Shown here: positions 1 through 43,509 of the stretch, piece by piece | Numbering within the stretch: position 1 is the stretch's first letter | How the letters are laid out: every line of letters starts with the position of its first letter | Virus record (IMG/VR): IMGVR_UViG_2703718810_000003 | Origin: a virus | Lineage: Duplodnaviria; Heunggongvirae; Uroviricota; Caudoviricetes | DNA length: 43,509 nt | Reading direction: 5' to 3' (one strand) | Notes under the pieces: model-generated | The model's database searches: none | What the model was told of the DNA's origin: nothing | The model's input: only the letters and a program-made list of their open reading frames with translations | Made by a program: the position numbers and the translations under genes

Positions 1-906
1 ATACAGCGCCCACTTGTCCACATCCACCGCCCCCAGGCGTTTTCCCATGCCGTAGCGCGGGTGGGTCAGCATGTCCCACAGGCACCAGGCCGGGTTATTG
101 CTGTATGCCGGTTTCAGACTCCCGTCCCAGATACCGCTGTAGGTGCGTTTTTCCGGGTCATAGTTTGACGGCACCTGAATGATGCGGCCGCGGATATGGT
201 AGTTCACCACCATCTGCTGACCACCGAACTGCTCCGCATCCACCTGCAGCCCCACAATGGCCGTGTTCGGGTAGCACTGTTTCACATCGATGATTTCGGT
301 GTATGACGACCACAGCGTTCTGTTCTGCAGCTGGTCCGTGGTGCTGTCCGCCGTCACCCTGACCATCCGGATGTTAAAGGGGCGCTCAGGGAGATTATTC
401 AGAATCACCGACGTCAGGTACTGCGAGGTGGTCTTGCCGTTAATGGTGACATCCTTCTCCGTCACCCAGTTACCGTTACGCTCAAGCTGAATCAGCAGGC
501 GGACAGAAGAGGGATTACGGTCACCCTTTGAGGTGGTCTCCACCAGTGACTGCACCCCGAAGGTGACCCGCAGACGGTCAATGTTCGCTGACGTGATGGT
601 GCGCGTCACCGGCTTTGCCTTCGTCACCTCCACGCCCAGTGCGGTTTCTGCCCCGGTGGACTCAAAGCCTTCCGGCGGTGTCTGCTCCTGCTCCCCGGCA
701 CGCCAGACGGCGGTCACACCGTGTATCACGGGATTACCGTCCGTGTCCGTCAGCGGGGTTTTGTTCACCAGAATACTCTGCAGTCCCTTCACCGGGCCTT
801 CCACCGGTCCCTCACCGATGGCATCAATCACGCTCATCATCTGCGTGGATTTGAGATTGTCCTTCGCCTCACGCGGTGTGTGCCCCTTGCCGCCCCCTTT
901 ACCCAC
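1..906 (-). CDS. J: Tail tip / host specificity protein J, N-terminal 302 codons; 3' end beyond window edge; GTG start
   Basis: Reverse-strand translation VGKGGGKGHTPREAKDNLKSTQMMSVIDAIGEGPVEGPV...WCLWDMLTHPRYGMGKRLGAVDVDKWALY matches my recollection of the lambda J N-terminus nearly residue for residue; GGAGAGGGGG RBS precedes the GTG at 906..904. Not in ORF track because no stop in window. Confidence 0.85.
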   Translation of the reverse strand, partial: MGKGGGKGHTPREAKDNLKSTQMMSVIDAIGEGPVEGPVKGLQSILVNKTPLTDTDGNPVIHGVTAVWRAGEQEQTPPEGFESTGAETALGVEVTKAKPVTRTITSANIDRLRVTFGVQSLVETTSKGDRNPSSVRLLIQLERNGNWVTEKDVTINGKTTSQYLTSVILNNLPERPFNIRMVRVTADSTTDQLQNRTLWSSYTEIIDVKQCYPNTAIVGLQVDAEQFGGQQMVVNYHIRGRIIQVPSNYDPEKRTYSGIWDGSLKPAYSNNPAWCLWDMLTHPRYGMGKRLGAVDVDKWALY

Positions 907-946
907 TCTGTCCCCCTCTCCTGTCTGATGTCTGAATCTGTTTATG

Positions 947-979
947 CCCAAAAACAACAGGCACCCCAGAGGGTGCCTG
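947..979 (-). terminator. Intrinsic terminator-like hairpin immediately upstream of the J ribosome binding site
   Basis: Minus strand reads CAGGCACCC-TCTG-GGGTGCCTG followed by TTGTTTTTGGG; 9-bp GC-rich stem. Confidence 0.45.
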
Positions 980-990
980 TGTCATGACGG

Positions 991-1147
991 AATAAAAATT
1001 CTGAGTTTATTCACATTTCCGGCAATTGCCTGTAGCCGCAATAATGGCGCTGCGTTACTTTTTTGATGCCTGAAAAATAACTCCATAACGTTAATCTTCA
1101 TCGTTCTCTCCCGCAGCTCCGCTGATTCTGCGGGATTTTTTTATCCC
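991..1147 (+). repeat. Repeat unit 1 of a tandem ~155-bp element in the I-J intergenic region
   Basis: Unit 1 and unit 2 align over most of their length (ttattcacatttc..., gtagcc.caataatg.c.ctgcgttac, catcgttctct, ctgcgggattttttt); each ends in a plus-strand hairpin plus T-run. Confidence 0.75.
1110..1142 (+). terminator. Rho-independent terminator ending repeat unit 1
   Basis: CCCGCAG-(11 nt loop)-CTGCGGG then A plus TTTTTTT on the plus strand; minus strand has no U-run after the hairpin. Confidence 0.6.
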
Positions 1148-1218
1148 TTAAACCCGGCACGATGTTATCTGTCTTCTTCCACAGATACCCGGCTGGCTTC
1201 CGCTCCCCCGCTACCGGA

Positions 1219-1377
1219 TAAAAAGTCTGAATTTATTCACATTTCTGCAAATTACCCGTAGCCACAATAATGACACTGCGTTACATTTTTACAGGTAAAT
1301 AAAAATAAAACGCTAACAGGTTAGTCAACATCGTTCTCTTCACGCAGCTACAGAGCACTGCGGGATTTTTTTTATTT
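1219..1377 (+). repeat. Repeat unit 2 of the tandem I-J intergenic element
   Basis: Paralogous to unit 1; small ORFs within the two units are not conserved in frame, arguing against protein coding. Confidence 0.75.
1341..1373 (+). terminator. Rho-independent terminator ending repeat unit 2
   Basis: CGCAG-(10 nt loop)-CTGCG then GGA plus TTTTTTTT on the plus strand; abuts the stop codon of I. Confidence 0.55.
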
Positions 1378-2058
1378 TCATCCCCGCCCGATAACCACCA
1401 CTTTCCCGTCACCGCCCTCATCACGGGTGCTGATGTCCTGGGATATCCGTCGTGAGCCAACCAGCATTTCACCGTAAGGCACCGGCATCGGGTTCCCCTG
1501 GGCAATCATGTTATCCAGCGAGGAAAAGTACGTGTTCTGTCTGCCGTTATCCGTTGCCCTGTATTCCGGTGTTTTGGGCTTCGGGGCCAGCATCTGAGCC
1601 ACACCACCCAGTATCATGCTGGCACCCAGTGAGAACAGCATCGTGGTGGCAGTCAGCCCTCCGGCACTCAGGGCTACGCCCCACAACGCCATCGTTGCAC
1701 CGGCGGTGAAGAAAGAGCCCACGATGGCTGCTGCCCCCAGCACCACCTGAAAAACACCATTTCCCCCGGCCCCTGCCAGCCGCGGTACAATATGAATCAC
1801 GGCCCTCCCGCTCAGCGGTTCATGAAGACGGGCATACACCGCCTCCGGCGCGGTATCCTCACCGGCAATACGTATCTGGTACCAGCCTTCGTTCATCTGA
1901 CAGCGGAATCCCGGCACCTGCAGCGACAGGGCACGGATGGCCTCCGCTGCCGTGTTCACATACAGGCTGATGCGGCGACCAAATCGTTGTAAATCCCCGT
2001 GAAGGCAGATGCGGACCAGTGGCGGTGACGCCAGACAGAATGCGTTCGTCGTTGCCAT
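1378..2058 (-). CDS. I: Tail assembly protein I
   Basis: 226 aa; LYGDLQRFGRR, AGEDT...VIHIVPR, TYFSSLDNM, VVVIG motifs match lambda gpI as I recall it; overlaps K 3' end as in lambda. Confidence 0.8.
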   Translation of the reverse strand: MATTNAFCLASPPLVRICLHGDLQRFGRRISLYVNTAAEAIRALSLQVPGFRCQMNEGWYQIRIAGEDTAPEAVYARLHEPLSGRAVIHIVPRLAGAGGNGVFQVVLGAAAIVGSFFTAGATMALWGVALSAGGLTATTMLFSLGASMILGGVAQMLAPKPKTPEYRATDNGRQNTYFSSLDNMIAQGNPMPVPYGEMLVGSRRISQDISTRDEGGDGKVVVIGRG

Positions 2059-2699
2059 TTCTCTGAATACCTCTCCCGTTTACTCAGTTGTTCAGGTATA
2101 TGGTGAAGCAGCTCACCGTTGCCACAGTAAATGGCGGCATGATTCGGCACCGATGCGCCAAAGCAGCACAGCAGGATATCGCCTGCCTGTGCACAGGACG
2201 GAGACACACGGTAAAAGCCGTTTTCCGCCAGGTTGTCCAGGTACAGGTTCTGACCGTTGCGCCACCAGTCATCCTCGCGGTGAAAATCCGGCATCTCAAT
2301 CCCCGCCAGATGGTATGCATCCCGGAACAGGGTGTAACAGTCCGTCACACCGTGTTCAAAGCGCCGTCCGGTCAGGTGCGGCACACAGCGGAACCGGTGA
2401 ATTTCCCCCCGGCAGACCAGCCACCAGGGCAGGGCACTCTTTATCTGCAGCCGCCGGTCAGCCTCGCTCAGCCAGGGCAGACCAGCGGGATGACTGTGGA
2501 CCAGCGCCACAATCTCCCCCTGCATCTGTGCCTGCAGCCAGTCTTCCGGTGTAATACGAAAATACGCCTCCGGCTCTGCGGAGATATTCACGCAGGGCTG
2601 GTACCGTTCGCCCTCCGGGGTGCTTATCACGAAGCCGCACGACTCCGCTGGCGCACACCGCCGGGCATGCACCAGAATCGCTGATTCAGTCTGTGTCAT
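1956..2699 (-). CDS. K: Tail assembly protein K (NlpC/P60-type peptidase-like)
   Basis: Internal start MTQTESAILVHARRCAPAESCGFV...HSHPAGLPWLSEADRR...CYTLFRDAYHLAGIEMPDF closely resembles lambda gpK; ATG at 2699 confirmed on complement. The track ORF extends upstream to a non-ATG start. Confidence 0.8.
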   Translation of the reverse strand: MTQTESAILVHARRCAPAESCGFVISTPEGERYQPCVNISAEPEAYFRITPEDWLQAQMQGEIVALVHSHPAGLPWLSEADRRLQIKSALPWWLVCRGEIHRFRCVPHLTGRRFEHGVTDCYTLFRDAYHLAGIEMPDFHREDDWWRNGQNLYLDNLAENGFYRVSPSCAQAGDILLCCFGASVPNHAAIYCGNGELLHHIPEQLSKRERYSEKWQRRTHSVWRHRHWSASAFTGIYNDLVAASACM

Positions 2700-2709
2700 A
2701 AAACAGGAT

Positions 2710-3408
2710 TTACTGCGAAAGTTTATTGATGGAAAGGAAACCGCCAAAATTGACCGCCATGCCGCGCATCTCACACCCGCGCATGCATTTACTGCATCTG
2801 TCCTTCCGGATATCCGTGGTGGGGTTGTCGAACTCATCCGCCACTGCCGGACCGTTATACCCGCACTCATCGCCCCGGTAATCCCACATACAGGTGTTCG
2901 CCAGCATGATGCGACCGGGAAACAGCGCCCCGTCCGTCTCCGTCGGTGTCGCCAGCACAAACGAGGCCGTCATGGCTGTCAGCGATGACATCTGCTCCAC
3001 CACCCACCGGTCCGTCAGCTCCTGCTCAGGGTCTGCCTCAGGATTGCCTGCCACAAAATTCACCGCATCCAGAAAACGCGCATACACCCGGCGACGGACC
3101 ACCGTGGCACCCACCAGGCTCTGCAAATCCTCCGCCATCCCGGTGACCAGTCCGAAAAGATTGGACACTGTCAGCGACGGGCGGGCACTGCTGCCCTTTC
3201 CGTTCATCTCAAAGCCGCTGCCCTCAATCGGGTACGCCTGATATTCACGCCCCTGCCAGGTCACCGGCTCCCCTTTTTCATTCAGCTCATTGCAGAAAAA
3301 ATACCGCTCACCGCCCTGCACCGTCAGGTCGATTTCCCAGAGCACCACCCGCGGTGACTGCTCTGACTTAACCGACACATTCAGGCTTGCTTCGTGAATA
3401 TCCTGCAT
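2710..3408 (-). CDS. L: Minor tail protein L
   Basis: MQDIHEASL...VVLWEIDLT...GERYFFCNE...GFLSINKLSQ closely resembles lambda gpL; ATG at 3408 overlaps the M stop (TGATG). Confidence 0.8.
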   Translation of the reverse strand: MQDIHEASLNVSVKSEQSPRVVLWEIDLTVQGGERYFFCNELNEKGEPVTWQGREYQAYPIEGSGFEMNGKGSSARPSLTVSNLFGLVTGMAEDLQSLVGATVVRRRVYARFLDAVNFVAGNPEADPEQELTDRWVVEQMSSLTAMTASFVLATPTETDGALFPGRIMLANTCMWDYRGDECGYNGPAVADEFDNPTTDIRKDRCSKCMRGCEMRGMAVNFGGFLSINKLSQ

Positions 3409-3749
3409 CAGTTCACCACCTGCTCTATCGTGCAACTGAAATCACTGTACCGGGCGTTATCCGTAATACTCCACTCCCGGCACACCACCCTGACCGTCCG
3501 GTTATGTTTCGGGGGCTTCCACAAAAAAGCCCGGTAACCACCATGCCATGACAGAAACGCGGACAGTGCCTCCCGCTCAGCATCCGTTGTCACCCGAAAA
3601 ACCACCTGAAAGGTCTTCAGTTGCGCATTCAGTCCTGCCGGACGACGTTGCTGATAACCGTCGCCAAACTTCACCGTCACCACCGACGGTTTCTCCGTCA
3701 CCTGCATCCCTTCCCGGGGACACCAGTGAAGGGTCTTAATCTCATCCAC
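3408..3749 (-). CDS. M: Minor tail protein M
   Basis: 113 aa with FGDGYQQRRPAGLNA...FLW.PP...EQVVN, matching lambda gpM. Confidence 0.75.
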   Translation of the reverse strand: MDEIKTLHWCPREGMQVTEKPSVVTVKFGDGYQQRRPAGLNAQLKTFQVVFRVTTDAEREALSAFLSWHGGYRAFLWKPPKHNRTVRVVCREWSITDNARYSDFSCTIEQVVN

Positions 3750-6700
3750 TCAGCATTCCTCCGTCACGACGCATGGATAACATCACCGCCTGTACCCGCT
3801 GGTCAATCAGTTGCACAAGGGTGCCCGCCGCTTCCGGCCCTATCTGCCCGTTAGCGCCGTCATTCTGAATGGCAATGTGGTACACCGGGGAATACACCAG
3901 ACCCGCACTGCCGTTCATACAGCCCACCGCACGCACGCCGAGTGAACCATCCGCTGCCCGGGTCAGGGGCATGATGGCTTCAGGTCCGGCTTCCCCCATC
4001 AGCCCTGCCCCTTTTGCAAAGGCAAAGTACGTGGGCGTGTCCACAATACTGTTACTGTATGCACTCAGGTTTGCCGAGGTATAAACGCCGCCTTTTGCAT
4101 TGGCCACCGCGCCACCCAGCCAGTTGCCTATACTGCCGAAAAATCCTCCTGCACCGGACATACTGTTTGCGGCCATCTTAATGCCGTTGACAATGGCCGC
4201 ACTCATAAGAACTTTTGATATTTCCTGCAGGATTGATGCAGCCCAGCTGCGCCATTCCACTTTATTTCCGTTCAGCATCTCCGTGATGTTATTCACCATC
4301 CCTGAGATACCGTCTGTCGCAAGCTGTGCTGCCTGTGAAGCGTAATCAGATGCGCTGTCCACCCAGTTACTTAGCCCTTCCTGCAGCCCTTTCTGCCAGT
4401 CAGCACGCTGCGCATCCGATTCGGCATAAAAAGCCTCCTGGTCTTTAAGGCGTTCACTCAGATACTGCGCATTCTGCGCCAGCGCCTGTCTGAAAAAATC
4501 CTCACTGATATCCCCTGTCTGATACTGAGACTGCAGGTCCGCATCCTTCTGGCGGTAGCCGTCACGAATCTGCTGCAGCTCCCGCATCCGTTCACGGACC
4601 CGCTCACCCTGCCCGTACCCCAGCAGCTCAGCGTCATTTGATGCCCTTTCGTCTGCATTATCATTTTTCAGAGCCTCCTCCCGGGCCCGTAACTGCTCCC
4701 GGATTTTCTTCTGGTCAATCAGGGCAGCATTGCGCAGCAACTCCTGCTTCTGTATCTCCGTCAGGGTTTTCAGCTCTCCCTGCGAGGTCTGGTACTTCAG
4801 CTTCGCCAGTTCTGTATTATTCCCTGCCAGTGCCAGTTGTTCCTTCTGCTGCTTCAGCAGACGGGAAAAACTGTCTTCCGCTTTTTCCGTCTCAGATTTT
4901 CCGCCCCGGGATTTGGGTTTATTCGCCTCATTATTGCGCCAGGCTTCCATCGAATTACGGATGTAACGCTGCCTCGCCTCCTGATACGTATCCCCCACCA
5001 GACCAAGGTCATCCGCCGCATACCCCAGCCGGGCACGCTCTTTTTCTTCCCCTTTCAGCCGGGACAGGGCCAGTTGACGCTCTGTGTTATTCAGGGCGCT
5101 CTGCTGTTTATCATCCAGAGTGGCCTGTGGCAGTCGCAGCGGTACACTCGCCAGTCCCTGACGCTGTTGCAGCAGTTCATTACCCAGCCCCAGCAGGCGG
5201 TTGAATTCCGTATGCTGACCGTTCATGACCAGCTGTGACTGATACGCTTTATTCTGCTCTGCCGCCTGCTGACGAATTAACACAACACGGCGCTCTTCCA
5301 GTCCGGCAAGCACATCCTGAATGGACTGCGCTTTTTCCTGCATCTGTGCCAGACGGGACTGCTCAACAGCAAACTGCTCTGTTGCCTGAGCAAGCTCTTC
5401 CGTTACAGTTTTCACCGATGTCAGATGGTTTATCATGAAGCCGTTACCGGTCGTCCAGCCCGGATTAGCCAGCACATACTGATACCCGGCAATTTTTTCC
5501 TGCAGGGATTTCACCCGGCTGGCCTGCTCATCAATCAGCCGGTTCTGCTCTGTCAGCGCCTCCCGTGTTCGCCCTTCGTTATCTGAGGCTTCAGGCAGAG
5601 ACATTGATGGCGTTTTATGCGCGATTTCATCTATCGTCAGTGCATACTGGCGCGCAGACTCCCTGGCCTGTTCCTGCTTCTGGTACAGCGTGTACCATGC
5701 GGCAGCTCCCAGCATCACCAGTCCGGGTACGCCTCCAACCAGTCCCAGCGCACCTCTCATCAGACGTGAACCCACCGCCGTTGTACTGTTCAGCGCATTC
5801 TGGGCGGCGGTTCTGGCAGCAATATTTCTGTTCAGGCGTTCCTGTGTGACCGCCAGACGGGCCTCTGCGGCAATCTGCATCTCAGTCCCGCGGGCTGCCG
5901 CCACAGCCTGCTGAGCCCGGTACACGGCTGCCCTTGCCCGCGCAGTGGCAATCTGCGTTCCCCTTAACTGGGCCTCAGCCAGTGCCACTTCATTACGTGC
6001 AGCGGTCACAAGTCCTGCCGTGGCAGACATCGCTCCGGAAGCCAGATTACCAAAGTACCGGGCCACCCCGACAGCAACCAGCACACCCGCAGCTGTTGCC
6101 ACGGTATCAATATTTCCGGCCACACCGTTCAGCGCGCCGGAGAGCGTTTTCGTCGCTCCGCTGGCCTCATTCGCGCCGCCCACCCAGGCCATAAAGGCGT
6201 TTTCCACCTTCGTGATACTACCGGAAACCGTTTCCGGCATGGCTGCATATTCATCACGCAATATCCCCAGCTGGCTGATTAACGCGGGAACGACTTTATC
6301 CGCCGTCAGTTGACCATCGTCCGCCATCGCCTTCAGATCCTTACGGGCCACGCCCATGCCTGCAGCCAGTGCGCGAATGATCCGGTCCCCACTTTCATTG
6401 ACCGAATTAAATTCCTCGCCGCGCAACACCCCCTGTGCCAGCGCCTGGCTGAACTGGGTGATCACCGAACCCGCCTCTGCCGCACTGGCACCGGAAATTT
6501 TCAGCCCTGTCGAAATGGCCTCCGTCACCTTCAGCACATCATCAGCACTGTAACCATATTCACGCATCGAGGCAGCCGAACGGGCAAACAGGGCCGCATT
6601 ATCCGAAAATGCGGTGCCTGTCCGCTGGCTGATATCCATCAGCACTTTCTGTGATGACGAAAATTCATCCGATGACTGCGACGCCTGTTTCAGACGGGCA

Positions 6701-6984
6701 TTCACGGAGCTCCATTCATCCGCCAGCGAAATCAGGTGTCCGGTGGCAAAGGCACCGGCAAACGCACCGGTCATTCCGACAGCCGAAGCGCGGATTTCCG
6801 TCAACTGGCTGTTCAGCTCAGCCAGAGCCCGGCGCTGCTCCCTGGCTGCCGCAGCAGCCTGACGTCCGCCATTCTGCAGGGTCCGGTAATATTCACTGCC
6901 CATACGGGACGCCCGCTGGATCTCCGACTGGAATGACTGTGAATTTGCCGAAATTTTGATAATCAGTTCACGTAACGTCGCCAT
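3742..6984 (-). CDS. H: Tail tape measure protein (H-like), 1080 aa
   Basis: Long Ala/Gln-rich coiled-coil protein with Gly-rich C-terminal region (GFFGSIGNWLGG...AIMPL), located between G/T and M as in lambda. Confidence 0.85.
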   Translation of the reverse strand: MATLRELIIKISANSQSFQSEIQRASRMGSEYYRTLQNGGRQAAAAAREQRRALAELNSQLTEIRASAVGMTGAFAGAFATGHLISLADEWSSVNARLKQASQSSDEFSSSQKVLMDISQRTGTAFSDNAALFARSAASMREYGYSADDVLKVTEAISTGLKISGASAAEAGSVITQFSQALAQGVLRGEEFNSVNESGDRIIRALAAGMGVARKDLKAMADDGQLTADKVVPALISQLGILRDEYAAMPETVSGSITKVENAFMAWVGGANEASGATKTLSGALNGVAGNIDTVATAAGVLVAVGVARYFGNLASGAMSATAGLVTAARNEVALAEAQLRGTQIATARARAAVYRAQQAVAAARGTEMQIAAEARLAVTQERLNRNIAARTAAQNALNSTTAVGSRLMRGALGLVGGVPGLVMLGAAAWYTLYQKQEQARESARQYALTIDEIAHKTPSMSLPEASDNEGRTREALTEQNRLIDEQASRVKSLQEKIAGYQYVLANPGWTTGNGFMINHLTSVKTVTEELAQATEQFAVEQSRLAQMQEKAQSIQDVLAGLEERRVVLIRQQAAEQNKAYQSQLVMNGQHTEFNRLLGLGNELLQQRQGLASVPLRLPQATLDDKQQSALNNTERQLALSRLKGEEKERARLGYAADDLGLVGDTYQEARQRYIRNSMEAWRNNEANKPKSRGGKSETEKAEDSFSRLLKQQKEQLALAGNNTELAKLKYQTSQGELKTLTEIQKQELLRNAALIDQKKIREQLRAREEALKNDNADERASNDAELLGYGQGERVRERMRELQQIRDGYRQKDADLQSQYQTGDISEDFFRQALAQNAQYLSERLKDQEAFYAESDAQRADWQKGLQEGLSNWVDSASDYASQAAQLATDGISGMVNNITEMLNGNKVEWRSWAASILQEISKVLMSAAIVNGIKMAANSMSGAGGFFGSIGNWLGGAVANAKGGVYTSANLSAYSNSIVDTPTYFAFAKGAGLMGEAGPEAIMPLTRAADGSLGVRAVGCMNGSAGLVYSPVYHIAIQNDGANGQIGPEAAGTLVQLIDQRVQAVMLSMRRDGGMLSG

Positions 6985-7031
6985 TCACCTTTCTCCTGGC
7001 GTAAAAAAACCGCCTCAGCGGTTCTCATCAT

Positions 7032-7711
7032 TCATGACTGTGCTGCAAGGCTCAGCGCGTCTTCCAGCGCCGCAAACGGATCCACCTCCGGCTTATCCTC
7101 ATCCTCGCCCCAGCAGAGCATGGCGTCCTTCAGTGCAACATTCATCCCCTGTGCCCCGAAAACCGCTTTCACGATCTGTGCATTACGGATATCCCCGCGC
7201 TCATCACCCAGCGGGGATATCCTGTCGAACTCCATCCACATCATCGCCTCGCTCGCACTCAGGCTGTGCCGCAGTTCGGATAAGGTGCGCCCCAGACGGA
7301 GCGCAAGTCGCATCAGAAAGCGAATTTCCGGGCGGGCTACTTTTTTCTGACCGACTCTGCATCAGCGATCAGTTCCAGTGCCTGACGCAGCAAGCGGGCA
7401 TGTACCGGACCATAGACGGCCAGCACCTGCTCACGGTCGTCCGGAGTGAACACCCGTTGCAGATCCGTATCACACAGGACATCGCAGAACAGCGTCACAT
7501 CCGCTTCCAGGTTACGGCGGGTTTTCGCCACCACCGACAGGGTATCGTCATCCTCTCCATCACCATTGAGCACGTCCTGCCACAGATACCAGGCCTCTGC
7601 CGAAGGCTCCCGCAGCACCACGCTGACATTACCCCATTCCGGCACCTTCACCGTTTTATGACGAAACCCTGACAGTCTGGCCAGCGCCAGCGTTTTCAGA
7701 TCCTTTTTCAT
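7032..7711 (-). CDS. Tail assembly chaperone GT fusion made by programmed -1 frameshift (T frame 7032..7340 joined to G frame)
   Basis: T-like ORF (7032..7313) is open in the -1 frame relative to G and overlaps the G stop; slippery A_AAA_AAG heptamer sits directly before the G stop codon. Confidence 0.65.
7337..7711 (-). CDS. G: Tail assembly chaperone G
   Basis: ATG at 7711 (MKKDLKTLALARL...) with AAGGGG upstream, 15 nt after the V stop; positionally and compositionally like lambda gpG. The track ORF start further upstream would overlap V. Confidence 0.65.
   Translation of the reverse strand: MKKDLKTLALARLSGFRHKTVKVPEWGNVSVVLREPSAEAWYLWQDVLNGDGEDDDTLSVVAKTRRNLEADVTLFCDVLCDTDLQRVFTPDDREQVLAVYGPVHARLLRQALELIADAESVRKK
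7340..7346 (-). other. Slippery heptanucleotide A_AAA_AAG for G to GT -1 ribosomal frameshift
   Basis: Minus strand reads gtc AGA AAA AAG TAG in G frame; the -1 frame continues open into T. Confidence 0.65.
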
Positions 7712-7725
7712 GATGACCCATCCCC

Positions 7726-8442
7726 TTATCCGGCGGCTGCGCTCACTGTCACGGTGCATTCAACAGACGTCACACTCTGTGCTTTCTCTGCCGAATCAGT
7801 CACCATGCAGGTATATTTCCCCGCATCGGCGGACTGCGCACCTGGCTTACTGAAGGTGTCTGTCGTCTGCCCGTCAACCGGCTGACCATCCTTCTTCCAG
7901 GCGTATTTATACGGCGGCGTTCCCCCGTTGGCACTGACTGACATTGTCAGCAGCACACCGGTATTCACGGTAAGTGTCTTATCCAGATTTTTCACAAACG
8001 CCAGCGGTACCACAAAGGACACCGGTTTGCCTTTCAGACGCAGTGAGAACGTTGCAGCCACCACGCCGTTGGTACCGGATGACCAGGTGTGCTGACGCAC
8101 TTCCGCCAGGAATTTAAAGCCCTTACCGGACGGAAACTGCACCTTAAACGCATACAACGCGTCATTGTCATAAGCATCACGCAGGGCGTTCTGGGCCTGA
8201 TTCAGATAGAAATTACCCGACATGGAAATCTCGGACGACGCCCCCAGACCATTGATGTTCTCCTGCTCTGTGGAGCAGAGCGTGGTCACATCAATATCCT
8301 GTTTCTGACCGGCGGTGAACTGGACTTCCTTGATGGTGCAGTCCAGGCGCAGATATTCCGCCTTATCCATAGTTTCAGCAGTCGCCGGGGCAGATGAAAT
8401 CATCACCTGCGTCAGCTGTGAGCGTTCATACAAAGCAGACAT
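7726..8442 (-). CDS. V: Major tail protein (V-like) with C-terminal Ig-like domain
   Basis: ATG at 8442 preceded by AGGAGGCAGA; C-terminal segment KYAWKKDGQPV...YTCMVTD...ECTVTV looks like an Ig-like domain, as on lambda gpV. Confidence 0.7.
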   Translation of the reverse strand: MSALYERSQLTQVMISSAPATAETMDKAEYLRLDCTIKEVQFTAGQKQDIDVTTLCSTEQENINGLGASSEISMSGNFYLNQAQNALRDAYDNDALYAFKVQFPSGKGFKFLAEVRQHTWSSGTNGVVAATFSLRLKGKPVSFVVPLAFVKNLDKTLTVNTGVLLTMSVSANGGTPPYKYAWKKDGQPVDGQTTDTFSKPGAQSADAGKYTCMVTDSAEKAQSVTSVECTVTVSAAAG

Positions 8443-8507
8443 TCTGCCTCCTGATAATAAAAAAACCGCACGCGGCGGGGTATGGGTTTTGTAGAAAAAA
8501 GAAAAAG

Positions 8508-8852
8508 TCACACCGTGACCTGAAACTCCAGGGTTGCACGGTAACAGCGGTTTTCCGGAATATAGTCCTGCATTTCACTGACGGATCCCGGGGCCAGCTG
8601 CATTATGGCTTCACGGGCGTCCTGACGTATCTGACGCGCCTGCGTCACAGTCCCGGCATAAACGTCTATCTGCACCGCCACTGAGGACTCCGCCTGCCCG
8701 CCCATCACGTCCGCAGACACCGATGAAATCAGGCTGAAAACCACCCACGGAAGCGCCACCGACGGCCTGCCATCCAGCAGGGGGACCACATACGGGTACA
8801 CCTGCCCGCCGGCAAGATGCGCCAGATGAGGATACAAATCCGCCTCCGTCAT
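8508..8852 (-). CDS. Tail terminator / tail completion protein (gpU-like position)
   Basis: 114-aa ORF directly upstream of the major tail gene; assignment by synteny only. Confidence 0.45.
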   Translation of the reverse strand: MTEADLYPHLAHLAGGQVYPYVVPLLDGRPSVALPWVVFSLISSVSADVMGGQAESSVAVQIDVYAGTVTQARQIRQDAREAIMQLAPGSVSEMQDYIPENRCYRATLEFQVTV

Positions 8853-9295
8853 CGTCTCAGTACCTCATCAATGGCCCGGTTCATCCGCGCAATCGCCACC
8901 TGCGCTGCCTGTTCACTGCGCACATCAAACGCCGGGCGCACAAACGGGTGCGGTGGCATATTCACGGTCCCCATTTCCACAAACCGCCAGTAGAAAGCAT
9001 TGCGCGGGTTATCCGCCTTCATGGTGTTATCGCTGTTACCGGTGTCCGGATTAACACCACGGATATGGACACCGGATTCCATCCCGCCATCGCGGGAGCG
9101 CCGGGGAAGGACCACCACATTGCGGCGCAGTTTTCCCCTGCGTACCGGTGCCCGTGACACCACTTCTTCTTTCAGCACATTCGCACCCGCACGGGTTGCC
9201 TCACGCAGCACCCGGTTATTTTCCGCACCACTCAGAAGCTGCAAATCGCGGCTGATGTCCTCCAGCCCCGAAAAATCCAGCAGGGTTTCGATCAT
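8849..9295 (-). CDS. Head-tail joining protein (HK97 gp10-like position)
   Basis: 148 aa, overlapping starts/stops with neighbours in the head-tail connector block; family assignment from synteny and size. Confidence 0.45.
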   Translation of the reverse strand: MIETLLDFSGLEDISRDLQLLSGAENNRVLREATRAGANVLKEEVVSRAPVRRGKLRRNVVVLPRRSRDGGMESGVHIRGVNPDTGNSDNTMKADNPRNAFYWRFVEMGTVNMPPHPFVRPAFDVRSEQAAQVAIARMNRAIDEVLRR

Positions 9296-9642
9296 TTTTC
9301 CCCTCCCAGCCGACAGAGAATTTCCAGACGCCCGCCGGTCGCATCCGGCACAGGCAGCCCGACAACGTTCAGGATCCGGTCACGCCAGGGACCACTCAGC
9401 ACATGAAGTCGTGACGCTGCCGTGATTTCCCGACCGGACTGACCGCGCACCCAGATGCGGATTTCCGCCTGCGCCATTTCCGCACCGGACTGCATCCGCT
9501 CCCGGCTGCTCCTGCCACGGATATCCGCATGAATTTTCCCGCATGACACCCATTCTTCCGTCATTTCTCCGGCAGCATTACGGGTTAACACCGGGTTCAG
9601 AACACTTATCATCTGTGTCAGACGACCTGCAGATATTGCCAT
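9292..9642 (-). CDS. Head closure / head-tail adaptor protein
   Basis: 116 aa, translationally coupled within connector block. Confidence 0.45.
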   Translation of the reverse strand: MAISAGRLTQMISVLNPVLTRNAAGEMTEEWVSCGKIHADIRGRSSRERMQSGAEMAQAEIRIWVRGQSGREITAASRLHVLSGPWRDRILNVVGLPVPDATGGRLEILCRLGGEK

Positions 9643-9651
9643 TCCCCCTCC

Positions 9652-9978
9652 TCATAACACCGTCGGACAACGCAAATCGTAAATCAGCACGGAAACAGAA
9701 AACGGCAGCTCCCCCTGAATCAGTTCTTCCCGCTCCGCAAGATCCGGATTCCGGTACAGCATCCCGGTCAGTCGCATGGCAGCCCCCTTCATCCGGGTTA
9801 ATGCCTCGCCCGGGATCAGTTCACCGTCCTCACGAATCACCTTATCCCGGCTGCCCTGAATGTAGGCCAGCAGCACGGCGGTAGCCTGACGAACCTTCTC
9901 CATCAGCATGTCATCATCCGCGTCATGGTCGACACGCAGATGTGCCTTGATCTCTTCCAGTGTCAGTAATGCCGTCAT
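9652..9978 (-). CDS. Head-tail connector protein (gp6-like)
   Basis: 108 aa beginning MTALLTLEEIKAHLRVDHDADDDML, typical of gp6-like connector proteins. Confidence 0.55.
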   Translation of the reverse strand: MTALLTLEEIKAHLRVDHDADDDMLMEKVRQATAVLLAYIQGSRDKVIREDGELIPGEALTRMKGAAMRLTGMLYRNPDLAEREELIQGELPFSVSVLIYDLRCPTVL

Positions 9979-10874
9979 TTTCCGCCTCCAGCATCCCGCC
10001 CACGTTTTGCAGCCAGGGTCCAGCCTGATGAATGAGCTTCTCCGGGTTTATCACCGGTCATACTGTTGCAGTGCCACAGCGAGCCGCCCCACGTCACCGT
10101 ATCGCCGGGGTGGTAGGTTTCACCGGCTCTGAACACACCGCGGTAGAGCATCACCGGCAGGGAAAATGTTTTTTCCGTACGCTGGCCACTGCTCTGCCGG
10201 ACCACCACAGAGAACAACCGTTCACCCGTCATGCTGACGTCAATATCCGCCACCCCGTCAACCAGGCATTCCCATCCCCGCATCCCGTGCGTTTTTTCAT
10301 ACGCCCGCCAGAGTCCGCCCAGGTGTGTGGCATACGTGCCCCGGGGAAAGGATTTTTGATCGTCAATGGCGGGGAGTATTTCCAGTGCCGTGGCATCACG
10401 CCCGTCCTGCGGAGCCGGCAGGGCACTCACCGCATCCAGAACAGCCTTCTGCAGAACATCGGGATCATAGTCACGACCATCACGCGGAACAGGAATATGG
10501 CTTACCGCCTCCTTCACCATCTGTTCAAGCATCGGACGCACATCATCCGGGGTGAGACTTTTACCGTCTGCCGGCTGCGGAATATTTGCGACCGCATCAT
10601 TCACCGCCTTCTGCAGTACTTCCGGATCGTAGTCACGACCGTCACGCGGAACAGGAATATGGCTTACCGCCTCCTTCACTATCTGTTCAAGCATCGGACG
10701 CACATCATCGCCCGTCACGCACTTCTGTAATACCACAGACAGGGAAGCCAGTTTTTCTTCAAACATTTGTGCCTGCGCGGCTATTTTCTCCTCAAATGTG
10801 CGCTGTAAATCCGCCAGCACCGCGGAAAATTCTTCACCCAGCGCACGGATAATGGACAGTTCACGTTCATTCAT
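9975..10874 (-). CDS. Hypothetical virion-module protein with internal tandem 54-aa repeat
   Basis: DDVRPMLEQ(I/M)VKEAVSHIPVPRDGRDYDP(E/D)VLQKAV occurs twice; DNA repeats about 118 bp at 10430..10547 and 10592..10709. Confidence 0.5.
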   Translation of the reverse strand: MNERELSIIRALGEEFSAVLADLQRTFEEKIAAQAQMFEEKLASLSVVLQKCVTGDDVRPMLEQIVKEAVSHIPVPRDGRDYDPEVLQKAVNDAVANIPQPADGKSLTPDDVRPMLEQMVKEAVSHIPVPRDGRDYDPDVLQKAVLDAVSALPAPQDGRDATALEILPAIDDQKSFPRGTYATHLGGLWRAYEKTHGMRGWECLVDGVADIDVSMTGERLFSVVVRQSSGQRTEKTFSLPVMLYRGVFRAGETYHPGDTVTWGGSLWHCNSMTGDKPGEAHSSGWTLAAKRGRDAGGGK

Positions 10875-12235
10875 TTTTTCAGAATCCCCCTGAACATCGC
10901 CTTCACCGCGTCATGCTCTGTTTCAGTGATTGCCTTATTACCGTCAGATGCAGCGACCGCCTGAGGCACGGAAGCTGTTTTACCGGACGACGCGAACGGA
11001 TCCTCACGGGCATCACGGCGGGACAACGCTTCCAGACTGTAGTTCTGCTGCTGAAGATACAGTGCATCGCCTCCTGCCAGGGGCGGCAGGTTCTCCCGTT
11101 TTCGGGCTTCATTGGGCGTGAGAAGCGTATTTTTCACCGCATCCCCCAGCGTTTTCATGCGCCGCTCACTGTCCATTCTCAGCAGCGTGGTGACATCAAA
11201 TTCCGTACTCTCATTTTCCCCCGTTTCCAGCGCCTCATCCAGTAACAGCTCAATGGACTCAATCAGTGTCTGCAGGCACTGGGAATAATACTGCTGCTCC
11301 AGCGCCTCCACGTTGTCACTGGAAGGAGGTTGTCCCACGCCAATCTTGTAGGCCGGGACACGGAACACCGAACAGACAATTTCAGCGGTCATCTTCAGTT
11401 GTTCCACCGTCTGCGCATCCACCGGTGAAAACGTCGTGGGGTTGTATTTTGCCCCGTTGCTCAGAATGGCCGTTTTCCCCGCATTTTCGCCTGTATACCC
11501 GCTGTCCCAGTTGCTCTTCAGTTTTTTCGCATTTTCTTCCGTAATACTGCCGGGGATCTCAATCACCCCGGACGGCCTGCCGCCATTTCTGAAAAAAGAC
11601 GTCGAATTTTCCTGAATATGATGCCCCTGCGTGGCCGCCAGCCCGGCGGCATACACCGGCGGCAATCCTATAAGCGGATGAAAAAAACAGTTAAACCGGT
11701 CGTGGATCACTTCCCGGGCAGGCACCGTCACCGCCTCAGTGATCCCGCAGTTCCGGTCCGGCGTGATGCGGTAGAACACCTCGCCGTCATCCGCCACCAG
11801 AGGTTCAACCCGGTTCCAGTCCAGAATACGCAGTTCTTTGATCTGCCCCCGGGCATTACGGATTTTCAGCACCACCGTATTGCCGTGACGCAGTTTGGCG
11901 TTCAGCCACAGTTCAAAAAACTGGATGCGGTTCTGCTGGGCGTTGGGACGACGACAGAGGCGGGCAATATCCCCCCGGCGCGTTTCCCTGCGTATCCCCT
12001 GCGCATCCGTCTGCATAAGACGCAGCCGCATTTTGGCGATATCCTGGGATATCAGCGAAATACATGCAAACACCGCATGAAAGGAGAGGACGGCTTCAGG
12101 ATCGGCTTTCACGCCCTGCTGCCAGGCACCGGAAAAGGGCTCAGCCACCGCCTGAAACAGGCTGGTCCAGCCCGCCTCTCTTACGTCACGTCCTGATTTC
12201 TGGTTTTTTCGGGTTCGCCGTAAAAGGTTCCACAT
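10871..12235 (-). CDS. Portal protein (HK97 family)
   Basis: 454 aa with FFRNGGRPSGVIEIPG...NAGKTAIL...FRVPAYKIG segment characteristic of HK97-type portals; start codon choice uncertain. Confidence 0.65.
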   Translation of the reverse strand: MWNLLRRTRKNQKSGRDVREAGWTSLFQAVAEPFSGAWQQGVKADPEAVLSFHAVFACISLISQDIAKMRLRLMQTDAQGIRRETRRGDIARLCRRPNAQQNRIQFFELWLNAKLRHGNTVVLKIRNARGQIKELRILDWNRVEPLVADDGEVFYRITPDRNCGITEAVTVPAREVIHDRFNCFFHPLIGLPPVYAAGLAATQGHHIQENSTSFFRNGGRPSGVIEIPGSITEENAKKLKSNWDSGYTGENAGKTAILSNGAKYNPTTFSPVDAQTVEQLKMTAEIVCSVFRVPAYKIGVGQPPSSDNVEALEQQYYSQCLQTLIESIELLLDEALETGENESTEFDVTTLLRMDSERRMKTLGDAVKNTLLTPNEARKRENLPPLAGGDALYLQQQNYSLEALSRRDAREDPFASSGKTASVPQAVAASDGNKAITETEHDAVKAMFRGILKK

Positions 12236-12446
12236 TCGCCATGCTCCGCATCACGTTTCTTTTTCTGACCTGCCGGACGTCGCACCGTGATGTACTCCGC
12301 CTTTCCCAGGCGAACCAGCACCTCCGCACACGGCTGTGCCACATCACGGATATCCCCGGCCCGGGCATCATGCGTGCCCTGCAGATATCGGATCTTTGCC
12401 ATAACCTGTTACGGGAGGCGCACGCCTCCCGTCCTCCTTATCAGAC

Positions 12447-14384
12447 TCAGCCGCCGGACGCACTGCCGTAGTTCACTCCGGTGATCACCGCCACCGCCGC
12501 GGTACGGCGACGACGCCAGTTGATCCAGCGCTCCGCACGGATGGCCACGCTGCCTGTCTGGAACATGGAAACCAGCTCCACCGGCGACGGCGTGGTACTG
12601 TCGCCGGTCGGCTCAGACTGCATTTCCAGTGATGCCTCGCGGGACATATCCACTGCCACGCCGCCGTCATCCGCCAGATAAATATCCGGGGCATTCACCA
12701 GCACCAGCTGGTCACCCACGTACTGGGAGACAATCACCGGCAGCCCCTGGAAGGAGCCACTCAGCAGGGTCATGTCCGGGTATTCTTTCTGACCCAGCGC
12801 ATTTTTACGCATGGACAGTGCCAGGGCATTGGTGCTGGACATCAGCCAGACCGCACCGGTGGGCTGCAGGTTTGCTGCCACAAACTGTCCAAACGCAGCC
12901 TCTGCATCCGCATCCGGGTTACCGCTTGATGCCGTGCCCTTCACATCATGGGTGATGGACGCCGGGGAGACATCTGCCACCGCCGCTTTTTTCGGGTCCA
13001 CAAAGTCTGTATCCAGACGCGCCACCACCGCTTCCGCCAGCGCATTACGGACCAGTGCATCAGCAGCCGGACTGGAAAAACGGATCAATTCTTCCGTCAG
13101 TACCGCAATGGCCGACACCTTCGCATGACTGAAGGTGATGGATTCAAAATCAAACTTCGTCAGGGGTTTTGCCTTACCCTCACCCACCCAGCCGGCAGCA
13201 CCGCCGGACACCTGGGCGTGCACACGGATATTGAACGGCACCTGACGAAGTGCAGGGATCCCGCCCTGACCAAATCGCCCGATAATGGTCTGAGGACGCA
13301 GGTAATCAATAAAGTCCTGTGCGTATTCCTGATATTCAGACAGGCTGCCGGCCCACTGCGGATCCGTGGTGGTCCCCGCGCCCACTGCCGATTTCAGGAC
13401 ATGATGCAGACGACTGTCATCCGGATACTGACGACGGGCCACTTCCAGGGCTTCAGAGCGGACACCTTTAGCCGCAGCCAGTGATTTGGCAAAACGTGCG
13501 AAACCAATCCCCTTATCCAGTTTCTGCTCCACACGGATCACCGGCGCAGAAGCCACCGCGGCCACATTCCCGTTACCGGCCTGTTTCACCGGCTGCGCCG
13601 TGGCGGCCTTACCGGCTTCCAGTTCACGCAGGCGCTTCAGGTGCGCATCCACCTGACGGATTTCCGCTGCGGTGTTGTCGTAATGCTCTTCCTCCTCCAC
13701 ACCCAGCGTGCGCCCTTCCTCTGCGGCTTTGGTCATGACCTCCTCAAGGGAGGCTGCCAGCGCTGCACGCTTGTTTTCAAAACTTTTAATCTGTTCGCCA
13801 ATATTCATTATGGTCTTTTCCTTATGAAAAACGGTTGTTGACTGTGCCGCAGCGCCGGCAGAAGATGCGATTTTCACCACCGGTTTCCGGTTGCCGGACG
13901 CGGCAGAAAACTGGCGGTCGTAAGATTTAATGGTCCGGATGATGCATTCCGCATTCGCGGGCACGGTGACGGCAGACACCTCCATCAGTTCCCAGCGCAG
14001 AAAATGCAGTCCGCCTCCGTCCAGAAAGGTGTATTCATGAGGACGGAAGCCCACGGACAGCCCCCTGACCAGCCCGGTCTTAATGGCCGCGCAGGCCTCA
14101 TCCAGCCGGGCAGCCAGTTGCGATGGCATATCCGGCACGGGCTTCGCCAGTGTTGCCGTGATTTCCAGCCCTTCGCTGACCCGGCGCACCGTACACTGCC
14201 CCACCGGGCGGGAATGGTCATGCTGCCAGAGAAACGGGATCGCACTGCCAAACTCCGCGCCCTCCGGCTCCAGGATGTCACCATCCCGATCCGGAGAAGG
14301 CGTTGACGCAATCCCGGTGATCACCCGCTCATCCTCACTGAAGGATTTCACCGTCAGCAGGGAGCAGGCCCGTTTAAGAGTCAC
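12447..14384 (-). CDS. Prohead protease - major capsid protein fusion (HK97 fold)
   Basis: N-terminal FLWQHD...GLSVGF...LMEVSAVTVPAN matches HK97-type prohead protease signature; central coiled-coil; C-terminal ~400 aa capsid-like. Confidence 0.7.
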   Translation of the reverse strand: MTLKRACSLLTVKSFSEDERVITGIASTPSPDRDGDILEPEGAEFGSAIPFLWQHDHSRPVGQCTVRRVSEGLEITATLAKPVPDMPSQLAARLDEACAAIKTGLVRGLSVGFRPHEYTFLDGGGLHFLRWELMEVSAVTVPANAECIIRTIKSYDRQFSAASGNRKPVVKIASSAGAAAQSTTVFHKEKTIMNIGEQIKSFENKRAALAASLEEVMTKAAEEGRTLGVEEEEHYDNTAAEIRQVDAHLKRLRELEAGKAATAQPVKQAGNGNVAAVASAPVIRVEQKLDKGIGFARFAKSLAAAKGVRSEALEVARRQYPDDSRLHHVLKSAVGAGTTTDPQWAGSLSEYQEYAQDFIDYLRPQTIIGRFGQGGIPALRQVPFNIRVHAQVSGGAAGWVGEGKAKPLTKFDFESITFSHAKVSAIAVLTEELIRFSSPAADALVRNALAEAVVARLDTDFVDPKKAAVADVSPASITHDVKGTASSGNPDADAEAAFGQFVAANLQPTGAVWLMSSTNALALSMRKNALGQKEYPDMTLLSGSFQGLPVIVSQYVGDQLVLVNAPDIYLADDGGVAVDMSREASLEMQSEPTGDSTTPSPVELVSMFQTGSVAIRAERWINWRRRRTAAVAVITGVNYGSASGG

Positions 14385-14447
14385 ATCAGCCTCCTGAAAA
14401 TAAAAAAACCGCCGCAGCGGTCCATGATGGTTACAGGGTGAACAGGG

Positions 14448-16109
14448 TTATATGAAAAAAACCGCATATTCTTTCTTTTTCGGCCCCGGATTCAGGGACA
14501 TCAGGGATACCGCATTGAAGAGCGCCATCAGCGGGTCAATTTTCCCCCGTCCGCTGGCCTGTTTGGTAATAAGGATGGCGTTACCTTTAGGCTCCACCCG
14601 GGCATTGCCAACGCACCAAGCCATCAGTGGCTGACCACCATGCACCAGCACTCCCTCAGCCAGTTTGCGCTCGGTGGTTTTGATGGCCCCGCCCAGCTTC
14701 CAGCCCTGGCTTATCCCCACAACAATTCCGTCGGGGATCCCGGCTTCCGCCAGTGAATCCAGAATCTGCCCCACACCTGACGGGTCAATACCGATATGAT
14801 CCAGTAACTCAGCCTCATGGATACGACGCACATACTCCGCCACTTCCGCCGTGTCATCCCCGACCCGACGGACAATCGTCATGTCTCCACAGGCCACAAA
14901 ATCCTGAAACCGGGATGCCTCACTCTTCCGTCTGAGCACCGCGGTTTCATGCGCCCAGGCATGGCCCCAGCCCAGCCATTCGCGGGTTTCCCTGTCACGG
15001 CCAATCACGTACATTCCCAGCAGATCATCCAGGCCCCCGCCGTCAATCCCCACCGTCACCACATCAGCGCGCTGCAGGATATCGTCCAGGCTGACGCGCC
15101 TGCCCTGCTGCTCCCAGAAATCCGCGCCCGCCCAGCGGTCAGAACGCAGGGCAAGACCGATTTCCACATTGGCGTGTTTTGACATGAAGCCACGAAATGC
15201 TTCCTCACCAGCCTCCCGGGCTTTACGGTACTCCCGGTACAGAAAAGCCTCATCCACCGAATAACCGAGATTCGGATTGACCATGGCGAGGTTTTCCATC
15301 AGCAGGTGAGCCCCGCTTTCCACCATTTCAGGAGGGTGTTCAAATATCACCGGCAGAAAGTGCGGATCATGAATTTTGCCGTCACGGACATCCCGGGCGT
15401 ACTGCAGTTTCTGTCTGAACACTCCGGCTGGCGGCTCATTCGACTGGGTGGTCGTATACACCACAAACCCTTCCGGGCGGGAGGCAAGGCCGCCTATGGC
15501 TTCACGTAACATGTCCTCCGCCTTGCACTGCTTGCCAAATAACCACAGTTCATCAATCAGCGTCCCCACGGACTTGATACCGGACACCGTATTCGGATCG
15601 GCAGCCACCACCTTAAGGGTGGTGTCCGTCACCCGATGGGTGATGGTCCGGATATGTGTCTGCACCTGACAGAGGTCATCCAGATCATCGTCCCGTCGTA
15701 CCATATCCCTGGCAGGGTTGAAGGCGTTAGCCGCCACCTCCACGGTCGGGGCCAGAATGGTGTAGCCCGCCGCCTGCCGCCAGTTCAGTAACAGCGCCGT
15801 CATCATGATCCCCGCGGCCAGCGTGGACTTGCTGTTTTTTTTCGGTATCAGAATGAACACTTCCTTTATATGGCGTACACCGGTCTGCGCATCGTAGGAG
15901 CCAAACAGGGCCGCCACCAGGTCAAACACCCACGCTGCACAGGACTCCCCGAACGTCGGGCTGCCCGGTGCATCCACAATCCGCAGTTGTTTAAAAATCG
16001 CCAGGGCATGTGCGGCCTGCTCCGGGTAAATCGGAGACGGAATAATCGACAGCCCCTTTTTCAGACGCTCTGCCCAGTCCGGGCAGGCCGTGCTCCACAC
16101 TGGTATCAT
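14448..16109 (-). CDS. Terminase large subunit
   Basis: 553 aa; N-terminal ATPase-like region (ILIPKKNSKST) and C-terminal RNase-H-like nuclease region (VTVGIDGGGLDDLLG); follows small subunit. Confidence 0.75.
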   Translation of the reverse strand: MIPVWSTACPDWAERLKKGLSIIPSPIYPEQAAHALAIFKQLRIVDAPGSPTFGESCAAWVFDLVAALFGSYDAQTGVRHIKEVFILIPKKNSKSTLAAGIMMTALLLNWRQAAGYTILAPTVEVAANAFNPARDMVRRDDDLDDLCQVQTHIRTITHRVTDTTLKVVAADPNTVSGIKSVGTLIDELWLFGKQCKAEDMLREAIGGLASRPEGFVVYTTTQSNEPPAGVFRQKLQYARDVRDGKIHDPHFLPVIFEHPPEMVESGAHLLMENLAMVNPNLGYSVDEAFLYREYRKAREAGEEAFRGFMSKHANVEIGLALRSDRWAGADFWEQQGRRVSLDDILQRADVVTVGIDGGGLDDLLGMYVIGRDRETREWLGWGHAWAHETAVLRRKSEASRFQDFVACGDMTIVRRVGDDTAEVAEYVRRIHEAELLDHIGIDPSGVGQILDSLAEAGIPDGIVVGISQGWKLGGAIKTTERKLAEGVLVHGGQPLMAWCVGNARVEPKGNAILITKQASGRGKIDPLMALFNAVSLMSLNPGPKKKEYAVFFI

Positions 16110-16669
16110 CCGTTGCCCTCATTATCATTATTCACCACCAGTCGGGGTGGTGGTGGCACCGCAAAACGGTTAGCCGCTTTTTTCGCCGCGTCACCTTTTG
16201 CCGATTTTTTACCGGCATCCCCTTTTTTGTGGTGCGTGAACTGCGCCAGCTTATAAGCCGCATCCAGCGCCAGCCTGGGGTCGGTATTAATGTTCTCCAC
16301 CAGAAGACGCCCCATCGCTTTCACAGGATCGGGAAGACCGTCCTCCATATACTCAATACCAGGAGATATCACCACGGGCGGTGGCATCTCCGGATTTGTT
16401 TCGTCCGGCTGTGGTATTGCAGCCGCCTCACGGCGACGGGGTTTATCCTCCTGCTCTGATTTTTTCTGCCGGTAAACAGGAACCTCATCCACCTCCACCG
16501 TCTCGCACTGTTTACGGGCTATAAACGCAAGCACCTCCGGATCTTTTGCCAGCTGCGAGCCTTTAACCCTGGCTGTCTTCGCCGAATAACCGGCGGCAAT
16601 GGCTGACGCTGTTTTGTTTTTCCCGGACATGAGCGCCAGCGCAAATTTTCGTTTTTGCGTTGTCAGCAC
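16106..16669 (-). CDS. Terminase small subunit (GTG start)
   Basis: 187 aa, N-terminal HTH-like MSGKNKTASAIAAGYSAKTARVKGSQL; GTG start preceded by GGGAGGAGG. Confidence 0.7.
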   Translation of the reverse strand: MLTTQKRKFALALMSGKNKTASAIAAGYSAKTARVKGSQLAKDPEVLAFIARKQCETVEVDEVPVYRQKKSEQEDKPRRREAAAIPQPDETNPEMPPPVVISPGIEYMEDGLPDPVKAMGRLLVENINTDPRLALDAAYKLAQFTHHKKGDAGKKSAKGDAAKKAANRFAVPPPPRLVVNNDNEGNG

Positions 16670-16743
16670 AGCCTCCTCCCGGGTCCAGAACGCACTCAGC
16701 CGGGTATGGTTCAGCCCATTTTTCCCGGCGTCTCATGCCGCAA

Positions 16744-16867
16744 ATGTTAACTGCTGCCTGGTTAACATTTGCTGAAAAAGCCTGTTAACATTTTTTCCAC
16801 GCAACAAACTGAATAATAAAGATAAAAACCGCAAAAATGCCCGGACAGCCAGTTAACATGTTAACTG
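16744..16867. repeat. Cluster of five GTTAAC-core repeats (ATGTTAAC / GTTAACAT) between HNH and TerS; candidate cos / terminase recognition region
   Basis: GTTAAC at 16746, 16761, 16784, 16852, 16860 with conserved AT flank; lies immediately upstream of TerS. Confidence 0.45.
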
Positions 16868-16958
16868 CCCTGAAACGGGAATTTTTTCTCTGCGTGAGAG
16901 GGGGCGCGGTGTCCGGAGCGATAGTTTTTTACGCCGGATGATACCCCCCCGGGTCGGG

Positions 16959-17324
16959 TTACAGTCCGATGATGTCGTCCGCTCTGCCACTACCTCCGGA
17001 CACCTCCGGCAGTGTCGGGTCCGGCATACCACTCGCCGCTTCACGAACAGACTTTTGTCGATGGCATTCGGTACAGAGCGTCCAGAGATTCGTCTCCTCA
17101 TTACCACCACCGAATTGAAGTGCAATTCGGTGATCGAGTTCACTGTCACAGACGTCAACCACACGACCACAGAGACAGCACTGCCCGGCGTCCCTGAGCC
17201 AGATATGACGCTTGAGGGAAACACGTGCACTGCCACTGACACGACGCTGTTCACCCTTCAGAATATTCACCCGTCGGGTATTCAGTGTTTTGATTCTGCT
17301 CTGGAGTGTACGAAGCTGAGCCAT
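16959..17324 (-). CDS. HNH endonuclease (packaging-associated)
   Basis: 121 aa with CxxC...DHRIALQFGG.NEE.NLWTLCTECHRQK HNH motif; positioned just upstream of terminase genes. Confidence 0.8.
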   Translation of the reverse strand: MAQLRTLQSRIKTLNTRRVNILKGEQRRVSGSARVSLKRHIWLRDAGQCCLCGRVVDVCDSELDHRIALQFGGGNEETNLWTLCTECHRQKSVREAASGMPDPTLPEVSGGSGRADDIIGL

Positions 17325-17365
17325 GTAAAATCCCCGTCATATGGCAATCAGTAAAGGAAATAAAT

Positions 17366-17566
17366 ATGTCATCGAAAAACCGGACCCGCAGAACCACAAC
17401 CCGCAATATCCGTTTCCCCAATCACATGATTGAACAGATCAACATCGCCCTTGAGCATAAAGGGTCCGGTAACTTTTCAGCGTGGGTTATTGAAGCCTGC
17501 AGGAGAAGGCTGGCAACAGATGCAACGCATCTGCGCCCGGCCAGCATGACAAATAACGAGAAATGA
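17366..17566 (+). CDS. Small ribbon-helix-helix-like protein (YlcI/YnfO-like)
   Basis: MSSKNRTRRTTTRNIRFPNHMIEQINIALEHKGSGNFSAWVIEACRRRL; ATG at 17366 with AAAGGA RBS; opposite strand to neighbours. Confidence 0.6.
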   Translation: MSSKNRTRRTTTRNIRFPNHMIEQINIALEHKGSGNFSAWVIEACRRRLATDATHLRPASMTNNEK

Positions 17567-17697
17567 ACGTTCGGTTACAGGAGCAGGTACCCACTGTCCT
17601 CCAACAATATTTCATCTTCATATCCGACGGAACAAGACTTACCCTGCCGGGATGTACAGAATAACAACAGAGTGATAATTAATTTCTGATGAAATAA

Positions 17698-18030
17698 TCA
17701 GGGTGCAGAAGGACTAAAGATAAACGTTTTCTTCACGCCTTTACGCGGCCTGTCCTTCTCAAATCGCCATTTTGCCATCGCTTTTACAACCTGCTCATCA
17801 AACAGATGGTGCGGCTCTGAACGGATAAACTCAATTCGGGTGACAGTACCATCAGCACCAATATCAAACTTCACATCAACCCGTCCCTTTATATAATTTG
17901 CCGCTGCATAGGCCGGATATTGTGGTAATGCCTTAACCAACTGTCGGGGCATATCTGTTTTATGTTGCGTACAGCCCATAACCAGAGAAGACAACAAAAT
18001 AATTAACGGAAGATTTCTTTTCATTTTCAT
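17698..18030 (-). CDS. Lipoprotein with TonB C-terminal domain
   Basis: Signal peptide plus lipobox (LPLIILLSSLVMGC); PQYPAYAAANYIKGRVDVKFDIGADGTVTRIEFIRSEPHHLFDEQVVKAMAKWRF aligns with E. coli TonB C-terminus (PQYPARAQALRIEGQVKVKFDV...MRRWRYEP) as I recall it. Confidence 0.7.
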   Translation of the reverse strand: MKMKRNLPLIILLSSLVMGCTQHKTDMPRQLVKALPQYPAYAAANYIKGRVDVKFDIGADGTVTRIEFIRSEPHHLFDEQVVKAMAKWRFEKDRPRKGVKKTFIFSPSAP

Positions 18031-18369
18031 TCCCGGCACAGATAAGAATAAGTCTTATTCTAACAATGCCACCCTGTCGGTCATCAATCCTCTGCTTAAT
18101 GGCAACGACAATTATCCGACTTAAATCACAAATCAGACACATGACATAACAGAGCTTGCGAGGTAACACATCGTCCGGTTTCTTCCACCATCGCACCGGA
18201 CCAGCGACCATGAGGGGACAACGCCGCGCTCCGTTAACGCGGTAAACCCCGGTGTGTATCGTTTTTGATTATCCCCGCACACTCGCGCAGAGGAGTCTCC
18301 CTGTCGGGCTGCGGTCTCTGTTAATACGGGAATACGGCGACAATACCGCGCCATGGATAATAAGGTCGC

Positions 18370-18594
18370 TCAACACACTGGCTGTAATGCAGCGGATACC
18401 ATGCGGCATTTAGCGGCATTCATCGTACACTCAACGGTTAGCTCTTCATTCGTGGCATTCACCTGAAAGGTCCGGGAGTGTAATTGCGTACATTTACCAC
18501 TGAACGAACCTTCAACAAGAACACGACCACGCTGCAAAATACGGAACGGAATTGTTCCCTGAAAAGGTTCTACGGTTACCCGTAATTTCTTCAT
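18370..18594 (-). CDS. Hypothetical Cys-containing 74-aa protein translationally coupled to Rz
   Basis: ATG overlaps Rz stop (ATGA); no signal peptide; no family recognised. Confidence 0.35.
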
Positions 18595-19085
18595 GTATCC
18601 TCCGGATAATAAAAAGCCAGCTTAGTGCACTGAGTGCGTATATATTCCTGCGCCCCTTCCAGCTGCTTCTGCATTGTCATCAACCGTTCTCTGAGGTTGA
18701 AATAATCCCGTTCAGCGGTGTCTGCCAGTCGGGGGCCGGTTGCATTATCCACGCCGGAGGTGCCGGTGGCTTCACGCACGGTACCGGGGCAGGAGGCGTT
18801 GAGCCGCAGGCGCTTACGACCAGCGGCAACATCAGCACGCAGAGTTTCATTTTCAGCTCTCGCATCGGCTAATTCCCTTGAGTATCTGGCATCAAGCGCA
18901 GCAACATCACGCTGGCGCTGCTGCATGTCAGTAATGGTTGCGTTTGCCAGCTCCAGCTCTCTGGCTTTTTTATCGCGCTGCGCTTTGTAGGTGATGGCGT
19001 TATCACGGTAATGATTCAGCCCCAGACTAAGCGCACCACAGGCCACCAGCAAGGCAATAATGACCACACACAGAACGCGGTTCAT
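18591..19085 (-). CDS. Rz: Spanin inner-membrane subunit Rz
   Basis: N-terminal TM helix, long coiled-coil periplasmic domain, follows endolysin; Rz1 embedded in +1 frame. Confidence 0.8.
18680..18865 (-). CDS. Rz1: Spanin outer-membrane lipoprotein Rz1 (embedded in Rz)
   Basis: Signal peptide with lipobox LVVSAC then Pro-rich segment ([16 protein letters not shown]), fully inside Rz in a different frame. Confidence 0.75.
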
Positions 19086-19086
19086 T

Positions 19087-19185
19087 TCACCACCAGCGTA
19101 TCTGACCGATGAAATAACCGGAGGCCATAATCACAAACACCAGCCAGATAAGGATGAACTTCCAGGTGGATAATTTTTCAGCCAT
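19087..19185 (-). CDS. 32-aa single-TM peptide immediately upstream of Rz
   Basis: [40 protein letters not shown]; stop TGA 1 nt before Rz ATG. Below ORF-track size cutoff. Confidence 0.35.
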
Positions 19186-19260
19186 CACTCGAATCTCCCG
19201 AATCAGTTTGCTAAAATTAAACACACTTTCTCCTTTGACTTTTCCGGAGTCAGGAAACAC

Positions 19261-19298
19261 AAAACCCCGCTTGCTGCCAACAAACGGGGTTTTTACTT
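19261..19298. terminator. Bidirectional hairpin with flanking A/T runs between endolysin and Rz block
   Basis: AAAACCCCG-(loop)-CGGGGTTTTT; T-run on both strands after the stem. Confidence 0.4.
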
Positions 19299-19382
19299 TT
19301 ATTCACTAGGTTTTGCCAGTTCGCAGGATTTCGTGTTATCCGTCCGCGTTGGTCAACGTCATTTTTCAGCAAAATATTCTGC

Positions 19383-19916
19383 TTATCTGTCGATTCCCCA
19401 GCACGCCAGCGCGCTCTCCTGGTCACGACGGGATATCTGACCGTAGCAATTATTTGAGCGAATACGGCAGTCTCTGCCACCGTCCTTAATCCACCAGCGA
19501 ATCGCCTCACACGCTCCCCTGCGATCGCCTGCATTAATTCGTTTATAAAACGTCGACGGGAAACACTTACCTGGGCCAATGTTATACGGGCAGAATGACG
19601 CAATACCCGCTTTCTGGGGTTCGGTCAGTGGCACTTTGATGTTTTTCTCCACCCATGCCAGCGCCTTATCACGTTCAATGGCGTTAACCTGGTCGCATTT
19701 TTCCTTCGTCAACTTCATGCCAGGAATAACAGGCTTACCATCCACCCGGGTGGCTCCACGGCAGATGGTCCAGATACCCGCGCCATCACGGTATGCCGTG
19801 GTGTGGTTGCCTTCTTTTTCATCCAGAAACTGGTCGAGGATTTCAGGCGCAGACGCCCCTGCACCAATCAGCGCCAGAACGGCAGCCGATAAACCATAGC
19901 GGAGTTTCCTGCTCAT
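19383..19916 (-). CDS. R: SAR endolysin (T4-lysozyme-like muramidase)
   Basis: N-terminal signal-anchor-release segment (LSAAVLALIGAGASA) followed by E...D...T catalytic region (EKEGNHTTAYRDGAGIWTICRG). Confidence 0.8.
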   Translation of the reverse strand: MSRKLRYGLSAAVLALIGAGASAPEILDQFLDEKEGNHTTAYRDGAGIWTICRGATRVDGKPVIPGMKLTKEKCDQVNAIERDKALAWVEKNIKVPLTEPQKAGIASFCPYNIGPGKCFPSTFYKRINAGDRRGACEAIRWWIKDGGRDCRIRSNNCYGQISRRDQESALACWGIDR

Positions 19917-19920
19917 CAGC

Positions 19921-20136
19921 TTACTCTCCCCGCGCCGCCTTACGCCGGTCTTCTTTAATTTTGAAATACAGGTTCGTCAGATATGTCAGCAGCCCAAACA
20001 GCAGACTCCCCAGCACGCCTATTGCCGCCCACTGAGACGGGGAAACCCTGTCCAGCAACTGCAGGATCCAGTAGCCCGTTCCCACCGCTGACGTGGTGTA
20101 TGACAAACCTGTTGTGATTTTTTCCATCTGGTACAT
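19921..20136 (-). CDS. S: Holin (phage-21-type, dual start Met1/Met4)
   Basis: 71 aa, two TM segments, MYQMEK dual-start, C-terminal [13 protein letters not shown] resembling S21 as I recall it; directly upstream of endolysin. Confidence 0.8.
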
Positions 20137-20210
20137 ACCCCGTCTCCCGCAATCCGGAAGCTCACAACAACAAGTGGGGCATCAGCTCACACCGACACCC
20201 CTGCGCATGG

Positions 20211-20480
20211 TTACATCATCATTTCGCCGTCAGGCTGAGGCTCTTCACTACCGTCAGGCTGAGACCCGACGCCATCTGAAACAGCACTGTCATCCGCAAT
20301 GCCTTCCGGCTCCGGAACAGTCGGTGCGCCCAGCAGTTCATCCAGAATGGCATCCACTTCTGCATCAAGACGCGCCTCAAGATTCTGGCGGAGTTTTTGT
20401 TTCAGTGCGCTCAGGACTTCTTCAGAGCGCAGGACTTCCTTCACTGCCTCAGCAGTTACCAGCGATTTTATTTCTGACAT
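20211..20480 (-). CDS. Hypothetical acidic protein (89 aa)
   Basis: ATG at 20480; MSEIKSLVTAEAVKEVLRSEEVLSALKQKLRQNLEARLDAEVD...; coiled-coil then acidic tail. Confidence 0.45.
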   Translation of the reverse strand: MSEIKSLVTAEAVKEVLRSEEVLSALKQKLRQNLEARLDAEVDAILDELLGAPTVPEPEGIADDSAVSDGVGSQPDGSEEPQPDGEMMM

Positions 20481-20517
20481 AGGATTTTCTCGTTGAAAGG
20501 TGTTGTCAAGAAAGTGA

Positions 20518-20700
20518 CTACGGAATGAGCGGATCTTCGGGTTTGCTTCCGGCTGACTGACTGGCGCTGATTTTCTCAGCGGCCCTTTTATCAATCTGCC
20601 TGCGCCAGAAATCGCGCACGACTCTGTACCCACCCGAAAGAAGATACAGCACGCATACCACCGTACAGAAGTACAGCATCAGTTGATGAACAAATGTCAT
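20518..20700 (-). CDS. Hypothetical small membrane protein (60 aa)
   Basis: One hydrophobic helix (LMLYFCTVVCVLYLL); weak RBS. Confidence 0.35.
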   Translation of the reverse strand: MTFVHQLMLYFCTVVCVLYLLSGGYRVVRDFWRRQIDKRAAEKISASQSAGSKPEDPLIP

Positions 20701-20846
20701 AGTTTCTTACCGTTATGGTTGACAATGGCGATGACTTTTCAATAAAAGAAAGGCGATATGTGTTACATATCGTTCTCCATGAGGATACTCCTCCGCCAGC
20801 GTCAGACTTATCCTCCCGTTCTCCTCTGCGCTGGCGTTTTTTTGTT

Positions 20847-22835
20847 TTATGATGAAGAGGTTGCCTGGTTAATGCTTACCATGATACTGCGGAACATGAC
20901 AGGATAAGATTTTCCCTGATTTGCGCTGATACCTGTCACTGTGATGTTATCCACCGTAAAGGCAGAAGTGACCGGACCTTCTTTCAGTGCAAAACCTGTT
21001 TTCTCTTCTCCGTCAAGTACCGGAATAACCTGGTGATTGCCGCCTCCTTTATATTTAAAGACAAGCGTGTGCCAGTTGTTATTAACCGCACCGAATGACT
21101 CAATTTTTGTATTAGGCTGTGTTTTACCGTGATACATGACATCCAGGTTACTGGCTTTTGTCTGAGTGAAAAAGGAGGCCATCATATTGCTGCTGTTGCC
21201 TTCCTGAGTCCACCCGGAAACTGGCAGGTAAACACCAAAGAGGTATTTGTCATCTGCAACCTGGGTACCATCCGGCAACCTGAATTCAAGTTTTATTTCA
21301 CCGCCATTTTCATACAGAGCACGGGCATCTTCAGCTGATACTCCTGCTGACAGCATCCACGGTCCCTGTTTGCCCTCATGCTGCTTAATCTTCAGCACCT
21401 GTCTGCTTTCATCATTAACAAACTCGGCGACACCGTCCCGGGCATTCCAGTGCTGGGCTGCCCAGTTACCACCGAGGCTGTCTTTCTCAACAGCTGAATT
21501 ATACTCAACAACCGTTCTTCTCTGAGGTGCATCCTGTGATAACGCAGCATCCTCCACAGGTGACGGGAAATTTCCGGATGTAACGTTTTCCCGTTCATCT
21601 CCTGCAACTACCGTTTCTGACCGCCCGGTGATAAACGCCGGGTATTTGCCTGCGTGGGTCAGAATTGCGGTTGCAAGACGATCTGAAATAATTCCACGCC
21701 GCGCCCATGAACCGAAATGGCTTGCCCTGTCACCTGACGTCCAGCTGACAGAACTGTCTCGCCACTTCGAACCGGAGTAGCCAATACCTTCAATATCAGG
21801 ATCTTCTGCCGGATTATTGGTCTGCACATTTACCCCGCTTCCATCAACCATGAAAGGGACAAAGTGAATATTCTGCGCTGCCTTATTTTTATATCCACCG
21901 TATACAGTTTCATAAGACGCAGCATATTTTTCTTTCCAGTAATGCGTCGTATCGCCACAAACCCACGGAACGCTCAGTGCCGAGCCCCCCACGCACTGCC
22001 CTGACATATCAGCGATGTCAGCACGGAATTTCTGTACCATGCCAGTAAAAAGAGCATTATGACTCTGGCTTCCTGAAGCCAGATCACTCTCCCCCTGCAT
22101 CCAGATTACCGCCAGCAGGATATTTCCGGGATTTTTAGCCAGCGCGACTTTCGTGCGACTTAACAGATCCTGGTACAGCGGCTTATCAGCTCCCCACAAT
22201 GCAGAATCAGGGCTTGCCCCGGAAGAGGCGTTAAATGTTCCCTCATTACCTGTAGTCACTCCCGAGCCTCCACGACAGCATGGAACCAGAAGAATGCCCG
22301 CATTCGCCGGTATAAACGGTAACAGTTTTTTGGCAATATGCAGTCCCTGACCCACACAACCATACTGACCTTTATTGAGGTCTGCCCGGGGGTGATTTTT
22401 TTCACTCATATCCATCACATCATGAAGACAATGATCTGCCGGAATAACATCGTTATAGGTGCAGGGAACGCCTCGCGGCGTAACGGTACGTCGACGGGCA
22501 AGCTGCTTAATTCTCGGATCAGGGCGATCATAAGAATCAGGTAACGGTACTCCCTCTCCAAAAGACATACCATTTGACTGACCCGCCAGCGCGACAACAT
22601 AATAATATTCAGGCTCACCGGTCTTGCTGATAGCCGTCTCCCCGTCACCCGATGGTTTAACCAGCACCGGCGTGGTGACATCACCTTCCGCCGCAATAGC
22701 CTGCATCAGGGTATAAGGCGTGATGGCGACAGGGCTGCCAAATGGCTGCCACCCCTCCTTCAGTTTTTGTGTCAGTCGTTCAGCAAGGTCTGACGGCGAT
22801 GCCGCCCTGACCACATCGTAGTGTTTAAATGCCAT
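20847..22835 (-). CDS. NanS-p-like sialate O-acetylesterase (N-terminal DUF1737-like region plus SASA/SGNH-like hydrolase)
   Basis: 662 aa beginning MAFKHYDVVRAASPSDLAERL; VVALAGQSNGMSFG esterase motif; occupies the position of the ~645-aa ORF downstream of stx in Stx phages. Confidence 0.7.
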   Translation of the reverse strand: MAFKHYDVVRAASPSDLAERLTQKLKEGWQPFGSPVAITPYTLMQAIAAEGDVTTPVLVKPSGDGETAISKTGEPEYYYVVALAGQSNGMSFGEGVPLPDSYDRPDPRIKQLARRRTVTPRGVPCTYNDVIPADHCLHDVMDMSEKNHPRADLNKGQYGCVGQGLHIAKKLLPFIPANAGILLVPCCRGGSGVTTGNEGTFNASSGASPDSALWGADKPLYQDLLSRTKVALAKNPGNILLAVIWMQGESDLASGSQSHNALFTGMVQKFRADIADMSGQCVGGSALSVPWVCGDTTHYWKEKYAASYETVYGGYKNKAAQNIHFVPFMVDGSGVNVQTNNPAEDPDIEGIGYSGSKWRDSSVSWTSGDRASHFGSWARRGIISDRLATAILTHAGKYPAFITGRSETVVAGDERENVTSGNFPSPVEDAALSQDAPQRRTVVEYNSAVEKDSLGGNWAAQHWNARDGVAEFVNDESRQVLKIKQHEGKQGPWMLSAGVSAEDARALYENGGEIKLEFRLPDGTQVADDKYLFGVYLPVSGWTQEGNSSNMMASFFTQTKASNLDVMYHGKTQPNTKIESFGAVNNNWHTLVFKYKGGGNHQVIPVLDGEEKTGFALKEGPVTSAFTVDNITVTGISANQGKSYPVMFRSIMVSINQATSSS

Positions 22836-22948
22836 GAATCCTCCCGGCCGGAATAATGTTCTGAGTCAGAGAAGGCTCGGGCTGACCTCCGGAAACACAA
22901 AAGTCACACAAAACAGCCCGCAAAAAAGAAATACGCCCTTACATACAG

Positions 22949-22978
22949 TTGCGCAATGTGATTACTGTAAGGTATTAT
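22949..22978 (+). promoter_or_regulatory. Sigma70-like promoter (TTGCGC-N18-TATTAT) of plus-strand unit 1
   Basis: -35 at 22949..22954, -10 at 22973..22978; same architecture repeated at 23881. Confidence 0.45.
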
Positions 22979-22984
22979 TAGGGC

Positions 22985-23053
22985 GCTGAATAAATTACTT
23001 CACGTTTTGTTATTTATTCCTTGCCAACCGCTCTTCCCTGGAGCGGTTTTTTT
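22985..23053 (+). ncRNA. Candidate ~70-nt small RNA (plus-strand unit 1), antisense to the nanS-p leader
   Basis: Promoter to terminator distance ~70 nt; U-rich body (auuacuucacguuuuguuauuuauuccuugcc) conserved with unit 2; terminator CCGCTC-TTCCCTG-GAGCGG plus T7. Confidence 0.4.
23028..23053 (+). terminator. Intrinsic terminator of plus-strand unit 1
   Basis: 6-bp GC stem plus 7 T. Confidence 0.6.
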
Positions 23054-23058
23054 GCATG

Positions 23059-23084
23059 TAAAAAGGCTCCTGCAATGAGGAGCC
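23059..23084 (-). terminator. Minus-strand terminator downstream of structured element 1
   Basis: GGCTCCT-loop-AGGAGCC followed by U-run on minus strand; convergent with plus-strand terminator at 23028. Confidence 0.45.
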
Positions 23085-23112
23085 TGGATGTATGCCTAAT
23101 CTCTGTATACTA

Positions 23113-23226
23113 CATGGTGCCGGGTGCCTCCCGGTGAGTTCAGTATCAGCACCTGAACCCGCACAGAAAGGATAGAGTAGAAACACCTGCGCTGATATGC
23201 CCCTCCGCTCAGGGGGATTCACCATG
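23113..23226 (-). ncRNA. Structured RNA-like element, copy 1 (strand assignment tentative)
   Basis: CATGGTG...CACCATG closing helix enclosing hairpins CCGGGTGCCTCCCGG and CCCCTCCGCNCAGGGGG; three paralogous copies in window. Confidence 0.45.
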
Positions 23227-23321
23227 CAGAACTTTTTTAACAACTCCCCGTCAGACAGGCAAGCATCAACCATCTGAACTGTGAGGGATTTAACATTTAA
23301 CAACACAGCCTTTTCCCGCAC

Positions 23322-23346
23322 AAAAAAAGCCCCTCAGGAGAGGGGC
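23322..23346 (-). terminator. Minus-strand terminator downstream of structured element 2
   Basis: GCCCCTC-AGGA-GAGGGGC followed by 7 U on minus strand. Confidence 0.55.
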
Positions 23347-23373
23347 CGATCGCTGTGTATACACCATAAGCAG

Positions 23374-23485
23374 CATAGTGCCGGGTGCCTCCCGGTAGAT
23401 TCAGCCTGACTACTGAATCTGCGTATTGTGACCATCGCTATGGAGACCATGTCAGACGCCCCTCCGCACAGGGGGATTCACTATG
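23374..23485 (-). ncRNA. Structured RNA-like element, copy 2
   Basis: Closing helix here is CATAGTG...CACTATG: both strands changed compensatorily relative to copies 1 and 3. Confidence 0.45.
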
Positions 23486-23723
23486 CTGGCTCGTTTTTAC
23501 AAGACTTCCATCAATCAGACAATAGTCCATCAACCGAATTGTGAGTCATTTAACATTTCCATGAGGTAACTGATATCCAGCTAACAATCATCTGCAATGG
23601 ACGAAGCCAGTTCCAGAACTTGCCCACACTACAGCAACAACCACTGCATTCCAAAAATGGAATTTTGGGAGATTACTTCTGCAAACAGCTACCGATAAAT
23701 ATATCCCTGATTGCCTGCGCAGT

Positions 23724-23837
23724 CTGTTCAAAACGCCCGGTATCCAGCTCAACGCCTATAGCACGACGCCCCAGCGCCATCGCTGCTTTAACTGCCGAAC
23801 CCTACCCCATGAAGAAATCTGCAACCAGGCCACCCGG
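23724..23837 (-). pseudogene. Internal fragment of a second DNA methyltransferase gene (paralogous to 25255..25368), with in-frame stop
   Basis: ~114 bp near-identical to the 3' region of the intact methylase; translation PGGLVADFFMG*GSAVKAAMALGRRAIGVELDTGRFEQ. Confidence 0.7.
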
Positions 23838-23880
23838 CAGAAGGGAGACTACAGCCCGCAATTCGAAAAAGGCCGCGCAG

Positions 23881-23910
23881 TTGCGCAGAGTGATTACTAT
23901 GGGGTATTAT
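23881..23910 (+). promoter_or_regulatory. Sigma70-like promoter (TTGCGC-N18-TATTAT) of plus-strand unit 2
   Basis: Paralogous to 22949..22978. Confidence 0.45.
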
Positions 23911-23916
23911 TCGCCA

Positions 23917-23984
23917 GCTGAAATATTACTTCACGTTTTATTGTTTATTCCTTGCCGCCCGCGTCTCCCAGCGCGGGCTTTTTT
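23917..23984 (+). ncRNA. Candidate ~70-nt small RNA (plus-strand unit 2)
   Basis: Same U-rich body as unit 1; terminator stem sequence entirely different (GCCCGCG/CGCGGGC) but structure retained. Confidence 0.4.
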
Positions 23985-23990
23985 GTCCAT

Positions 23991-24014
23991 AAGAAAGCCC
24001 CTCCAGAGAGGGGC
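23991..24014 (-). terminator. Minus-strand hairpin downstream of structured element 3
   Basis: GCCCCTC-CAGA-GAGGGGC followed by UUUCUU on minus strand. Confidence 0.4.
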
Positions 24015-24042
24015 TGAAGCCGCATTTCTGTATCACCATGAA

Positions 24043-24167
24043 CATGGTGCCGGGTGCCTCCCGGTGAGTTCAGCCCGGTGACACTAAACCCGCGTATTCT
24101 CGCTTACGATCATCAAAGAGATCATACCGTTCACCAGTCGCCCCTCCGCACAGGGGGATTCACCATG
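24043..24167 (-). ncRNA. Structured RNA-like element, copy 3
   Basis: Same conserved 5' and 3' blocks as copy 1 with a different central insert. Confidence 0.45.
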
Positions 24168-24303
24168 CGAAATTTTTTTAACAAATGCCCAGTCTGACAG
24201 GCAACTGTCAACTTACTGAATTGTGAGGAATTTAACACTTCACAGCACAATATCTTTCCAGCACCCCAAAATCATCTGGACAGGAGAAAATCTTCTCCCC
24301 CAG

Positions 24304-24732
24304 TCAGAGTTTAAAATCCAGCACGCCATTTCTAAATGCTTTATATACTCCTGAAGACGGTGGTGATGGTATATCAGCATTCTTTACTGCATTCATCGCT
24401 TCACGACATAAATCGGGATCACCGCTTTCTCTTTTAACCTGTAGCAGAAGACCATTCGGGGCCATATACATTCTCAGTGAACACTCTTTTCCTGAATACT
24501 TACCCGCATCCTTTAACTGTTCTTCTATGGCTTCCCTGACCTGAATGGCATACTGCCGGATTTCTTCACTGGCATCAGGGGTACGTTCCGATAAGCTCAA
24601 ATTTTGCGACTTTATTAATTTATCTGAGTGATGCAGCGAAGCATCATAATTATTTGTCGATACATCTTTTGTGCAGCCAGTTGTCAGACTGGCTAATATC
24701 AAAACAAGAACCGGTACAGCACGGCAATACAT
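24304..24732 (-). CDS. Lipoprotein with TolA C-terminal (domain III)-like domain
   Basis: Signal peptide plus lipobox (LILASLTTGC); C-terminal YAIQVREAIEEQLKDAGKYSGKECSLRMYMAPNGLLLQVKRESGDPDLCREAMNAVKNADIPSPPSSGVYKAF aligns with E. coli TolA C-terminus (YAGQIKSAIESKFYDASSYAGKTCTLRIKLAPDGMLLDIKPEGGDPALCQAALAAAKLAKIPKPPSQAVYEVF) as I recall it. AT-rich gene and flanks. Confidence 0.75.
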   Translation of the reverse strand: MYCRAVPVLVLILASLTTGCTKDVSTNNYDASLHHSDKLIKSQNLSLSERTPDASEEIRQYAIQVREAIEEQLKDAGKYSGKECSLRMYMAPNGLLLQVKRESGDPDLCREAMNAVKNADIPSPPSSGVYKAFRNGVLDFKL

Positions 24733-25010
24733 TTATCCATCTCCATATTAACAAGAACAATTATCTATAAAATATAGTAAATATGCGGGATCCGGGAGGA
24801 CTTGTAACTATCATCTCCGGATCAGCATGTAGTTTTTATTTTTCCGGATGATATATGCCGCAATAATACCCCTGCATACAGATGCCTGCAAATATCTACG
24901 AAGCATCCGGCGAGAATAAACAAGGAAATCTGAGACTATCTTATATGATAGCCTGTTGCTCAAAAGACAATGATTCACTCATCAGAGCTAACAACGCATG
25001 ATGCAGATAA

Positions 25011-25087
25011 TGGACCGCCATCGAGGACTCGAACCCCGCGCAGCCAGCTCCGAAGGCTGGCGCTCTATCCCGATGAGCTAATGGCGA
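25011..25087 (-). tRNA. tRNA-Arg (anticodon UCG by my reading of the loop CUUCGGA)
   Basis: Cloverleaf foldable by hand: 7-bp acceptor (U1-G72 wobble), D-arm GCTC/GAGC with GG, anticodon stem CCAGC/GCTGG, T-arm CGGGG-TTCGAGT-CCTCG, encoded CCA. Confidence 0.8.
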
Positions 25088-25096
25088 TATGTGATA

Positions 25097-25172
25097 TGGT
25101 GGCCCTTGCTGGATTTGAACCAGCGACCTGGCGATTATGAGTCGCTCGCTCTCACCACTGAGCTAAAGGGCC
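25097..25172 (-). tRNA. tRNA with CAU anticodon (Ile2-lysidine type like ileX/ileZ, or Met)
   Basis: GGCCCTTTAGCTCAGTGGTGAGAGCGAGCGACTCATAATCGCC...TTCAAATCCAGCAAGGGCCACCA; near-identical to my recollection of E. coli ileX. Confidence 0.85.
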
Positions 25173-25212
25173 GGGCGCAGGATAATAACGGTACGTAACT
25201 AATCCTGCAATA

Positions 25213-26271
25213 TCATCCGTTCTGGCTGGCTAAATCCTGAACTTCCCTGACCGTCTGCTCAAAACGTTCAGTCTCCAGCTCAACGCCTGTAGCACGACGC
25301 CCCAACACCATCGCTGCTTTGACTGTCGAACCCGACCCCATGAAGAAATCTGCAACCAGGTCACCCGGACGACTGCTCGCACTGATTATCTGCTGCAGCA
25401 TTTCTGCCGGTTTTTCGCACGGATGTTTCCCGGGATAGTACTGCACCGGTTTATGCGTCCACACATCGGTGTACGGCACCCGCACCGTCACACCGAAATA
25501 CCGCCGCAGATGCTTATATTCACTCTGCAGTTCCGTATACTGCCGGTTCAGTTCACTGTATGTGCTGACCAGTTGGTGATGTGGCTTTTCCAGTTCTCCG
25601 CGCTGATGCTTCTCTTCTGCCACCCGGGCATACAGCGCCTGTAATTTCAGATAATCGCTTTCGTCCGGTAACTGCCACTGGCTGGCACTGAACCAGTGCG
25701 ACACCATGTTTTTCTTTCCTGTGGCATCCACTATCTGTTTTGCCGTTATCCCCAGGGCAGCACGCGCATCACGAAAGTAAGAAATCAGCGGGGCCATCAC
25801 ATGCTGTTTCAGTGCCCTGCCCTTCGCCTCATACCCGGCATCTTTCGGGCGATACGGCCCCTGATAATGTTCCGCGAACAGAATGCGCTCTGTGGCGGGG
25901 AAATACGCCCTCAGGCTTTCCTTGTTGCACCCGTTCCAGCGTCCGGACGGCTTTGCCCAGATAATATGGTTCAGCACACTGAAGTGTTCACGCATCATGA
26001 TTTCGATATCAGATGCCAGGCGATGGCCACAGAACAGGTAAAGACTTCCGGCAGGTTTCAGCACCCGCCAGAACTGCGCAAGACACTGGTCCAGCCACTT
26101 CAGGTAATCATCGTCGCCCTTCCACTGGTTATCCCAGCCCTCAGGCTTCACTTTAAAGTACGGCGGGTCCGTGACTATCAGATCAACAGAATTTTCGGGT
26201 AACGACCGGATAAATTCCAGGCAGTCAGCGTTGATTAACTCACAACTGGATATTTTTACAGTGTTAAGCAT
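25213..26271 (-). CDS. DNA methyltransferase (N6-adenine / N4-cytosine family, beta-class motif order)
   Basis: 352 aa; DPPY motif near N-terminus (LIVTDPPYF) and FFMGSGST near C-terminus. Confidence 0.8.
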   Translation of the reverse strand: MLNTVKISSCELINADCLEFIRSLPENSVDLIVTDPPYFKVKPEGWDNQWKGDDDYLKWLDQCLAQFWRVLKPAGSLYLFCGHRLASDIEIMMREHFSVLNHIIWAKPSGRWNGCNKESLRAYFPATERILFAEHYQGPYRPKDAGYEAKGRALKQHVMAPLISYFRDARAALGITAKQIVDATGKKNMVSHWFSASQWQLPDESDYLKLQALYARVAEEKHQRGELEKPHHQLVSTYSELNRQYTELQSEYKHLRRYFGVTVRVPYTDVWTHKPVQYYPGKHPCEKPAEMLQQIISASSRPGDLVADFFMGSGSTVKAAMVLGRRATGVELETERFEQTVREVQDLASQNG

Positions 26272-26410
26272 GGATCATTAAGCCTGTCTCTGATAGGCTC
26301 ATTCTGCTTTTGCGCAAAGCAGTGGGCCTGAGGTTTGCTTGTGATCCTGACGCATGAGCAGATGGCTGGTGAGTGCCCCTAACACCCACCAGCCGCCCAT
26401 TTACCACAAA

Positions 26411-26436
26411 TAAAAAAGCCTTCAGGACTGAAGGCG
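26411..26436 (-). terminator. Intrinsic terminator after small ORF (late-leader terminator 3)
   Basis: GCCTTCA-GGAC-TGAAGGC followed by UUUUUU on minus strand. Confidence 0.55.
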
Positions 26437-26619
26437 TCTGTAACAACCGAACTGATAGTCTGCCAGCCCCGCCATAACCAGCTGGGTCAGTATTAACTGG
26501 CAGCGTTCGCGTGAAAGGTAAGTATTCTGCGCAATCTCCCCGACTGTCGCCGGTTCGGTGACGCTTAATTCATTAAACACCACTCTGGCGGTTTCTGTCA
26601 TATCCTGCTGTTTCAGCAT
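26422..26619 (-). CDS. Hypothetical 65-aa protein between Q and methylase
   Basis: MLKQQDMTETARVVFNELSVTEPATVGEIAQNTYLSRERCQLILTQLVMAGLADYQ; ATG at 26619; the track ORF start lies inside a terminator hairpin so was trimmed. Confidence 0.4.
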   Translation of the reverse strand: MLKQQDMTETARVVFNELSVTEPATVGEIAQNTYLSRERCQLILTQLVMAGLADYQFGCYRRLQS

Positions 26620-26742
26620 GTCTTTTTCCCTTTTCCGGTTAACGTGACACACCAATAACTCTTGTCGAAAAAGCCAGCAAGATAAAAGGTCGCTATTCAC
26701 GACCACCAGCGCGTTTAACGTCCTGTGCCGTTTTTCGGGCAT

Positions 26743-26765
26743 AAAAAACCCCGCCAGTGGCGGGG
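26743..26765 (-). terminator. Intrinsic terminator (late-leader terminator 2)
   Basis: CCCCGCC-AGT-GGCGGGG followed by UUUUUUAU on minus strand. Confidence 0.6.
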
Positions 26766-26968
26766 ATCTTTTGATAAAAACGACAAAGGCACCATTAAGG
26801 TGCCTTTTACACAGGGCAGCAGGCTTGTCATCACCTTATTGCTACTCCTGGCTTCCAGTTCGGAAGTCTCACAAGTCCCATCAGGGTACAGCGACAGTAT
26901 CAGTCAACACTCTATGATTCTGCTGAACAGGCAGTTTCGCACTGTACATTATAACCTGTTAAGCCAAC

Positions 26969-26990
26969 AAAAAACCCGCTCGGCGGCGGG
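26969..26990 (-). terminator. Candidate tR' (first terminator downstream of pR')
   Basis: CCCGC-loop-GCGGG followed by UUUUUU on minus strand, ~50-70 nt downstream of predicted pR' start. Confidence 0.5.
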
Positions 26991-27044
26991 GTTTGCTTAC
27001 TTTGCCATCGCGTACAAAATCTGCAAAATATCAGATTTACACGG

Positions 27045-36053: not shown

Positions 36054-37037
36054 TCACCCCCTGAATCCCGGCGGTATTTCAGTGTCCGGTTCAGAAATGT
36101 GATTTACGCAACGCTGCGCGGGCGAACGCCCCAGGCGGATAACCAGTTCATCCCATTTTTCCCTGAGTTTTGCCGGACTCATGATGTTTTTTACCCAGAA
36201 CGAATCCCGCTGGACACGCCCAAACATTTCACAAATCTGCCGGTGACTACGTCCATCCAGCATACGCATCATGCGCACATCATTCGCCCAGGTCGTCCAG
36301 TTAGGTTCTCTGGGGCGTGACACCTCACCATCATCACTGGCGGCCTGTTCATACAACGCCACAACCCGTCCCCAAATCCACTGCGCACAGGCGACATCCT
36401 CACGGGTACCCCACTGTCGCTTCGGTACATTCCAGGTATGCGCATCTGGGTGTTTCTCCAGAAATCGCTCAACTGGTGATGATCGTTTTTCGTCCGGCAG
36501 TGAAACGTCCGGACAAGAAGATCTTTTATCTGACGGATCAGGTTTTAATACTGATGGATCGGGGTCAATCATCGCCCCCCTAATACGCAGTTTTTTATCA
36601 ACCGTTGATCCATCAACATTTGACGGGTCAACCGTTGAGGGGGCAATATTTGACGGGTTAACTGTTAACGGGTCATTTTTTGCCGGGCTAATTTTTCTTT
36701 TCGGTTTATATGCCTCACGCGCCGCAGTTGCAGCTGCTTCGAGTTTTTCCACATTAAGCCGATAGATATTGCTTACGTTACGCCCACCGACCTTACGCTC
36801 TTCCTTCGTCAGCCAGCCCTCTTTCGCCAGTTCTGCAATAGCAGATTTAACGGTGGATTCACTTCTTGCACCGATCTGACGCCGGATAGTTTCAATGGCA
36901 GGCCATGACACGCCCTCGTCATTGCTGTAGTCTGCAAGACGGGCCATAACCGCCACCCTGGATAAGATCATGCCGGTGAAGGCGCACCCTTCCCAGACAA
37001 GACCATGAAGCTTGCTGCTCATAAACCCCCCGAACAC
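36054..37037 (-). CDS. Replication initiator (O-like / replisome organiser) containing origin iterons
   Basis: N-terminal winged-helix-like domain; internal peptide repeats encoded by DNA iterons; directly upstream of the DnaC-like gene. Confidence 0.65.
   Translation of the reverse strand: MFGGFMSSKLHGLVWEGCAFTGMILSRVAVMARLADYSNDEGVSWPAIETIRRQIGARSESTVKSAIAELAKEGWLTKEERKVGGRNVSNIYRLNVEKLEAAATAAREAYKPKRKISPAKNDPLTVNPSNIAPSTVDPSNVDGSTVDKKLRIRGAMIDPDPSVLKPDPSDKRSSCPDVSLPDEKRSSPVERFLEKHPDAHTWNVPKRQWGTREDVACAQWIWGRVVALYEQAASDDGEVSRPREPNWTTWANDVRMMRMLDGRSHRQICEMFGRVQRDSFWVKNIMSPAKLREKWDELVIRLGRSPAQRCVNHISEPDTEIPPGFRG
36598..36687. repeat. Three 30-bp direct repeats (iterons) followed by AT-rich tract; candidate replication origin inside the initiator gene
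   Basis: TCAACCGTTGA...ATTTGACGGG units at 36598, 36628, 36658, each with an inverted-repeat core; AT-rich 36688..36710. Confidence 0.6.
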
Positions 37038-37044
37038 CGTGCTT

Positions 37045-37470
37045 TTAGTGCATCACCACAGCATTCCCTGCCGGGCCGCCGCGATTCATCTGGTCATACA
37101 AAACAACCGCTGACGCAACAAAATCATCGACATCCTTCACCAGCCGATCCCTCCGTTCGACGATCTCACGGTAATATTCAGAACTGTGGCTGCGCATACG
37201 GGCCACCAGCAAAGGCGGCATCGCCTTTTCGATCGCCGGTAACAGAGCCTGCATTTTTTCAACAGCATCAGGGGTGTCTTTATCCAGCCAACGGAAAATT
37301 TTCTGTGTATTACGGGCCAGGGCTTCCGGATGGCTGTCGTCGTACAGTTCAGGGAACGTCATCCCCAGTTCGAAATAAGTCCGGGCTATTTCAGCTGCAG
37401 GAACTTTCTCACCGTCCGGATAGGCCCAGGCATTGATCGCCATGCGGATGTGCTCATGCTTGATTTTCAT
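37045..37470 (-). CDS. CII-like regulator (YdaT-like)
   Basis: 141 aa beginning MKIKHEHIRMAINAWAYPDG, immediately downstream of the Cro-like gene; family by recollection of Rac ydaT. Confidence 0.5.
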   Translation of the reverse strand: MKIKHEHIRMAINAWAYPDGEKVPAAEIARTYFELGMTFPELYDDSHPEALARNTQKIFRWLDKDTPDAVEKMQALLPAIEKAMPPLLVARMRSHSSEYYREIVERRDRLVKDVDDFVASAVVLYDQMNRGGPAGNAVVMH

Positions 37471-37735
37471 GAATCAAGCTCCTAGAAAGTGGTTGTGTTA
37501 ACGTTTTGGTATCTTCCAGCTCAGGCCAAATATTCATCCAATCAAAAGGCCTTAGTTGCTGACGTGTAACTTCACCATTACTGGCTCGCTCAATAAGGAC
37601 ACATAACGATGCCCCTAACACTTGGCCTTTACTCAATGCCTTTCTTAGATAACCGATGCTGGTACCACACTCGCATGCAAACATACGCTGTTCATCTGAC
37701 GAAAGAGAATTGAGAAATATTCTTAATTCTTCCAT
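37454..37735 (-). CDS. Cro-like HTH regulator (YdaS-like)
   Basis: 93 aa; AGGAG RBS; divergent from repressor gene across operator-containing region. Confidence 0.55.
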   Translation of the reverse strand: MEELRIFLNSLSSDEQRMFACECGTSIGYLRKALSKGQVLGASLCVLIERASNGEVTRQQLRPFDWMNIWPELEDTKTLTQPLSRSLIHENQA

Positions 37736-37764
37736 AGCTACTCCTTAGTAAACACAGCAAAGAA

Positions 37765-37776
37765 TACCTATAGGTA
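37765..37776. promoter_or_regulatory. Operator-like 12-bp perfect palindrome TACCTATAGGTA in divergent promoter region
   Basis: Shares TACC...GGTA half-sites with sites at 37804 and 38301/38326. Confidence 0.5.
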
Positions 37777-37803
37777 AACAAAAGTCAATACCTTTGGGTT
37801 GTT

Positions 37804-37815
37804 TACCTTACGGTA
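37804..37815. promoter_or_regulatory. Operator-like site TACCTTACGGTA overlapping candidate repressor promoter
   Basis: Imperfect palindrome with the same half-sites; a third partial site TACCTATGG overlaps the repressor ATG. Confidence 0.45.
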
Positions 37816-37835
37816 ATCACATCTATTATTTACCT

Positions 37836-38255
37836 ATGGACAAATATGAATTTAGACGACAGCAGCTCATCAAAATTCGTGATGAGAAATGCGATGGTAA
37901 AGCGGTTAACGTAGCCAGAAAGATCGGTCGCGAGCCTTCTTATGTATCAAGAATGTTGTACCCAGAGGGGAAAAAGGGAAAAAAACGGATCGCTGATGAT
38001 ATGGTGGAGATTATCGAAGAGTCCTTTGGGTTACCCCGAGGATGGATGGATGGTATCGTTTCATCATCAACGAACACAGCCTCCAATTATGAAACAAGGG
38101 TTCTAACGCCACGACAACGTATTTTTTTAGATCTCTTAGACGAGCTGCCAGAAAGTGAAGCGGATAACTTATTAAAAACTCTTGAAGAGAAAAAACAGTA
38201 TTACAATATGATCTACGAAGAAATCCGTAAAAAGAAAGCACAAAACGCATCATAA
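37836..38255 (+). CDS. Prophage repressor (CI-functional analogue, RacR-like HTH protein); probably leaderless
   Basis: MDKYEFRRQQL... with HTH (VNVARKIGREPSYVSRML); TATTAT -10 only 7 nt upstream of ATG at 37836. Confidence 0.6.
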   Translation: MDKYEFRRQQLIKIRDEKCDGKAVNVARKIGREPSYVSRMLYPEGKKGKKRIADDMVEIIEESFGLPRGWMDGIVSSSTNTASNYETRVLTPRQRIFLDLLDELPESEADNLLKTLEEKKQYYNMIYEEIRKKKAQNAS

Positions 38256-38300
38256 CTCACCAAACAACCAGTCACCAGTTAAGACGCCTGAAAAAAAAGT

Positions 38301-38337
38301 TACCCATGGGTATTTACTTTTTGGGTACCCATGGGTA
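38301..38337 (+). promoter_or_regulatory. Candidate pL with two perfect 12-bp palindromic operators TACCCATGGGTA (38301..38312 and 38326..38337)
   Basis: Palindromes spaced 25 bp centre to centre; TTTACT-N17-TATGCT promoter-like hexamers at 38313..38341 with the second palindrome in the spacer. Confidence 0.5.
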
Positions 38338-38522
38338 TGCTTCCTTTCATACCAACCCACTCCGCCCCACAGAATGCAGGGCAATACCTCGAGTTACCCG
38401 GCAGTGGTCAGGGGTTAAGTAGCCAGCCCGAGGCGTATGAACATGACGGCGGGAACACTTTGTATAACAGCGCAGCAGGTTTTTAGTTCCGCTACCCGGC
38501 GTTAAGGGTAAATGGGGTCAAC

Positions 38523-38675
38523 ATGGATACTATCGAGCTTGGCAACAACGAATCTCTGGTGTGCGGAGTATTCCCCAACCAAGACGGCACGTTTACCGCG
38601 ATGACGTATACCAAAAGTAAAACGTTTAAAACCGAAGCTGGCGCGCATCGCTGGTTAGCCAGAAACGCTAACTGA
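38523..38675 (+). CDS. Hypothetical 50-aa protein
   Basis: MDTIELGNNESLVCGVFPNQDGTFTAMTYTKSKTFKTEAGAHRWLARNAN; below ORF-track size cutoff. Confidence 0.35.
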   Translation: MDTIELGNNESLVCGVFPNQDGTFTAMTYTKSKTFKTEAGAHRWLARNAN

Positions 38676-39147
38676 TTAGCGCCAGTAAAAACAGGTTTCC
38701 ACAGGTTAATTTACCCTGAAAAGTCAGGGCATAACACGAAAGCGCACGGCGAGATTCCTTTGCATATAAGGTTAGATTTCTTCGACCGTGCGCTTCCGGT
38801 TGTGGCAATCCGCGAAATGGCGCGGCGGTAAGTATGGCGGGGTTATTCCTTCCCCCGTTGAGGACACCGGGTTGTCAGGTTGACCATACGCTTAAGTGAC
38901 ACCCCAGCCACAACAACCTCTGTTATCACTTTTCTGGTGATTCGGCGGAAATGAATATCCGCCCTTTTTAAAGTGAATTTTGTGATGCTGTGAATGCGGC
39001 TATGCGCACGCGGAACAGTTAAAGCAGTAAGGCGGTCTTTTACTGGCGTAACGAGCATCAACTAACCCGACGTTAATTGTTAACTGGTTAACGTCACCTG
39101 GAGGCACCAGGCGCTGCATCACAAAATTCATTGTTGAGGACGCGATA

Positions 39148-39336
39148 ATGGAAACGTTATTACCAAACGTTAATACGTCTGAAGGTTGTTTTGATATTGG
39201 TGTTCTGCTCAGTAATAAAGCGTTTACTGAGGATGCCATTAATATGCGGAAATATGAGCCTTATCTGCTCAATGATAATTCCATTCTTTCCCGAATTGCC
39301 CTTATTAAACTTGGTATTTTCGGAGAACGTCAATGA
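39148..39336 (+). CDS. Hypothetical 62-aa protein
   Basis: GAGGA RBS 8 nt upstream; AT-rich gene; followed by a 17-codon hydrophobic mini-ORF overlapping its stop. Confidence 0.35.
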   Translation: METLLPNVNTSEGCFDIGVLLSNKAFTEDAINMRKYEPYLLNDNSILSRIALIKLGIFGERQ

Positions 39337-39616
39337 CTTCAGCATTTGCACTGGTGATGACGGTTTTTCTTATAACGGGTGAATAACAGAATGTGATTAC
39401 CGGAATTTATGCCAGTAAAGAATCCTGCCTCCAGGCAAGAGACGAGCAAAAAATTTCTGGTGAATGCCTACCGGTAAAAAAAGTATCGCTGTACCTGAAT
39501 AACGAAACACCGGCTGGATAACCCGCCAGCCATATTAACGCCATACCAACGGATTAAAAATGCCAGCAATAGCAGGGATTCGTTCACCCTGAAATCTGTA
39601 ATGAGGTTAAAACACA

Positions 39617-42088
39617 ATGAATAAAATCTTTATTTGCGCTGCTATTCCTGACGAACAGGCCATAGAAGAAGATAGCGCTGTTGCGGTGGCCACTGCCATT
39701 GAAGCCGGTGATGAGCGTCGCGCACGCGCAAAATTTCACTGGCAATTTCTGGAGCAATTCCCGGCAGCTCAGGACTGCGCTTATAAATTTATTGTCTGCG
39801 AGGATAAACCCAGTATACCCCGCCCTGCCCTCGATTCCTGGGATACCGAATATATGCAGGAAAACCGCTGGGATGAGGAGTCTGCGTCCTTTGTCCCGGT
39901 CGAACCCGAATCCGATCCGATGAACGTCACTTTTGACAATCTGGCCCCTGAAGTACAGAACGCCGTCATGGTTAAGTTCGACGCATGTGAAAACATCACT
40001 GTTGATATGGTGATTAGCGCTCAGGAATTGTTGCAGGAAGACATGGCAACATTCGACGGCCATATCGTTGAAGCGTTGATGAAGATGCCAGAAGTTAACG
40101 CCATGTATCCGGAGCTTAAGCTGCATGCCATCGGGTGGGTTAAGCATAAATGTAAACCTGCTTCTAAATGGCCCGAAATTCAGGCAGAGATGCGCATCTG
40201 GAAAAAACGTCGCGAAAGTGAACGCAAGGAAACCGGGAAATACATATCTGTCGTTGATATCGCCCGTTCCAGAGTAAACCAACAGAACACTGAAAACGCT
40301 GCTGAAAAAACCGGGGCTGTCACTGTTGCCGTTCGCCGCGAATACAAACAGACATGGAAAACACTCGACAATGAACTGGCCTGCGCCCTCTGGCCCGGTG
40401 ATGTGGATGCAGGAAACATTGACGGTACCATCCATCGCTGGGCGACAAATGAGGTTATCGACAAGGATCGCGAAGACTGGAAGCGTATCTCAGCATCAAT
40501 GCGCAAACAGCCCGAAGCACTTGCCTATGACCGTCAGACTATTTTTGGCCTTGTTCGCGAACGTCCGATCGATATTCACAAAGATCCCGTTGCACTGAAC
40601 AAATATATCAGCGAATACCTGACGACAAAGGGCGTGTTTGAACATGAAGAAACAGACCAGAGCTCTGCTGATGCTCTCCAGTCACCAGCAGCACAAACTG
40701 CTCCAGTGGAGACGGCAGAATCCGATACTCAAAAAAATGAAATCCTGGTGGAAGCTGAACCATCTGTAGAGCGTGAAGGACCATTTTATTTCGTCTTTAC
40801 CGATAAGGGCGGGGAAAAATACGGCAGGGCAAACAAACTTTCTGGTCTGGACAGGGCGCTGGCTGCCGGCGGTACCGAAATCTCAAAAGAAGAATATTTT
40901 GCCCGAAAAAATGGCACATACACGGGCTTACCGCAAAATGTGGATAGCACTGAAGATTCCGAACAACCAGAGCCGGTAAAAGTTACCGCTGACGAAGTAA
41001 ACAAAATTATGCAGGCAGCCAATATCAGCCAGCCTGACGCCGATAAATTGCTTGCTGCATCACGTGGTGAATTTGTTGAAGGGATTAGCGACCCGGATGA
41101 TCCGAAATGGGTGAAAGGGATCCAGAGTCGCGACGCTGAGGACCAGAATCAGCCCAACGTGAAACAAAATGAGCCAGAAGCGGAACAAAACAGCCCGGAT
41201 ACGCAACAAAACGGGCCAGAAGAACAACAACCAGAACCAGCAGTGCAACAGGAACTGGAAAAAGTTTGCACCGCATGCGGTCAGACCGGTGGCGGCAACT
41301 GTCCTGACTGTGGTGCGGTGATGGGGAACGCAACCTACCAGGAAACATTCGATGAAGAGAATCAGGCTGAAGCTCAGGAAAATGATCCGGAGGAAATGGA
41401 AGGCACTGAACATCTGCACAAGGAGAACACTGTCAGCGATCAGTATCACGCCAGCGATAATAAAACTGGCGAAACAGCAAATCCCTTAATTAAAGTGAAC
41501 GGTCATCATGAAACCACATCCACCAGCAGGTTGTGGCACCATCTGATGATTGACCTTGAAACAATGGGAAAAAATCCTGATGCGCCAATAAACGCTATAG
41601 CCGGTAAGTTTTTTGATCCGGCAACCGGAGAGATGGGGCCAGAATTCAGCAAAACTATCGATCTGGAAACCGCAGGCGGGGTCATCGATCGGGACACCAT
41701 TAAGTGGTGGCTGAAACAGTCACGCGAAGCACAATCCGCCATTCTGACCGATGAAATCCCGTTGGATGATGCACTGCTGCAATTCCGGGAATTTATCGAC
41801 GAAAACTCCGGTGAATTTTTTGTTCAGGTCTGGGGTAACGGTGCAACTTTCGACAACGTGATTTTACGCCGTTCATATGAACGGCAGGGGATCCCCTGCC
41901 CGTGGCGTTACACCAATGATCGCGATGTAAGAACGATGGTTGCTCTGGGACTGGTGATGGATTTCGACGCAAGAACGACTATTCCATTCGAAGGTGAACG
42001 CCATAACGCGCTGCACGATGCGCGTTACCAAGCAAAATACGTTTCAGCCATCTGGCAAAAACTGATCCCGAGTCAGGCTGATTTTTAA
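39617..42088 (+). CDS. Large exonuclease: acidic ~600-aa N-terminal region plus C-terminal DEDDh (DnaQ-like) 3'-5' exonuclease domain
   Basis: C-terminal motifs MIDLETMG (Exo I), VWGNGATFDNVIL (Exo II), HNALHDARYQAKY (Exo III); upstream region rich in D/E/Q; located where lambda carries exo/bet/gam and Rac carries recET. Confidence 0.7.
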   Translation: MNKIFICAAIPDEQAIEEDSAVAVATAIEAGDERRARAKFHWQFLEQFPAAQDCAYKFIVCEDKPSIPRPALDSWDTEYMQENRWDEESASFVPVEPESDPMNVTFDNLAPEVQNAVMVKFDACENITVDMVISAQELLQEDMATFDGHIVEALMKMPEVNAMYPELKLHAIGWVKHKCKPASKWPEIQAEMRIWKKRRESERKETGKYISVVDIARSRVNQQNTENAAEKTGAVTVAVRREYKQTWKTLDNELACALWPGDVDAGNIDGTIHRWATNEVIDKDREDWKRISASMRKQPEALAYDRQTIFGLVRERPIDIHKDPVALNKYISEYLTTKGVFEHEETDQSSADALQSPAAQTAPVETAESDTQKNEILVEAEPSVEREGPFYFVFTDKGGEKYGRANKLSGLDRALAAGGTEISKEEYFARKNGTYTGLPQNVDSTEDSEQPEPVKVTADEVNKIMQAANISQPDADKLLAASRGEFVEGISDPDDPKWVKGIQSRDAEDQNQPNVKQNEPEAEQNSPDTQQNGPEEQQPEPAVQQELEKVCTACGQTGGGNCPDCGAVMGNATYQETFDEENQAEAQENDPEEMEGTEHLHKENTVSDQYHASDNKTGETANPLIKVNGHHETTSTSRLWHHLMIDLETMGKNPDAPINAIAGKFFDPATGEMGPEFSKTIDLETAGGVIDRDTIKWWLKQSREAQSAILTDEIPLDDALLQFREFIDENSGEFFVQVWGNGATFDNVILRRSYERQGIPCPWRYTNDRDVRTMVALGLVMDFDARTTIPFEGERHNALHDARYQAKYVSAIWQKLIPSQADF

Positions 42089-42152
42089 TGTTCAACCCCG
42101 GTCGTCGCCCGCAAGCTATAGTGGCGGCGACCATGATTAGCGAACAACTCTC

Positions 42153-42401
42153 ATGGCAAGACTTATTCTTCTCACTGAGTGGGCAAAAGAGGAATTCAGT
42201 GACCCGGTCCCGACTCCGGGCACGTTAAGTAAATACGCTAAAGCCGGAATGATATTTCCTCTCCCCAAAAAAGTTGGAAGACACTGGCGAGTGGATCCTC
42301 GAGCTCGCTTTGTCGGAATGGTAAACAAGCCGGAAGTGATCGCCACAGATCACCCTGCTTTGAAGAGGATACTGGAAGATGGCGCGCCCACGAAAATATA
42401 A
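42153..42401 (+). CDS. xis: Excisionase
   Basis: 82-aa basic protein immediately upstream of and overlapping int. Confidence 0.7.
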   Translation: MARLILLTEWAKEEFSDPVPTPGTLSKYAKAGMIFPLPKKVGRHWRVDPRARFVGMVNKPEVIATDHPALKRILEDGAPTKI

Positions 42402-43509
42402 AACTGAAGTTCCGGGATTATCTCCGTATTTTGACAAAAGAAATAACAAAGTTTACTGGCGTTACAGGCATCCCATAACAGGAAAAAATCACGGACTCGG
42501 CAGTATTGACCAGAAACAGGCAGAAGCTATTGCAGCAGAAGCGAACAGCCGTCTTGCCAGGCAACAAATGGAACAAATGCTCAGTCTGCAGGAGAAAATT
42601 ATTAGTGATACCGGTAGTCCATCAACCGTTTCTGCTTTTCTGAATAGTTACCGAAAAATTCAACAGGAAAGATATGAAAACGGAGAGATCAAACTCAACA
42701 CACTGAAACAGAAAGCATCCCCTCTCAGAGTATTTGATGAACGTTTTGGTACCAGACCATTAGATGCCATAACCGTAAAAGATGTGGTATCGGTGCTGGA
42801 AGATTACAAGGCAAAAGGACATAACAGAATGGGACAAATTTTCAGGAAAGTACTGATCGATGTTTTCCGGGAGGCCCAGCAAACGGGCGATGTCCCGCTA
42901 AGCTTTAACCCTGCAGAATCGGCAAAAAAACCACAGGTACGGATATCACGGCAACGACTGACCTTTGATGAGTGGATGATGATTTATAATGCAGCGGAAA
43001 AGGATGGTTACTTTTTACAGCGTGGTATGCTGCTGGCACTGATGACAGGCCAGCGCCTTTCAGATATTTGCAAAATGAAATTTTCGGATATCAGGGATGG
43101 TTATCTTCATGTCGAACAGCAAAAAACAGGAACCCGGATTGCCATCCCTCTGGCTCTGCGTTGCGATAAATTAAATCTCACCCTGGATGATGTGGTGTCA
43201 TCCTGTCGCGATTGCGTTCTTAGTCCGTGGCTATTGCACCACCATCATGCTAAAGGGACAGCTAAGCGCGGCGGGATGGTTAAGCCAGCAACGTTAACCG
43301 TTGCATTTAAAAAAGCCCGGGATTCTGTGGATTACAACTGGCGTGCTAATGGCACCCCACCCTCTTTCCATGAGCAGAGATCTTTATCAGAACGATTGTT
43401 CAGAGAACAGGGAATTGATACCAAAATTTTGCTGGGCCATTCGAATCAAAAAATGACCGATATTTACAACGACGCACGCGGTAAGGAATGGAAAAAACTG
43501 GTCATTTGA
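42379..43509 (+). CDS. int: Tyrosine integrase (lambda Int family)
   Basis: 376 aa; C-terminal catalytic region ...MTGQRLSDICKMKFSDI...GYLHVEQQKTG...HEQRSLSERL...LLGHSNQKMTDIY aligns with lambda Int catalytic region as I recall it; stop codon is the last three bases of the window. Confidence 0.9.
   Translation: MARPRKYKTEVPGLSPYFDKRNNKVYWRYRHPITGKNHGLGSIDQKQAEAIAAEANSRLARQQMEQMLSLQEKIISDTGSPSTVSAFLNSYRKIQQERYENGEIKLNTLKQKASPLRVFDERFGTRPLDAITVKDVVSVLEDYKAKGHNRMGQIFRKVLIDVFREAQQTGDVPLSFNPAESAKKPQVRISRQRLTFDEWMMIYNAAEKDGYFLQRGMLLALMTGQRLSDICKMKFSDIRDGYLHVEQQKTGTRIAIPLALRCDKLNLTLDDVVSSCRDCVLSPWLLHHHHAKGTAKRGGMVKPATLTVAFKKARDSVDYNWRANGTPPSFHEQRSLSERLFREQGIDTKILLGHSNQKMTDIYNDARGKEWKKLVI

What the first reader, a model, noticed from the sequence alone, without database searches (positions are those of the whole stretch)
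907..1377. Two tandem terminator-bearing ~155-bp units between tail genes I and J
Lambda-like tail operons have I and J adjacent. Here a 470-bp non-coding gap holds two paralogous units, each ending in a plus-strand hairpin plus T-run (1110..1142, 1341..1373), so any transcript is antisense to the tail operon. Small ORFs inside the units are not conserved between copies, which argues for RNA or regulatory function. A separate minus-strand hairpin plus U-run (947..979) sits just before the J ribosome binding site, which would attenuate J expression unless antiterminated.
Basis: seen in the sequence. Interest (0 to 1): 0.55.

Follow-up and report, generated by a model that had tools for sequence, protein, structure and literature searches.

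The report
Tandem PasB-type prophage small-RNA genes
The 470-bp gap between tail genes I and J holds two diverged tandem copies of a known Hfq-dependent prophage small-RNA gene (EcOnc22/PasB family); the RNA is ordinary, but the tandem array and a probable CRP-controlled promoter appear not to have been described.

Summary
Window 907-1377 lies between J (GTG at 906) and I (1378-2058), both on the minus strand. It holds two direct-repeat cassettes, each ending in a plus-strand hairpin plus T-run.

Both cassettes are genes of a known sRNA family found at this locus and on this strand:
- PasB of EPEC E2348/69: 83 nt, seen on Northern blots, Hfq-dependent.
- By my coordinate mapping, EcOnc22/23/24 of EHEC Sakai.
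- Predicted RNA 1 (about 1065-1142) is 76/78 identical to the Sakai Sp15 copy.
- RNA 2 (about 1291-1373) is a mosaic paralogue, 68% identical to RNA 1, with a different pre-terminator segment and a uniquely weakened terminator stem.

New here:
- The I-J junction carries one to four such cassettes. The inter-cassette junction occurs in 79 of 5,426 complete E. coli genomes.
- Every cassette has an invariant TCTGA-N6-TCACATTT box about 60.5 bp upstream of the predicted start. I read this as a class I CRP site; that is inference.
- The minus-strand hairpin plus U-run before J (947-980) is real. Its variants pair only in the tail-operon sense RNA.

Verdict: new member of a known kind, modest interest.

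The parts
1..906 (-). 5' part of tail tip gene J (start GTG 906-904)
   Evidence: Pfam FNIII-A_GpJ, E 6e-42. The translation begins VGKGGGKGHTPREAKDNLKST.
907..946 (-). J leader with Shine-Dalgarno (sense strand AGACAGGAGAGGGGGACAGA directly before GTG)
   Evidence: Read from the sequence. The same leader is present in most related gaps.
947..980 (-). Intrinsic-terminator-like hairpin on the tail-operon sense strand: 10-bp stem 980-971/966-957, then UUGUUUUUGGG
   Evidence: Found by the terminator scan. Energy -24.2 kcal/mol, z = -3.8. It is conserved in front of four different J leaders. Variants include a C-G to U-A compensatory change and U.G intermediates that pair only in the sense-strand RNA.
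997..1018 (.). Cassette 1 CRP-like site AATTCTGAGTTTATTCACATTT (core TCTGA 1000-1004, N6, TCACA 1011-1015; centre 1007.5)
   Evidence: Matches 9/10 of TGTGA-N6-TCACA. Both pentamers are invariant and the N6 is variable in 64-65 distinct cassettes.
1040..1061 (+). Cassette 1 promoter elements: TATAAT-like AATAAT at 1040-1045, and TAnnnT (TACTTT) at 1056-1061, taken as the -10 hexamer
   Evidence: T, A and T of TAnnnT are kept in every aligned cassette. The hexamer lies 7 nt upstream of the published 5' end of PasB in E2348/69. The TATAAT-like box is lost in some cassettes. The generic sigma-70 scan found no promoter.
1065..1142 (+). sRNA 1, EcOnc22-type member of the PasB family (predicted +1 at 1065-1068; about 75-78 nt)
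   Evidence: 76/78 identical to the Sakai Sp15 copy and 74% identical to E2348/69 PasB. Covariance model hit 1058-1142, although this sequence was part of the model.
1110..1142 (+). Rho-independent terminator of sRNA 1 (CCCGCAG / CTGCGGG, then A and T7)
1143..1212 (.). Inter-cassette spacer
   Evidence: The stretch from terminator through spacer to the next promoter (1125-1290) is found in 79 of 5,426 E. coli genomes. Homologous spacers occur in 3- and 4-cassette arrays.
1223..1244 (.). Cassette 2 CRP-like site (TCTGA 1226-1230, N6, TCACA 1237-1241; centre 1233.5)
1266..1287 (+). Cassette 2 promoter elements: AATAAT at 1266-1271 and TACATT at 1282-1287
   Evidence: In register with cassette 1.
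1291..1373 (+). sRNA 2, a mosaic paralogue (predicted +1 at 1291-1294; about 80-83 nt)
   Evidence: 68% identical to sRNA 1, 66% to PasB, 85% to the third unit of 4-cassette arrays and 94% to unit 2 of strain LZSFT34. Its terminator loop is the one found on the I-proximal unit of the longer arrays.
1341..1373 (+). Terminator of sRNA 2 (CACGCAG / CTGCGGG, then A and T8), weakened by one stem mismatch
   Evidence: It is the only one of about 37 distinct terminator variants with this mismatch: -7.6 kcal/mol against -12 to -19. The closest relative, LZSFT34, has CCCGCAG.
1378..2058 (-). Tail assembly gene I (stop codon at 1378-1380, 4 nt beyond the T-run of terminator 2)
   Evidence: Pfam Lambda_tail_I, E 3e-14; ORF list.

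Best explanation
The gap holds two tandem, independently transcribed genes for Hfq-dependent small RNAs of the EcOnc22/PasB family. They form a 'moron' cassette array carried by a lambdoid E. coli prophage at the I-J junction.

Each cassette has three parts: an upstream regulatory box, a weak sigma-70 promoter, and a 75-85 nt RNA ending in a Rho-independent terminator. The RNAs are made from the plus strand, convergent with and antisense to the late tail operon. That operon is silent in the lysogen, and in the lysogen the RNAs act in trans on host and accessory-genome mRNAs together with Hfq.

What is shown and what is inferred:
- Shown here: homology, anatomy, and the variable cassette number.
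- Taken from the literature for homologues, not for this copy: expression, size, Hfq dependence and trans partners.
- Inferred (probability about 0.5): the invariant TCTGA-N6-TCACATTT box is a CRP-cAMP site centred about -60.5, so the RNAs are made when glucose is absent.
- Inferred: the two RNAs differ in their presumed target-pairing stretch, so they are not redundant. RNA 2 may be less well terminated or less stable.
- Inferred: the sense-strand terminator at 947-980 stops transcription that lacks Q modification before it reaches J. Q-modified late transcription would read through it.
For: Same locus and strand as validated sRNAs.
- PasB lies at NC_011601 1466343-1466261, between I and J. 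It is 83 nt with Hfq-dependent stability (PMC8550237 main text and table S6; annotation).
- The Hfq-CRAC peaks EcOnc22, 23 and 24 all fall in I-J gaps of Sakai Sp15, Sp14 and Sp11 on the antisense strand.
- Correcting for the assembly-version offset, calibrated at AsxR as +135 to +142, places these peaks on the RNA body.

Sequence identity.
- RNA 1 is 76/78 identical to the Sp15 copy and 74% identical to PasB. RNA 2 is 66-70% identical to either.
- BLAST and a covariance model find exactly these two copies in the window.

Cassette anatomy is conserved over 64 distinct units.

Array size varies.
- In a sample chosen by similarity to the I protein (77 loci), 59 have one cassette, 8 two, 1 three, 2 four, and 7 carry sodC.
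- Complete genomes show arrays A-C, A-C-D and A-E-C-D.
- The inter-cassette junction occurs in 79 of 5,426 genomes.

CRP reading.
- 65 of 65 terminator-defined units carry the box.
- The two pentamers have zero entropy while the N6 varies.
- A match with at most one mismatch occurs 5 times in the 43.5-kb window against 1.5 expected, twice here in register.
- The published 5' end of PasB lies 7 nt after the invariant TAnnnT, which puts the site centre at about -60.5.
- PasB is higher in overnight LB than in DMEM, the opposite of the CRP-repressed Spf.
Against: - There are no expression data for this strain or for RNA 2.
- The terminator of RNA 2 is uniquely weakened, and its predicted RNA folds no better than shuffles. 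It may be decaying.
- The generic promoter scan finds no sigma-70 promoter in 700-1600.
- The left CRP half-site is TCTGA, not TGTGA. The centre at -60.5 is 1 bp off the canonical -61.5 and depends on an RNA-seq-estimated 5' end in another strain.
- A conserved TATAAT-like box 16 bp further upstream could be the real -10. That would put the box at a non-canonical -44.5.
- LB versus DMEM also differs in growth phase, so the expression pattern is not specific to CRP.
- Equating EcOnc22-24 with PasB rests on my coordinate-shift calibration. The PasB paper lists no EHEC homologue for PasB.
Confidence: 0.8

Rival explanations
1. The RNAs act mainly in cis. Each is perfectly complementary to the I-J intercistronic part of the late tail transcript. 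After induction they would pair with it and change its processing or J expression. The sense-strand terminator at 947-980 would add a second brake on J.
For: - The cassettes are always convergent with the tail operon and always at this junction.
- The terminator of the last cassette ends 4 nt from the I stop codon.
- A conserved sense-strand hairpin plus U-run sits between the cassettes and J.
Against: - PasB has 37 RIL-seq interactions, all in trans, in a lysogen where the late operon is off (PMC8550237).
- The locus tolerates 1-4 cassettes, replacement of the promoter half by sodC, or loss of the hairpin in the 345-bp class. That argues against a dosage-sensitive role in tail assembly.
- Phage lambda makes tails without any of this (established knowledge: its I-J gap is about 60 bp).
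Confidence: 0.1
2. Only cassette 1 is a working gene. Cassette 2 is a recombination remnant or a decaying pseudogene with no function of its own.
For: - Cassette 2 is a mosaic: its body matches the third unit of the longer arrays and its terminator loop matches their last unit. This is as expected from a deletion or recombination within a longer array.
- Its terminator stem carries a mismatch seen in no other copy.
- Its fold z-score is about 0.
Against: - Its CRP-like box, TAnnnT hexamer and T8 tail are intact and in register.
- The same two-cassette array with an intact stem is kept in other genomes: 13 genomes hold the junction at 95-99% identity.
- The body type recurs in 3- and 4-cassette arrays.
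Confidence: 0.25
3. The conserved box is not a CRP site. It would be the binding site of another host or phage factor, or an UP-like element, and the cassettes would respond to a signal other than carbon source, for example stationary phase.
For: - The left half is TCTGA in all copies.
- The spacing to the start is uncertain.
- The only expression contrast available mixes medium and growth phase.
- No paper I read mentions a promoter or CRP for PasB.
Against: - The pattern is two invariant pentamers, a variable 6-bp centre and A/T-rich flanks. This matches the CRP consensus AAATGTGA-N6-TCACATTT at 15 of 22 positions, counted by hand.
- Prophages of different types share the box. That argues for a host factor rather than an immunity-specific repressor.
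Confidence: 0.4
4. The units encode small proteins rather than RNAs.
For: ORFs of 39-74 codons overlap the units.
Against: - No ORF is shared between the two units or with the E2348/69 and Sakai copies.
- Indels of 1-20 nt are scattered through the body in the family alignment.
- The homologues are Hfq-bound RNAs of about 85 nt.
Confidence: 0.02

Closest known systems
PasB sRNA of EPEC E2348/69 (Pearl Mizrahi et al. 2021, PMC8550237; distribution study by Zhu, Shabalina and Storz 2026, bioRxiv 10.64898/2026.05.13.724894)
   Same: - Same locus (I-J gap) and same strand, antisense to the tail operon.
- Same upstream box, same TAnnnT hexamer and the same terminator stem CCCGCAG/CTGCGGG plus U-run.
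- Similar length.
   Different: - Only 74% (RNA 1) and 66% (RNA 2) identical, and the stretch before the terminator differs.
- PasB was described as a single gene with low diversity. The smallest reported distance between two copies on one chromosome is 28,355 bp.
- Here two diverged copies are 226 bp apart, and related loci hold up to four.
EcOnc22, EcOnc23 and EcOnc24 of EHEC O157:H7 Sakai (Tree et al. 2014, PMC4104026, table S2)
   Same: - RNA 1 is 76/78 identical to the Sp15 copy.
- The peaks lie in I-J gaps on the antisense strand.
- EcOnc22 is about 85 nt on Northern blots and destabilised without hfq.
   Different: - Sakai has one cassette per gap (240-bp gaps).
- The targets are listed as unknown (PMC7873438).
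- The link between EcOnc22-24 and PasB is my inference.
AgvB and AsxR prophage 'anti-sRNAs' (Rfam RF02702, RF02703)
   Same: Short Hfq-binding RNAs carried as cargo by lambdoid prophages, with A-rich 5' parts and conserved terminators.
   Different: - They sit at a different locus, the moron site downstream of Q and PR'.
- They are 51-60 nt.
- There is no Rfam match in 800-1500 even at E <= 10.
Tandem paralogous sRNA genes OmrA/OmrB (E. coli) and PrrF1/PrrF2 (Pseudomonas)
   Same: Adjacent duplicated sRNA genes, each with its own promoter and terminator, sharing a regulator site and diverging in part of the RNA.
   Different: - Those are core-genome genes fixed at two copies.
- Here the array is prophage cargo, varies from 1 to 4 copies and is mosaic.
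Prophage morons such as sodC
   Same: - An autonomous transcription unit inserted between two late genes and oriented against them.
- sodC occupies this same junction in relatives.
   Different: The cargo here is non-coding RNA.

Membership tests
EcOnc22-24 / PasB prophage sRNA family | Gene lies between tail genes I and J, on the strand antisense to the tail operon | tested here: met
   I at 1378-2058 (-), J at 1-906 (-), both cassettes on +. PasB and the EcOnc22-24 peaks have the same arrangement.
EcOnc22-24 / PasB prophage sRNA family | Sequence homology to experimentally detected members | tested here: met
   RNA 1 is 97% identical to the Sakai Sp15 copy and 74% to PasB. RNA 2 is 66-70% identical to those and 85-94% to array members. 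BLAST hits cover the full unit length.
EcOnc22-24 / PasB prophage sRNA family | Rho-independent terminator CCCGCAG-loop-CTGCGGG followed by at least six U | tested here: met
   Unit 1 is perfect. Unit 2 has one stem mismatch but eight U.
EcOnc22-24 / PasB prophage sRNA family | Transcript of about 83-85 nt whose stability depends on Hfq | not testable with these tools
   Known only for the homologues (PMC8550237 table S2: log2 fold change -6.8 in the hfq mutant; PMC4104026 table S2). The predicted lengths here are 75-83 nt.
Class I CRP-dependent promoter | 22-bp site matching AAATGTGA-N6-TCACATTT | tested here: met
   TCTGA-N6-TCACATTT at 1000-1018 and 1226-1244 matches 9/10 of the core. The box is invariant in 65 of 65 units.
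Class I CRP-dependent promoter | Site centred near -61.5 (or -71.5, -82.5 and so on) from the transcription start | tested here: inconclusive
   The centre is at -60.5 if +1 is 7 nt after TAnnnT, which agrees within 1 nt with the RNA-seq 5' end of PasB. No start site has been mapped for these copies. If the TATAAT-like box is the -10, the centre is at -44.5.
Class I CRP-dependent promoter | Transcription depends on CRP-cAMP | not testable with these tools
   The only evidence is indirect. PasB is higher in overnight LB than in DMEM, the opposite of Spf.
AgvB/AsxR anti-sRNA family | Match to Rfam RF02702 or RF02703, and location at the PR' moron site | tested here: not met
   No hit in 800-1500 at E <= 10. 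The same search method found AsxR in Sakai.
Phage moron | Autonomous unit with its own promoter and terminator, present or absent or exchanged between otherwise collinear phages | tested here: met
   Close relatives carry 1-4 cassettes or sodC at the same junction. The terminator is shown by sequence; the promoter is inferred.

The most novel reading that the evidence does not exclude
The I-J junction of E. coli lambdoid prophages would be an expandable slot for small-RNA cassettes. One to four paralogues share a single catabolite-sensing (CRP) promoter module and terminator but carry different target-pairing bodies. Recombination between co-resident prophages shuffles them. The sRNA repertoire that a prophage gives its host would then be modular and carbon-source-gated. 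PasB diversity and copy number would have been underestimated by BLAST-based surveys.
Probability: 0.4. Interest if true: 0.5.

Novelty: new member of a known kind. Interest (0 to 1): 0.3.

Why it matters
Prophage-borne sRNAs rewire host regulation in pathogenic E. coli, yet the function of PasB/EcOnc22 is still unknown. Four points follow from this work.
- The EHEC (EcOnc22-24) and EPEC (PasB) RNAs belong to one family.
- The family has at least five body types.
- The genes occur in arrays of one to four cassettes.
- All cassettes share an invariant CRP-like box.

Together these give a regulatory hypothesis that can be tested directly. They also give natural seed variants for mapping targets. 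They show that surveys seeded with one variant miss most of the family, and that a covariance model is missing from Rfam.

Tried and rejected
- Rfam. Nothing in 907-1377 at gathering thresholds, and only chance-level hits at E <= 10. The family is not in Rfam 15.
- My first guess was an AgvB/AsxR anti-sRNA. I rejected it because the locus differs and there is no model match.
- Pattern scan of 185,579 species-representative genomes. The 34 hits were mostly in unrelated taxa and looked like chance terminator matches, and none was in an Enterobacteriaceae genome. One exception: a contig labelled Streptomyces (L020) carries a bona fide E. coli-type I-J gap and is probably contamination. The scan says only that the exact motif is rare outside E. 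coli prophages.
- RNAalifold on the 24-sequence alignment gave no consensus structure, because the units with the second terminator type were misaligned. I tabulated terminators directly instead.
- I first misread pasB log2FC -6.79 as a medium effect. It is the hfq mutant against wild type. The corrected reading weakens the CRP support to a qualitative statement.
- A junction query against 50,697 phage records found no match. Arrays are therefore seen so far only in prophages.
- Small ORFs as coding genes: rejected as not conserved.
- A covariance model search of the window for further copies found none. The next hits have E >= 1.

Full report
**What is there.** The window is an E. coli STEC-type lambdoid prophage. 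Its first 25 kb is about 95% identical to prophages in complete E. coli genomes. The tail operon runs on the minus strand in the order H, M, L, K, I. Gene I is at 1378-2058 and matches Pfam Lambda_tail_I. J starts at GTG 906 and matches FNIII-A_GpJ. The 471 bases at 907-1377 between I and J are non-coding.

**Check of the observation.** Direct repeats are confirmed. Positions 987-1064 and 1213-1290 are 83% identical, and 1073-1109 and 1303-1339 are 73% identical. CTGCGGGATTTTTTT is identical at 1128-1142 and 1358-1372. The repeat period is 226-230 bp and the conserved core is about 156-161 bp.

Both units end in a plus-strand hairpin plus T-run:
- In unit 1, CCCGCAG at 1110-1116 pairs with CTGCGGG at 1128-1134, followed by seven T.
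- Unit 2 has CACGCAG at 1341-1347 and so carries one stem mismatch. It folds at -7.6 kcal/mol, against -12 to -19 for every other family member I collected.

The minus-strand hairpin is also real. It has a 10-bp stem at 957-980 followed by UUGUUUUUGGG, folds at -24.2 kcal/mol and has z = -3.8 against shuffles.

**Identification.** Rfam has no family here. BLAST shows the cassette at this junction in 93 phage records, mostly Stx-converting, and in 784 of 5,426 complete E. coli genomes.

The literature supplies the identity:
- PasB of EPEC E2348/69 is an 83-nt sRNA seen on Northern blots. It is strongly reduced in an hfq mutant (log2 fold change -6.8). Its coordinates are NC_011601 1466343-1466261, minus strand (PMC8550237). 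In that genome the I gene ends at 1466255 and J starts at 1466496, both on the plus strand. PasB therefore occupies the I-J gap on the antisense strand.
- The PasB Northern probe is the complement of the terminator motif seen here. An alignment of the gaps from the window, E2348/69 and VT1-Sakai confirms homology along the whole unit.
- In EHEC Sakai, the Hfq-CRAC peaks EcOnc22 (Sp15; about 85 nt; destabilised without hfq), EcOnc23 (Sp14) and EcOnc24 (Sp11) are given on the plus strand (PMC4104026 table S2). All three fall inside I-J gaps whose tail genes are on the minus strand.
- That table uses an older assembly version. I calibrated the offset at AsxR: Rfam places it at 1268629-1268681 in the current record, against a peak at 1268494-1268542, an offset of +135 to +142. 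With this offset the three peaks sit on the RNA body rather than on the J leader.
- Predicted RNA 1 of the window is 76/78 identical to the Sp15 copy and 74% identical to PasB. RNA 2 is 66-70% identical to either.

I conclude that EcOnc22-24 and PasB are one family, and that the window carries two members. The PasB paper lists no EHEC homologue for PasB, so this link is my inference.

**Anatomy of a cassette.** I collected I-J gaps from IMG/VR in two ways: by a terminator pattern and by similarity to the I protein. I added five complete genomes. An alignment of 64 distinct units shows the following parts, in order:
- An A-rich stretch.
- TCTGA, six variable bases, then TCACATTT.
- A variable 21-bp spacer.
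- A TATAAT-like box, which is lost in some units.
- GCTGCG.
- A hexamer TAnnnT, whose T, A and T are kept in every aligned unit.
- A T-rich start region.
- A variable, A-rich body.
- A semi-conserved stretch, AACTCCTTAA..GTTAATCTTC.
- The terminator.

The two pentamers are the only blocks with zero entropy. Because I had used TTCACATTT to cut out units, I repeated the test with units defined only by their terminators. All 65 of 65 carry T[CG]TGA-N6-TCACA at a near-constant distance.

**Promoter and the CRP inference.** The published 5' end of PasB lies 7 nt downstream of the invariant TAnnnT (TAGTGT in E2348/69). This makes TAnnnT the likely -10 hexamer. The predicted starts in the window are then near 1065-1068 and 1291-1294.

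The box matches the CRP consensus TGTGA-N6-TCACA at 9 of 10 core positions, with consensus-like flanks. It is centred at 1007.5 and 1233.5, that is about -60.5, next to the canonical class I position of -61.5 (established knowledge of CRP promoters).

Three further points bear on this:
- Matches with at most one mismatch occur 5 times in the window against 1.5 expected, and two of them lie here in register.
- PasB is reported to be higher in overnight static LB than in mid-log DMEM. Spf, which CRP represses, is about five-fold higher in DMEM. This fits CRP activation, but growth phase is a confound.
- Neither paper on PasB mentions a promoter or CRP.

I put CRP control at about 0.5.

**Arrays.** Gap lengths fall into classes: about 240 bp (one cassette), 421-489 bp (two), 686-715 bp (three) and 907-929 bp (four).

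In the sample chosen by the I protein, the 77 loci with both gene ends divide as follows:

| Content of the I-J gap | Loci |
|---|---|
| One cassette | 59 |
| Two cassettes | 8 |
| Three cassettes | 1 |
| Four cassettes | 2 |
| sodC gene replacing the promoter half, with a PasB-like body and terminator as its 3' end | 7 |

None of these loci has a bare junction. The sample is redundant, because many of the contigs come from E. coli isolates.

In complete genomes, the junction from terminator through spacer to the next promoter (1125-1290) occurs in 79 of 5,426 genomes. Thirteen of these hold it at 95-99% identity. It is absent from 50,697 phage records.

I distinguish at least five body types:
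- A: Sakai and window unit 1.
- B: E2348/69 PasB.
- C, D and E. Type E has a different terminator, CTCCCGT...ACGGGAG.

Array orders seen are A-C, A-C-D and A-E-C-D. Comparing the two terminator types shows a compensatory change (C-G to U-A) at the fifth stem pair.

Window unit 2 has a type C body fused to the terminator loop otherwise found on the I-proximal unit of the longer arrays. This points to a recombination or deletion within a longer array.

The 2026 distribution study reports that two pasB copies on one chromosome are never closer than 28,355 bp, and that PasB has low diversity. Its searches were seeded with the E2348/69 variant, to which types A and C are only 66-74% identical.

**The hairpin before J.** The stem is kept in front of four unrelated J leaders. 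Variants include GGCAUCC/GGAUGCC, a double compensatory change, and single changes that give U.G in the tail-operon sense RNA. In the antisense RNA those single changes would give A.C mismatches.

With its U-run it should terminate RNA polymerase that lacks Q modification before it reaches J. It should be read through during Q-antiterminated late transcription (established knowledge of lambda). This is inferred and not tested. The hairpin is absent from the 345-bp and sodC classes, so it is not essential.

**Mechanism, with shown and inferred steps.**
- Shown here: homology, position, strand, terminators, conserved box, variable copy number.
- Shown in the literature for homologues: expression in lysogens, size, Hfq dependence, 37 trans interactions.
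- Inferred: start sites, CRP control, non-redundancy of the two RNAs, weaker termination of RNA 2, and the insulating role of the sense-strand terminator. On non-redundancy, the pre-terminator stretches differ: GUUAAUCUUCAUCGUUCUCUC against GUUAGUCAACAUCGUUCUCUUC, and the CUCC motif is absent from RNA 2.

**Rivals.** These are a cis-antisense role on the late I-J transcript, cassette 2 as a decaying remnant, a regulator other than CRP, and small proteins. Each is weighed in its own section.

**Verdict.** The element belongs to a known sRNA family, so its novelty is limited to new members in a tandem arrangement. The side results (the link between the EHEC and EPEC RNAs, the cassette arrays, the CRP-like box) are useful but incremental.

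Noticed in passing
window 23054-23255, 23320-23515, 23985-24197 (minus strand): Three copies of the sRNA STnc100 (Rfam RF02076; 121-169 bits), the family related to PasD. Each is preceded about 25 nt upstream by TGTGAG-N5-TTTAACA (23280, 23540, 24222). This matches TGTGA-N6-TCACA with one mismatch.
   Followed up: partly
window about 22950-23053 and 23890-23985 (plus strand): Two paralogous short units, each convergent with an STnc100 copy. They share TATTAT...TTACTTCACGTTTT..TTATTCCTTGCC and end in a GC hairpin plus T-run. They look like further prophage sRNA genes. Only chance-level matches were found in Rfam (OmrA-B at E 0.3) and with my model (E 1-6).
   Followed up: partly
window 25014-25172 (minus strand): Two adjacent tRNA genes (72.5 and 48.4 bits) next to the STnc100 cluster, as is usual downstream of Q in Stx-type prophages.
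   Followed up: no
L191 2638-3488 (also L220, L225, L231, L236, L242, L245): In 7 of 77 related loci the I-J gap is 854 bp. It carries a Cu,Zn superoxide dismutase gene (sodC-like ORF, HVHEKGNC motif) oriented against the tail operon. It replaces the CRP-like box and spacer, and is followed by a PasB-like body and terminator. The sRNA there may be made from the sodC 3' UTR.
   Followed up: partly
L131 gap (345-bp class; 36 of 191 collected gaps share this J-proximal leader): This gap class lacks the sense-strand hairpin. Between J and the PasB cassette it has about 190 bp containing another plus-strand hairpin plus T-run (AAACCCCGGTATCAGCAGATACCGGGGTTTTCTTT). This may be a further small transcription unit.
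   Followed up: no
L073 (apparent 1,153-bp gap): The junction holds about 900 bp of AT-rich extra DNA and a duplicated fragment of the J 5' end upstream of a normal hairpin plus cassette. This is another sign that the site is an insertion and recombination hot spot.
   Followed up: no
L020 (NZ_JBHTEB010000006.1, 3,408-bp contig labelled Streptomyces flavalbus): The contig carries an E. coli-type I-J gap with a PasB cassette. It is almost certainly contamination of that assembly.
   Followed up: no
window 1341-1347: The CAC (instead of CCC) in the unit 2 terminator stem is unique among about 150 terminator instances examined. The closest relative, strain LZSFT34, has CCC. It could be a recent mutation or a sequencing error.
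   Followed up: yes

Follow-up and report, generated by a model that had tools for sequence, protein, structure and literature searches.

A prophage lipoprotein carrying a TonB C-terminal domain: a possible outer-membrane-tethered decoy of host TonB

The gene and its slot in the prophage

The stretch of DNA analysed here (the window, 43,509 nt) is a lambdoid E. coli prophage that is integrated beside ompW, has long-tail genes and lacks stx. An intact ORF (17698..18039, minus strand) on the late-gene strand, flanked by the lysis cassette and the packaging genes, encodes a small lipoprotein with a TonB C-terminal domain (Table 1). This position is the classical bor-type moron slot, and the GC content of the gene is 43.7%, against 52.3% for the window. 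The region annotated as WP_000828070.1, "TonB family protein", has 100% nucleotide identity to the gene.

The first-pass annotation of this DNA had placed the reading frame at 17698-18030. The ORF is real, but the ATG at 18030 (110 aa, adding Met-Lys) lies two codons upstream of a likelier start. The true start is likely the ATG at 18024, giving a protein of 108 aa, since it follows a GGGA sequence at a spacing of 6 nt, the phage 21 clade has no upstream ATG, and WP_000828070.1 starts at the same codon. Comparison with the phage 21 allele gives a dN/dS of 0.115 (at a dS of 1.6), and the gene is under purifying selection.

Table 1. Features of the lipoprotein gene, its surroundings and the second lipoprotein gene of the prophage
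Feature	Position	Strand	Basis and remarks
Terminase small subunit	16106..16669	-	RefSeq annotation of identical relatives
HNH endonuclease	16959..17324	-	Pfam HNH; downstream boundary of moron slot
TonB-C-terminal-domain lipoprotein, CDS	17698..18024	-	108 aa + stop; ORF list, RefSeq match
TonB C-terminal domain, P26-S104 (= E. coli TonB P153-K231)	17713..17949	-	Pfam, TIGR01352, phmmer, model
Lipobox L-V-M-G-C	17971..17985	-	Cys18 at 17971..17973, predicted acylated first mature residue
Signal peptide, residues 1-17, MKRNLPLIILLSSLVMG	17974..18024	-	Sequence; PROSITE-type lipobox pattern match
Shine-Dalgarno-like GGGA	18031..18034	-	6 nt before ATG 18024; phage 21 clade has AGGA there
Fur-box-like palindrome AGAATAAGaCTTATTCT	18041..18059	.	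13/19 consensus match; overlaps -10 and start site
Candidate sigma-70 promoter, extended -10, ATGACC-16 nt-TGtTAGAAT	18057..18084	-	Putative, from consensus scan
Rz i-spanin	18591..19085	-	phrog_13, 5e-76; upstream boundary of moron slot
Rz1 o-spanin	18680..18865	-	Embedded in Rz; phrog_3198, 1.9e-31
Lysozyme	19383..19916		Lysis cassette
TolA-domain-III lipoprotein, 142 aa	24304..24732	-	Pfam TolA, PDB 1s62, lipobox, RefSeq 'tolA' WP_032330558.1

The candidate promoter upstream of the gene comes from a consensus scan that is not enriched over chance (2 found versus 2.5 expected in shuffles), and its TGnNAGAAT part stands out as conserved just 5' of the start, where the two E. coli clades of the gene otherwise share few islands. 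The upstream sequence suggests that the gene may be expressed independently of the late operon, and expression in lysogens would be expected. The palindrome that overlaps the promoter is a possible iron-responsive operator; a score of at least 13 to the Fur-box consensus occurs at 14 of ~87,000 window positions, and since 13 bases of the palindrome are deleted in the phage 21 clade, such control would be at most clade-specific. An Rfam scan of the upstream region found no structured RNA or riboswitch at E <= 1, and the upstream RNA fold has a z-score of just -1.58. A conserved block of ~180 nt (18174..18352) was considered as a gene-specific leader and rejected, being a mosaic joint that is also present in Stx phages lacking the gene.

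A TonB C-terminal domain behind a lipoprotein signal

The protein starts with a basic n-region, followed by a hydrophobic core and a lipobox, with Cys18 matching a PROSITE-type pattern ([LVI][ASTVIM][GAS]C, with the Cys at position 15-35). The Cys is invariant in all full-length homologues, even those with 33-46% identity, and every family member checked also matches the lipobox pattern. By the +2 rule, the residue following the acylated Cys governs Lol sorting of lipoproteins to the outer membrane. This residue is Thr in the window protein and Ser or Thr in seven relatives checked, with no instance of the Lol-avoidance Asp, and outer-membrane sorting is therefore predicted; the protein is probably an outer-membrane lipoprotein. 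Only 8 residues (CTQHKTDM) tether the domain to the lipidated end. In place of the uncleaved N-terminal transmembrane anchor through which TonB couples to ExbB/ExbD there is a cleavable lipoprotein signal peptide, and the short tether stands where TonB has a proline-rich spacer spanning the periplasm. With anchor and spacer absent, the protein is not TonB proper, and it would be lipid-anchored to the opposite (outer) membrane.

The mature part matches Pfam TonB_C with an E-value of 5.5e-15 (56 bits, cut-off 24.6), and TonB_C and TonB_2 are the only Pfam domains in the protein. TIGR01352 gives 56.5 bits against a cut-off of 27.1, while the TonB equivalog HMMs give 49-73 bits against cut-offs of 265-448, with only their C-terminal region matched. 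Searched against PDB with phmmer, the protein aligns without gaps to residues ~153-231 of E. coli TonB (1u07, 4.7e-16) and also matches Salmonella TonB (8rd6, 3.1e-16), with 37-39% identity to the E. coli TonB structures. The similarity to the TonB C-terminal domain far exceeds chance.

An AlphaFold2 monomer model, with six family members as alignment input, has a mean pLDDT of 84.5, with values of 92-98 over residues 31-100. It superposes at 1.1 Å rmsd on 1u07_A, on the BtuB-bound 2gsk_B and on the FhuA-bound 2grx_C (Foldseek probability 1.00), and Foldseek returns only TonB and TolA domains, the latter at ranks 18-25. The model thus gives good support to a TonB-like fold nearest to the receptor-bound conformations. 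The first-pass annotation had described the mature part as a TonB C-terminal domain behind a lipoprotein signal, and had proposed fold prediction and superposition on TonB as a check; the Pfam, 1u07 and lipobox matches bear out the description, and the predicted fold is that of TonB in all three superpositions.

The alignment (window residue + 127 = TonB residue) shows that TonB positions Y163-P164, F180, G186, F202, W213, Y215 (as Phe) and F230 are kept. Their equivalents in the window protein are the YP motif Y36-P37, the aromatic core F53, F75, W86, F88 and F103, and G59. The fold, the YP motif, the aromatic core and strand beta3 are thus alike in the window protein and in the C-terminal domain of E. 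coli TonB (~150-239; 1u07, 2gsk, 2grx). In published complexes, beta3 of TonB pairs with the Ton box of the receptor. The corresponding strand (residues 96-105) is confidently modelled, with V97-S104 equivalent to TonB I224-K231, and is followed by a tail of five residues (SPSAP) that is short and proline-containing compared with that of E. coli TonB. Several residues through which TonB reportedly contacts receptors are replaced (R158->K, N159->A, Q160->L and R166->Y), and the segment equivalent to TonB 155-160 is variable across the lipoprotein family. Capture is mainly by backbone strand pairing, so that the lipoprotein may bind Ton boxes despite these changes.

Distribution, origin and a companion TolA-type lipoprotein

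Relatives of the gene are present in 1616 of 5426 complete E. coli genomes (~30%), with the exact allele type (at least 95% identity) in 414 of them and a second clade (~73% nucleotide and 71% protein identity) in about 1200 more. Carriers include STEC, LF82 and UPEC strains. Phage records containing the gene comprise JLK-2012, Lys8385Vzw, four Stx1a phages, phage 21, ev017, Perceval, three PhiR phages and a Klebsiella phage. In every context examined, including E. coli, Klebsiella and Sodalis phages, the gene has the lysis genes on one side and the terminase or cos region on the other, and in phage 21 it adjoins bor. Several truncated or frameshifted alleles are found in databases. In GenBank the gene is called, among other names, "putative tonB-like membrane from phage origin" and "TonB C-terminal domain protein", and an old note reads "partial tonB-like membrane protein"; the gene is already known as an annotation and so is not new as such. 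The phage 21 genome announcement lists only the annotation pipeline, and the literature searched, in which subscription journals are thinly covered, contains no functional study of TonB- or TolA-type prophage lipoproteins.

An exhaustive profile search recovered proteins of 107-133 aa, each with a lipobox, a short linker and a single TonB_C domain; the family, with lengths of ~107-135 aa, is represented in Klebsiella, Raoultella, Serratia, Erwinia and Sodalis. The family has common motifs that differ from canonical TonB (YPxYAxAN and SEPxHLFD). The Klebsiella and Raoultella orthologues are syntenic beside lacYZI on the chromosome, and the Serratia copy is also chromosomal, flanked by the min genes and fadR and away from recognisable prophage genes. 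These lipoproteins have the same architecture and motifs as the window protein but are chromosomal and syntenic rather than phage-borne (Sodalis excepted). Identity between the window protein and the bacterial family is 33-49%, and the values of 44-49% within this range, against 37% to E. coli TonB, indicate that the phage proteins derive from the lipoprotein family and not from a recent truncation of tonB. Among the viral structures of BFVD there is no TonB-like fold at E < 0.1.

The same prophage encodes a second lipoprotein of similar design, which is new here. It begins MYCRAVPVLVLILASLTTG|C TKD, with the lipobox LTTG|C and Thr at +2, and continues with a linker of ~35 residues and a complete TolA domain III. 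The match to Pfam TolA has an E-value of 3.4e-22, and that to PDB TolA domain III (1s62, aligned to TolA 334-420) 7e-25, with roughly half of the residues identical by count of the alignment. TolA domain III and the TonB C-terminal domain are structurally related, and both bind their partners through strand addition with a short N-terminal "box". The two prophage lipoproteins thus share a lipobox followed by the C-terminal domain of a transducer, and differ in that the TolA-type protein has a longer linker, occupies another slot and concerns the Tol-Pal route. Its gene (GC 42%) is in the stx slot, with Q and the tRNAs upstream of it and the SASA esterase and holin downstream. Neither lipoprotein matches the PADLOC-DB defence models at E <= 0.1.

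Relatives of the TolA-type gene are present in 897 of 5426 E. coli genomes (17%), and tandem pairs occupy the same slot in phage mEp460_ev081 and in a prophage of strain LD67-1. All ten contexts examined of the exact TolA-like protein also contain the TonB-like gene, and belong to one prophage lineage. Elsewhere the two genes occur apart: phage 21, which carries the TonB-type gene, has no match to the TolA-type protein, while the LD67-1 prophage carries TolA-type genes and has trkG, not the TonB-type gene, between the lysis genes and the terminase. The two genes are independent modules.

A possible decoy of TonB and competing readings

The reading that we favour, tentatively and as a serious possibility, is that the TonB-type lipoprotein is an outer-membrane-tethered decoy of host TonB. 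Following cleavage by signal peptidase II and acylation of Cys18, Lol would deliver the protein to the outer membrane's inner leaflet, where the tether would hold the TonB domain directly under the TonB-dependent transporters. Lacking the transmembrane anchor and the proline-rich spacer of TonB, it could not transmit energy. As the TonB fold and an exposed beta3 edge strand suited to beta-strand augmentation are kept, it would be expected to occupy, via beta3, Ton boxes on transporters (e.g. FhuA, FepA, Cir and BtuB) and on group B colicins as they enter. Scarce native TonB would be outcompeted and energy transfer blocked, making the lysogen or late-infected cell tolerant to TonB-dependent colicins, microcins and T1/phi80-type phages, at the price of some loss of siderophore and B12 uptake. 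We infer both the competition with TonB and the tolerance phenotype. The TolA-type lipoprotein would likewise block the Tol route, on which group A colicins and filamentous phages rely. The broader idea that lambdoid prophages deploy an unrecognised class of exclusion or tolerance factors, consisting of outer-membrane lipoprotein mimics of the TonB and TolA C-terminal domains, is more speculative, and we put it forward with less confidence than the decoy itself.

Indirect support for the decoy, and for the proposal in the first-pass annotation that the protein could exclude TonB-dependent phages and group B colicins or alter iron uptake, comes from the predicted anchoring right under the receptors, from purifying selection together with a bor-like moron slot that recurs in E. 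coli, Klebsiella and Sodalis phages, and from the gene being kept intact in relatives with IS elements in the portal or lysis regions. The TolA-domain-III lipoprotein strengthens the case, and its occurrence alongside the TonB-type lipoprotein in a single prophage is, of the new arguments for deliberate mimicry, the strongest. Other considerations weaken it. The receptor-contact residues R158, Q160 and R166 are not kept, and short C-terminal TonB fragments reportedly dimerise and inhibit poorly. Chromosomal orthologues in other Enterobacterales suggest a primary function unrelated to phage, blocked iron uptake would be costly for a gut pathogen, and the promoter is a candidate from a consensus match.

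The dominant-negative action of periplasmic TonB fragments, from which the first-pass annotation had argued, is published: TonB 33-239, 103-239 and 122-239 inhibit ferrichrome transport and TonB-system activity (bioRxiv 10.1101/2020.01.05.895219). All of these fragments start at residue 122 or earlier, and the shorter domain of the window protein weakens the analogy. In addition, inhibition by the long fragments might act partly through ExbD (bioRxiv 10.1101/2020.01.05.895219), which counts against a decoy, since a domain tethered to the outer membrane could hardly reach ExbD. The engineered fragments, like the window protein, are exported C-terminal domains uncoupled from the energy source, but they are soluble, overexpressed and longer, whereas the window protein is natural, predicted to be lipid-anchored, and minimal (153-231).

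A precedent for the proposed site of action is provided by Llp of T5 and Cor of phi80, N15 and mEp167, which are small phage lipoproteins of the outer-membrane inner leaflet acting on the periplasmic face of FhuA. The window protein is likewise a small phage-encoded lipoprotein, whose action on transporters is conjectural, but it is not a member of the Cor/Llp family because the fold differs: its top Foldseek matches are all TonB, with none to the FhuA:Llp entry 8A60, and the fold described in the Llp paper is distinct. Llp and Cor are FhuA-specific allosteric blockers, whereas a TonB mimic would act on all Ton-box proteins and would leave TonB-independent phages such as T5 unhindered. In mechanism the decoy would resemble a dominant-negative TonB fragment, and in purpose Cor or Llp. 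Lambda Bor/Iss and Lom are also small proteins of the outer membrane whose genes form low-GC inserts near the lysis genes and cos, but they have no sequence or fold similarity to the window protein, and the functions proposed differ.

Several other readings of the same protein have to be weighed against the decoy. Its origin in a bacterial family raises the possibility of a physiological modulator that tunes, parks or protects TonB-dependent transporters or signalling (e.g. by limiting the influx of iron, haem or B12) or binds another periplasmic partner, the phage copy being a fitness moron unrelated to exclusion. The chromosomal orthologues beside lacYZI and among Serratia housekeeping genes, the family motifs that depart from canonical TonB, and the Fur-box-like palindrome overlapping the promoter in the window clade all point this way; however, competition fits better with the gene's repeated uptake into one phage slot and its pairing with a TolA mimic, and the Fur-like site is missing from the phage 21 clade, so that we regard a modulator as rather unlikely. 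The phenotype expected of the decoy could also arise with a different target and stoichiometry, if the tethered domain heterodimerised with the C-terminal domain of native TonB and sequestered the few hundred TonB molecules at the outer membrane. TonB C-terminal domains dimerise via beta3 in crystals, and the best structural match, 1u07, is a fragment that crystallises as a dimer; F202, W213 and Y215, reportedly implicated in TonB dimer cross-links, are kept in the window protein, and titrating scarce TonB would be cheaper than titrating abundant transporters. Nevertheless, the physiological relevance of the C-terminal dimers is disputed, and a monomer model is uninformative on heterodimers. 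Such a trap for TonB seems unlikely, and a little more so than a modulator. Slightly less probable again is an envelope tether, in which the domain would bind peptidoglycan and link the outer membrane to the wall, with effects on the robustness of the envelope, on serum resistance or on vesiculation, like those proposed for bor. The slot is shared with bor, which the gene adjoins in phage 21, the TonB C-terminal domain is reported to have affinity for peptidoglycan, and a TolA-like partner would bring in the Tol-Pal envelope system as well. Against this, the Pfam search gives TonB_C and TonB_2 and no peptidoglycan-binding motif, and a tether of 8 residues is very short for reaching the wall.

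Two further readings are much less probable. The family phrog_1267, which the protein matches at 1.9e-42, is labelled 'Rz-like spanin', and on the late strand the lysis cassette precedes the gene, which might suggest a lysis accessory. Spanins are either unimolecular, with a C-terminal transmembrane segment, or include proline-rich o-spanins encoded within or next to an i-spanin gene. The window protein is a folded globular domain with no C-terminal transmembrane segment and no proline-rich o-spanin character, its gene is not embedded in an i-spanin gene, the chromosomal orthologues are far from lysis genes, and the window has its own Rz (phrog_13) and Rz1 (phrog_3198) 550 nt away. Identity as a spanin is rejected on account of the separate Rz/Rz1 and the globular TonB fold, for which reasons the label itself looks positional, and a role in lysis is very improbable. 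Least credible is a non-functional remnant of the tonB 3'-end left by illegitimate recombination, as the old "partial" GenBank note and the truncated or frameshifted alleles might imply. The protein carries a signal peptide and lipobox of its own, absent from tonB, is nearer to the lipoprotein family (44-46% identity) than to E. coli TonB (37%), and is present in 30% of E. coli genomes; the selection signature (dN/dS 0.115) and the dedicated export signal effectively refute a pseudogene.

Should the decoy idea fail, the gene would be an ordinary annotated moron. If it is true, some of the strain variation in sensitivity to colicins, microcins and phages would be due to a very common prophage gene, with a bearing on the uptake of siderophore (Trojan-horse) antibiotics. 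Mimicry of the transducer would be added to the known exclusion mechanisms, in which the receptor is blocked (Cor, Llp) or modified or injection is prevented. On the broader idea, the mimics would be among the commonest lysogenic-conversion functions in E. coli (30% of genomes for the TonB type and 17% for the TolA type) and a natural proof of principle for inhibitors targeting the Ton box, and a pair of TonB and TolA mimics would shut the import routes of essentially all colicins and of TonB- and TolA-dependent phages while leaving the receptors intact. The decoy model also offers a testable function for the chromosomal lipoprotein family of Klebsiella, Raoultella and Serratia.

Phage 21 natively uses LamB, and its own entry by way of LamB would therefore be independent of TonB-dependent transporters. 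For the prophage in the window, the C-terminus of J lies beyond the sequence analysed; in an identical lineage this end of J is similar to that of long-tailed Stx phages, e.g. BP-4795.

TolA-domain-III lipoproteins and other accessory genes

In addition to the TonB-like lipoprotein, the prophage encodes a second mimic lipoprotein of 142 amino acids, in which a lipobox (LTTG|C) is followed by an entire TolA domain III (Pfam, 3.4e-22; PDB 1s62, 7e-25). Its gene occupies the stx slot, with Q and tRNAs upstream. Relatives are present in 897 of 5426 E. coli genomes, and the protein is a member of PHROG 5772, a family labelled as of unknown function. Tandem TolA-domain-III genes occur in other lambdoid prophages (phage mEp460_ev081 and E. 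coli LD67-1), with a holin gene directly downstream. Both products of the mEp460 pair carry a lipobox. The tandem arrangement suggests diversification of the proposed decoy (a lipoprotein mimic of the TonB or TolA C-terminal domain that would jam colicin or phage import), perhaps aimed at different colicins.

A dicB gene is also annotated in an identical lineage, and DicB is reported to confer phage protection via inhibition of inner-membrane receptor proteins (PMC6832061). The prophage may thus stack several entry-blocking functions. The genes for a PAPS-reductase-like protein (DUF3440) and an IbrB-like protein are paired and run counter to the phage genes around them; this pair resembles a moron and may have a role in DNA modification or defence. 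A close relative of the prophage (L020) carries an ompC porin gene (L020 4992..6086) among its tail genes, inserted between the L and M homologues, and this insert is absent from the window.

Coordinates of features in the window prophage and related loci
Feature	Location	Strand	Remarks
Palindrome AGAATAAGaCTTATTCT	window 18041..18059		over candidate -10 and start site of the TonB-like gene
~180-nt block	window about 18174..18352		no consistent reading frame
74-aa ORF	window 18370..18594	-	overlaps Rz stop codon (ATGA)
TolA-domain-III lipoprotein	window 24304..24732	-	
PAPS-reductase-like gene	window 29611..30837	+	
IbrB-like gene	window 30822..31466	+	
dicB	window about 39146..39334	+	offset from L020; annotation in identical lineage
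TolA-domain-III pair	L022 (mEp460_ev081) 4001..4429, 4580..4975		tandem
TolA-domain-III pair	L034 (LD67-1) 10455..11429		tandem

Upstream flank of the TonB-like gene

The palindrome shares 13 of 19 positions with the Fur-box consensus, and in the phage 21 clade a deletion removes 13 of its bases. The ~180-nt block, probably a mosaic joint, recurs at 97-100% identity in over 100 Stx phages lacking the TonB-like gene, and between the two clades of that gene it is more conserved than the coding sequence. It has no match in Rfam, and its fold z-score is -1.58. The 74-aa ORF is probably translationally coupled to the i-spanin gene Rz, judging from the ATGA overlap. Its match to phrog_2571 (labelled as unknown function) is confined to the central part, and the ORF is absent from the corresponding position in phage 1720a-02.

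Chromosomal orthologues and family label

Chromosomal TonB_C lipoproteins are a bacterial family. In Klebsiella and Raoultella (L003, L007-L011, L013), the orthologues lie in a conserved locus beside lacYZI, also adjoined by a Rick_17kDa_Anti glycine-zipper lipoprotein gene. In Serratia (L015), its chromosomal neighbours are housekeeping genes (min genes, fadR). The window protein belongs to phrog_1267, whose label, 'Rz-like spanin', seems to reflect gene position and to misname a TonB_C lipoprotein family.

Follow-up and report, generated by a model that had tools for sequence, protein, structure and literature searches.

Judging by their homology, the two short plus-strand units found in the window (the whole 43,509-nt stretch of viral DNA analysed here) are not new: both are genes of the prophage sRNA family EcOnc08/EcOnc21/EcOnc42. 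This family of Hfq-crosslinked RNAs was reported from E. coli O157:H7 Sakai (Tree et al. 2014, PMC4104026, Table S2), and it appears in a later report on EPEC E2348/69 under the name 'E2348C_1409.E2348C_1408.IGR' (Pearl Mizrahi et al. 2021, PMC8550237). It is quite probable that the two genes give rise to Hfq-dependent trans-acting sRNAs, which appears to be their most likely function, and that these are transcribed from their own promoters and stop at intrinsic terminators. The present analysis contributes sequence homology, genomic context, the pattern of conservation, and terminator covariation, while Hfq binding and RNA partners are taken from the literature on homologues. The relevant features are as follows.

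20847..22835, minus strand: nanS-p / SASA-family esterase gene (ORF list and RefSeq annotation of an identical prophage)
22829..22857, plus strand: distal promoter-like site ATGCCA-N17-AATAAT (promoter scan), overlapping the nanS-p start codon
22949..22978, plus strand: proximal promoter of unit 1; -35 TTGCGC at 22949-22954, 18-nt spacer, -10 TATTAT at 22973-22978
22984..23053, plus strand: predicted short RNA of unit 1, ~69-70 nt, a rare divergent allele of the EcOnc08 family
23019..23025, plus strand: seed CCTTGCC of unit 1, complementary to the GGCAAGG motif common to the RIL-seq partners of the EPEC homologue
23026..23053, plus strand: intrinsic terminator of unit 1, AACCGCTC / loop TTCCCTG / GAGCGGTT (terminator scan and covariation)
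23054..23255, minus strand: STnc100 copy convergent with unit 1 (Rfam RF02076, 164 bits)
23881..23910, plus strand: proximal promoter of unit 2; -35 TTGCGC at 23881-23886, 18-nt spacer, -10 TATTAT at 23905-23910
23916..23984, plus strand: predicted short RNA of unit 2, ~69 nt, 67/69 bases as in EcOnc08 of Sakai Sp4
23950..23956, plus strand: seed CCTTGCC of unit 2, complementary to the same partner motif
23957..23984, plus strand: intrinsic terminator of unit 2, GCCCGCG(T) / loop / (G)CGCGGGC at 23957-23978 and T6 at 23979-23984 (terminator scan and covariation)
23985..24197, minus strand: STnc100 copy convergent with unit 2 (Rfam RF02076, 169 bits)

As the preliminary description had it, two units of ~105 nt each (22949-23053 and 23881-23984) can be read directly off the sequence, and both contain TTGCGC-N18-TATTAT, a U-rich body, and an intrinsic terminator. 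Aligned with their flanks (~170 nt each), they show a mean column identity of 82%, and the window contains exactly two copies of a 32-nt core, ATTACTTCACGTTTTRTTRTTTATTCCTTGCC, compared with 0.00 expected from 100 shuffles. The spacing between unit 1 and unit 2 in the prophage is 931 bp. The repeated module exceeds the units themselves, starting ~35 nt before the -35 element and taking in the entire convergent STnc100 gene, and the best explanation for the two copies is a duplication of the entire STnc100-plus-sRNA module.

Both units occupy the "moron" site in the late region of a lambdoid prophage, downstream of PR', and each is arranged tail-to-tail with a minus-strand STnc100 gene, the 3' ends of unit 1 and its partner being ~5-10 nt apart. 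Each forms one half of what has been termed a "convergent sRNA pair" (Tree et al. 2014, PMC4104026), a link that the preliminary description had missed along with the earlier cataloguing of the RNA. An STnc100-like convergent partner was present in 125/125 of the true instances collected. All of the late genes, namely Q, two tRNAs, three STnc100 copies, the nanS-p/SASA esterase, holin, and lysozyme, are encoded on the minus strand; therefore, the plus-strand units are antisense to the late transcript, as had been proposed. Unit 1 is flanked by the start of nanS-p (22835) and the 3' end of an STnc100 copy (23054) and is antisense to the region just upstream of nanS-p. Upstream of unit 2, a methylase pseudogene is found instead of nanS-p, and the promoter, seed, and terminator are still kept.

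The support for the proximal promoters comes from comparison with other loci rather than from a match to consensus. A generic sigma-70 scan called neither of them, TTGCGC agrees with only 3/6 of the -35 consensus positions, and the two hexamers together agree with 8/12, with a spacer of 18 nt. However, hardly any variation is seen in either hexamer among 50 distinct homologous loci, and the identical -35 TTGCGC and N18 spacing precede AsxR, whose 5' end was mapped by RACE. The discriminator and the loop vary among these 50 loci, as does the spacer in its 3' half. Both proximal promoters are thus putative, and the upstream CRAC peak and the ~271-nt Northern band described below speak against them. 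The -35 element of unit 2 is contained in a palindrome, GCGCAGTTGCGC.

Both unit hairpins were called by the terminator scan, in a region (22000-25000) that holds 12 terminator-like sites compared with 3.0 expected. The hairpin of unit 1 occupies 23026-23048, the final two T of GAGCGGTT beginning the T7 run at 23047-23053. The stems of the two units had been described as completely different in sequence while keeping their structure. The compensatory change was borne out, since the three pairs that differ between unit 1 and unit 2 (A-U/G-C, A-U/C-G, and U-A/G-C) are all compensatory, but the stems are not completely different because a 4-bp CCGC/GCGG core is retained in both; the loops differ in length by 1 nt. 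Moreover, over 21 distinct homologues, 3/7 pairs were changed on both sides and 95.9% of cells were paired. None of 500 shuffles reached a covariation score as high, and slid controls gave nothing. Only on the plus strand is the hairpin followed by a T-run. These findings agree with the proposal that the hairpin structure is under selection and argue for both units as autonomous plus-strand sRNA genes.

The RNAs predicted from promoter to terminator would be ~70 nt in size. A covariance model (R1) scored unit 2 at 97.8 bits and unit 1 at 75 bits, with the next best hit in the window at 23 bits. The unit 1 RNA contains a 5' hairpin (GAAUAAAU/AUUUAUUC) and has a fold energy of -20.7 kcal/mol (z = -6.2). 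In both units, the predicted seed CCUUGCC is located immediately 5' of the terminator hairpin; TTCCTTGC is nearly invariant family-wide, as is the body core among the 50 distinct loci. The two window copies thus have an identical seed and differ in 5' structure and terminator. When phage targets of the seed were sought in the window, GGCAAGGAA turned up nowhere except opposite the units, as their complement.

The assignment to the EcOnc08/EcOnc21/EcOnc42 family is based on sequence homology to the RNA under a published Hfq-CRAC peak, together with location and seed. In Sakai Sp4, the EcOnc08 Hfq-CRAC peak covers 1179938-1180010 on the minus strand and was seen in 5/5 replicates (PMC4104026); it begins right after TATTAT and finishes in the T-run. 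Compared with the Sp4 RNA under this peak (L002 2437-2506, minus strand), unit 2 differs at 2/69 positions (97% identity over the RNA) and unit 1 is ~80% identical; between the EPEC homologue and Sp4, the RNA shows no difference. Both units share with the family its promoter hexamers, the seed CCUUGCC, the type of terminator, and the site beside a nanS-p-like ORF or 3' of a moron with a convergent STnc100; in an Stx1 phage, a unit lies directly 3' of stx1B, matching the published position of EcOnc42. On the other hand, unit 1 has another terminator stem, an extra 5' hairpin, and another upstream flank, the window prophage carries two copies, and the published size (~271 nt) exceeds the promoter-to-terminator distance in the window.

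The two alleles differ greatly in their occurrence. Among 5426 complete E. coli genomes, the unit 1 type (at least 95% identity) was detected in only 12, and the unit 2 type in 987 (~18%), with up to 4 copies; sequence of the unit 2 type also matches Stx2a-converting phage records. In a search beyond E. coli and Shigella, a 27-nt core was absent from 185,579 species-representative genomes, and a looser 21-nt pattern returned only unrelated matches in Bacteroidota. No Rfam family covers the units, and they are never annotated in RefSeq.

The simple ~70-nt promoter-to-terminator model is at odds with the only published sizes. The only Northern blot for the family showed a ~271-nt band in Sakai (PMC4104026), and a size estimate of 182 nt is given for the EPEC homologue (PMC8550237); these data point to longer isoforms of ~180-271 nt. 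In addition, there is another CRAC peak, EcOnc21, upstream of the position where transcription is proposed to start (PMC4104026). Considering this peak and the EPEC estimate, the proximal promoter may be a minor one, or processing may give rise to the short form. The distal promoter-like site could be the origin of a ~190-nt long isoform. It is kept as ATGCCA-N17-(G/A)ATAAT in five prophages, including Sakai Sp4 and Sp5, EPEC PP6, and an Stx1 phage, and its position fits both the upstream EcOnc21 peak and the estimated EPEC start. A promoter yielding exactly 271 nt was not found, this distal ~190-nt site being the only one seen.

In the proposed mechanism, each unit would have a sigma-70-type promoter of its own, active in the lysogen and directed against the Q-dependent late operon, and transcription would end at the intrinsic terminator abutting that of the convergent STnc100-family gene. 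The resulting RNA, in which a U/A-rich body is followed by the seed CCUUGCC, then immediately by the hairpin, and finally by a U tail, would bind Hfq and pair in trans with GGCAAGG sites in host and pathogenicity-island mRNAs. The earlier alternative of an "Hfq-type sRNA" gains support here through published near-identical homologues, by Hfq-CRAC in Sakai Sp4 and by Hfq RIL-seq in EPEC. According to the EPEC study (PMC8550237), the partners of the homologue include the cfa and dppA 5' UTRs (767 and 197 chimeras, respectively), emrA, tir, and espC; the homologue is RNA2 in 9/10 of its own interactions, and its partners have in common a GGCAAGG motif, the complement of CCUUGCC. Such pairing would presumably have a regulatory outcome. 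By eye, only a 7-9-nt seed match to the cfa 5' UTR is visible, and the duplex energy of the sRNA body with this UTR was no better than that of shuffled sRNAs (p ~0.2-0.6), so that this calculation is uninformative.

A role in cis, as raised in the preliminary description, is a possible but rather doubtful alternative. Unit 1, especially as a long isoform from or beyond the nanS-p start codon, might pair with the late transcript and the nanS-p leader, and esterase and lysis-gene expression might be controlled through RNase III cleavage, occlusion of the RBS, or transcriptional interference, either besides or in place of trans regulation. Unit 1 (22949-23053) does lie opposite the nanS-p leader, a conserved promoter-like site covers the nanS-p start codon in five prophages, and the longer species published so far (the ~271-nt band, the EcOnc21 peak, and the 182-nt estimate) would be antisense to the nanS-p 5' UTR and RBS. 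The geometry implies an overlap with the late read-through transcript, whereas overlap with the RBS requires the long isoform. However, conservation of the start-codon block is also explained by coding and RBS constraints, and AsxR has an identical upstream block yet is seen as a 54-nt RNA. Although 93/126 collected homologues have a nanS-p-type start within ~330 nt upstream, 33/126 have none. Unit 2 keeps its promoter, seed, and terminator beside a methylase pseudogene, and the RIL-seq partners are trans mRNAs. Because of unit 2, these 33 homologues, and the EPEC trans partners, cis-antisense on nanS-p cannot be the general function of the family, and such a role is possible for unit 1 only.

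An anti-sRNA (sponge) activity like that of AsxR and AgvB, by which a core-genome sRNA would be sequestered or destabilised with no direct regulation of mRNAs, is improbable. The units occupy exactly the AsxR/AgvB slot, including the upstream flank, -35 element, spacing, and convergent STnc100. The cfa and dppA 5' UTRs are hubs for other sRNAs, and competition at these hubs is conceivable. Nevertheless, the body is unrelated to the conserved ~42-nt 3' region of AsxR/AgvB/EcOnc03, no complementary sRNA was identified, and the RIL-seq partners, as far as the accessible source gives them, are mRNA coding sequences, 5' UTR segments, and one intergenic region, with no annotated sRNA. It is far less likely still that the units are no RNA genes at all, and that the hairpins serve as back-stop or bidirectional terminators to insulate STnc100 and the late operon, with a fortuitous promoter, or that the region belongs to a protein ORF. 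In favour of this, the promoter matches the consensus poorly, a hypothetical protein is annotated over the unit in some phage records (such as ORF b70 in NC_004913), and unit 2 is spanned by a plus-strand ORF of 153 aa. Against this stand the stable Hfq-bound RNA published for homologues and the plus-strand-only T-run after the hairpin. A coding ORF was ruled out by frame-breaking indels among homologues (1, 4, and 8 nt, and a variable T-run length), the lack of a spanning ORF at unit 1, and the lack of any Pfam match for the ORFs. An Hfq-dependent trans-acting sRNA thus remains the preferred reading.

Several known prophage sRNAs were compared with the units. AsxR (EcOnc02, RF02703), AgvB (EcOnc01, RF02702), and EcOnc03 share with them the genomic slot, the upstream flank, the -35 TTGCGC, the 18-nt spacer, an intrinsic terminator abutting an STnc100-type gene, an orientation antisense to the late and stx transcript, and binding to Hfq (for the units, via published homologues). 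They differ in that the -10 element of AsxR is TAAAAT rather than TATTAT, their conserved GTATCTCATGC..TTGCCCGAACCCAYTCGGGC is absent from the units, whose RNA body is a different one, and they are 51-60 nt long compared with a predicted ~69 nt; moreover, the known partners of the EcOnc08 homologue are mRNAs, not sRNAs. With unrelated bodies and no match to RF02702 or RF02703 (E up to 1 over 7 kb, and E up to 10 over 1.1 kb), membership in AsxR/AgvB was ruled out. STnc100 (RF02076)/EcOnc05/EcOnc27/PasD supplies the convergent partner and always adjoins the unit, but is encoded on the opposite strand, is ~200 nt long, and is unrelated in sequence and structure. HnrS, PasA/PasC, Esr41, and StxS are likewise short Hfq-dependent sRNAs from the late regions of EHEC/EPEC prophages, but they represent other loci and sequences, StxS being located at PR'/tR'. 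HnrS, a newly named multicopy prophage sRNA, corresponds to EcOnc10/11/12 and is a different family (PMC13502914). Published synteny places PasA/PasC beside the holin, across the esterase gene from the units, and identity with PasA/PasC was rejected, as the window lacks the PasA probe sequence. A weak Esr41 match was found only at another unit (20750-20845), and an OmrA-B (RF00079) match of 21.8 bits, compared with a gathering score of 40 (E = 0.19), was treated as chance.

The family was catalogued in 2014 and again in 2021, so that the present result is modest as a discovery. The EcOnc08 family, which is carried by Shiga-toxin-type prophages of E. coli on the strand facing their late genes, is bound to Hfq in both EHEC and EPEC, yet has never been named, annotated, or functionally studied. 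The RIL-seq partners of the EPEC homologue include LEE/effector genes (tir and espC) and envelope/metabolic genes (cfa, dppA, and emrA), and with such partners the family RNA is a plausible link between prophage carriage and the regulation of host and virulence functions. An RNA family record and the true 5' end would improve prophage annotation and make the function directly testable.

More speculatively, lambdoid prophages may exchange sRNA cassettes at the slot bounded by the conserved upstream flank, including its -35 TTGCGC, and by the STnc100 terminator; this slot would receive either an AsxR/AgvB-type or an EcOnc08-type body, and duplication of the module in this prophage may have generated two EcOnc08 alleles with one seed. 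On this rather unlikely proposal, unit 1 would have a dual function, providing a short Hfq-dependent trans sRNA and a longer isoform, from the promoter over the nanS-p start codon, that silences esterase and lysis read-through in cis during lysogeny. One hybrid allele of the AsxR/AgvB-type and EcOnc08-type slot exists.

Both plus-strand promoter-terminator units, unit 1 (22949-23053) and unit 2 (23881-23984), are members of a known, experimentally detected and uncharacterised sRNA family, EcOnc08/21/42, the Hfq-bound prophage sRNAs of E. coli O157 Sakai, whose targets were listed as unknown in a 2021 review. Judged by sequence, EcOnc08 and unit 2 are essentially the same RNA, and unit 1 represents a rare allele. 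The modest additions made here are a seed assignment in both alleles, a cassette relationship with AsxR/AgvB, and a question over the 5′ end. The window represents a lambdoid prophage late region transcribed on the minus strand, and its late-gene annotation was taken from a 99.9% identical prophage of E. coli S19-651.

Features of the two units and the late region (units from sequence, hairpins also from terminator scan; STnc100, RF02076, from Rfam; genes from the S19-651 prophage)
22949-22954, plus: unit 1 -35, TTGCGC
22973-22978, plus: unit 1 -10, TATTAT, after an 18-nt spacer
23026-23048, plus: unit 1 hairpin; T-run ends at 23053
23881-23886, plus: unit 2 -35, TTGCGC
23905-23910, plus: unit 2 -10, TATTAT, after an 18-nt spacer
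23957-23978, plus: unit 2 hairpin; T-run ends at 23984
23054-23255, minus: STnc100 copy 1
23320-23515, minus: STnc100 copy 2, middle (120.8 bits)
23985-24197, minus: STnc100 copy 3
minus: antiterminator Q
minus: DNA methyltransferase
minus: tRNA-Ile(CAT) and tRNA-Arg
minus: 142-aa ORF
minus: methylase pseudogene
20847-22835, minus: SASA-family esterase nanS-p
minus: DUF1378 and DUF826 genes
minus: holin and lysozyme

Of the 69 positions in the predicted unit 2 RNA, 2 differ in the sequence under the EcOnc08 Hfq-CRAC peak of the Sakai prophage Sp4 (1179938-1180010, minus strand, 5/5 replicates; PMC4104026). This peak starts directly after TATTAT and ends within the T-run, and EcOnc08 faces the STnc100 homologue EcOnc05 in convergent orientation. 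The same RNA was found in prophage PP6 of EPEC E2348/69, where PMC8550237 lists it as sRNA candidate E2348C_1409.E2348C_1408.IGR and notes its homology to EcOnc08/21/42. EcOnc42 is a copy 3′ of stx1AB, and in a Stx1 phage record a unit lies between stx1B and a nanS-p homologue, antisense to both. Sakai prophages have been described as carrying convergent sRNA pairs in their moron site, which lies downstream of PR′; the Sp5 pair is AsxR and EcOnc27 (PMC4104026). An AsxR/AgvB identity of the units was rejected because the published sequences fail to align with the unit body; RF02702 and RF02703 did not match the units even at E values up to 10, and the newly named HnrS (EcOnc10-12) is a different family. 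A protein-coding reading was excluded by frame-breaking indels among homologues and ORFs lacking a Pfam match. The AsxR and EcOnc27 coordinates in Tree 2014 Table S2 lie ~133 bp below those of NC_002695.2 (L124, the Sp5 locus), while Sp4 coordinates agree; the table was evidently built on an earlier genome version.

The family is accessory and prophage-borne, as indicated by its distribution. The unit 2 type was detected in 987 of 5426 complete E. coli genomes (up to 4 copies, never annotated), the unit 1 type, at an identity of at least 95%, in 12 of them, and the family in 0 of 185,579 species-representative genomes. Units were also found in 70 phage records, including Stx1-, Stx2a- and Stx2d-converting and Shigella phages. 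The viral contigs of IMG/VR yielded 128 instances with 42 distinct sequences, and the same two-copy arrangement recurs in several of them. A convergent STnc100-like gene accompanied 125/125 true instances (one further apparent instance was a false positive), with the diagnostic motif one base off in 12 of them.

Including flanks, the two units show 82% mean column identity and share a 32-nt core (2 occurrences versus 0 expected); both stand tail-to-tail with STnc100 copies, with 3′ ends a few bases apart, and the repeated module consists of flank, unit and STnc100. Across 50 distinct loci, the -35 element had zero deviations, the -10 element deviated in one sequence, and the body core and TTCCTTGC were nearly invariant; the spacer 3′ half, discriminator, loop and outer stem pairs were variable. 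Based on 17 variants, a covariance model scored unit 2 at 97.8 and unit 1 at 75 bits in the window, the next match reaching 23 bits. Unit 1 has an extra 8-bp 5′ hairpin (fold z = -6.2), and the unit 2 body is mostly unstructured (fold z = -2.9). In three unit 1-type alleles on IMG/VR contigs (L046 7938-8017, L056 4357-4436, L019 8199-8276), the seed region is tandemly duplicated (TTCCTTGCTTCCTTGCC).

Both hairpins were called by the terminator scan. The preliminary description, whose positions for both units are exact, was confirmed in its observation and only partly supported in its interpretation: the terminator stems, said to differ completely, have CCGC/GCGG as a common core and diverge at three pairs. 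Its claim that terminator structure is selected holds, because pairing is kept in 95.9% of cells (103 model matches, 21 distinct, 7-pair stem), 3 of 7 pairs show two-sided changes (G-C/A-U, C-G/A-U, G-C/U-A or A-U), and the covariation score was equalled in 0/500 shuffles; slid controls for terminator covariation gave nothing. The alignment was fitted to the structure, and any functional terminator would show likewise.

A generic promoter scan did not call TTGCGC-N18-TATTAT, and the best argument for a real promoter is the relation to AsxR/AgvB. The region upstream of AsxR in Sp5 (...ACAGCCCGAAATACGAAAAAGGCCGCGCAGTTGCGCAG) has a flank and -35 element identical to those of unit 2, and there the 18-nt spacer is followed by TAAAAT, with the RACE-mapped 5′ end 6 nt beyond. 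In IMG/VR, the common flank preceded 121 EcOnc08-type and 42 AsxR/AgvB/EcOnc03-type bodies, and one hybrid combined an AsxR-type spacer and TATTAT -10 with an EcOnc08-type body with altered seed (TTTCTTACC), which suggests recombination between the two types. Since the flank precedes both bodies and a hybrid exists, the two families appear to be interchangeable cassettes within a common scaffold. On the late strand, a hairpin with the sequence CTGCGCAACTGCGCGG and then CCTTTTTCG (23873-23888, minus) forms the palindrome GCGCAGTTGCGC with the overlapped unit 2 -35 element; it also occurs upstream of EcOnc08 in Sp4 (L002 2534-2549, plus), its flank sequence upstream of AsxR in Sp5, and unit 1 lacks it. 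The hairpin could act as an operator or as a weak terminator on the late strand.

In our reading, the units are classical Hfq-dependent trans-acting sRNAs. According to the EPEC RIL-seq study (PMC8550237), the homologue takes the sRNA position (RNA2) in 9/10 interactions. Its chimeras number 767 for the cfa 5′ UTR and 197 for the dppA 5′ UTR, further partners include emrA, tir, espC and pcm, and its partners share the motif GGCAAGG. The complement, CCUUGCC, lies directly 5′ of the terminator in both window units, and the cfa site CGGCAAGGG could pair over 8-9 nt with unit 2 and 7 nt with unit 1. Hfq would bind the terminator hairpin with its U tail and the U/A-rich body, and the seed adjoining the terminator would pair with targets in trans.

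Cis-antisense regulation of nanS-p is a possible role of unit 1, because published sizes are larger and a promoter-like site is conserved at the nanS-p start. The ~271-nt Northern band for EcOnc08/21 (PMC4104026) and the 182-nt estimate for the EPEC homologue (PMC8550237) exceed the ~70-nt model, and EcOnc21, another CRAC peak, is situated upstream of the start proposed here (PMC4104026). A ~130-nt block at the nanS-p start codon (22780-22910) is nearly invariant in five different prophages, with coding sequence further in diverging, and contains a promoter-like ATGCCA-N17-(G/A)ATAAT overlapping the start codon (ATGCCA-N17-AATAAT in the window, 22829-22857, plus), from which a ~190-nt RNA antisense to the nanS-p leader is predicted. 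However, such regulation is excluded for unit 2, which has the methylase pseudogene as its upstream neighbour, and for those homologues (33 of 126) that have no nanS-p-type start nearby.

Several other elements were observed in the window, in which Rfam identified nothing beyond the three STnc100 copies and two tRNAs. The STnc100 copies form a tandem array on the late strand; of the three, the middle one is the most divergent and lacks a plus-strand partner. Flanked by STnc100 copy 2 and unit 2, a pseudogene consisting of a C-terminal DNA methyltransferase fragment with an internal stop (23673-23837, minus) marks the junction between the duplicated modules. A further promoter-terminator unit (20720-20845, plus), convergent with nanS-p, occupies the gap that separates the nanS-p stop codon from the DUF1378 gene. 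Its promoter combines a perfect TTGACA with an A/T-rich -10 at a spacing of 17 nt, and its terminator is GCCAGCG...CGCTGGCG plus T7. This unit matches the Esr41 model weakly (31.8 bits, gathering score 102), lacks the PasA probe sequence, and is probably an Esr41/PasA/PasC-type relative. Directly downstream of Q, at the site of the short PR′-tR′ transcript (StxS/IsrK type), an element with a terminator (26742-26803, minus) weakly matches isrK (20.6 bits) and the unit model (14 bits). The 23-bit unit-model match at 1068-1142 (plus) is driven by a terminator, CCCGCAG...CTGCGGG and T7, after a U-rich stretch.

What the first reader, a model, noticed from the sequence alone, without database searches (positions are those of the whole stretch)
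23059..24260. Three paralogous ~115-nt structured elements with covariation in the late region: candidate novel ncRNA family
Copies at 23113..23226, 23374..23485 and 24043..24167 share a closing helix CATGGTG/CACCATG, hairpin CCGGGUGCCUCCCGG and hairpin CCCCUCCGCNCAGGGGG. Copy 2 has CATAGTG/CACTATG, a compensatory double change that keeps pairing. The variable centre is closed by a different short helix in each copy (ATCAGC/GCTGAT, CTGAC/GTCAG, GGTGAC/GTCACC-like). On the minus strand each copy follows a weak TTGYCT-N17/18-TAAAAA promoter-like sequence and precedes its own hairpin plus U-run. They do not fold as tRNAs and I cannot assign them to a known family.
Basis: seen in the sequence. Interest (0 to 1): 0.8.

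Follow-up and report, generated by a model that had tools for sequence, protein, structure and literature searches.

The report
Three known STnc100 prophage sRNA genes
The three repeated structured elements are real small-RNA genes, but they belong to a family already catalogued in phage-derived DNA of E. coli and its relatives (STnc100, also called EcOnc27 or sRNA103), so the only possibly new points are an extra covarying loop-loop contact in the fold and the family's habit of forming tandem arrays.

Summary
All three copies match Rfam RF02076 (STnc100) end to end on the minus strand (121-169 bits against a gathering score of 47). The family occurs in about half of complete E. coli genomes and in 321 phage records. 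Its Stx2-phage member is the Hfq-bound, Northern-confirmed sRNA EcOnc27/sRNA103, and PasD1/PasD2 of EPEC are diverged relatives.

Each window copy is a complete gene of about 166-179 nt: a TTGYCT-N17/18-TAAAAA promoter, a 114-127-nt core (P1-P4), an AU-rich tail and its own terminator. The nested fold covaries strongly across more than 20 Enterobacterales genera.

The segment just after P2 pairs with the apical loop of P3, a kissing-loop or pseudoknot contact supported by permutation tests (6.1 vs 4.4 bp and 6.5 vs 4.7 bp). It is absent from the Rfam structure line and from the papers read.

Tandem arrays are common. Pantoea phages carry 3-7 cores a few nucleotides apart with a single terminator. 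Verdict: an already known family of unknown function, with modest added structural interest.

The parts
24175..24204 (-). Promoter-like sequence of copy 3: -35 TTGCCT (24204-24199), 18-nt spacer, -10 TAAAAA (24180-24175)
   Evidence: Exact pattern match. It aligns with the TTGACT-18-TAAAAA promoter of PasD2, whose RNA-seq 5' end lies 7 nt downstream.
23990..24168 (-). STnc100 copy 3, predicted transcript of about 179 nt: core 24168-24042 (P1, P2, Pc, P3, P4), tail 24041-24016, terminator 24015-23996 plus U-tract
   Evidence: RF02076 at 169 bits, model positions 1-206. Terminator. Nearly identical to L002_a. The 5' end is inferred by homology to the PasD2 start site.
24075..24137 (-). Kissing pair of copy 3: L CUGGUGA (24137-24131) with L' UCACCGG in the P3 loop (24081-24075)
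   Evidence: 7 bp including one G-U, duplex energy -8.9 kcal/mol. Family-wide permutation tests.
23494..23522 (-). Promoter-like sequence of copy 2: TTGTCT, 17-nt spacer, TAAAAA
   Evidence: Exact pattern match.
23321..23486 (-). STnc100 copy 2, predicted transcript of about 166 nt: core 23486-23373, tail, terminator 23347-23328 plus U-tract. P1 carries the compensatory A-U pair, and P3 is AGAUUCAG/CUGAAUCU.
   Evidence: RF02076 at 120.8 bits. Terminator. Identical core to L002_b.
23405..23456 (-). Kissing pair of copy 2: L UCUGAC (23456-23451) with L' GUCAGG in the P3 loop (23410-23405)
   Evidence: 6-7 bp, duplex energy -8.7 kcal/mol.
23234..23262 (-). Promoter-like sequence of copy 1: TTGCCT, 17-nt spacer, TAAAAA
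   Evidence: Exact pattern match.
23059..23227 (-). STnc100 copy 1, predicted transcript of about 169 nt: core 23227-23112, tail 23111-23086, terminator 23085-23064 plus U-tract. It is a chimera: the core is of L002_d type, and the tail and terminator are of L002_e / Sakai EcOnc27 type.
   Evidence: RF02076 at 164.1 bits. Segment identities: variable core 100% to L002_d and 53% to L002_e; tail and terminator 95% to L002_e and 63% to L002_d.
23144..23197 (-). Kissing pair of copy 1: L UAUCAGC (23197-23191) with L' GCUGAUA in the P3 loop (23150-23144)
Evidence: 7 Watson-Crick bp, duplex energy -7.8 kcal/mol.
23878..23985 (+). Convergent plus-strand partner element of copy 3 (the 'dyad' partner). 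The predicted short sRNA is about 23932-23984 and ends in the terminator at 23957-23978.
   Evidence: 48 of 51 positions identical to the EPEC Hfq RIL-seq candidate E2348C_1409.E2348C_1408.IGR. Terminator. Same back-to-back geometry as EcOnc27/AsxR in Sakai Sp5.
22946..23054 (+). Convergent plus-strand partner element of copy 1, a paralogue of 23878-23985, with its terminator at 23026-23048
   Evidence: 89 of 106 aligned positions identical to the other partner element. Terminator.
23673..23837 (-). DNA-methyltransferase pseudogene remnant between copies 3 and 2, a scar of module shuffling
   Evidence: RefSeq annotation of the 99.9%-identical locus L001, mapped to window coordinates.

Best explanation
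The region holds three paralogous genes of the known prophage sRNA family STnc100 (Rfam RF02076; EcOnc27/sRNA103 in EHEC; PasD1/PasD2 of EPEC are diverged cousins). They lie in the 'moron' zone of a lambdoid prophage late operon, between Q, a methylase and two tRNA genes upstream and the NanS-like sialate esterase and lysis genes downstream.

Shown or directly supported:
- Each copy has its own sigma-70-type promoter-like sequence and its own intrinsic terminator.
- Each copy encodes a core of about 115-127 nt that folds into a closing helix P1 around hairpins P2, Pc (which holds the variable centre), P3 and P4.
- A variable 6-7-bp contact links the 5' side of the Pc loop to the apical loop of P3.
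- An AU-rich single-stranded tail of about 25 nt and a terminator with a U-tract follow the core.

Inferred from family members studied experimentally:
- In the lysogen each gene is transcribed independently of Q and terminates at its own terminator, giving an RNA of about 170 nt.
- That RNA binds Hfq through its terminator and U-tail and acts in trans on host and prophage mRNAs by limited base pairing.
- The conserved scaffold provides folding and stability. The variable parts (the centre with the kissing helix, and the tail) give each paralogue a different target set.
- During induction, Q-modified RNA polymerase coming from PR' reads through all three terminators to reach the esterase and lysis genes.

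Origin: the three-copy block is a recombinational collapse of a longer array. L002 has five copies, and window copy 1 is a fusion of its fourth and fifth.

Confidence by part: about 0.95 that these are STnc100-family sRNA genes; about 0.5 that their mechanism is classical Hfq-dependent trans base pairing. The single figure given (0.65) is for the whole statement.
For: - Family membership: three full-length RF02076 matches at 169, 164 and 121 bits against a gathering score of 47.
- Gene anatomy: promoter pattern 3 observed against about 0.02 expected; terminators; the same layout in all E. coli copies examined.
- Start site: the PasD2 RNA-seq 5' end falls on the G of GCAUGGUG, and my model's match to PasD2 starts at exactly that base.
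- Fold: 92.6% of cells paired with 22 of 26 pairs showing double changes on 101 distinct sequences; 94.4% paired with 20 of 29 on a structure-blind MAFFT alignment, against 40-44% in slid controls.
- Kissing helix: own pairing 6.11 bp against 4.40 +/- 0.11 permuted, none of 1,000 permutations above 4.76; replicated at 6.48 against 4.68 +/- 0.14 on an independent set, and retained in PasD2.
- Context: Q, RusA, methylase, tRNAs, esterase, holin and lysozyme. The Sakai Sp5 member lies 3' of stx2B and is convergent with AsxR.
- Experimental literature: EcOnc27/sRNA103 was confirmed by Hfq-CRAC and Northern blot, and its overexpression raises fimZ and espA transcripts (PMC7873438; PMC12711010). Convergent Hfq-bound sRNA pairs lie downstream of PR' in eight Sakai prophages (PMC4104026). 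PasD1/PasD2 were Northern-validated with many RIL-seq partners (PMC8550237). RpoD ChIP-exo shows binding at STnc100 promoters in Salmonella LT2 (PMC10794520).
- Array collapse: segment identities.
Against: - No transcript, Hfq-binding or target data exist for these particular copies or this strain. Expression is inferred from homologues.
- No seed has been defined for STnc100. Its function is listed as unknown (PMC9029176), and the proposed stxB pairing is only an in-silico 11-mer.
- The conservation pattern is the opposite of a typical Hfq sRNA: the scaffold and its loop sequences are the most conserved part, while the single-stranded tails are hypervariable (58 distinct tails with no shared motif).
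- In Pantoea phages the cores are packed 12-34 nt apart without individual tails, promoters or terminators. There the core itself, not a tail seed next to a terminator, must be the functional unit.
- PasD1/PasD2 RNA-seq levels change little in the hfq deletion (log2 fold change +0.55 and -0.18, not significant).
- The homologue set was recruited with an exact 18-mer that covers P4, so the apparent invariance of P4 is partly by construction.
Confidence: 0.65

Rival explanations
1. The conserved, kissing-loop-stabilised core is itself the functional module. It would be a protein-binding, decoy or scaffold RNA whose variable helix and centre encode specificity, and Hfq association and tail pairing would be secondary. 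Arrays would be batteries of differently 'addressed' modules expressed from the late-operon leader.
For: The scaffold and its loop sequences are conserved across more than 20 genera while the tails are hypervariable. Pantoea arrays hold 3-7 cores 12-34 nt apart with one terminator and an interleaved tRNA gene. Every core in an array has a different P1 and a different kissing helix. PasD levels change little in the hfq deletion.
Against: No partner protein gene is consistently adjacent; the flanks are ordinary Q, lysis or moron genes. Family members were recovered by Hfq crosslinking and by RIL-seq with many mRNA partners. Distinct kissing helices within an array could simply prevent misfolding between neighbouring repeats.
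Confidence: 0.2
2. The units are mainly cis-acting late-operon furniture. They would be promoter-leader-terminator cassettes, possibly relics of PR'-tR' modules from other lambdoid phages, that insulate the esterase and lysis genes from read-through in the lysogen and are overridden by Q. On this view the short RNAs are by-products, like lambda 6S RNA.
For: Position between Q and the lysis genes is conserved in E. coli, Pantoea, Klebsiella, Kluyvera and Superficieibacter. In Pantoea rodasii the array with its single terminator sits immediately upstream of the holin gene. Three minus-strand terminators occur within 1.2 kb here. The PR'-tR' transcript of Stx phages is known to give the sRNA StxS (PMC7873438).
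Against: A bare terminator cassette would not need five covarying helices and a covarying tertiary contact. The actual PR' of this prophage should lie next to Q, about 3 kb upstream. Some family members lie outside prophage late regions, for example L055 next to a KdgM-like porin.
Confidence: 0.1
3. A previously undescribed ncRNA family.
For: None remains after the database comparison. The public RefSeq annotation of identical loci lists no ncRNA there, which explains why the region looked unannotated.
Against: Full-length RF02076 matches with E-values down to 2e-38, and published descriptions of the family.
Confidence: 0.02
4. tRNA-derived or tRNA-like elements processed by the tRNA-maturation machinery.
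For: A junction closed by a 7-8-bp helix; a loop-loop contact reminiscent of a tRNA elbow; genomic neighbourhood of phage tRNA genes.
Against: ARAGORN and the Rfam tRNA model do not call them. Arm lengths and loop sizes do not fit a cloverleaf, and there is no 3' discriminator or CCA context. The E. coli copies have their own promoters starting at P1 and their own terminators.
Confidence: 0.03
5. Copies of a miniature mobile repeat, or the ends of a mobile element.
For: Multiple copies per genome (up to 12 places per genome), and an inverted-repeat-like closing helix.
Against: The copies differ in their centres while keeping RNA pairing through compensatory changes. Their position inside phage late operons is conserved. 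No transposase is associated, and the promoter and terminator are part of the conserved unit.
Confidence: 0.02

Closest known systems
STnc100 (Rfam RF02076) = EcOnc27 = sRNA103, the Hfq-bound sRNA 3' of stx2B in Stx2 phages
   Same: Full-length covariance-model match, the same fold, the same promoter and terminator layout, and the same place in the late operon. The tail and terminator of window copy 1 are 85% identical to the Sakai copy.
   Different: There are three tandem copies here instead of one, and no stx genes. The variable centre and kissing helix of each copy differ from the Sakai copy (59% identity in that segment).
PasD1/PasD2 of EPEC E2348/69 (EHEC homologue EcOnc13)
   Same: Shared promoter type, 5' strand of P1, P2, P3 and the kissing contact; shared position between Q and the sialate esterase; similar length of about 172 nt.
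   Different: PasD does not reach the RF02076 gathering score and scores only 37 bits with my model. It lacks a normal P4. It carries the proposed UGUGAG seed in a long tail, and that seed is absent from the three window copies.
Convergent sRNA 'dyads' of lambdoid prophages (EcOnc27/AsxR and EcOnc06/AgvB; Tree et al. 2014)
   Same: Copies 1 and 3 each face a short plus-strand element that ends in a terminator, with the two terminators back to back, as in Sakai Sp5.
   Different: The partner elements here are not AsxR or AgvB: Rfam gives no hit and there is no sequence similarity to AsxR. They match a different EPEC RIL-seq candidate. Copy 2 has no partner.
Multi-copy sibling sRNAs (Qrr1-5, OmrA/B, PrrF1/2)
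   Same: Paralogous sRNAs with a shared scaffold and partly divergent sequence, some of them arranged in tandem.
   Different: In those families the seed is the conserved part. Here the scaffold is conserved and the candidate specificity regions vary. This comparison rests on general knowledge and on the discussion in the Pas preprint.
Lambda 6S RNA and StxS (short PR'-tR' leader transcripts)
   Same: A short, terminated transcript inside the late operon that Q-modified polymerase reads through. StxS is Hfq-bound and acts in trans.
   Different: The STnc100 units are not at PR' in this prophage, have their own promoters, and have an unrelated and far more elaborate fold.

Membership tests
STnc100 (Rfam RF02076) | Covariance-model score at or above the curated gathering score (47 bits) over the full model | tested here: met
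   169.0, 164.1 and 120.8 bits, each over model positions 1-206 of 206.
STnc100 (Rfam RF02076) | Consensus secondary structure: closing helix, CCCCU/AGGGG hairpin, GGGUUCAG/CUGAACUC hairpin, CCGGG/CCCGG hairpin and a 3' terminator | tested here: met
   All helices form in the three copies. They covary across 101 distinct homologues and on a structure-blind alignment.
STnc100 (Rfam RF02076) | Location in a lambdoid prophage late region, downstream of Q in the moron zone before the lysis genes | tested here: met
   ORF map and RefSeq annotation of an identical locus. Same position as the Sakai Sp5 member.
STnc100 (Rfam RF02076) | Expressed as a discrete, Hfq-associated small RNA | not testable with these tools
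   Known only for homologues: EcOnc27/sRNA103 by Northern blot and Hfq-CRAC, and RpoD ChIP-exo in LT2.
PasD (PasD1/PasD2, EcOnc13) | Sequence-level similarity to PasD along the whole sRNA | tested here: not met
   Only the 5' scaffold aligns. The PasD loci give no RF02076 gathering hit.
PasD (PasD1/PasD2, EcOnc13) | Proposed seed 5'-UGUGAG-3' in the tail just upstream of the terminator | tested here: not met
   The three tails are AGUAUACAGAGAUUAGGCAUACAUCC, UGCUUAUGGUGUAUACACAGCGAUC and UCAUGGUGAUACAGAAAUGCGGCUUC, none of which contains UGUGAG.
PasD (PasD1/PasD2, EcOnc13) | Position between Q and the sialic-acid esterase gene | tested here: met
   Copy 1 ends about 220 nt upstream of the esterase start codon.
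tRNA | Cloverleaf recognised by tRNA-specific detectors | tested here: not met
   ARAGORN and Rfam RF00005 call only the two genes at 25011-25172.
AsxR/AgvB anti-sRNAs (for the plus-strand partner elements) | Match to RF02703 or RF02702, with the conserved 3' region of about 42 nt | tested here: not met
   No hit even at E-value up to 1. No similarity to Sakai AsxR. Only the convergent geometry is shared.

The most novel reading that the evidence does not exclude
STnc100 may not be an ordinary seed-pairing sRNA. It may instead be a modular, kissing-loop-locked RNA domain whose conserved scaffold presents a hypervariable 'address' made of the Pc-loop/P3-loop helix and the centre. Phages of Enterobacterales would deploy such domains singly or as co-transcribed arrays of differently addressed modules in the leader between Q and the lysis genes. 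That would point to a so-far undescribed function, such as a specific protein or RNA decoy or scaffold, or a processing-dependent RNA battery. The covarying tertiary contact and the multi-core arrays appear in none of the papers read and not in the Rfam structure line.
Probability: 0.2. Interest if true: 0.65.

Novelty: already known. Interest (0 to 1): 0.3.

Why it matters
As submitted, the finding re-discovers one of the most frequently annotated sRNA families in bacterial genomes, so it does not add a family.

It still has some value. STnc100 has no assigned function, although it sits next to Shiga toxin genes and sequence variants in it were flagged as predictive of HUS. Three results from this work bear on that gap:

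- A covariation-supported kissing-loop contact and an extra helix (Pc) that refine the published fold.
- Evidence that the units form arrays. These arrays collapse and expand by recombination within the conserved scaffold, and in Pantoea they look like single multi-core transcripts.
- The observation that the scaffold, not a seed, is what selection keeps.

Together these give concrete mutants and constructs with which to test what this widespread prophage RNA does.

Tried and rejected
- Novel family: rejected by Rfam.
- tRNA-like: ARAGORN and RF00005 are negative on the copies.
- The window copies are PasD: rejected. PasD aligns only over the 5' scaffold and fails the RF02076 gathering score.
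- The plus-strand partners are AsxR or AgvB: rejected.
- The element downstream of the esterase (20750-20845, plus strand) is PasA: rejected, because only a terminator aligns. It gives a weak, sub-threshold Esr41 hit.
- A shared seed motif in the 3' tails: none found. There are 58 distinct tails; ATACAG recurs only among some E. coli copies.
- A put-like cis antiterminator RNA: considered and rejected by reasoning. Homologues accumulate as discrete terminated sRNAs, and read-through from their constitutive promoters into the lysis genes would be lethal.
- Non-enterobacterial matches to the 18-mer (Streptomyces and others) gave no covariance-model hit, so they are chance matches.
- One DNA search failed on pattern syntax and was redone with fixed spacers.
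- I did not test a remembered resemblance between GUGAAUCCCC and the ERIC repeat consensus. It remains an untested lead.
Full report
1. WHAT IS THERE

The closing helix CATGGTG/CACCATG lies at 23113-23119/23220-23226 and at 24043-24049/24161-24167. Copy 2 has CATAGTG/CACTATG at 23374-23380/23479-23485, a true G-C to A-U double change. The two conserved hairpins are present in all three copies.

Aligning the copies on the minus strand shows that conservation extends beyond the 115-nt core. It runs about 70 nt upstream, into a promoter-like region, and downstream into a separate hairpin and T-run for each copy. The pattern TTGYCT-N17/18-TAAAAA occurs exactly three times in the 43.5-kb window, each time 6-7 nt upstream of a core, against about 0.02 expected by chance. 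Minus-strand intrinsic-terminator-like sites follow each copy at 23085-23064, 23347-23328 and 24015-23996.

2. WHAT IT IS

A scan of the window against Rfam gives three full-length matches (model positions 1-206 of 206) to RF02076, STnc100, all on the minus strand:
- 24197-23985, 169 bits
- 23255-23054, 164 bits
- 23515-23320, 121 bits

The gathering score is 47, and the E-values range from 2e-38 to 4e-26. The elements therefore belong to a curated family, and 'candidate novel ncRNA family' does not hold.

The neighbourhood is a lambdoid prophage late region read on the minus strand. In order it holds a DUF968 protein, RusA, Q, a DNA methylase, tRNA-Ile(CAU), tRNA-Arg(UCG), a 142-aa protein annotated 'TolA', the three sRNA copies, a SASA/NanS-like esterase, DUF1378, DUF826, holin, lysozyme and Rz. 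It is the architecture of an Stx phage without stx.

3. HOW COMMON

The 1.28-kb block finds matches in 321 phage records, mostly Stx-converting phages, and in 2,697 of 5,426 complete E. coli genomes (6,699 places, up to 12 per genome). Only 9 genomes carry the whole three-copy block. RefSeq annotation of an identical locus lists no ncRNA there, only a DNA-methyltransferase pseudogene remnant between copies 3 and 2.

4. WHAT THE LITERATURE SAYS

- Tree et al. 2014 (PMC4104026) found convergent Hfq-bound sRNA genes in the moron site downstream of PR'. In Sp5 these are EcOnc02 (AsxR) and EcOnc27, 3' of stx2B. Similar arrangements occur in Sp3, Sp4, Sp9, Sp10, Sp11, Sp15 and Sp17, 'related but not identical'.
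- The review PMC7873438 calls these arrangements dyads. It equates EcOnc27 with sRNA103, confirmed by Northern blot and Hfq-CRAC, and reports that overexpression raises fimZ and espA.
- PMC12711010 equates EcOnc27 with the STnc100 prediction downstream of stx2B.
- I verified this directly. In Sakai Sp5, RF02076 matches at 207.7 bits immediately 3' of stx2B, and AsxR (RF02703) lies on the opposite strand with the two terminators back to back.
- Zhu, Shabalina and Storz (bioRxiv 2026) conclude that PasD1/PasD2 of EPEC share an ancestor with STnc100 and lie between Q and the sialate esterase. PasD1/PasD2 are about 172 nt, Northern-validated and Hfq RIL-seq hubs (PMC8550237).
- In Salmonella LT2 the multiple STnc100 copies show RpoD ChIP-exo signal at their promoters.
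- Boutet et al. list STnc100 among the most abundant annotated sRNA families, with no function given.

5. RELATION TO PasD AND THE TRANSCRIPT MODEL

I fetched both PasD loci. PasD shares several features with the window copies: the TTGACT-18-TAAAAA promoter, GCAUGGUG, the P2 hairpin and the P3 hairpin. It lacks a normal P4 and 3' closing strand and has a different, longer tail. It does not reach the RF02076 gathering score but is found by my own model at 37 bits.

The RNA-seq 5' end of PasD2 (741157) is the G of GCAUGGUG. By homology, the window copies start at about 23227, 23486 and 24168 on the minus strand. They would end after their terminators at about 23059, 23321 and 23990, giving RNAs of about 169, 166 and 179 nt. 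The first roughly 29 positions of the Rfam model are therefore promoter DNA and not RNA.

6. THE FOLD AND ITS SUPPORT

RNAalifold on eight E. coli copies gives P1 (8 bp), P2, P3, P4 and the terminator. Single-sequence folds agree, with z-scores of -2.1 to -2.9.

To test covariation widely, I scanned species-representative genomes and IMG/VR for the invariant 18-mer of P4, built a covariance model of the core and searched the fetched loci. The search returned 104 and 128 full-length hits. They span Salmonella, Citrobacter, Klebsiella, Enterobacter, Kosakonia, Raoultella, Pantoea, Erwinia, Rahnella, Superficieibacter, Trabulsiella, Leclercia and others. The 18-mer hits in Actinobacteria and other distant groups gave no model hit, so they are chance matches.

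On the model-fitted alignment, 92.6% of cells pair, against 77% when the 3' letters are shuffled and 38-52% when partners are slid by 1-3 columns. Twenty-two of 26 pairs show double changes.

On a structure-blind MAFFT alignment of 26 diverse cores, RNAalifold recovers the same helices. There 94.4% of cells pair, against 40-44% in the slid controls, and 20 of 29 pairs show double changes. This run also adds a short helix, Pc. The GCNN just after P2 pairs with the NNGC just before P3, and its third pair covaries (GC 13, AU 6, CG 2, UA 2). Pc encloses the variable centre.

Caveat: P4 looks invariant partly because the homologues were recruited with an exact 18-mer that covers it.

The segment immediately 3' of P2 (call it L) is complementary to the apical loop of P3 (L'):
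- copy 1: UAUCAGC / GCUGAUA
- copy 2: (G)UCUGAC / GUCAGG(C)
- copy 3: CUGGUGA / UCACCGG

Other E. coli copies use CUGGUGU/ACACCAG and UGAUAUC/GAUAUCA. Because L' lies inside the P3 loop, this pairing crosses P3. With Pc in place, it amounts to a kissing interaction between the Pc loop and the P3 loop.

Across 92 distinct homologues, the best helix between the 14 nt after P2 and the sequence's own P3 loop averages 6.11 bp. When loops are exchanged between sequences it averages 4.40 +/- 0.11 bp, and the highest mean among 1,000 permutations is 4.76. Seventy-two percent of own pairings reach 6 bp or more, against 16% of permuted ones. A control using linker positions 15-28 gives 3.9 bp.

An independent set of viral contigs and E. 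coli loci gives 6.48 against 4.68 +/- 0.14 bp, with 40 distinct helices of 6 bp or more. PasD2 keeps the contact (AAUGAUCGAG/UUUGAUCAUU). The Rfam structure line shown does not include this contact, and the Pas preprint mentions no pseudoknot. Whether both helices form at the same time or alternate cannot be decided computationally.

8. ARRAYS AND ORIGIN OF THE THREE COPIES

The O113:H21 locus L002 has five RF02076 copies, four of them head to tail with a period of about 265 nt. Window copy 3 matches L002_a and copy 2 matches L002_b. Copy 1 is a chimera: its variable core is 100% identical to L002_d, and its tail and terminator are 95% identical to L002_e. The window block is therefore a recombinational collapse of a longer array, with the crossover inside the conserved P4/P1 segment.

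Among 235 cores, clusters on one strand within 700 nt have these sizes: 158 singles, 11 pairs, 8 triples, 5 quadruples, 1 quintuple and 1 sextuple.

All E. coli copies examined have their own promoter and terminator. The Pantoea arrays (L064, L100, L117, L110) are different. Their cores lie only 12-34 nt apart, with no promoter-like sequence or terminator between them and one terminator after the last core. Rfam's own thresholds accept these cores.

In Pantoea rodasii the order is NinG, an unassigned 200-aa ORF in the slot where Q sits in lambdoid phages, a core, a tRNA gene, further cores, one terminator, then holin and lysozyme. The three adjoining cores there each have a different P1: UGCGGUG/CACCGCA, GUCGGAACG/CGUUCCGGC and UUGCUAUG/CAUAGCAA.

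9. HOW IT MOST LIKELY WORKS

Shown by analysis here: three complete promoter-core-tail-terminator units of a family whose fold is under strong selection.

Inferred from studied homologues:
- The genes are transcribed constitutively by sigma-70 polymerase in the lysogen and terminate at their own terminators.
- The RNAs associate with Hfq through the terminator and U-tail and act in trans on host and prophage mRNAs.
- Q-modified polymerase reads through the terminators on induction.

The variable parts (the centre, the kissing helix and the tail) would give each paralogue its own specificity.

Weak points of this explanation:
- No seed is known for STnc100.
- The tails are hypervariable, with 58 distinct sequences and no shared motif, while the scaffold is what is conserved.
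- The tightly packed Pantoea arrays have no individual tails.
- PasD levels barely change without Hfq.

For these reasons I give about 0.2 to the rival that the core itself is the functional module, for example a decoy or scaffold. I give about 0.1 to a mainly cis-acting, insulating role.

10. COMPARISON AND NOVELTY

The copies meet every testable defining feature of RF02076. They are not PasD, not tRNAs and not mobile-element ends. Their plus-strand partners occupy the AsxR/AgvB slot but are not members of those families. Instead they match an EPEC RIL-seq candidate at 48 of 51 positions.

The finding is therefore already known as a family. What this work adds is a refined fold (Pc and the kissing contact), the prevalence and recombinational dynamics of arrays, and the multi-core arrangement in Pantoea. 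I found none of these in the papers read, but I cannot exclude prior description elsewhere.

11. VERDICT

Interest is 0.3. The added structural and organisational observations make a function-unknown family next to the Shiga toxin genes more testable.

Noticed in passing
window 22946-23054 (+) and 23878-23985 (+): Two paralogous plus-strand elements (89 of 106 aligned positions identical). Each ends in its own terminator, set back to back with the terminator of STnc100 copy 1 or copy 3. The last 53 nt or so (23932-23984) match the EPEC Hfq RIL-seq sRNA candidate E2348C_1409.E2348C_1408.IGR at 48 of 51 positions. They sit in the AsxR/AgvB slot of the Tree 2014 'dyads' but give no hit to either Rfam family.
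   Followed up: partly
window 20750-20845 (+): Weak, sub-threshold Esr41 match (31.8 bits against a gathering score of 102), with a plus-strand terminator abutting the esterase stop codon. This is where PasA/PasC sit in EPEC, but PasA itself does not align beyond the terminator.
   Followed up: partly
window 25011-25172 (-) and 24304-24732 (-): tRNA-Ile(CAU), which ARAGORN labels Met, and tRNA-Arg(UCG) correspond to ileZ and argN of Stx phages. argO and stx are absent, and a 142-aa protein annotated 'TolA' in RefSeq occupies the stx slot.
   Followed up: partly
window about 23673-23837 (-): DNA-methyltransferase pseudogene remnant between copies 3 and 2, while an intact methylase gene lies at 25213-26271. 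This is a scar of duplication or recombination of late-region modules.
   Followed up: partly
window 26744-26803 (-): Very weak isrK-like match (20.6 bits, E-value 0.52) just downstream of Q, where the PR' leader would be expected. Probably a chance match.
   Followed up: no
L055 3446-3570 (Kosakonia quasisacchari); also L053, L102, L041, L065, L084, L072: A 125-nt STnc100 variant (linker UCAUGCUGAUAUGA) is nearly identical across Kosakonia, Klebsiella, Raoultella and Enterobacter. In L055 it lies next to an ORF that looks by eye like a KdgM-type porin (not searched) and shows no obvious prophage genes. It may be a chromosomally fixed member of the family.
   Followed up: no
L110 2035-3650 (Pantoea rodasii); L064 950-1988 (Pantoea plasmid pAPP145_2): The leader between the Q-slot ORF and the holin gene is filled with STnc100 cores 12-34 nt apart, with one interleaved tRNA gene and a single final terminator. 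It looks like one multi-core transcript. Each core has a different P1 and a different kissing helix.
   Followed up: partly
L002 2163-5114 (E. coli O113:H21 FWSEC0010): Five STnc100 copies lie in one late region, four of them head to tail with a period of about 265 nt. A helix-turn-helix gene lies between the first copy and the rest. This is the likely parental arrangement of the window's three-copy block.
   Followed up: yes

Follow-up and report, generated by a model that had tools for sequence, protein, structure and literature searches.

Which gene does a prophage carry in the slot of its late region where Stx phages carry stx, when the toxin genes themselves are missing, and what might that gene do? 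The window, by which we mean the whole stretch of 43,509 nucleotides that was analysed (IMG/VR virus record IMGVR_UViG_2703718810_000003; Caudoviricetes), raises this question, since its late region resembles that of a Stx phage. Here, we describe the gene found in the slot, which encodes a lipoprotein-type precursor with a true homologue of TolA domain III, together with its distribution, its relatives on plasmids and the functions that may explain its retention. We give an even chance to the reading that the protein is an outer-membrane-tethered TolAIII decoy.

The gene and its place in the stx slot

The coding sequence occupies positions 24304..24732 of the window on the minus strand (open reading frame list; stop codon at 24304-24306) and specifies 142 amino acids. 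A Shine-Dalgarno sequence, GGAG, is read at 24741..24744 on the minus strand, 8 nt before the ATG. A preliminary description of this DNA had placed a lipoprotein gene here, and the reading frame proved to be exact, with the lipobox TTGC and Cys20. The N-terminus of the protein, MYCRAVPVLVLILASLTTGC, comprises a positive n-region with R4, a hydrophobic core with the uncharged h-region VPVLVLILASL, and then the lipobox T-T-G-C20. On the basis of this reading and of the family alignment, the signal peptide with lipobox L16-T-T-G-C20 spans 24673..24732 (minus strand). G19, C20 and T21 are unchanged across the 13 members of the family alignment, and a lipobox match is present in 34 of the 41 proteins of a wider class of short lipoproteins. 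Lipidation is predicted at Cys20 as the first residue, and the threonine at +2, where an aspartate is not found, predicts sorting to the outer membrane.

A linker of ~32 residues follows (residues 21-52; 24577..24672, minus strand). It is predicted to be disordered, with pLDDT <50 over residues 1-51, and is the fastest-evolving part of the protein (dN 0.23-0.44 vs 0.10-0.14 in the domain). The remainder, residues 53-142 (24307..24576, minus strand), is the TolA domain III homologue, as identified from PDB and Pfam matches and from the predicted fold. The protein is assigned to PHROG 5772, whose function is listed as unknown.

The surrounding genes all lie on the minus strand. Their order is DUF968, RusA, Q (PF06323), an N6 DNA methylase, tRNA(CAU), tRNA-Arg and the TolA-like gene, followed by three STnc100 RNA elements, a SASA/nanS-p-type esterase, DUF1378 and DUF826, and then by the holin, lysozyme and Rz/Rz1 genes. 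The late antiterminator Q is at 27063..27752 (minus strand; Pfam Phage_antiter_Q, 2.6e-89). Both tRNA genes, tRNA(CAU) at 25097-25172 and tRNA-Arg UCG at 25011-25087 (minus strand), were detected by ARAGORN and Rfam, and the first is named ileZ/tRNA-Ile by PGAP in the near-identical locus L001. The neighbourhood also contains a fragment of a DNA methylase, at roughly 23670-23840. No stx open reading frame is present in the slot, either in the open reading frame list of the window or in the annotation of its relative; the earlier claim of a Stx-phage-like late layout that lacks stx A and B is thus upheld.

The position of the slot can be fixed at base-pair resolution by blastn against the Stx2 phage Stx2a_1447 (L003). 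Positions 26764-24985 of the window match 1418-3186 of that phage with 94% identity, and 24226-23989 match 4628-4866 with 90% identity. Because homology breaks at 24985, after the tRNA-Arg gene (argN), and resumes at 24226, directly past stx2B, we conclude that a 758-bp cassette with the TolA-like gene (24227..24984, minus strand) stands in place of argO, stx2A and stx2B. The gene has the marks of a moron, being swapped between conserved flanks and deviant in composition: GC is 0.38-0.44 over 24100-25000 vs 0.49-0.56 in the flanks, in keeping with the AT-richness noted in the preliminary description. Elsewhere, the gene is found behind different types of Q (PF06323, PF03589 and DUF1133).

As it lies downstream of Q on the same strand, the TolA-like gene is probably part of the Q-dependent late transcription unit. 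Terminator-like hairpins are found downstream of Q at 26975-26990 and 26749-26765, and a weak hairpin follows the stop codon of the TolA-like gene. A consensus scan also returned a candidate weak sigma-70-like promoter (TTTGCA, 18 nt, TATTAT; 9/12) at 24863..24892 on the minus strand. The count of promoter-like sites in this AT-rich upstream region is not above shuffle expectation, and an alignment of the upstream regions of four alleles, in which a conserved promoter was sought, found these regions not to be conserved.

A TolA domain III without the rest of TolA

Residues 55-141 align without gaps to residues 334-420 of E. coli TolA, with ~50% identity over 87 residues. The PDB entries 1s62, 3qdp, 2x9a, 1tol and 9k49 are matched at E = 7e-25 to 2e-23, again with ~50% identity, and the Pfam entry PF06519 (TolA_C) scores 78.9 bits vs a cut-off of 25; chance cannot account for such matches. 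The resemblance to TolA domain III that had been recognized from the translation alone is therefore one of true homology. The preliminary description had also proposed structure prediction and superposition as a check, and these return the TolAIII fold: block-mean pLDDT is 72-92 for residues 52-141, and the top PDB match in Foldseek is E. coli TolAIII (2x9a_B), with a target TM-score of 0.90 and an rmsd of 1.0 Å over 87 columns. Cys84 and Cys109 correspond to the disulfide pair C363/C388 of TolA.

The other parts of TolA are absent. There is no transmembrane anchor (domain I), and a cleavable lipoprotein signal peptide stands in its place; the Ala/Lys/Glu-rich helical domain II is also missing, so that Cys20 and the domain are separated by the linker only. 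The tol-pal operon context is absent as well; the gene belongs to a lambdoid late operon, where tRNA-Arg precedes it and the nanS-p-type esterase gene follows. The protein is a ‘headless’ TolA, consisting of the C-terminal ligand-binding domain III alone, and it cannot be a working TolA because it lacks the membrane anchor and the long helical domain. The name ‘tolA’ given by PGAP is explained by the TIGR02794 cut-off, which is exceeded (72.6 bits vs 59.45) by a match to model positions 270-361 of 362. The score against PRK09510, 99.8 bits, is below the cut-off of 213, and the match begins at position 298 of 387. Recent capture from the host tolA can be ruled out, as there is no nucleotide match to chromosomal tolA and the amino acid identity to any long TolA representative is <=49%.

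The ligand-binding surface is partly retained. The TolB N-terminus, colicin N and g3p bind TolA by augmentation of strand β3, and proline mutants at TolA D418 and K420 abolish the binding of ColN, g3p and TolB (PMC4339652). In our protein, this strand is the C-terminal L138-D-F-K141, equivalent to TolA L417-K420. All three prophage alleles have TolA residues L417, D418, F419 and K420 unchanged, and these are kept in 34-36 of the 41 members of the wider short-lipoprotein class, in which position 420 is K or R in 35 of 41. The cysteines Cys363 and Cys388 do not vary. Conservation does not extend to the colicin A site: K368 is replaced by Y/H, D377 by Q/E and P380 by R. Further systematic changes relative to TolA are P416V and A415G. 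Given the replacement of Lys368, colicin A is a less plausible target of a decoy than the molecules that bind at β3, namely the TolB N-terminus, colicin N and g3p.

Distribution, selection and relatives

Of 5426 complete E. coli genomes, 897 (~16%) have the family by sensitive blastn and 83% are without it; 894 of the 897 contain >80% of the gene. The small share of genomes that is matched argues that the gene is not a recent tolA fragment. Between alleles, dN/dS is 0.25-0.39 with dS up to 0.68 (whole gene), and the gene evolves under purifying selection. Several matching strain names are those of STEC strains, among which the window allele is common.

Viral loci were located with the alignment of the prophage family. 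The holin gene is downstream and co-directional in every locus with enough downstream sequence (61 viral loci), at a distance of 804 nt in the 65%-identity allele and of 3-6 kb in the window allele. The TolA-like gene also survives intact in truncated prophages from which the lysis cassette is partly or wholly missing (L013 and L014), and this retention argues for a benefit outside lysis. A nucleotide search of the phage collection gave no match, and the protein-level phage search gave one record, the hybrid phage mEp460_ev081; deposited phage genomes thus under-represent the family. PADLOC gave no match to the TolA-like gene.

In the searchable literature, we found no functional study of the family and no paper tying it to any phenotype. 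The mentions that exist are incidental: annotation lists (PMC6854850), chromosomal tolA (PMC2948877) and a passing remark in which the presence of plasmid TolA-C proteins is merely noted (PMC10269471). Many genes of the family are labelled ‘cell envelope integrity protein TolA’, which they are not. This mislabelling hides a distinct accessory family and inflates the apparent copy number of tolA.

Using tblastn, we found related proteins with a lipobox and a TolAIII domain in 1328 plasmid records; WP_001237044 and WP_072354022 are examples. In plasmid locus L004, a two-gene operon of a TolA-like and a TonB-like gene adjoins cloacin, immunity and lysis genes. In pO157-type plasmids (L005), a copy is found in IncF leading regions, downstream of psiB-psiA-hok.

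The prophage itself has a TonB-like lipoprotein too. It had been reported at 17698..18030, and our analysis agrees, with the coding sequence at 17698..18024 on the minus strand, 108 amino acids, a VMGC lipobox and a Pfam TonB_C match at 5.5e-15; identity to the C-terminal domain of E. coli TonB is ~45% (E = 3e-16). This gene lies downstream of Rz/Rz1 and is also present in phage 21 and in Stx1a phages. It accompanies the TolA-like gene in 5 of the ~18 viral loci with enough downstream flank, and we rejected the pairing as a fixed prophage module because the whole block occurs in just 9 of 5426 genomes.

Possible functions and comparison with known systems

How a decoy would work can be outlined from the anatomy of the protein. 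The lipoprotein signal peptide would export it, Cys20 would be lipidated, and sorting would bring it to the inner face of the outer membrane, where a flexible linker of ~30 residues would tether domain III. Lacking domains I and II, it cannot couple to the TolQ-TolR motor. With fold, disulfide and strand β3 (L-D-F-K) all kept, it could capture Tol ligands by β-strand augmentation, namely the translocation domains of group A colicins and g3p-N1 on their arrival at the periplasmic side of the outer membrane. Alternatively, it might catch the TolB N-terminus that invaders exploit, before energised TolA is reached. Either way, the lysogen would be tolerant of Tol-dependent invaders. For this protein, we infer that it is lipidated, located in the outer membrane and expressed in the lysogen, that it binds ligands and that it confers tolerance.

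Affinities measured for TolAIII, 1 µM for ColN vs 40 µM for TolB (PMC4339652), bear on the cost of such a decoy: since invaders bind at ~1 µM and TolB at ~40 µM, a modest amount could block invaders with little damage to Tol-Pal. The functions put forward in the preliminary description, a decoy giving exclusion or colicin tolerance or else a perturbation of Tol-Pal, are consistent with the anatomy of the protein and with published dominant-negative effects of periplasmic TolAIII. Levengood-Freyermuth and colleagues reportedly obtained tolerance to colicins and f1 from periplasmic TolAIII in 1993. Fusions of a signal sequence to TolAIII are employed to render the outer membrane of E. coli leaky (PMC6195910, which cites Levengood-Freyermuth 1993 and Wan & Baneyx 1998).

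A selected function at the level of the lysogen is favoured by the low dN/dS, the intact gene in 894 of the 5426 genomes, its retention in decayed prophages and its moron-like composition. The decoy reading also draws on the identity and fold of the domain, the lipobox architecture, the conserved β3 site, the laboratory precedent and independent recurrence on mobile elements linked to bacteriocins and pili. Against it, the candidate promoter of the gene is a weak consensus match, with upstream regions that differ between alleles, and the fixed, co-directional place in the late operon agrees at least as well with late as with lysogenic expression. Stability of the fold, rather than ligand binding, may account for the conservation of β3, the host could pay a price for a decoy that also binds TolB, the colicin A site is not conserved, and the PADLOC and literature searches came up empty.

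Late expression is the starting point of another explanation, which we consider unlikely: the protein would be made only after induction, from the Q-dependent late transcript, and would titrate the TolB N-terminus away from TolA. The resulting acute tol phenotype (outer-membrane destabilization, periplasmic leakage and hypervesiculation) would aid lysis, the release of virions or that of periplasmic cargo. The place downstream of Q and co-directional with the holin gene suits this antagonism, as do the conserved TolB-binding strand, the leakiness caused by exported TolAIII (PMC6195910), the hypervesiculation of tol mutants (PMC7391070; PMC11032300) and the cloacin-plasmid relative that adjoins a bacteriocin-release gene. 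However, the prophage already has a complete holin-endolysin-Rz/Rz1 set, and the gene stays intact in decayed prophages that have lost lysis genes. In addition, the weak affinity between TolA and TolB (~40 µM; PMC4339652) means that titration would need high protein levels. If the antagonist reading were true, the Shiga toxin slot would here hold a new accessory lysis or vesiculation factor.

The same fold could also serve another ligand, such as the protein with which a rival tailed phage enters, a tailocin or effector, peptidoglycan or an outer-membrane protein; it may also be exposed on the surface as an adhesin or serum-resistance factor like Bor or Lom. These two are late-region prophage morons that act on host interactions, and they lend this idea some plausibility. 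So do the ~50% of domain residues that differ from TolA, with K368Y/H, P380R, P416V and A415G among the systematic changes, and the promiscuity of β-strand augmentation sites (PMC4339652). We nevertheless judge it quite improbable: no positive evidence points to any alternative ligand, the best-conserved surface across the class is the TolB/g3p/ColN strand, and recurrence beside colicin-type bacteriocin genes and a protein with a TonB C-terminal domain points to import hubs.

That the gene is a neutral passenger or a decaying, functionless fragment of a captured tolA has very little to recommend it. Lambdoid late regions are mosaic and contain gene fragments, such as that of the DNA methylase nearby; however, here an intact reading frame follows a good Shine-Dalgarno sequence, the cysteines of lipobox and disulfide never vary, and most of the gene is present in nearly all matching genomes, and we reject a decaying fragment on dN/dS. 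The weakest reading, a genuine second TolA transducing energy from TolQR as the automatic annotation has it, draws on the TIGR02794 score only and has a negligible chance, being ruled out as a TolA paralogue by an architecture of just 142 amino acids with a lipoprotein signal peptide for an anchor, no domain II, matches that cover no more than the final ~90 positions of either TolA model, a PRK09510 score below the cut-off and a location in a prophage late operon rather than tol-pal.

Should the decoy reading be correct, prophages and plasmids would equip cells with a general defence against group A colicins and against filamentous phages that depend on pili, and the TonB-like partner would extend it to group B colicins and TonB-dependent phages. 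Such a layer of competition and exclusion would operate at the periplasmic import hub and not at surface receptors or DNA, and would be relevant to colicin and bacteriocin therapeutics, to M13-based tools in natural isolates and to STEC ecology. More tentatively, and with the odds in our view somewhat against it, lipid-anchored or secreted TolA and TonB C-terminal domains may be widespread, unrecognized ‘import-hub decoys’ of mobile elements. They would be carried by lambdoid prophages in the stx and bor slots, by cloacin/klebicin plasmids as a two-gene operon, and by IncF leading regions. If so, they would make their hosts broadly tolerant of colicins and phages that depend on Tol or Ton, by exploiting the far higher affinity of invaders compared with endogenous partners, and nature would have anticipated the laboratory overexpression of periplasmic TolAIII or of the TonB C-terminal domain.

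How does the protein compare with known systems? With E. coli TolAIII (1S62, 3QDP, 1TOL and 2X9A) it shares the fold, the C363/C388 disulfide and the β3 strand L417-D418-F419-K420. In place of the TolQR-coupled transmembrane helix (domain I) and domain II of TolA, it carries a lipoprotein signal peptide followed by a short, disordered tether, and the colicin A contacts K368, D377 and P380 are altered. Its gene is part of a prophage late operon and has no nucleotide similarity to chromosomal tolA. The engineered periplasmic TolAIII is likewise an isolated domain III in the periplasm without the energy-coupling parts, whereas the prophage version is natural, borne on a mobile element, ~50% diverged and predicted to be lipid-anchored rather than soluble.

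Phages with stx1 or stx2 have the same slot and flanks (methylase, ileZ, argN, cargo, STnc100 element, nanS-p esterase and lysis genes), and relative to the Stx2 phage the cassette junctions lie ≤~30 bp from argN and ≤~45 bp from stx2B. The cargo differs, being an envelope-protein domain here and an AB5 toxin there, and argO is missing here.

Plasmid-borne short TolA-C lipoproteins have the same build of lipobox and TolAIII in 123-145 amino acids and are also carried by mobile elements. In cloacin-type ColRNAI plasmids, the TolA-like gene forms an operon with a TonB-like gene whose product, as in the prophage, has the TonB C-terminal domain only. The β3 motif is kept as LDFR/K in two Klebsiella plasmid proteins and is FDMR in the pO157-type protein. 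In contrast to this common build, the plasmid relatives are only 28-37% identical to the window protein, and their contexts differ (beside bacteriocin-immunity-lysis genes, in IncF leading regions and on IncFIB plasmids).

Comparable too are Cor (phi80, N15 and HK022) and Llp (T5), small phage lipoproteins that shield the host by blocking an envelope import route of other phages and colicins, through inactivation of the outer-membrane receptor FhuA. The prophage protein is unrelated to them in sequence and, instead of blocking a receptor, copies the domain of a periplasmic hub.

The TolA-like gene and its product

The preliminary description placed a lipoprotein gene at 24304..24732, and an ORF of 142 residues is present at exactly those coordinates on the minus strand, with a GGAG Shine-Dalgarno sequence 8 nt 5′ of its ATG. 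In the N-terminus, MYCRAVPVLVLILASLTTGC, a positive residue and a hydrophobic core precede a lipobox whose last residue is Cys20, and G19, C20 and T21 do not vary among 13 family members, so that the product is a predicted lipoprotein, as had been proposed. The claim that its C-terminus corresponds to TolA domain III (TolAIII) is borne out by an ungapped alignment of residues 55-141 with E. coli TolA 334-420 at ~50% identity, by matches to seven PDB sequences (1s62, 3qdp, 2x9a, 1tol, 9k49 and others; E = 7e-25 to 2e-23) and by a score of 78.9 bits against a cut-off of 25 for PF06519 (Pfam TolA_C). Superposition of a predicted structure, which the same description had suggested, gave a concordant result. 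The AlphaFold2 model, computed from the family alignment, is confident over residues 52-141 (block means 72-92) and disordered over 1-51, and its best PDB match is 2x9a_B, the E. coli TolAIII of an If1 g3p complex (target TM-score 0.90; rmsd 1.0 Å over 87 columns), followed by 1tol, 3qdr, 3qdp and 1s62.

The cargo gene is indeed AT-rich: together with its upstream region it has a GC content of 0.38-0.44 vs 0.49-0.56 in the flanks. A promoter scan upstream of the gene yielded one weak consensus match, and the upstream regions are unlike between alleles. PHROGs places the protein in phrog_5772, ‘unknown function’, and a PADLOC search with the gene gave no match.

We reject the identification of this protein as TolA itself. 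In both NCBIfam TolA models, its HMM match takes in no more than the final ~90 positions; the protein scores 72.6 bits on TIGR02794, over the cut-off of 59.45, hence its database name, and 99.8 on PRK09510, far under the cut-off of 213. Transmembrane domain I, helical domain II and the tol-pal operon context are all missing, and the protein cannot take energy from TolQ-TolR. An origin as a recent fragment of host tolA is also rejected. Sensitive blastn finds the whole family in 897 of 5426 complete E. coli genomes (16.5%) but not in every one, which shows that the search detects no DNA similarity to chromosomal tolA. Among 1.84 billion proteins, the long TolA representatives reach at most 49% identity.

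Gene order and the stx position

Read 5′ to 3′ on the minus strand, the region comprises DUF968 (28115-29164), RusA (27743-28102), antiterminator Q (27063-27752; Pfam 2.6e-89), a small ORF, an N6 DNA methylase (25213-26271), a tRNA(CAU) (25097-25172), a tRNA-Arg (25011-25087), the TolA-like gene, three STnc100 copies, a 662-aa nanS-p-type esterase with DUF1737-SASA-DUF6645 architecture (20847-22835), DUF1378, DUF826, a holin of P21 type, lysozyme, and Rz with Rz1 embedded in it. The locus is 99.9% identical in E. coli S19-651 over the 7-kb block tested; the TolA-like gene there is 100% identical and is named by PGAP ‘tolA: cell envelope integrity protein TolA’. ARAGORN calls the tRNA at 25097-25172 tRNA-Met (CAT), and this near-identical RefSeq locus and the Stx phages have it as tRNA-Ile (ileZ).

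Many Stx2 phages share homologous flanks with this locus. Against the Stx2a phage Stx2a_1447, homology at 94% identity runs from 26764 to 24985, stopping just past argN, and returns at 24226 with 90% identity, a point that corresponds to 4628 in the comparison locus, 46 bp past the stx2B stop. The 758 bp at 24227-24984 thus stand in place of the 1441 bp of argO, stx2A and stx2B, and the proposal that the gene occupies the stx position of Stx phages holds at base-pair resolution. The cassette junction directly follows argN, which is why the locus lacks argO, the third of the tRNAs in the Stx2 set.

The STnc100 sRNA-family copies (23985-24197, 23320-23515 and 23054-23255, minus strand; 169, 121 and 164 bits in Rfam, gathering score 47) are tandemly dispersed between the TolA-like gene and the esterase, each with a terminator-like hairpin at its end. 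A single copy immediately follows stx2B in Stx2a_1447. The number of copies 3′ of the gene is 0-4 in viral loci with the window allele and zero in those with the 65% allele. Between the copies, at ~23670-23840 on the minus strand, lies a DNA methyltransferase gene fragment, within which 23722-23837 is 85% identical by blastn to the 3′ part of the Stx2-phage methylase; PGAP marks it as a 165-bp pseudogene in S19-651. This fragment suggests that STnc100 multiplied via duplication or recombination of the methylase-tRNA-cargo segment. Elsewhere, inside the early/nin region, a gene pair on the opposite, plus strand (29611-31466), annotated in S19-651 as a phosphoadenosine phosphosulfate reductase (408 aa) and an IbrB-like (ParB-type) protein (214 aa), is an IbrA/IbrB-like module.

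Distribution, relatives and the TonB-like lipoprotein

The family falls into three main allele groups, at ~96%, 70% and 64% amino-acid identity. The window allele type (≥80% nucleotide identity) is found in 126 of the 5426 E. coli genomes; the family as a whole reaches at most three copies per genome, is chromosomal in 958 of 960 places and is nearly always full-length. Among IMG/VR viral contigs, all 61 loci retrieved contain the gene, which lies 5′ of the holin and co-directional with it wherever there is enough downstream sequence, at a distance of 804 nt for the 65% allele and of 3-6 kb, with nanS-p between, for the window allele. At least three unrelated antiterminator types precede it (PF06323, PF03589 and DUF1133), and the host phages differ in their replication and packaging modules; the gene behaves as a mobile cargo cassette. 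In the loci with the 70% allele (L013-L016), Q is separated from the TolA-like gene by an AraC-family regulator gene (HTH_18) and a TfpB-family gene (7826-8539), which may belong to the cargo of this slot as well, or may regulate it. Between allele groups, pairwise dN/dS is 0.25-0.39 and dS reaches 0.68 over the whole gene and 1.4 in the signal-peptide/linker region, the TolAIII domain being under stronger constraint than signal peptide and linker.

When 1.84 billion representatives were searched exhaustively, proteins of 120-160 aa that match over their full length made up about half of the 150 best matches. A lipobox is present in 34 of the 41 short TolAIII proteins examined, and those with named sources (Serratia, Kosakonia, Scandinavium and others) are also labelled ‘TolA’ or ‘colicin import membrane protein’. 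Relatives were detected by tblastn in 1328 plasmid records (Klebsiella 672, Escherichia 550), and three plasmid contexts were inspected. On the 10,060-bp ColRNAI cloacin-type plasmid NZ_CP074119.1 of K. pneumoniae, a 123-aa lipobox-TolAIII gene and a 121-aa gene for a signal peptide and TonB C-terminal domain overlap by 4 nt in an operon (3423-4156) adjoining a colicin-like tRNase-domain bacteriocin, its immunity gene and a release-lysis gene; among the matches listed, six 10,060-bp and several ~11-12-kb plasmid records carry the TolA-like gene. On pO157-type IncF plasmids (NZ_CP062706.1, 4947-5378; AB011549.2, 53810-54181), a 131-143-aa lipobox-TolAIII protein with 28% identity to the window protein is encoded in the leading region, 3′ of psiB-psiA-hok and 5′ of toxB; an F-type plasmid here bears a copy of the Ff-phage co-receptor domain. 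On Klebsiella IncFIB plasmids, the TolAIII gene adjoins a thioredoxin-fold gene.

The TonB-domain lipoprotein noticed earlier in the same prophage is also confirmed, as a 108-aa product encoded at 17698-18024 on the minus strand, 3′ of Rz/Rz1 (Pfam TonB_C 5.5e-15; ~45% identity to the E. coli TonB C-terminal domain). Its gene occurs at 98-99% identity in Stx1a phages, Lys8385Vzw and JLK-2012, and in a 71%-identity version in phage 21 and several others; its PHROGs family, ‘Rz-like spanin’ (phrog_1267), looks like a mislabel by position. A fixed TolA-like/TonB-like pair in prophages was rejected: the whole block occurs in nine genomes only, and the TonB-like gene in 5 of ~18 informative viral loci with the TolA-like gene. 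Even so, a TolA tip and a TonB tip have been brought together independently on the bacteriocin plasmid and in the window prophage, which suggests that the theme they share is the two hubs of colicin/phage import.

Binding sites and proposed function

With TolA numbering equal to query plus 279, the TolA β3 strand L417-D418-F419-K420 is L138-D-F-K141 in all three prophage alleles. Among the 41 short TolAIII proteins, which were drawn from prophages, plasmids and other genera, no surface is better conserved (Leu in 35, Asp in 34, Phe in 36, Lys or Arg at the last position in 35); the disulfide cysteines do not vary. The TolB N-terminus, g3p-N1 and colicin N attach to β3 by β-strand augmentation, and D418P and K420P in TolA abolish all three interactions and give a full tol phenotype (PMC4339652, PMC7391070). 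The site used by colicin A lies on the opposite face and has not been kept. In TolA, a cation-π contact of Lys368 with ColA Tyr58 is essential to the stability of the complex (PMC3365938); here Lys368 is replaced by Tyr or His, D377 by Q or E and P380 by R; K379 and K396 are retained.

In its anatomy the protein is the tip of TolA, the part that binds ligands, in an exported and probably lipid-anchored form. Its +2 residue is Thr, not Asp, which predicts sorting to the outer membrane, from which the domain would hang on a flexible tether of ~30 residues. This is precisely the place at which the TolA-binding epitopes of colicin translocation domains, g3p-N1 and TolB-Pal complexes are displayed. 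TolAIII-only export constructs make E. coli leaky and are used for this purpose (PMC6195910, citing Levengood-Freyermuth 1993, Wan & Baneyx 1998). TolAIII binds colicin N at ~1 µM vs ~40 µM for TolB (PMC4339652). At these affinities, a modest concentration of decoy should intercept invaders preferentially. The 1993 study of Levengood-Freyermuth reportedly also described tolerance to colicins and f1. The most likely function, which we judge about as probable as all others together, is that of an outer-membrane-tethered decoy conferring tolerance to Tol-dependent colicins and filamentous phages.

The preliminary description had proposed this function and also its main rival, and both are plausible. 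The rival, an antagonist of Tol-Pal that is expressed late and would loosen the outer membrane during lysis, is favoured by the invariant place of the gene in the Q-dependent late operon, but we consider it considerably less likely. Against it count the complete spanin set of the prophage and the presence of the gene in remnants lacking a complete lysis cassette: in the decayed prophages L013 and L014 it is intact, with the lysis cassette partly or wholly gone.

We found no study of these proteins in the full-text literature searched, an absence that is no proof that none has been published. The family is common, mislabelled, mechanistically suggestive and directly testable. We class its product as a putative lipoprotein of the phage/plasmid exclusion type, made from a hub domain captured from the host. 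The family is already in the databases under a misleading name, with an architecture and a likely role distinct from those of TolA.

What the first reader, a model, noticed from the sequence alone, without database searches (positions are those of the whole stretch)
36598..36710. Origin-like iteron array inside the replication initiator gene
Three 30-bp direct repeats with inverted-repeat cores followed by an AT-rich tract lie inside the O-like ORF and encode short peptide repeats in it. This parallels ori-lambda, which sits inside gene O.
Basis: partly seen in the sequence, partly recalled or inferred. Interest (0 to 1): 0.45.

Follow-up and report, generated by a model that had tools for sequence, protein, structure and literature searches.

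The report
Prophage replication origin inside initiator gene
The repeats are almost certainly the replication origin of an E. coli prophage, built like the classic lambda origin inside its own initiator gene; it is a new example of a well-known design, and this copy is probably inactive.

Summary
Window 36598-36687 holds five good 15-bp units and one degenerate unit. Each has a palindromic core TCAA-N3-TTGA. This is the strongest tandem periodicity in the 43.5-kb window. It lies in the linker-coding part of a minus-strand O-like initiator gene (36054-37022) in a Rac-type E. coli prophage.

Evidence for a DNA-level role:
- Across 31 distinct units from relatives, the invariant positions are wobble bases, while the encoded residues vary.
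- Synonymous codons are conserved over aa 105-180, where the protein is least conserved and is predicted to be disordered.

The initiator has a winged-helix N-domain (HTH_36), a C-domain homologous to lambda O and phi80 gp15, and a DnaC-like loader gene downstream. Lambda, phi80 and P22 carry annotated iterons at the same relative position.

- The basic unit is 15 bp; the 30-bp period comes from two alternating subtypes.
- The cited AT tract (36688-36710) lies upstream in gene sense. The counterpart of the lambda/phi80 AT-rich region is on the other side, at 36519-36560, and is rich in GATC.

In this window the loader gene carries a nonsense codon, so the origin is probably a relic. Verdict: a new member of a known kind. 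Origin function is not tested.

The parts
36054..37022 (-). O-like replication initiator gene (322 aa). N-terminal winged helix aa 1-104, disordered linker aa 110-180, helical C-domain aa 183-297.
   Evidence: ORF. RefSeq CDS of the 99.9% identical record. Pfam HTH_36 aa 30-76. PHROG 391 full length, E 2.9e-105. AlphaFold2 domain pattern. tblastn to lambda O C-domain, E 3e-17.
36598..36687 (.). Iteron array of six 15-bp units. Cores at 36598-36608, 36613-36623, 36628-36638, 36643-36653, 36658-36668, and a degenerate one at 36673-36683. Palindromic core TCAA-N3-TTGA.
   Evidence: Family-wide unit matrix: positions 6, 7 and 12 are invariant in 31/31 distinct units, although the encoded residues vary.
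36565..36575 (.). Isolated degenerate iteron (gene sense GCGATGATTGA, flanked by G and C runs) next to the GATC/A-rich element. It is a perfect iteron (GGGGTCAATGGTTGACCCC) in relative L090.
   Evidence: Sequence. Relatives.
36519..36560 (.). Paired element, gene sense GATCCATCAGTATTAAAACCT / GATCCGTCAGATAAAAGATCT. It is the candidate DNA-unwinding region and the counterpart of the phi80/lambda AT-rich segment.
   Evidence: Least stable 40-mers of the gene start at 36511-36521, and only 1.2% of window 40-mers are less stable. Resemblance to phi80 CAGTATTAAAAGATCTTCGTCCGAG. Pair present in 120 of 131 distinct family genes. GATC at 36481, 36520, 36536, 36557 and 36607 is the densest cluster in the window.
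36688..36710 (.). It lies upstream of the iterons in gene sense and encodes the basic stretch KPKRKIS. It is an alternative candidate for the unwinding region.
   Evidence: It is part of a 40-mer with 67.5% A+T, equal to the maximum on the other flank.
36057..36116 (-). C-terminal tail QRCVNHISEPDTEIPPGFRG, 70% identical to the last 20 residues of E. coli DnaT. Candidate docking peptide for the DnaC-type loader.
   Evidence: Tail-loader association.
35301..36047 (-). DnaC-like helicase loader gene, inactivated by a nonsense codon at 35781-35783 (codon 89).
   Evidence: Annotated as a pseudogene. Intact homologue is 49% identical to E. coli DnaC. The stop is confined to this lineage.
37045..37470 (-). 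CII-like / YdaT-family regulator gene immediately upstream in the same operon.
   Evidence: Pfam YdaT_toxin. PHROG 163, CII-like activator.
37454..37735 (-). Cro-like / YdaS-family regulator, first gene of the early operon that reads through the origin.
   Evidence: Promoter-like site at 37788-37761 on the minus strand.

Best explanation
The array is the initiator-binding part of the replication origin of a Rac-type lambdoid prophage of E. coli. The origin is embedded in the segment of the O-like initiator gene that encodes a disordered inter-domain linker.

Inferred mechanism, by analogy with lambda O:
1. Dimers of the initiator's N-terminal winged-helix domain bind the palindromic TCAA-N3-TTGA cores, which are spaced 15 bp apart, and assemble a nucleoprotein complex.
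2. This complex destabilises an adjacent A+T-rich segment. The most likely one is the GATC-rich paired element at 36519-36560, on the C-terminal side. The tract at 36688-36710 is less likely.
3. The lambda-O-like C-domain and the DnaT-like tail bring in DnaB through the DnaC-like loader encoded next.

Shown here: the repeats, their palindromic anatomy, selection on the DNA rather than the peptide, the domain layout, and the homologies. Inferred: binding, unwinding and helicase recruitment.

In this window the loader gene carries a nonsense codon. This copy of the origin is therefore probably a relic, unless host DnaC substitutes.
For: 1. The repeat is real and is the top periodicity in the window.

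2. There is DNA-level constraint in the units. In 31 distinct 15-nt units from 23 arrays, the wobble base of codon 2 is A in 31/31 while the residue is S, L, P or A. The wobble base of codon 4 is T in 31/31 while the residue is V, I, N or F. The palindrome centre and the spacer vary freely.

3. Synonymous sites are conserved across the linker. Codon identity given the same residue is 0.84-1.00 over aa 111-180, against about 0.5-0.75 in most of the two domains. Over aa 105-180 the linker exceeds the rest of the gene in all 13 pairwise comparisons, with p below 0.01 in 12 of them, while amino-acid identity there is lower in all but one.

4. The linker aa 110-180 is predicted disordered and lies between a winged-helix N-domain and a helical C-domain. 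The fold resembles dimeric winged-helix regulators.

5. The C-domain is homologous to lambda O (E 3e-17) and phi80 gp15 (E 4e-25). PHROG 391 'replication initiation O-like' matches over the full length.

6. Lambda, phi80 and P22 records annotate iterons or an origin at the same relative place in their initiator genes, followed by an AT-rich region (PMC7466680).

7. The N-domain and repeat linker travel together while the C-domain is exchanged (L252-L257, phiP27, YeP2). A second N-domain type carries a different unit, TCAAAATCTGA.

8. A loader gene lies immediately downstream.
Against: - There is no experimental evidence for binding or for origin activity in this protein family. I found no paper describing it.
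- The A+T-rich flanks are modest: 67.5% A+T over 40 bp, against 80% in lambda. Which flank melts is undecided.
- A 15-bp spacing puts neighbouring sites on nearly opposite faces of the helix. This differs from the 20-24-bp spacing in lambda and phi80, so not every unit need be occupied.
- Units within an array share recent ancestry through slippage. Copy number varies from 2 to 8. This inflates apparent conservation.
- The two N-domain types have similar units, so the covariation evidence is weak.
- The loader is a pseudogene here.
Confidence: 0.8

Rival explanations
1. The repeats are binding sites for the initiator or another protein, but they serve regulation rather than origin firing. Possible roles are autoregulation, copy-number control by handcuffing, or exclusion of related phages. 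The true origin would lie elsewhere.
For: The DNA-level constraint shows a DNA function but not which one. The flanking A+T-rich tracts are weak. A cloned piece of the lambda replication region is known to inhibit the plating of related phages (abstract of PMC3349717).
Against: The position, the order of elements and the partial DNA resemblance to the phi80 origin match the classical origin layout. No other copy of the core exists in the window, for example at the operon promoter. No other comparable repeat array sits in the replication module.
Confidence: 0.1
2. The repeat is only a slippage-prone low-complexity linker. The pentapeptide repeat (D/N)-P-S-(N/T)-(V/I) is what matters, or nothing is selected, and the DNA symmetry is incidental.
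For: Copy number changes in 15-bp steps between near-identical genes. The encoded segment is predicted disordered.
Against: The invariant positions are wobble bases while the residues change (S/L/P/A and V/I/N/F). The variable positions include first and second codon positions. Synonymous identity is higher in the linker than in the folded domains in 13 of 13 comparisons. A peptide-level repeat does not predict a palindrome.
Confidence: 0.05
3. The palindromes act in the mRNA, as hairpins that affect translation or stability of the initiator transcript.
For: The minus-strand RNA of 36480-36720 folds better than all 200 shuffles (z -3.6).
Against: Any array of palindromes gives such a score. 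The arms are conserved in sequence (TCAA/TTGA) rather than covarying. There is no Rfam match. The same layout in lambda, phi80 and P22 is a DNA origin.
Confidence: 0.03

Closest known systems
ori-lambda inside gene O of phage lambda (four 18-bp iterons at 39034-39118, then an AT-rich region)
   Same: Tandem initiator-binding repeats with internal dyad symmetry lie in the middle of the initiator gene, at about aa 116-145, in the segment between the DNA-binding and loader-binding domains. An A+T-rich segment lies next to them. The C-domain of the initiator is homologous (40% identity, E 3e-17). A loader gene follows (PMC7466680).
   Different: The N-domain is Pfam HTH_36, not Phage_rep_O. The unit is 15 bp with core TCAA-N3-TTGA, against 18-bp iterons spaced 20-24 bp. 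The A+T-rich segment is weaker (67.5% against 80%) and is separated from the array by about 40 bp holding one degenerate iteron. The loader is DnaC-type, not P-type. The extreme C-terminus is DnaT-like.
phi80 origin inside gene 15 (four annotated gp15-binding sites, JX871397 36663-36739)
   Same: Same layout. The C-domain is 33% identical (E 4e-25). The segment after the iterons, CAGTATTAAAAGATCTTCGTCCGAG, resembles window gene nt 469-510 apart from one extra 21-bp unit.
   Different: The phi80 iterons (TTCCCGAAAACGGGAA type, 21-bp period) and its N-domain (Phage_rep_O) are unrelated to those here.
P22 origin inside gene 18
   Same: The record annotates a rep_origin inside the initiator gene. 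In the sequence, repeats are followed by an AT-rich run.
   Different: There is no detectable protein similarity (E 2.8). The repeat sequence differs, and the partner is a DnaB-type helicase.
Initiators of Shigella phages SfII and SfIV, phage mEp460 and Klebsiella prophages (same PHROG 391 family)
   Same: About 50% identical over the full length. They have the same 15-bp repeat linker, the same paired GATCCGTCA element and the same C-domain.
   Different: Their N-domain subtype is 'MSTKLTGYVWD' with unit TCAAAATCTGA. No phage loader follows; a PerC-like or a Dam-type methylase gene does.
Replication module ydaS-ydaT-ydaU-ydaV of the K-12 Rac prophage
   Same: Same gene order: Cro-like, CII-like/YdaT, initiator slot, DnaC-like loader, then a downstream gene in the slot that holds a DUF1627 gene here (YdaW in Rac).
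   Different: K-12 YdaU is a DUF1376 protein, not an HTH_36/O-like protein, so the initiator differs. I did not examine the Rac origin itself.

Membership tests
Lambdoid origin embedded in the initiator gene (ori-lambda type) | Three or more tandem repeats with internal dyad symmetry inside the initiator gene | tested here: met
   Five good 15-bp units and one degenerate unit, with TCAA-N3-TTGA cores, at 36598-36687 inside gene 36054-37022.
Lambdoid origin embedded in the initiator gene (ori-lambda type) | Repeats lie in the segment between the N-terminal DNA-binding domain and the C-terminal loader-binding domain | tested here: met
   The repeats encode aa 116-143. AlphaFold2 gives a winged helix at aa 1-104, disorder at aa 110-180 and a helical domain at aa 183-297. 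Iterons lie at about aa 117-144 in lambda O and about aa 122-147 in phi80 gp15.
Lambdoid origin embedded in the initiator gene (ori-lambda type) | A+T-rich unwinding region next to the iterons, downstream in gene sense | tested here: inconclusive
   The least stable 40-mers of the gene are at 36511-36560, downstream in gene sense. They resemble the phi80 AT-rich segment. However, the region is only 67.5% A+T, lies about 40 bp from the array, and an equally A+T-rich tract lies on the other flank.
Lambdoid origin embedded in the initiator gene (ori-lambda type) | Selection acts on the DNA sequence, not only on the encoded peptide | tested here: met
   Invariant wobble positions with varying residues. 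Synonymous identity is higher in the linker in 13 of 13 comparisons.
Lambdoid origin embedded in the initiator gene (ori-lambda type) | The initiator binds the repeats specifically | not testable with these tools
   Needs a gel shift or footprint with the purified protein.
Lambdoid origin embedded in the initiator gene (ori-lambda type) | The fragment supports initiator-dependent replication | not testable with these tools
   Needs an origin-cloning assay.
Lambdoid origin embedded in the initiator gene (ori-lambda type) | Helicase loader or helicase gene immediately downstream of the initiator gene | tested here: met
   A DnaC-like gene lies at 35301-36047. It is interrupted by a nonsense codon in this window.
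Lambda O protein family | N-terminal Phage_rep_O domain (Pfam PF04492) | tested here: not met
   The window protein matches HTH_36 only. Lambda O and phi80 gp15 match PF04492. PMC5509034 reports that profile comparison also finds HTH_36 in lambda O, so the two N-domains may be distantly related. I did not test this.
Lambda O protein family | C-terminal domain homologous to the lambda O loader-binding domain | tested here: met
   tblastn aa 192-302 against lambda 39220-39516, 40.5% identity, E 3e-17. BLASTP against phi80 gp15, E 4e-25.
PHROG 391, 'replication initiation O-like' | Full-length profile match | tested here: met
   E 2.9e-105, residues 1-322 on profile positions 1-298 of 298.
K-12 Rac prophage replication module (YdaU initiator) | Initiator homologous to YdaU (DUF1376) | tested here: not met
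   K-12 ydaU is annotated as DUF1376. The window protein has no such Pfam match.
Iteron plasmid origins (Rep proteins of pPS10, F, R6K, RK2 type) | Iterons outside the rep gene, with DnaA boxes and an AT-rich region in an intergenic origin | tested here: not met
   The array is inside the coding sequence. The only nearby DnaA box (36745-36753) is confined to one clade and is consistent with chance.

The most novel reading that the evidence does not exclude
The most novel reading concerns helicase recruitment, not the iterons. The extreme C-terminal tail of these initiators may be a portable docking peptide that selects the helicase loader.

The tail here (VNHISEPDTEIPPGFRG) is 70% identical to the last 20 residues of host DnaT. 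It is followed by a gene 49% identical to host DnaC, which mirrors the host dnaT-dnaC operon. In 252 loci, ..GFRG-type tails never precede a lambda-P-type loader. All six initiators that are followed by a P-type loader have W-rich tails of the lambda O kind.

If true, the same peptide in DnaT would be the contact by which the restart preprimosome recruits DnaB-DnaC, a step still unexplained. It would also fit an origin of the host dnaT-dnaC operon from a phage initiator-loader module of this kind; I have not examined that.
Probability: 0.2. Interest if true: 0.6.

Novelty: new member of a known kind. Interest (0 to 1): 0.3.

Why it matters
This replication module is common. A related initiator gene is present in 1818 of 5426 complete E. 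coli genomes, including O157:H7 and O104:H4 strains. YdaT-plus-HTH_36 modules are also reported in two Shiga-toxin phage replication types, Eru8 and Eru11, in a paper that never mentions iterons (PMC8951638).

Knowing the probable origin and its recognition sequence gives three things:
- a concrete target for testing how these prophages replicate after induction;
- a way to build compatible phage-derived replicons;
- a marker of origin specificity types within the family.

It does not change the general picture. The lambda design, with the origin written into the linker of its own initiator gene, simply recurs with a different DNA-binding domain and a shorter repeat.

Tried and rejected
- Megablast of the gene against the phage collection found nothing. 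Only protein-level search linked it to phages.
- K-12 Rac YdaU turned out to be a different protein, DUF1376.
- P22 gp18 is not detectably related.
- A perfect DnaA box at 36745-36753 looked interesting. It is limited to the E. coli clade and is lost through synonymous changes elsewhere. Six such boxes occur in the window, so I treat it as chance.
- The oriC-type 13-mer match at 36520 has two mismatches, like 21 other sites in the window, so it is not evidence.
- No IHF consensus site lies in 36300-36900.
- No Rfam family matches. The strong RNA-fold z-score is what any palindrome array gives.
- The genome-contig scan gave one distant locus only.
- Structure search against solved structures gave only generic winged-helix matches, none with E at or below 0.001.
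- The papers on Eru replication types of Shiga-toxin phages do not mention iterons. Literature searches found no description of this origin.
- Covariation between N-domain type and repeat type rests on two main lineages with similar units. I do not count it as strong evidence.

Full report
**What is there**

On the + strand, 36598-36687 reads as six 15-bp units: TCAACCGTTGAtcca, TCAACATTTGAcggg, TCAACCGTTGAgggg, GCAATATTTGAcggg, TTAACTGTTAAcggg and TCATTTTTTGCcggg. The repeat finder reports a 30-nt family with copies at 36598, 36613, 36628 and 36658. Tandem Repeats Finder reports both period 15 (4.2 copies) and period 30 (2.3 copies).

Each unit has an 11-bp core with arms TCAA and TTGA around three free bases. 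Two core subtypes alternate, ACGGTT-type and AATATT/AATGTT-type in gene sense.

The array is not a chance feature:
- Self-match over 75 positions at lag 30 (52/75, z 7.5) and lag 15 (49/75, z 6.8) gives the two highest values for any lag from 4 to 60 anywhere in the 43.5-kb window.
- All three exact TCAANNNTTGA matches in the window are in the array.
- None of 2000 shuffles has three cores within 45 bp.

**Context**

The array lies in a minus-strand gene, 36054-37022, encoding 322 aa from the ATG used in RefSeq. The window is an E. coli prophage. The gene is 99.9% identical to one in strain LZSFT34, where it is flanked by dicB, a RecE-like exonuclease, excisionase and integrase genes.

The gene order on the minus strand is as follows:
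- a Cro-like/YdaS gene (37454-37735);
- a CII-like/YdaT gene (37045-37470);
- the initiator;
- a DnaC-like loader (35301-36047);
- a DUF1627 gene.

This is the layout of the K-12 Rac module. However, K-12 YdaU is a DUF1376 protein, so the initiator differs. A related initiator gene occurs in 1818 of 5426 complete E. coli genomes.

**The protein**

- Pfam finds HTH_36 at aa 30-76.
- PHROG 391, 'replication initiation O-like', matches end to end with E 2.9e-105.
- The C-domain (aa 192-302) matches lambda O at 39220-39516 with 40.5% identity, E 3e-17.
- It also matches phi80 gp15 with E 4e-25.
- Lambda O and phi80 gp15 have a Phage_rep_O N-domain instead of HTH_36.
- P22 gp18 is unrelated.
- AlphaFold2, run with a 20-sequence alignment, gives a winged helix at aa 1-104 (pLDDT 74-89), no structure at aa 110-180 (pLDDT below 50) and a helical domain at aa 183-297.
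- Fold matches are generic dimeric winged-helix regulators and the DnaD N-domain, with weak E-values.

The repeats encode aa 116-143 of the disordered linker: DPLTV NPSNI APSTV DPSNV DGSTV.

**Is the selection on DNA or on the peptide?**

I collected about 250 related loci. They hold 127 distinct genes and 87 distinct proteins. All have pentapeptide (15-bp) repeats in the linker. Copy number ranges from 2 to 8 and changes in 15-bp steps between near-identical genes.

For the 'MSSKL' N-domain type, I took 31 distinct units from 23 distinct arrays and put them in the register CCG TCA AAT ATT GAC:
- Position 6, the wobble base of codon 2, is A in 31/31, although the residue is S, L, P or A.
- Position 7 is A in 31/31.
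- Position 12, the wobble base of codon 4, is T in 31/31, although the residue is V, I, N or F.
- The three central bases and the spacer codon are close to random.

This is the reverse of what protein-level selection gives. It maps exactly onto a symmetric DNA site.

For the 'MSTKL' type (SfII, SfIV, Klebsiella), the unit is TCAAAATCTGA(C/T) plus one free codon that encodes P, A, T, L or Q.

Independently, I compared the window gene with 13 diverse relatives. Codon identity at positions with the same residue is 0.84-1.00 over aa 111-180, against about 0.5-0.75 in most of the two folded domains. Amino-acid identity is lowest in the linker. Over aa 105-180 the linker exceeds the rest of the gene in 13 of 13 comparisons, and 12 have Fisher p below 0.01. 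The constrained DNA therefore spans roughly 36483-36710. This is wider than the array.

**Comparison with known origins**

The lambda record annotates four iterons at 39034-39118, about aa 117-144 of O. They are followed by an 80% A+T 40-mer. The phi80 record annotates four gp15-binding sites at about aa 122-147, followed by ...AACAGTATTAAAAGATCTTCGTCCGAG. The P22 record annotates a rep_origin inside gene 18, and its sequence shows repeats followed by an AT-rich run. [quoted passage not shown] In all three phages the AT-rich region follows the iterons in gene sense.

On the other side, after about 40 bp that hold one degenerate iteron (36565-36575), lies GATCCATCAGTATTAAAACCT GATCCGTCAGATAAAAGATCT, at 36519-36560. 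Several observations mark this segment:
- It contains the least stable 40-mers of the gene; only 1.2% of window 40-mers are less stable.
- It resembles the phi80 AT-rich segment apart from one extra 21-bp unit.
- It sits in the densest GATC cluster of the window.
- The pair GATCCNTCA plus an A-run, spaced 18, 21 or 24 bp, occurs in 120 of 131 distinct family genes. These include genes whose C-domain is of another kind.

I take this segment as the more likely unwinding region. Both flanks reach the same 67.5% A+T, so the choice is open.

**Modularity**

The N-domain and repeat linker occur with other C-domains: L252-L257 (355 aa), phiP27 L17 (followed by DnaC and a helicase) and YeP2 (Phg_2220_C). 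More distant O-like genes carry other repeats at the same place: three 21-bp units in Edwardsiella phage GF-2 and two longer units in a Citrobacter locus. This fits the rule that the N-domain and the repeats form one specificity unit, while the C-domain handles the loader.

**State of this copy**

The DnaC-like gene has a stop at codon 89 (35781-35783), where relatives have Gln. RefSeq marks it, and the DUF1627 gene, as pseudogenes in the near-identical record. The stop is found only in the near-identical lineage. In 68 of 78 relatives with this gene, the reading frame is open for 246-248 residues. The intact protein is 49% identical to E. coli DnaC. This origin is therefore probably silent unless host DnaC substitutes.

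**Rivals**

- A purely peptide-level or neutral slippage repeat is contradicted.
- An mRNA structure is possible in principle (z -3.6). However, the arms are conserved in sequence rather than covarying, and there is no Rfam match.
- A regulatory or copy-control role for the same binding sites cannot be excluded by computation.

**Side observation**

The last 20 residues are 70% identical to the C-terminus of E. coli DnaT. In 252 loci, none of the 237 initiators with a ..GFRG-type tail is followed by a lambda-P-type loader: 107 are followed by a DnaC-like gene, and the rest have no DnaC- or P-type loader gene directly downstream. All six initiators followed by a Pfam Phage_lambda_P gene have W-rich tails of the lambda O kind. 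PMC13377028 states that how DnaT recruits DnaB/DnaC is unknown. The lineages are few, so this is a lead only.

**Verdict**

Origin function is untested, and this copy is probably decayed.

Noticed in passing
window 36057-36116 (minus strand); loci L250, L090, L002, L170: The initiator's last 20 residues are 70% identical to the C-terminus of host DnaT, and the next gene is DnaC-like, which mirrors the host dnaT-dnaC operon. Across 252 loci, GFRG-type tails never precede a lambda-P-type loader. All six initiators followed by a P-type loader have W-rich tails.
   Followed up: partly
window 35781-35783 (minus strand), in gene 35301-36047: A nonsense codon replaces Gln at codon 89 of the DnaC-like loader. 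It occurs only in the near-identical lineage (L001, L008, L010). Most relatives are intact.
   Followed up: yes
window 34563-35279 (minus strand): The DUF1627 gene downstream of the loader is also interrupted. It is annotated 'internal stop' in the 99.9% identical RefSeq record. The early region of this prophage is therefore decaying.
   Followed up: partly
window 36519-36560; L170 2466-3272; L259: A conserved pair of GATCCNTCA plus an A-run occurs in 120 of 131 distinct family genes. It lies in the densest GATC cluster of the window. In Klebsiella relatives the gene after the initiator is a D12-class (Dam-type) adenine methylase, and YeP2 has one nearby. This hints at methylation or SeqA control.
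   Followed up: partly
window 36745-36753 (+ strand): A perfect DnaA-box consensus TTTTCCACA lies 35 bp from the T-rich tract. It is confined to the E. coli clade and is lost by synonymous changes elsewhere. Six such boxes occur in the window, so it is probably chance.
   Followed up: yes
relatives L170/L178/L180/L190, L090/L091, L003/L005: The number of 15-bp units differs (2 to 8) between otherwise near-identical initiator genes. The origin therefore gains and loses iterons by slippage while staying in frame.
   Followed up: partly
window 41144-41220: This is the third-strongest short periodicity of the window (21 bp, 48/75 matches). It lies in a Gln/Glu/Pro-rich stretch of the RecE-like exonuclease gene.
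   Followed up: no
window 38301-38337 (+ strand): A long palindrome (16-pair stem, TACCCATGGGTA...) followed by a T-rich run lies just after the repressor-like gene 37794-38255.
   Followed up: no
window 36271-36765 (+ strand): A 164-codon antisense ORF spans the array. It is listed mechanically, and I found no evidence that it is a gene.
   Followed up: no

What the first reader, a model, noticed from the sequence alone, without database searches (positions are those of the whole stretch)
37736..38341. Shared operator half-sites at the divergent immunity promoters and at a distal pL-like promoter
Palindromes with TACC...GGTA half-sites occur at 37765..37776 and 37804..37815 (between Cro-like and repressor genes) and as two perfect copies of TACCCATGGGTA at 38301..38312 and 38326..38337, overlapping a promoter-like sequence aimed at the exonuclease-xis-int operon. 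This reproduces the lambda OR/OL logic with a different operator sequence, and the repressor appears to be translated from a leaderless mRNA.
Basis: seen in the sequence. Interest (0 to 1): 0.5.

Follow-up and report, generated by a model that had tools for sequence, protein, structure and literature searches.

The report
Prophage repressor operators, lambda-style switch
These short palindromes are very probably the DNA sites where an E. coli prophage's repressor and Cro-like protein bind to keep the prophage silent; it is an ordinary lambda-type genetic switch that uses a recognition sequence I found described nowhere.

Summary
TACC-N4-GGTA occurs exactly four times in 43.5 kb (0.18 expected), all at the stated coordinates.

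- Phage mEp043 and about 28 loci from gamma-, beta- and alphaproteobacteria encode the same N-terminal DNA-binding domain. They carry the same sites at about -73, -48 and -33 from the repressor ATG.
- Most also have a pair 25 bp apart around a downstream promoter, with the same overlap of sites and promoter hexamers as in the window.
- Among six E. coli copies, the half-sites never vary (0 of 40 columns), while the central 4 bp vary in 13 of 20.
- A -10-like hexamer ends 7 nt before the ATG and there is no Shine-Dalgarno sequence, so a leaderless transcript is plausible.

The repressor is a chimera. It has an mEp043-type HTH domain and a DicA-like, non-cleavable C-terminal domain. pL heads a dicBF-like operon (DUF1391 gene, dicF-like RNA, dicB, exonuclease, xis, int).

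The architecture matches the characterised Qin (DicA), Rac (RacR) and CP-933P (PaaR2) switches. This is a new member of a known kind, of modest interest.

The parts
37765..37776 (.). OR1-equivalent operator TACCTATAGGTA. Its first two bases overlap the -10 of the PR-like promoter, which runs on the minus strand.
   Evidence: Exact match. A site at about -73 from the repressor ATG is present in nearly all related loci. Half-sites are invariant in 6 E. coli copies.
37789..37800 (.). It abuts the PR -35 on one side and ends 2 bp upstream of the PRM -35. Its centre is at about -41.5 from the ATG/+1.
   Evidence: a GGTT/GGTC variant site at about -48 is conserved across loci. It is absent only in loci that also lack the Cro homolog.
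37804..37815 (.). OR3-equivalent operator TACCTTACGGTA, overlapping the -35 and spacer of the PRM-like promoter.
   Evidence: It is often degenerate (TACT... or ...AGTA) in distant loci, as expected for a weak autoregulatory site.
37761..37788 (-). PR-like promoter TTGACT (37788-37783), 16 nt, TATTCT (37766-37761), driving the Cro-like and YdaT-like genes and the replication genes.
   Evidence: Promoter scan. The TCAATACC motif (-35 joined to OR2) is conserved across loci. AAGGAG lies 5 nt before the cro ATG.
37802..37829 (+). PRM-like promoter TTTACC, 16 nt, TATTAT. The -10 ends 7 nt before the A of the repressor ATG (37836), which would give a leaderless mRNA.
37836..38255 (+). Repressor, 139 aa. 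It has an N-terminal XRE-type HTH domain (about residues 1-75), a disordered linker (76-87) and a DicA-like helical C-terminal domain (89-134). It has no S24 peptidase domain and no Ala-Gly or Cys-Gly bond.
   Evidence: phrog_5736 'transcriptional regulator', E=5e-70. No Pfam hit. The DNA-binding domain is shared with S24 repressors. 33% identity to the DicA C-terminus, E=1e-7. AF2 model with pLDDT 82. Fold hits to phage Rep 5d50 and XRE HTH proteins..
37454..37735 (-). Cro-like regulator, 93 aa (weak match to the YdaS family), divergent from the repressor gene.
   Evidence: 73% identical to mEp043 Cro. Homologs lie in the same divergent position in at least 22 loci that share the operators. 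phrog_35; PF15943 below its cut-off.
38301..38312 (.). OL site 1, TACCCATGGGTA, immediately upstream of the pL -35.
38326..38337 (.). OL site 2, TACCCATGGGTA, 25 bp from site 1. Its last TA forms the first two bases of the pL -10.
38313..38341 (+). pL-like promoter (dicBp equivalent): TTTACT, 17 nt, TATGCT. Predicted +1 is near 38348.
   Evidence: Read from the sequence; below the scan threshold. The same site/-35/site/-10 register is found in 21 other loci and at mEp043's annotated putative PL. Homology with Rac begins at 38348.
38291..38298 (+). A8 tract upstream of OL1; possibly an UP element (inference).
   Evidence: An A-rich tract sits at the same place in most loci.
37460..37477 (.). 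YdaT box TTGATT-N6-AATCAA spanning the start codon of the YdaT/CII-like gene; probable PRE-like establishment element.
   Evidence: Single perfect match in the window. It matches the published YdaT box in sequence and position (PMC11879457; PMC9986795, abstract).
37045..37470 (-). YdaT/CII-like activator gene.
   Evidence: PF06254, E=3e-10; phrog_163 'CII-like transcriptional activator', E=2.5e-47.
38523..38675 (+). First gene of the pL operon, DUF1391 (homolog of YdfA/YdaF).
   Evidence: PF07151, E=3.5e-29. Same position as ydfA in Qin and ydaF in Rac.

Best explanation
This is the immunity switch of a lambdoid E. coli prophage that looks at least partly defective. It is built exactly like lambda OR/OL but uses a 12-bp operator, TACC-N4-GGTA.

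Inferred mechanism: dimers of the 139-aa HTH repressor bind the half-sites TACC/GGTA.
- At the divergent region, the pair OR1 (37765) and OR2 (37789), 24 bp apart, brackets the -35 and covers the -10 of the PR-like promoter. This shuts off the Cro-like gene, the YdaT-like gene and the replication genes.
- Repressor at OR2, centred about -41.5 from the repressor's start, is placed to activate the PRM-like promoter.
- OR3 (37804) overlaps the PRM -35, which would give negative autoregulation.
- PRM starts transcription at or next to the A of the ATG at 37836, so the repressor mRNA is leaderless.
- The same arrangement recurs downstream of the repressor gene: two sites 25 bp apart, the first abutting the -35 and the second overlapping the -10. 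There it represses a pL/dicBp-like promoter heading the operon DUF1391 gene, dicF-like RNA, dicB, DUF1482 gene, exonuclease, xis, int.
- The Cro-like protein travels with these operators across phages and presumably binds the same sites, with the opposite preference.
- A perfect YdaT box at the start of the CII-like gene probably provides a PRE-like route for establishing repression.

The repressor has a DicA-like helical tail instead of an S24 autoprotease. Induction should therefore not go through RecA-stimulated self-cleavage. It would need an antirepressor or stochastic switching, as for DicA in Qin.

Shown here: the sites, their statistics, their conservation in position and sequence, the domain homologies and the promoter geometry. 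Inferred: binding, the order of occupancy, activation at PRM, the leaderless start, and the induction route.
For: Site statistics: 4 exact sites against 0.18 expected, all within 573 bp.

Comparative evidence:
- mEp043, a lambdoid phage with an S24-type cI whose DNA-binding domain is 65% identical, has three sites between cro and cI at the same offsets. It also has two sites 25 bp apart over its annotated putative PL.
- The 28 genome loci encoding the domain come from Enterobacterales, Aeromonas, Burkholderiales, Stenotrophomonas, Hydrogenophilaceae and Xanthobacteraceae.
- Nearly all of the 28 loci have sites at about -73, -48 and -33. Together with mEp043, 21 of these 29 loci have a downstream pair spaced 24-26 bp.
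- In total there are 81 exact sites, against the roughly 3 I estimate for that much DNA.
- Control: K-12 Rac, with an unrelated repressor, has no exact TACC-N4-GGTA site. Instead it has TTAGGC...GCCTAA palindromes in the same two places.

Within E. coli: 0 of 40 half-site columns vary, against 13 of 20 central columns and 39 of 141 other non-coding columns (Fisher p=1.5e-8 and 1.8e-5).

Promoters: both divergent promoters were called by the scan. The pL register is conserved. The mosaic junction with Rac lies at the predicted pL +1.

Leaderless start: TAnnnT at -12/-13 in 18 of 28 loci against a 1.8% background, and an SD-like motif in 3 of 28. The analogous paaR2 was shown leaderless by 5' RACE and N-terminal sequencing (PMC8630535).

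Proteins: the Cro-like protein is 73% identical to mEp043 Cro and co-occurs with the operators. The repressor is modelled as HTH, linker and helical tail. Its best fold hits are an antirepressor-controlled phage repressor and XRE HTH proteins. Its C-terminus is homologous to DicA. It has no S24 domain and no Ala-Gly bond.

Precedent for the logic: Qin (PMC10448788), Rac (PMC11879457) and CP-933P.
Against: - No binding, footprint, reporter or 5'-end data exist for this repressor or operator, as far as I could find.
- The window's own pL hexamers are weak: 8 of 12, not called by the scan. Most E. coli copies have TATCCT as the -10.
- The two OL copies also form a -22.9 kcal/mol hairpin that passes a terminator screen, so part of the signal there could serve termination.
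- The -10-like hexamer before the ATG is not TAnnnT in 10 of 28 loci, mostly non-enteric ones with TGAAAT or TTGAAT.
- Conservation of the whole intergenic block could partly reflect common descent rather than selection. The contrast between invariant half-sites and a variable centre argues against that.
- No antirepressor was identified: there is no Rem homolog. The induction route is therefore open.
Confidence: 0.85

Rival explanations
1. The distal pair (38301-38337) is mainly an intrinsic, possibly bidirectional, terminator that ends the repressor transcript. The resemblance of its arms to the OR palindromes would be secondary.
For: The terminator scan calls a 16-pair stem with a 5-nt loop followed by TGCTTCCTTT. 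The hairpin energy is -22.9 kcal/mol. An A8 run upstream would give a U8 tail on the minus strand. There is no other terminator-like hairpin between the repressor stop (38255) and this element, whereas mEp043 has a separate canonical terminator before its OL.
Against: In related loci the two sites differ in their central bases and the hairpin is much weaker, -5 to -17 kcal/mol. The 25-bp spacing and the -35/-10 register are kept regardless. Other E. coli copies lose the stem extension (GGG becomes AAA) and have non-identical centres. Any two palindromes with the same half-sites pair with each other automatically. The + strand tail is U-poor. A secondary terminator role in this particular copy is not excluded.
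Confidence: 0.12
2. The palindromes are bound only by the Cro-like protein, or by the YdaT-like protein, and the 139-aa protein recognises something else or is not a DNA-binding repressor.
For: The Cro homolog co-occurs with the sites almost as faithfully as the repressor's N-terminal domain. No Pfam HTH family matches the 139-aa protein.
Against: Klebsiella loci with the domain but no Cro homolog still keep the sites at -73 and -33 and the downstream pair. The protein models as an XRE-type HTH and belongs to a PHROG of transcriptional regulators. In mEp043 the same domain is the N-terminus of the annotated cI. YdaT has its own, different box, and that box is present at 37460.
Confidence: 0.05
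3. The sites are inert relics of common descent in a decaying prophage and no longer carry out any regulation.
For: The DnaC-like replication gene has an internal stop in the window. The near-identical record has several pseudogenes.
Against: The module is intact in 822 of 5,426 complete E. coli genomes. The repressor and cro reading frames are conserved. The half-sites are invariant while neighbouring bases change. pL controls dicB, a cell-division inhibitor whose homolog must be kept repressed in Qin (PMC10448788).
Confidence: 0.05

Closest known systems
Qin prophage DicA/DicC/dicBp switch of E. coli K-12 (PMC10448788 and the work of Bejar et al. cited there)
   Same: A short repressor (135 vs 139 aa) that lacks the RecA-cleavable bond. 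A divergent Cro-like gene. Operators at both the divergent promoters and a downstream promoter heading an operon of DUF1391 (ydfA), dicF and dicB. The C-terminal domain is homologous (33% identity, E=1e-7), and the dicF/dicB region is homologous.
   Different: The N-terminal DNA-binding domain and the operator sequence are unrelated: Qin has TTAG(T/C)-type palindromes (read from the sequence). Qin's Cro (DicC) and its right arm differ. Qin's antirepressor Rem has no homolog in the window.
Lambdoid phage mEp043 (NC_019706), cI/cro immunity region
   Same: Same operator, same three-site OR with 25/15-bp spacing (window 24/15), and the same two-site OL over PL. The DNA-binding domain is 65% identical and Cro is 73% identical.
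   Different: mEp043 cI is 228 aa and has an S24 autoprotease C-terminus. The phage has N, a lambda-type cII and a separate terminator before OL. Its operators are not annotated in either GenBank record, and I found no paper describing them.
CP-933P PaaR2/YdaS/YdaT switch of E. coli O157:H7 (PMC8630535; PMC9986795)
   Same: A divergent spacer of about 100 bp, a leaderless repressor gene, YdaS-type Cro and YdaT-type CII with the same YdaT box, and a PL/OL downstream of the repressor operon.
   Different: The operator is different (repeats with consensus GTTTAGTAA). In CP-933P the repressor is co-transcribed with a toxin-antitoxin pair.
Rac prophage RacR/YdaS/YdaT (PMC5700373, PMC11879457)
   Same: Same gene order on both arms. 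The leader after pL is about 90% identical to the window from the predicted +1 onward. YdaT box present.
   Different: RacR is unrelated in sequence. Its sites are TTAGGC-N3-GCCTAA-type palindromes (read from the sequence).
Bacteriophage lambda cI/Cro with OR1-3 and OL1-3 (textbook knowledge, from memory)
   Same: A cooperative pair about 24 bp apart over PR and PL, a site adjacent to the PRM -35 centred near -42, a third site over PRM, and a leaderless cI mRNA from PRM.
   Different: Sites are 12 bp rather than 17 bp. OR2-OR3 are only 15 bp apart. Only two OL sites were detected. The repressor lacks the S24 domain.

Membership tests
Lambdoid immunity region (cI/Cro bistable switch with OR and OL) | Divergently transcribed repressor and Cro-like genes separated by a short spacer that holds multiple copies of one palindromic operator overlapping both promoters | tested here: met
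   100-bp spacer with three sites. Both promoters were called by the scan and overlap the sites.
Lambdoid immunity region (cI/Cro bistable switch with OR and OL) | The same operator repeated at a second promoter (PL) on the far side of the repressor gene, directing the recombination/int arm | tested here: met
   Two exact sites at 38301 and 38326 over TTTACT/17/TATGCT. All downstream genes lie on the + strand through int. The promoter itself is inferred from conserved architecture, not measured.
Lambdoid immunity region (cI/Cro bistable switch with OR and OL) | Operator specificity co-inherited with the repressor's DNA-binding domain and with Cro (an immunity module) | tested here: met
   The sites co-occur with the domain in about 28 loci and mEp043. 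Cro homologs are present in at least 22. There are no exact sites in Rac.
Lambdoid immunity region (cI/Cro bistable switch with OR and OL) | Repressor and Cro physically bind the operators and give bistability | not testable with these tools
   Needs EMSA or footprinting and reporter assays.
S24/LexA-type autocleavable phage repressors (lambda cI type) | C-terminal S24 peptidase domain with an Ala-Gly or Cys-Gly cleavage site | tested here: not met
   No Pfam S24 hit. 139 aa with a helical C-terminus. No AG or CG dipeptide. Relatives with the same N-terminal domain do carry PF00717.
DicA-type short non-cleavable prophage repressors | HTH N-terminal domain, a C-terminal helical domain of about 50 aa homologous to DicA's, and a total length of about 135-140 aa | tested here: met
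   C-terminal residues 89-134 align with DicA 84-129 (33% identity, E=1e-7). AF2 model. The N-terminal domain is not DicA-like, so membership holds for the C-terminal chassis only.
DicA-type short non-cleavable prophage repressors | Inactivation by a dedicated antirepressor (Rem for DicA) | tested here: inconclusive
   No Rem homolog by tblastn. Other antirepressor families were not searched systematically.
Leaderless repressor mRNAs (lambda cI from PRM; paaR2) | Transcription start coincides with the A of the start codon, and there is no Shine-Dalgarno sequence | tested here: inconclusive
   The geometry fits: the -10 ends 7 nt before the ATG, there is no SD, and both features are conserved. 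The 5' end has not been mapped.

The most novel reading that the evidence does not exclude
The HTH domain, its TACC-N4-GGTA operator set and the cognate Cro form an old, portable specificity cassette. Its geometry has stayed almost base-for-base constant across gamma-, beta- and alphaproteobacterial prophages. Meanwhile the repressor's C-terminal 'sensor' half has been swapped repeatedly between at least three S24 autoprotease variants and a DicA-like non-cleavable tail. The unusually fast turnover of the central 4 bp (13 of 20 columns, against 39 of 141 for other non-coding DNA) might then reflect selection that tunes site affinity without changing specificity, as with the non-contacted central bases of the 434 operator (from memory).
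Probability: 0.3. Interest if true: 0.45.

Novelty: new member of a known kind. Interest (0 to 1): 0.3.

Why it matters
About 15% of complete E. coli genomes (822 of 5,426), including O157:H7, O55:H7 and O111:H8 strains, carry this immunity region. In all of them its repressor is annotated only as a hypothetical protein. Naming the operator gives several practical returns:
- It allows a direct prediction of this repressor's regulon: PR, PRM and the dicBF-like operon, which includes the cell-division inhibitor DicB.
- It defines an immunity group shared with phage mEp043 and many prophages.
- It suggests that these prophages do not respond to the SOS signal in the classical way.
- It is a clean natural example of a DNA-binding module reused on different sensor domains.

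It does not change how lambdoid switches are understood.

Tried and rejected
- RacR homology: none, so this is not the Rac immunity type.
- Pfam and PDB sequence searches gave no usable hit for the repressor: no Pfam family, and only weak hits (E about 0.07) to Z-alpha winged-helix domains, which I disregard.
- Rfam found no family for the region at gathering thresholds. At E<1 the only match to the hairpin itself was a spurious miRNA, and the other sub-threshold hits are probably chance.
- The pL leader (38348-38525) was folded to look for a put- or nut-like structure. It is no more stable than shuffled sequence (z=+1.0).
- Literature searches for mEp043, for the motif written with N's and for four literal site sequences found no description of this operator. 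Two further searches failed on term syntax.
- Rem antirepressor homolog: none. A LexA-box-like pattern (CTGT-N8-ACAG) matches at three places, all more than 16 kb from the immunity region; I did not follow them up.
- I first assumed the whole window was colinear with NZ_AP045176. That is true only from 10497 onward, so the IS600 and portal pseudogene of that record are not attributed to the window.
Full report
**1. The observation**

- TACCTATAGGTA at 37765-37776
- TACCTTACGGTA at 37804-37815
- TACCCATGGGTA at 38301-38312 and again at 38326-38337

A pattern search for TACCNNNNGGTA finds these four sites and no others in 43,509 bp. Dinucleotide-preserving shuffles give 0.18 matches on average, and none of 100 reaches four. 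Allowing one mismatch adds TACCTTTGGGTT at 37789-37800, between the two sites of the divergent region. Two further one-mismatch matches (38385, 38493) lie in leader DNA that Rac shares despite having a different repressor. I treat them as chance.

**2. Genes around the sites**

- 37836-38255 (+) encodes a 139-aa protein. It has no Pfam match but matches PHROG 5736, 'transcriptional regulator', over its full length (E=5e-70).
- 37454-37735 (-) encodes a 93-aa Cro-like protein. It matches phrog_35, with a sub-threshold YdaS hit.
- 37045-37470 (-) encodes a YdaT/CII-like protein.
- Upstream of these on the minus strand are replication genes: an HTH/DnaD-like gene and a DnaC/IstB-like gene that carries an internal stop.
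- Downstream of the repressor, all on the + strand, are a DUF1391 gene (homolog of YdfA/YdaF), dicB, a DUF1482 gene, a 3'-5' exonuclease gene, xis and int, followed by the host gene ompW.

From 10497 onward the window is 99.86% identical to a chromosomal prophage of E. coli JNEC-KY179. The 610-bp immunity segment occurs in 822 of 5,426 complete E. coli genomes, including O157:H7, O55:H7 and O111:H8 strains. The repressor is annotated as 'hypothetical protein' in all sampled records.

**3. Promoter geometry**

The scan calls two promoters in the 100-bp spacer:
- + strand: TTTACC (37802-37807), 16 nt, TATTAT (37824-37829)
- - strand: TTGACT (37788-37783), 16 nt, TATTCT (37766-37761)

On the minus strand the order is OR2, then the -35, then a spacer containing most of OR1, then the -10, whose first two bases are the last TA of OR1.

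The distal element has the same order on the + strand: site 1 (38301-38312), TTTACT (38313-38318), 17 nt containing most of site 2, then TATGCT (38336-38341), whose TA is the end of site 2. That promoter scores 8 of 12 and falls just below the scan's threshold, so in the window taken alone it is only promoter-like.

OR2 ends 2 bp upstream of the PRM -35. Its centre is about -41.5 from 37836. From memory, that is the position from which lambda cI at OR2 activates PRM. OR3 overlaps the PRM -35. The PRM -10 ends 7 nt before the A of the ATG and no Shine-Dalgarno sequence precedes it. By contrast, the cro-like gene has AAGGAG 5 nt before its ATG.

**4. The decisive test: do the sites follow the DNA-binding domain?**

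A database search showed that the first 75-85 residues of the repressor are 70-85% identical to the N-termini of 221-242-aa LexA/S24-family phage repressors. These come from Salmonella, Edwardsiella, Yersinia, Pantoea, Klebsiella and other genera. Short proteins of about 137 aa with the window's type of C-terminus occur in E. coli, Salmonella, Serratia and Yersinia.

Phage mEp043 has such a cI: 228 aa, with a DNA-binding domain 65% identical. Its sites are:
- Between cro and cI: TACCTGTAGGTA, TACCCATAGGTT and TACCGGCAGGTA, with 25/15-bp spacing (window: 24/15).
- Over its annotated putative PL: TACCTATAGGTA and TACCTGTAGGTA, 25 bp apart, in exactly the window's register.

I then fetched 28 loci from one-genome-per-species contigs, using an alignment of the domain alone as the query. 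They span Enterobacterales, Aeromonas, Arsenophonus, Paraburkholderia, Herbaspirillum, Ralstonia, Alcaligenes, Stenotrophomonas, a Hydrogenophilaceae MAG and a Xanthobacteraceae MAG. Results:
- Nearly all have sites at about -73 and -33 from the ATG, and a GGTT/GGTC variant at about -48.
- 21 of the 29 loci (the 28 plus mEp043) have a downstream pair 24-26 bp apart, with site 1 abutting a -35-like hexamer and site 2 ending in a TAnnnT -10.
- In all, 81 exact sites were found in the scanned intervals, which run from 120 bp upstream to 2.7 kb downstream of each ATG. My estimate for that much DNA is about 3.
- Positions 1-4 and 9-12 are fixed by the search pattern. Positions 5-8 show only a Y-R-Y-R preference.

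Two controls support the link:
- K-12 Rac has an unrelated repressor and no exact site. It has TTAGGC...GCCTAA palindromes in the same two locations instead.
- Five Klebsiella loci carry the domain but lack a Cro homolog. They also lack the middle site and the adjoining PR -35, yet they keep the outer sites and the downstream pair.

**5. Footprint within E. coli**

I aligned six E. coli copies that are 86-99.8% identical. None of the 40 half-site columns varies. 13 of the 20 central columns vary, as do 39 of 141 other non-coding columns and 43 of 420 coding columns. By Fisher's exact test:
- half-sites vs centres: p=1.5e-8
- half-sites vs other non-coding DNA: p=1.8e-5

This is the pattern expected when a dimer contacts the outer four base pairs of each half-site.

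**6. The proteins**

The AlphaFold model has a mean pLDDT of 82. It shows helices at residues 3-18, 23-30, 34-41 and 54-63, with an HTH at 23-41. A disordered linker spans 76-87, followed by helices at 92-103 and 106-138. Foldseek's best hits are the antirepressor-controlled Rep of Salmonella phage SPC32H (5d50; E about 6e-4, TM about 0.45), followed by many XRE-type HTH proteins.

Residues 89-134 align with DicA 84-129 (33% identity, E=1e-7). The protein has no S24 domain and no Ala-Gly or Cys-Gly bond. It is therefore a chimera of an mEp043-type DNA-binding domain on a DicA-type tail.

The Cro-like protein is 73% identical to mEp043 Cro. Homologs at 41-73% identity sit in the same divergent position in at least 22 of the loci. 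Cro, OR, the cI DNA-binding domain and OL therefore travel together as one immunity module.

**7. The downstream promoter and its operon**

I aligned the DNA after the repressor stop codon in the window, Rac and Qin. The three are unrelated through their operators and promoter hexamers. Window and Rac then become about 90% identical from CATACC (38348), which lies 6-7 nt after the -10, that is, at the expected transcription start. This mosaic junction independently locates pL.

The operon contains a shortened dicF-like RNA at about 38931-38969. Its seed UUUCUGGUGA is kept and its second stem is truncated. The same form occurs in O157:H7 strain Z892, and Rfam did not detect it. So pL is the equivalent of Qin's dicBp. 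In Qin, DicA represses dicBp 22-fold, is not RecA-cleavable, and is relieved by the antirepressor Rem (PMC10448788). The window has no Rem homolog.

**8. The leaderless claim**

- A TAnnnT hexamer lies at -12 or -13 in 18 of 28 loci, against a background of 1.8%.
- Several of the other ten have TGAAAT or TTGAAT in the same register.
- SD-like 4-mers occur in only 3 of 28 loci.
- The distance from the operators to the ATG is fixed to within 1-3 nt across bacterial classes.

That rigidity is expected if the start codon is tied to the promoter. For the analogous paaR2 of CP-933P, a leaderless start was shown by 5' RACE and N-terminal sequencing (PMC8630535). I rate the claim as probable but unproven.

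**9. The terminator rival**

The two identical OL copies form a hairpin of -22.9 kcal/mol, which the scan flags as terminator-like. The equivalent hairpins in other loci are far weaker (-5 to -17 kcal/mol), because the centres of the two sites differ there. Other E. coli copies also lose the stem extension. What is conserved is the half-sites, the 25-bp spacing and the promoter register. A secondary terminator role for this particular copy remains possible, because no other terminator follows the repressor gene.

**10. Comparison with what is known, and verdict**

The architecture is that of lambda. It is even closer to the characterised defective-prophage switches of Qin (DicA/DicC/dicBp), Rac (RacR/YdaS/YdaT) and CP-933P (PaaR2/YdaS/YdaT). 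A perfect YdaT box lies at 37460-37477, spanning the start codon of the CII-like gene as published for those systems.

Two things are new here: the recognition sequence, and the pairing of this DNA-binding domain with a DicA-like tail. I found no paper or record annotation describing the operator.

The finding is real and correctly interpreted. It is a new member of a well-known kind, of modest interest (0.3).

Noticed in passing
window 37460-37477: A perfect YdaT box, TTGATTttcatgAATCAA, spans the start codon (37470, minus strand) of the YdaT/CII-like gene. It is the only match in the window. It matches the published box of Rac and CP-933P in sequence and position, which suggests a PRE-like establishment promoter reading towards the repressor gene.
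   Followed up: partly
window ~38931-38969 (+): A shortened dicF-like sRNA lies between the DUF1391 gene and dicB. The 5' seed UUUCUGGUGA and the terminator CCGCCCUUUUU are conserved, but 2 + 17 nt are missing relative to Qin dicF. O157:H7 strain Z892 has the same form. Rfam's models did not detect it.
   Followed up: partly
window 37769-37772, 37793-37796, 37808-37811, 38305-38308, 38330-38333: The central 4 bp of the five operators change faster among E. coli copies than the surrounding non-coding DNA (13 of 20 columns vs 39 of 141, p=0.0016). This could reflect affinity tuning, relaxed constraint measured against a constrained background, or gene conversion. It is unexplained.
   Followed up: partly
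window 38348 onward vs L002 (Rac): The mosaic junction is sharp. Homology between the window and Rac (about 90%) begins at CATACC, 6-7 nt after the pL -10. The immunity module therefore ends at the predicted transcription start of the left operon. The 175-nt leader up to the DUF1391 gene is conserved but no more stably folded than shuffled sequence (z=+1.0).
   Followed up: yes
window 38291-38298: An A8 tract lies immediately upstream of OL1. An A-rich tract sits at the same place in most related loci. It would lie at about -57 to -50 from the predicted pL start, which is UP-element-like. On the minus strand it would be a U8 tail after the OL hairpin.
   Followed up: no
L005, L008, L009, L011, L012 (Klebsiella loci), positions ~2928-2980: Here the same DNA-binding domain sits on a 233-aa S24 repressor, with no Cro homolog upstream, no middle (OR2-like) site and no adjoining TCAATACC. 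Only the sites at about -73 and -33 and a downstream pair remain. This looks like a two-site variant of the switch in a different genetic context.
   Followed up: no
window 35301-36047 (-): The DnaC/IstB-like replication ATPase gene has an in-frame stop codon (88 aa + 151 aa), so the prophage is probably replication-defective. The near-identical record NZ_AP045176 also has an IS600 in its portal gene. However, the first 10.5 kb of the window are not colinear with that record, so this was not assumed for the window.
   Followed up: partly
proteins P0031-P0113: The same N-terminal domain of about 75 aa is fused to at least three clearly different S24-type C-terminal sequences, to the DicA-like tail, and to one 199-aa protein with yet another C-terminus. 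This points to repeated domain shuffling around a constant specificity module.
   Followed up: no
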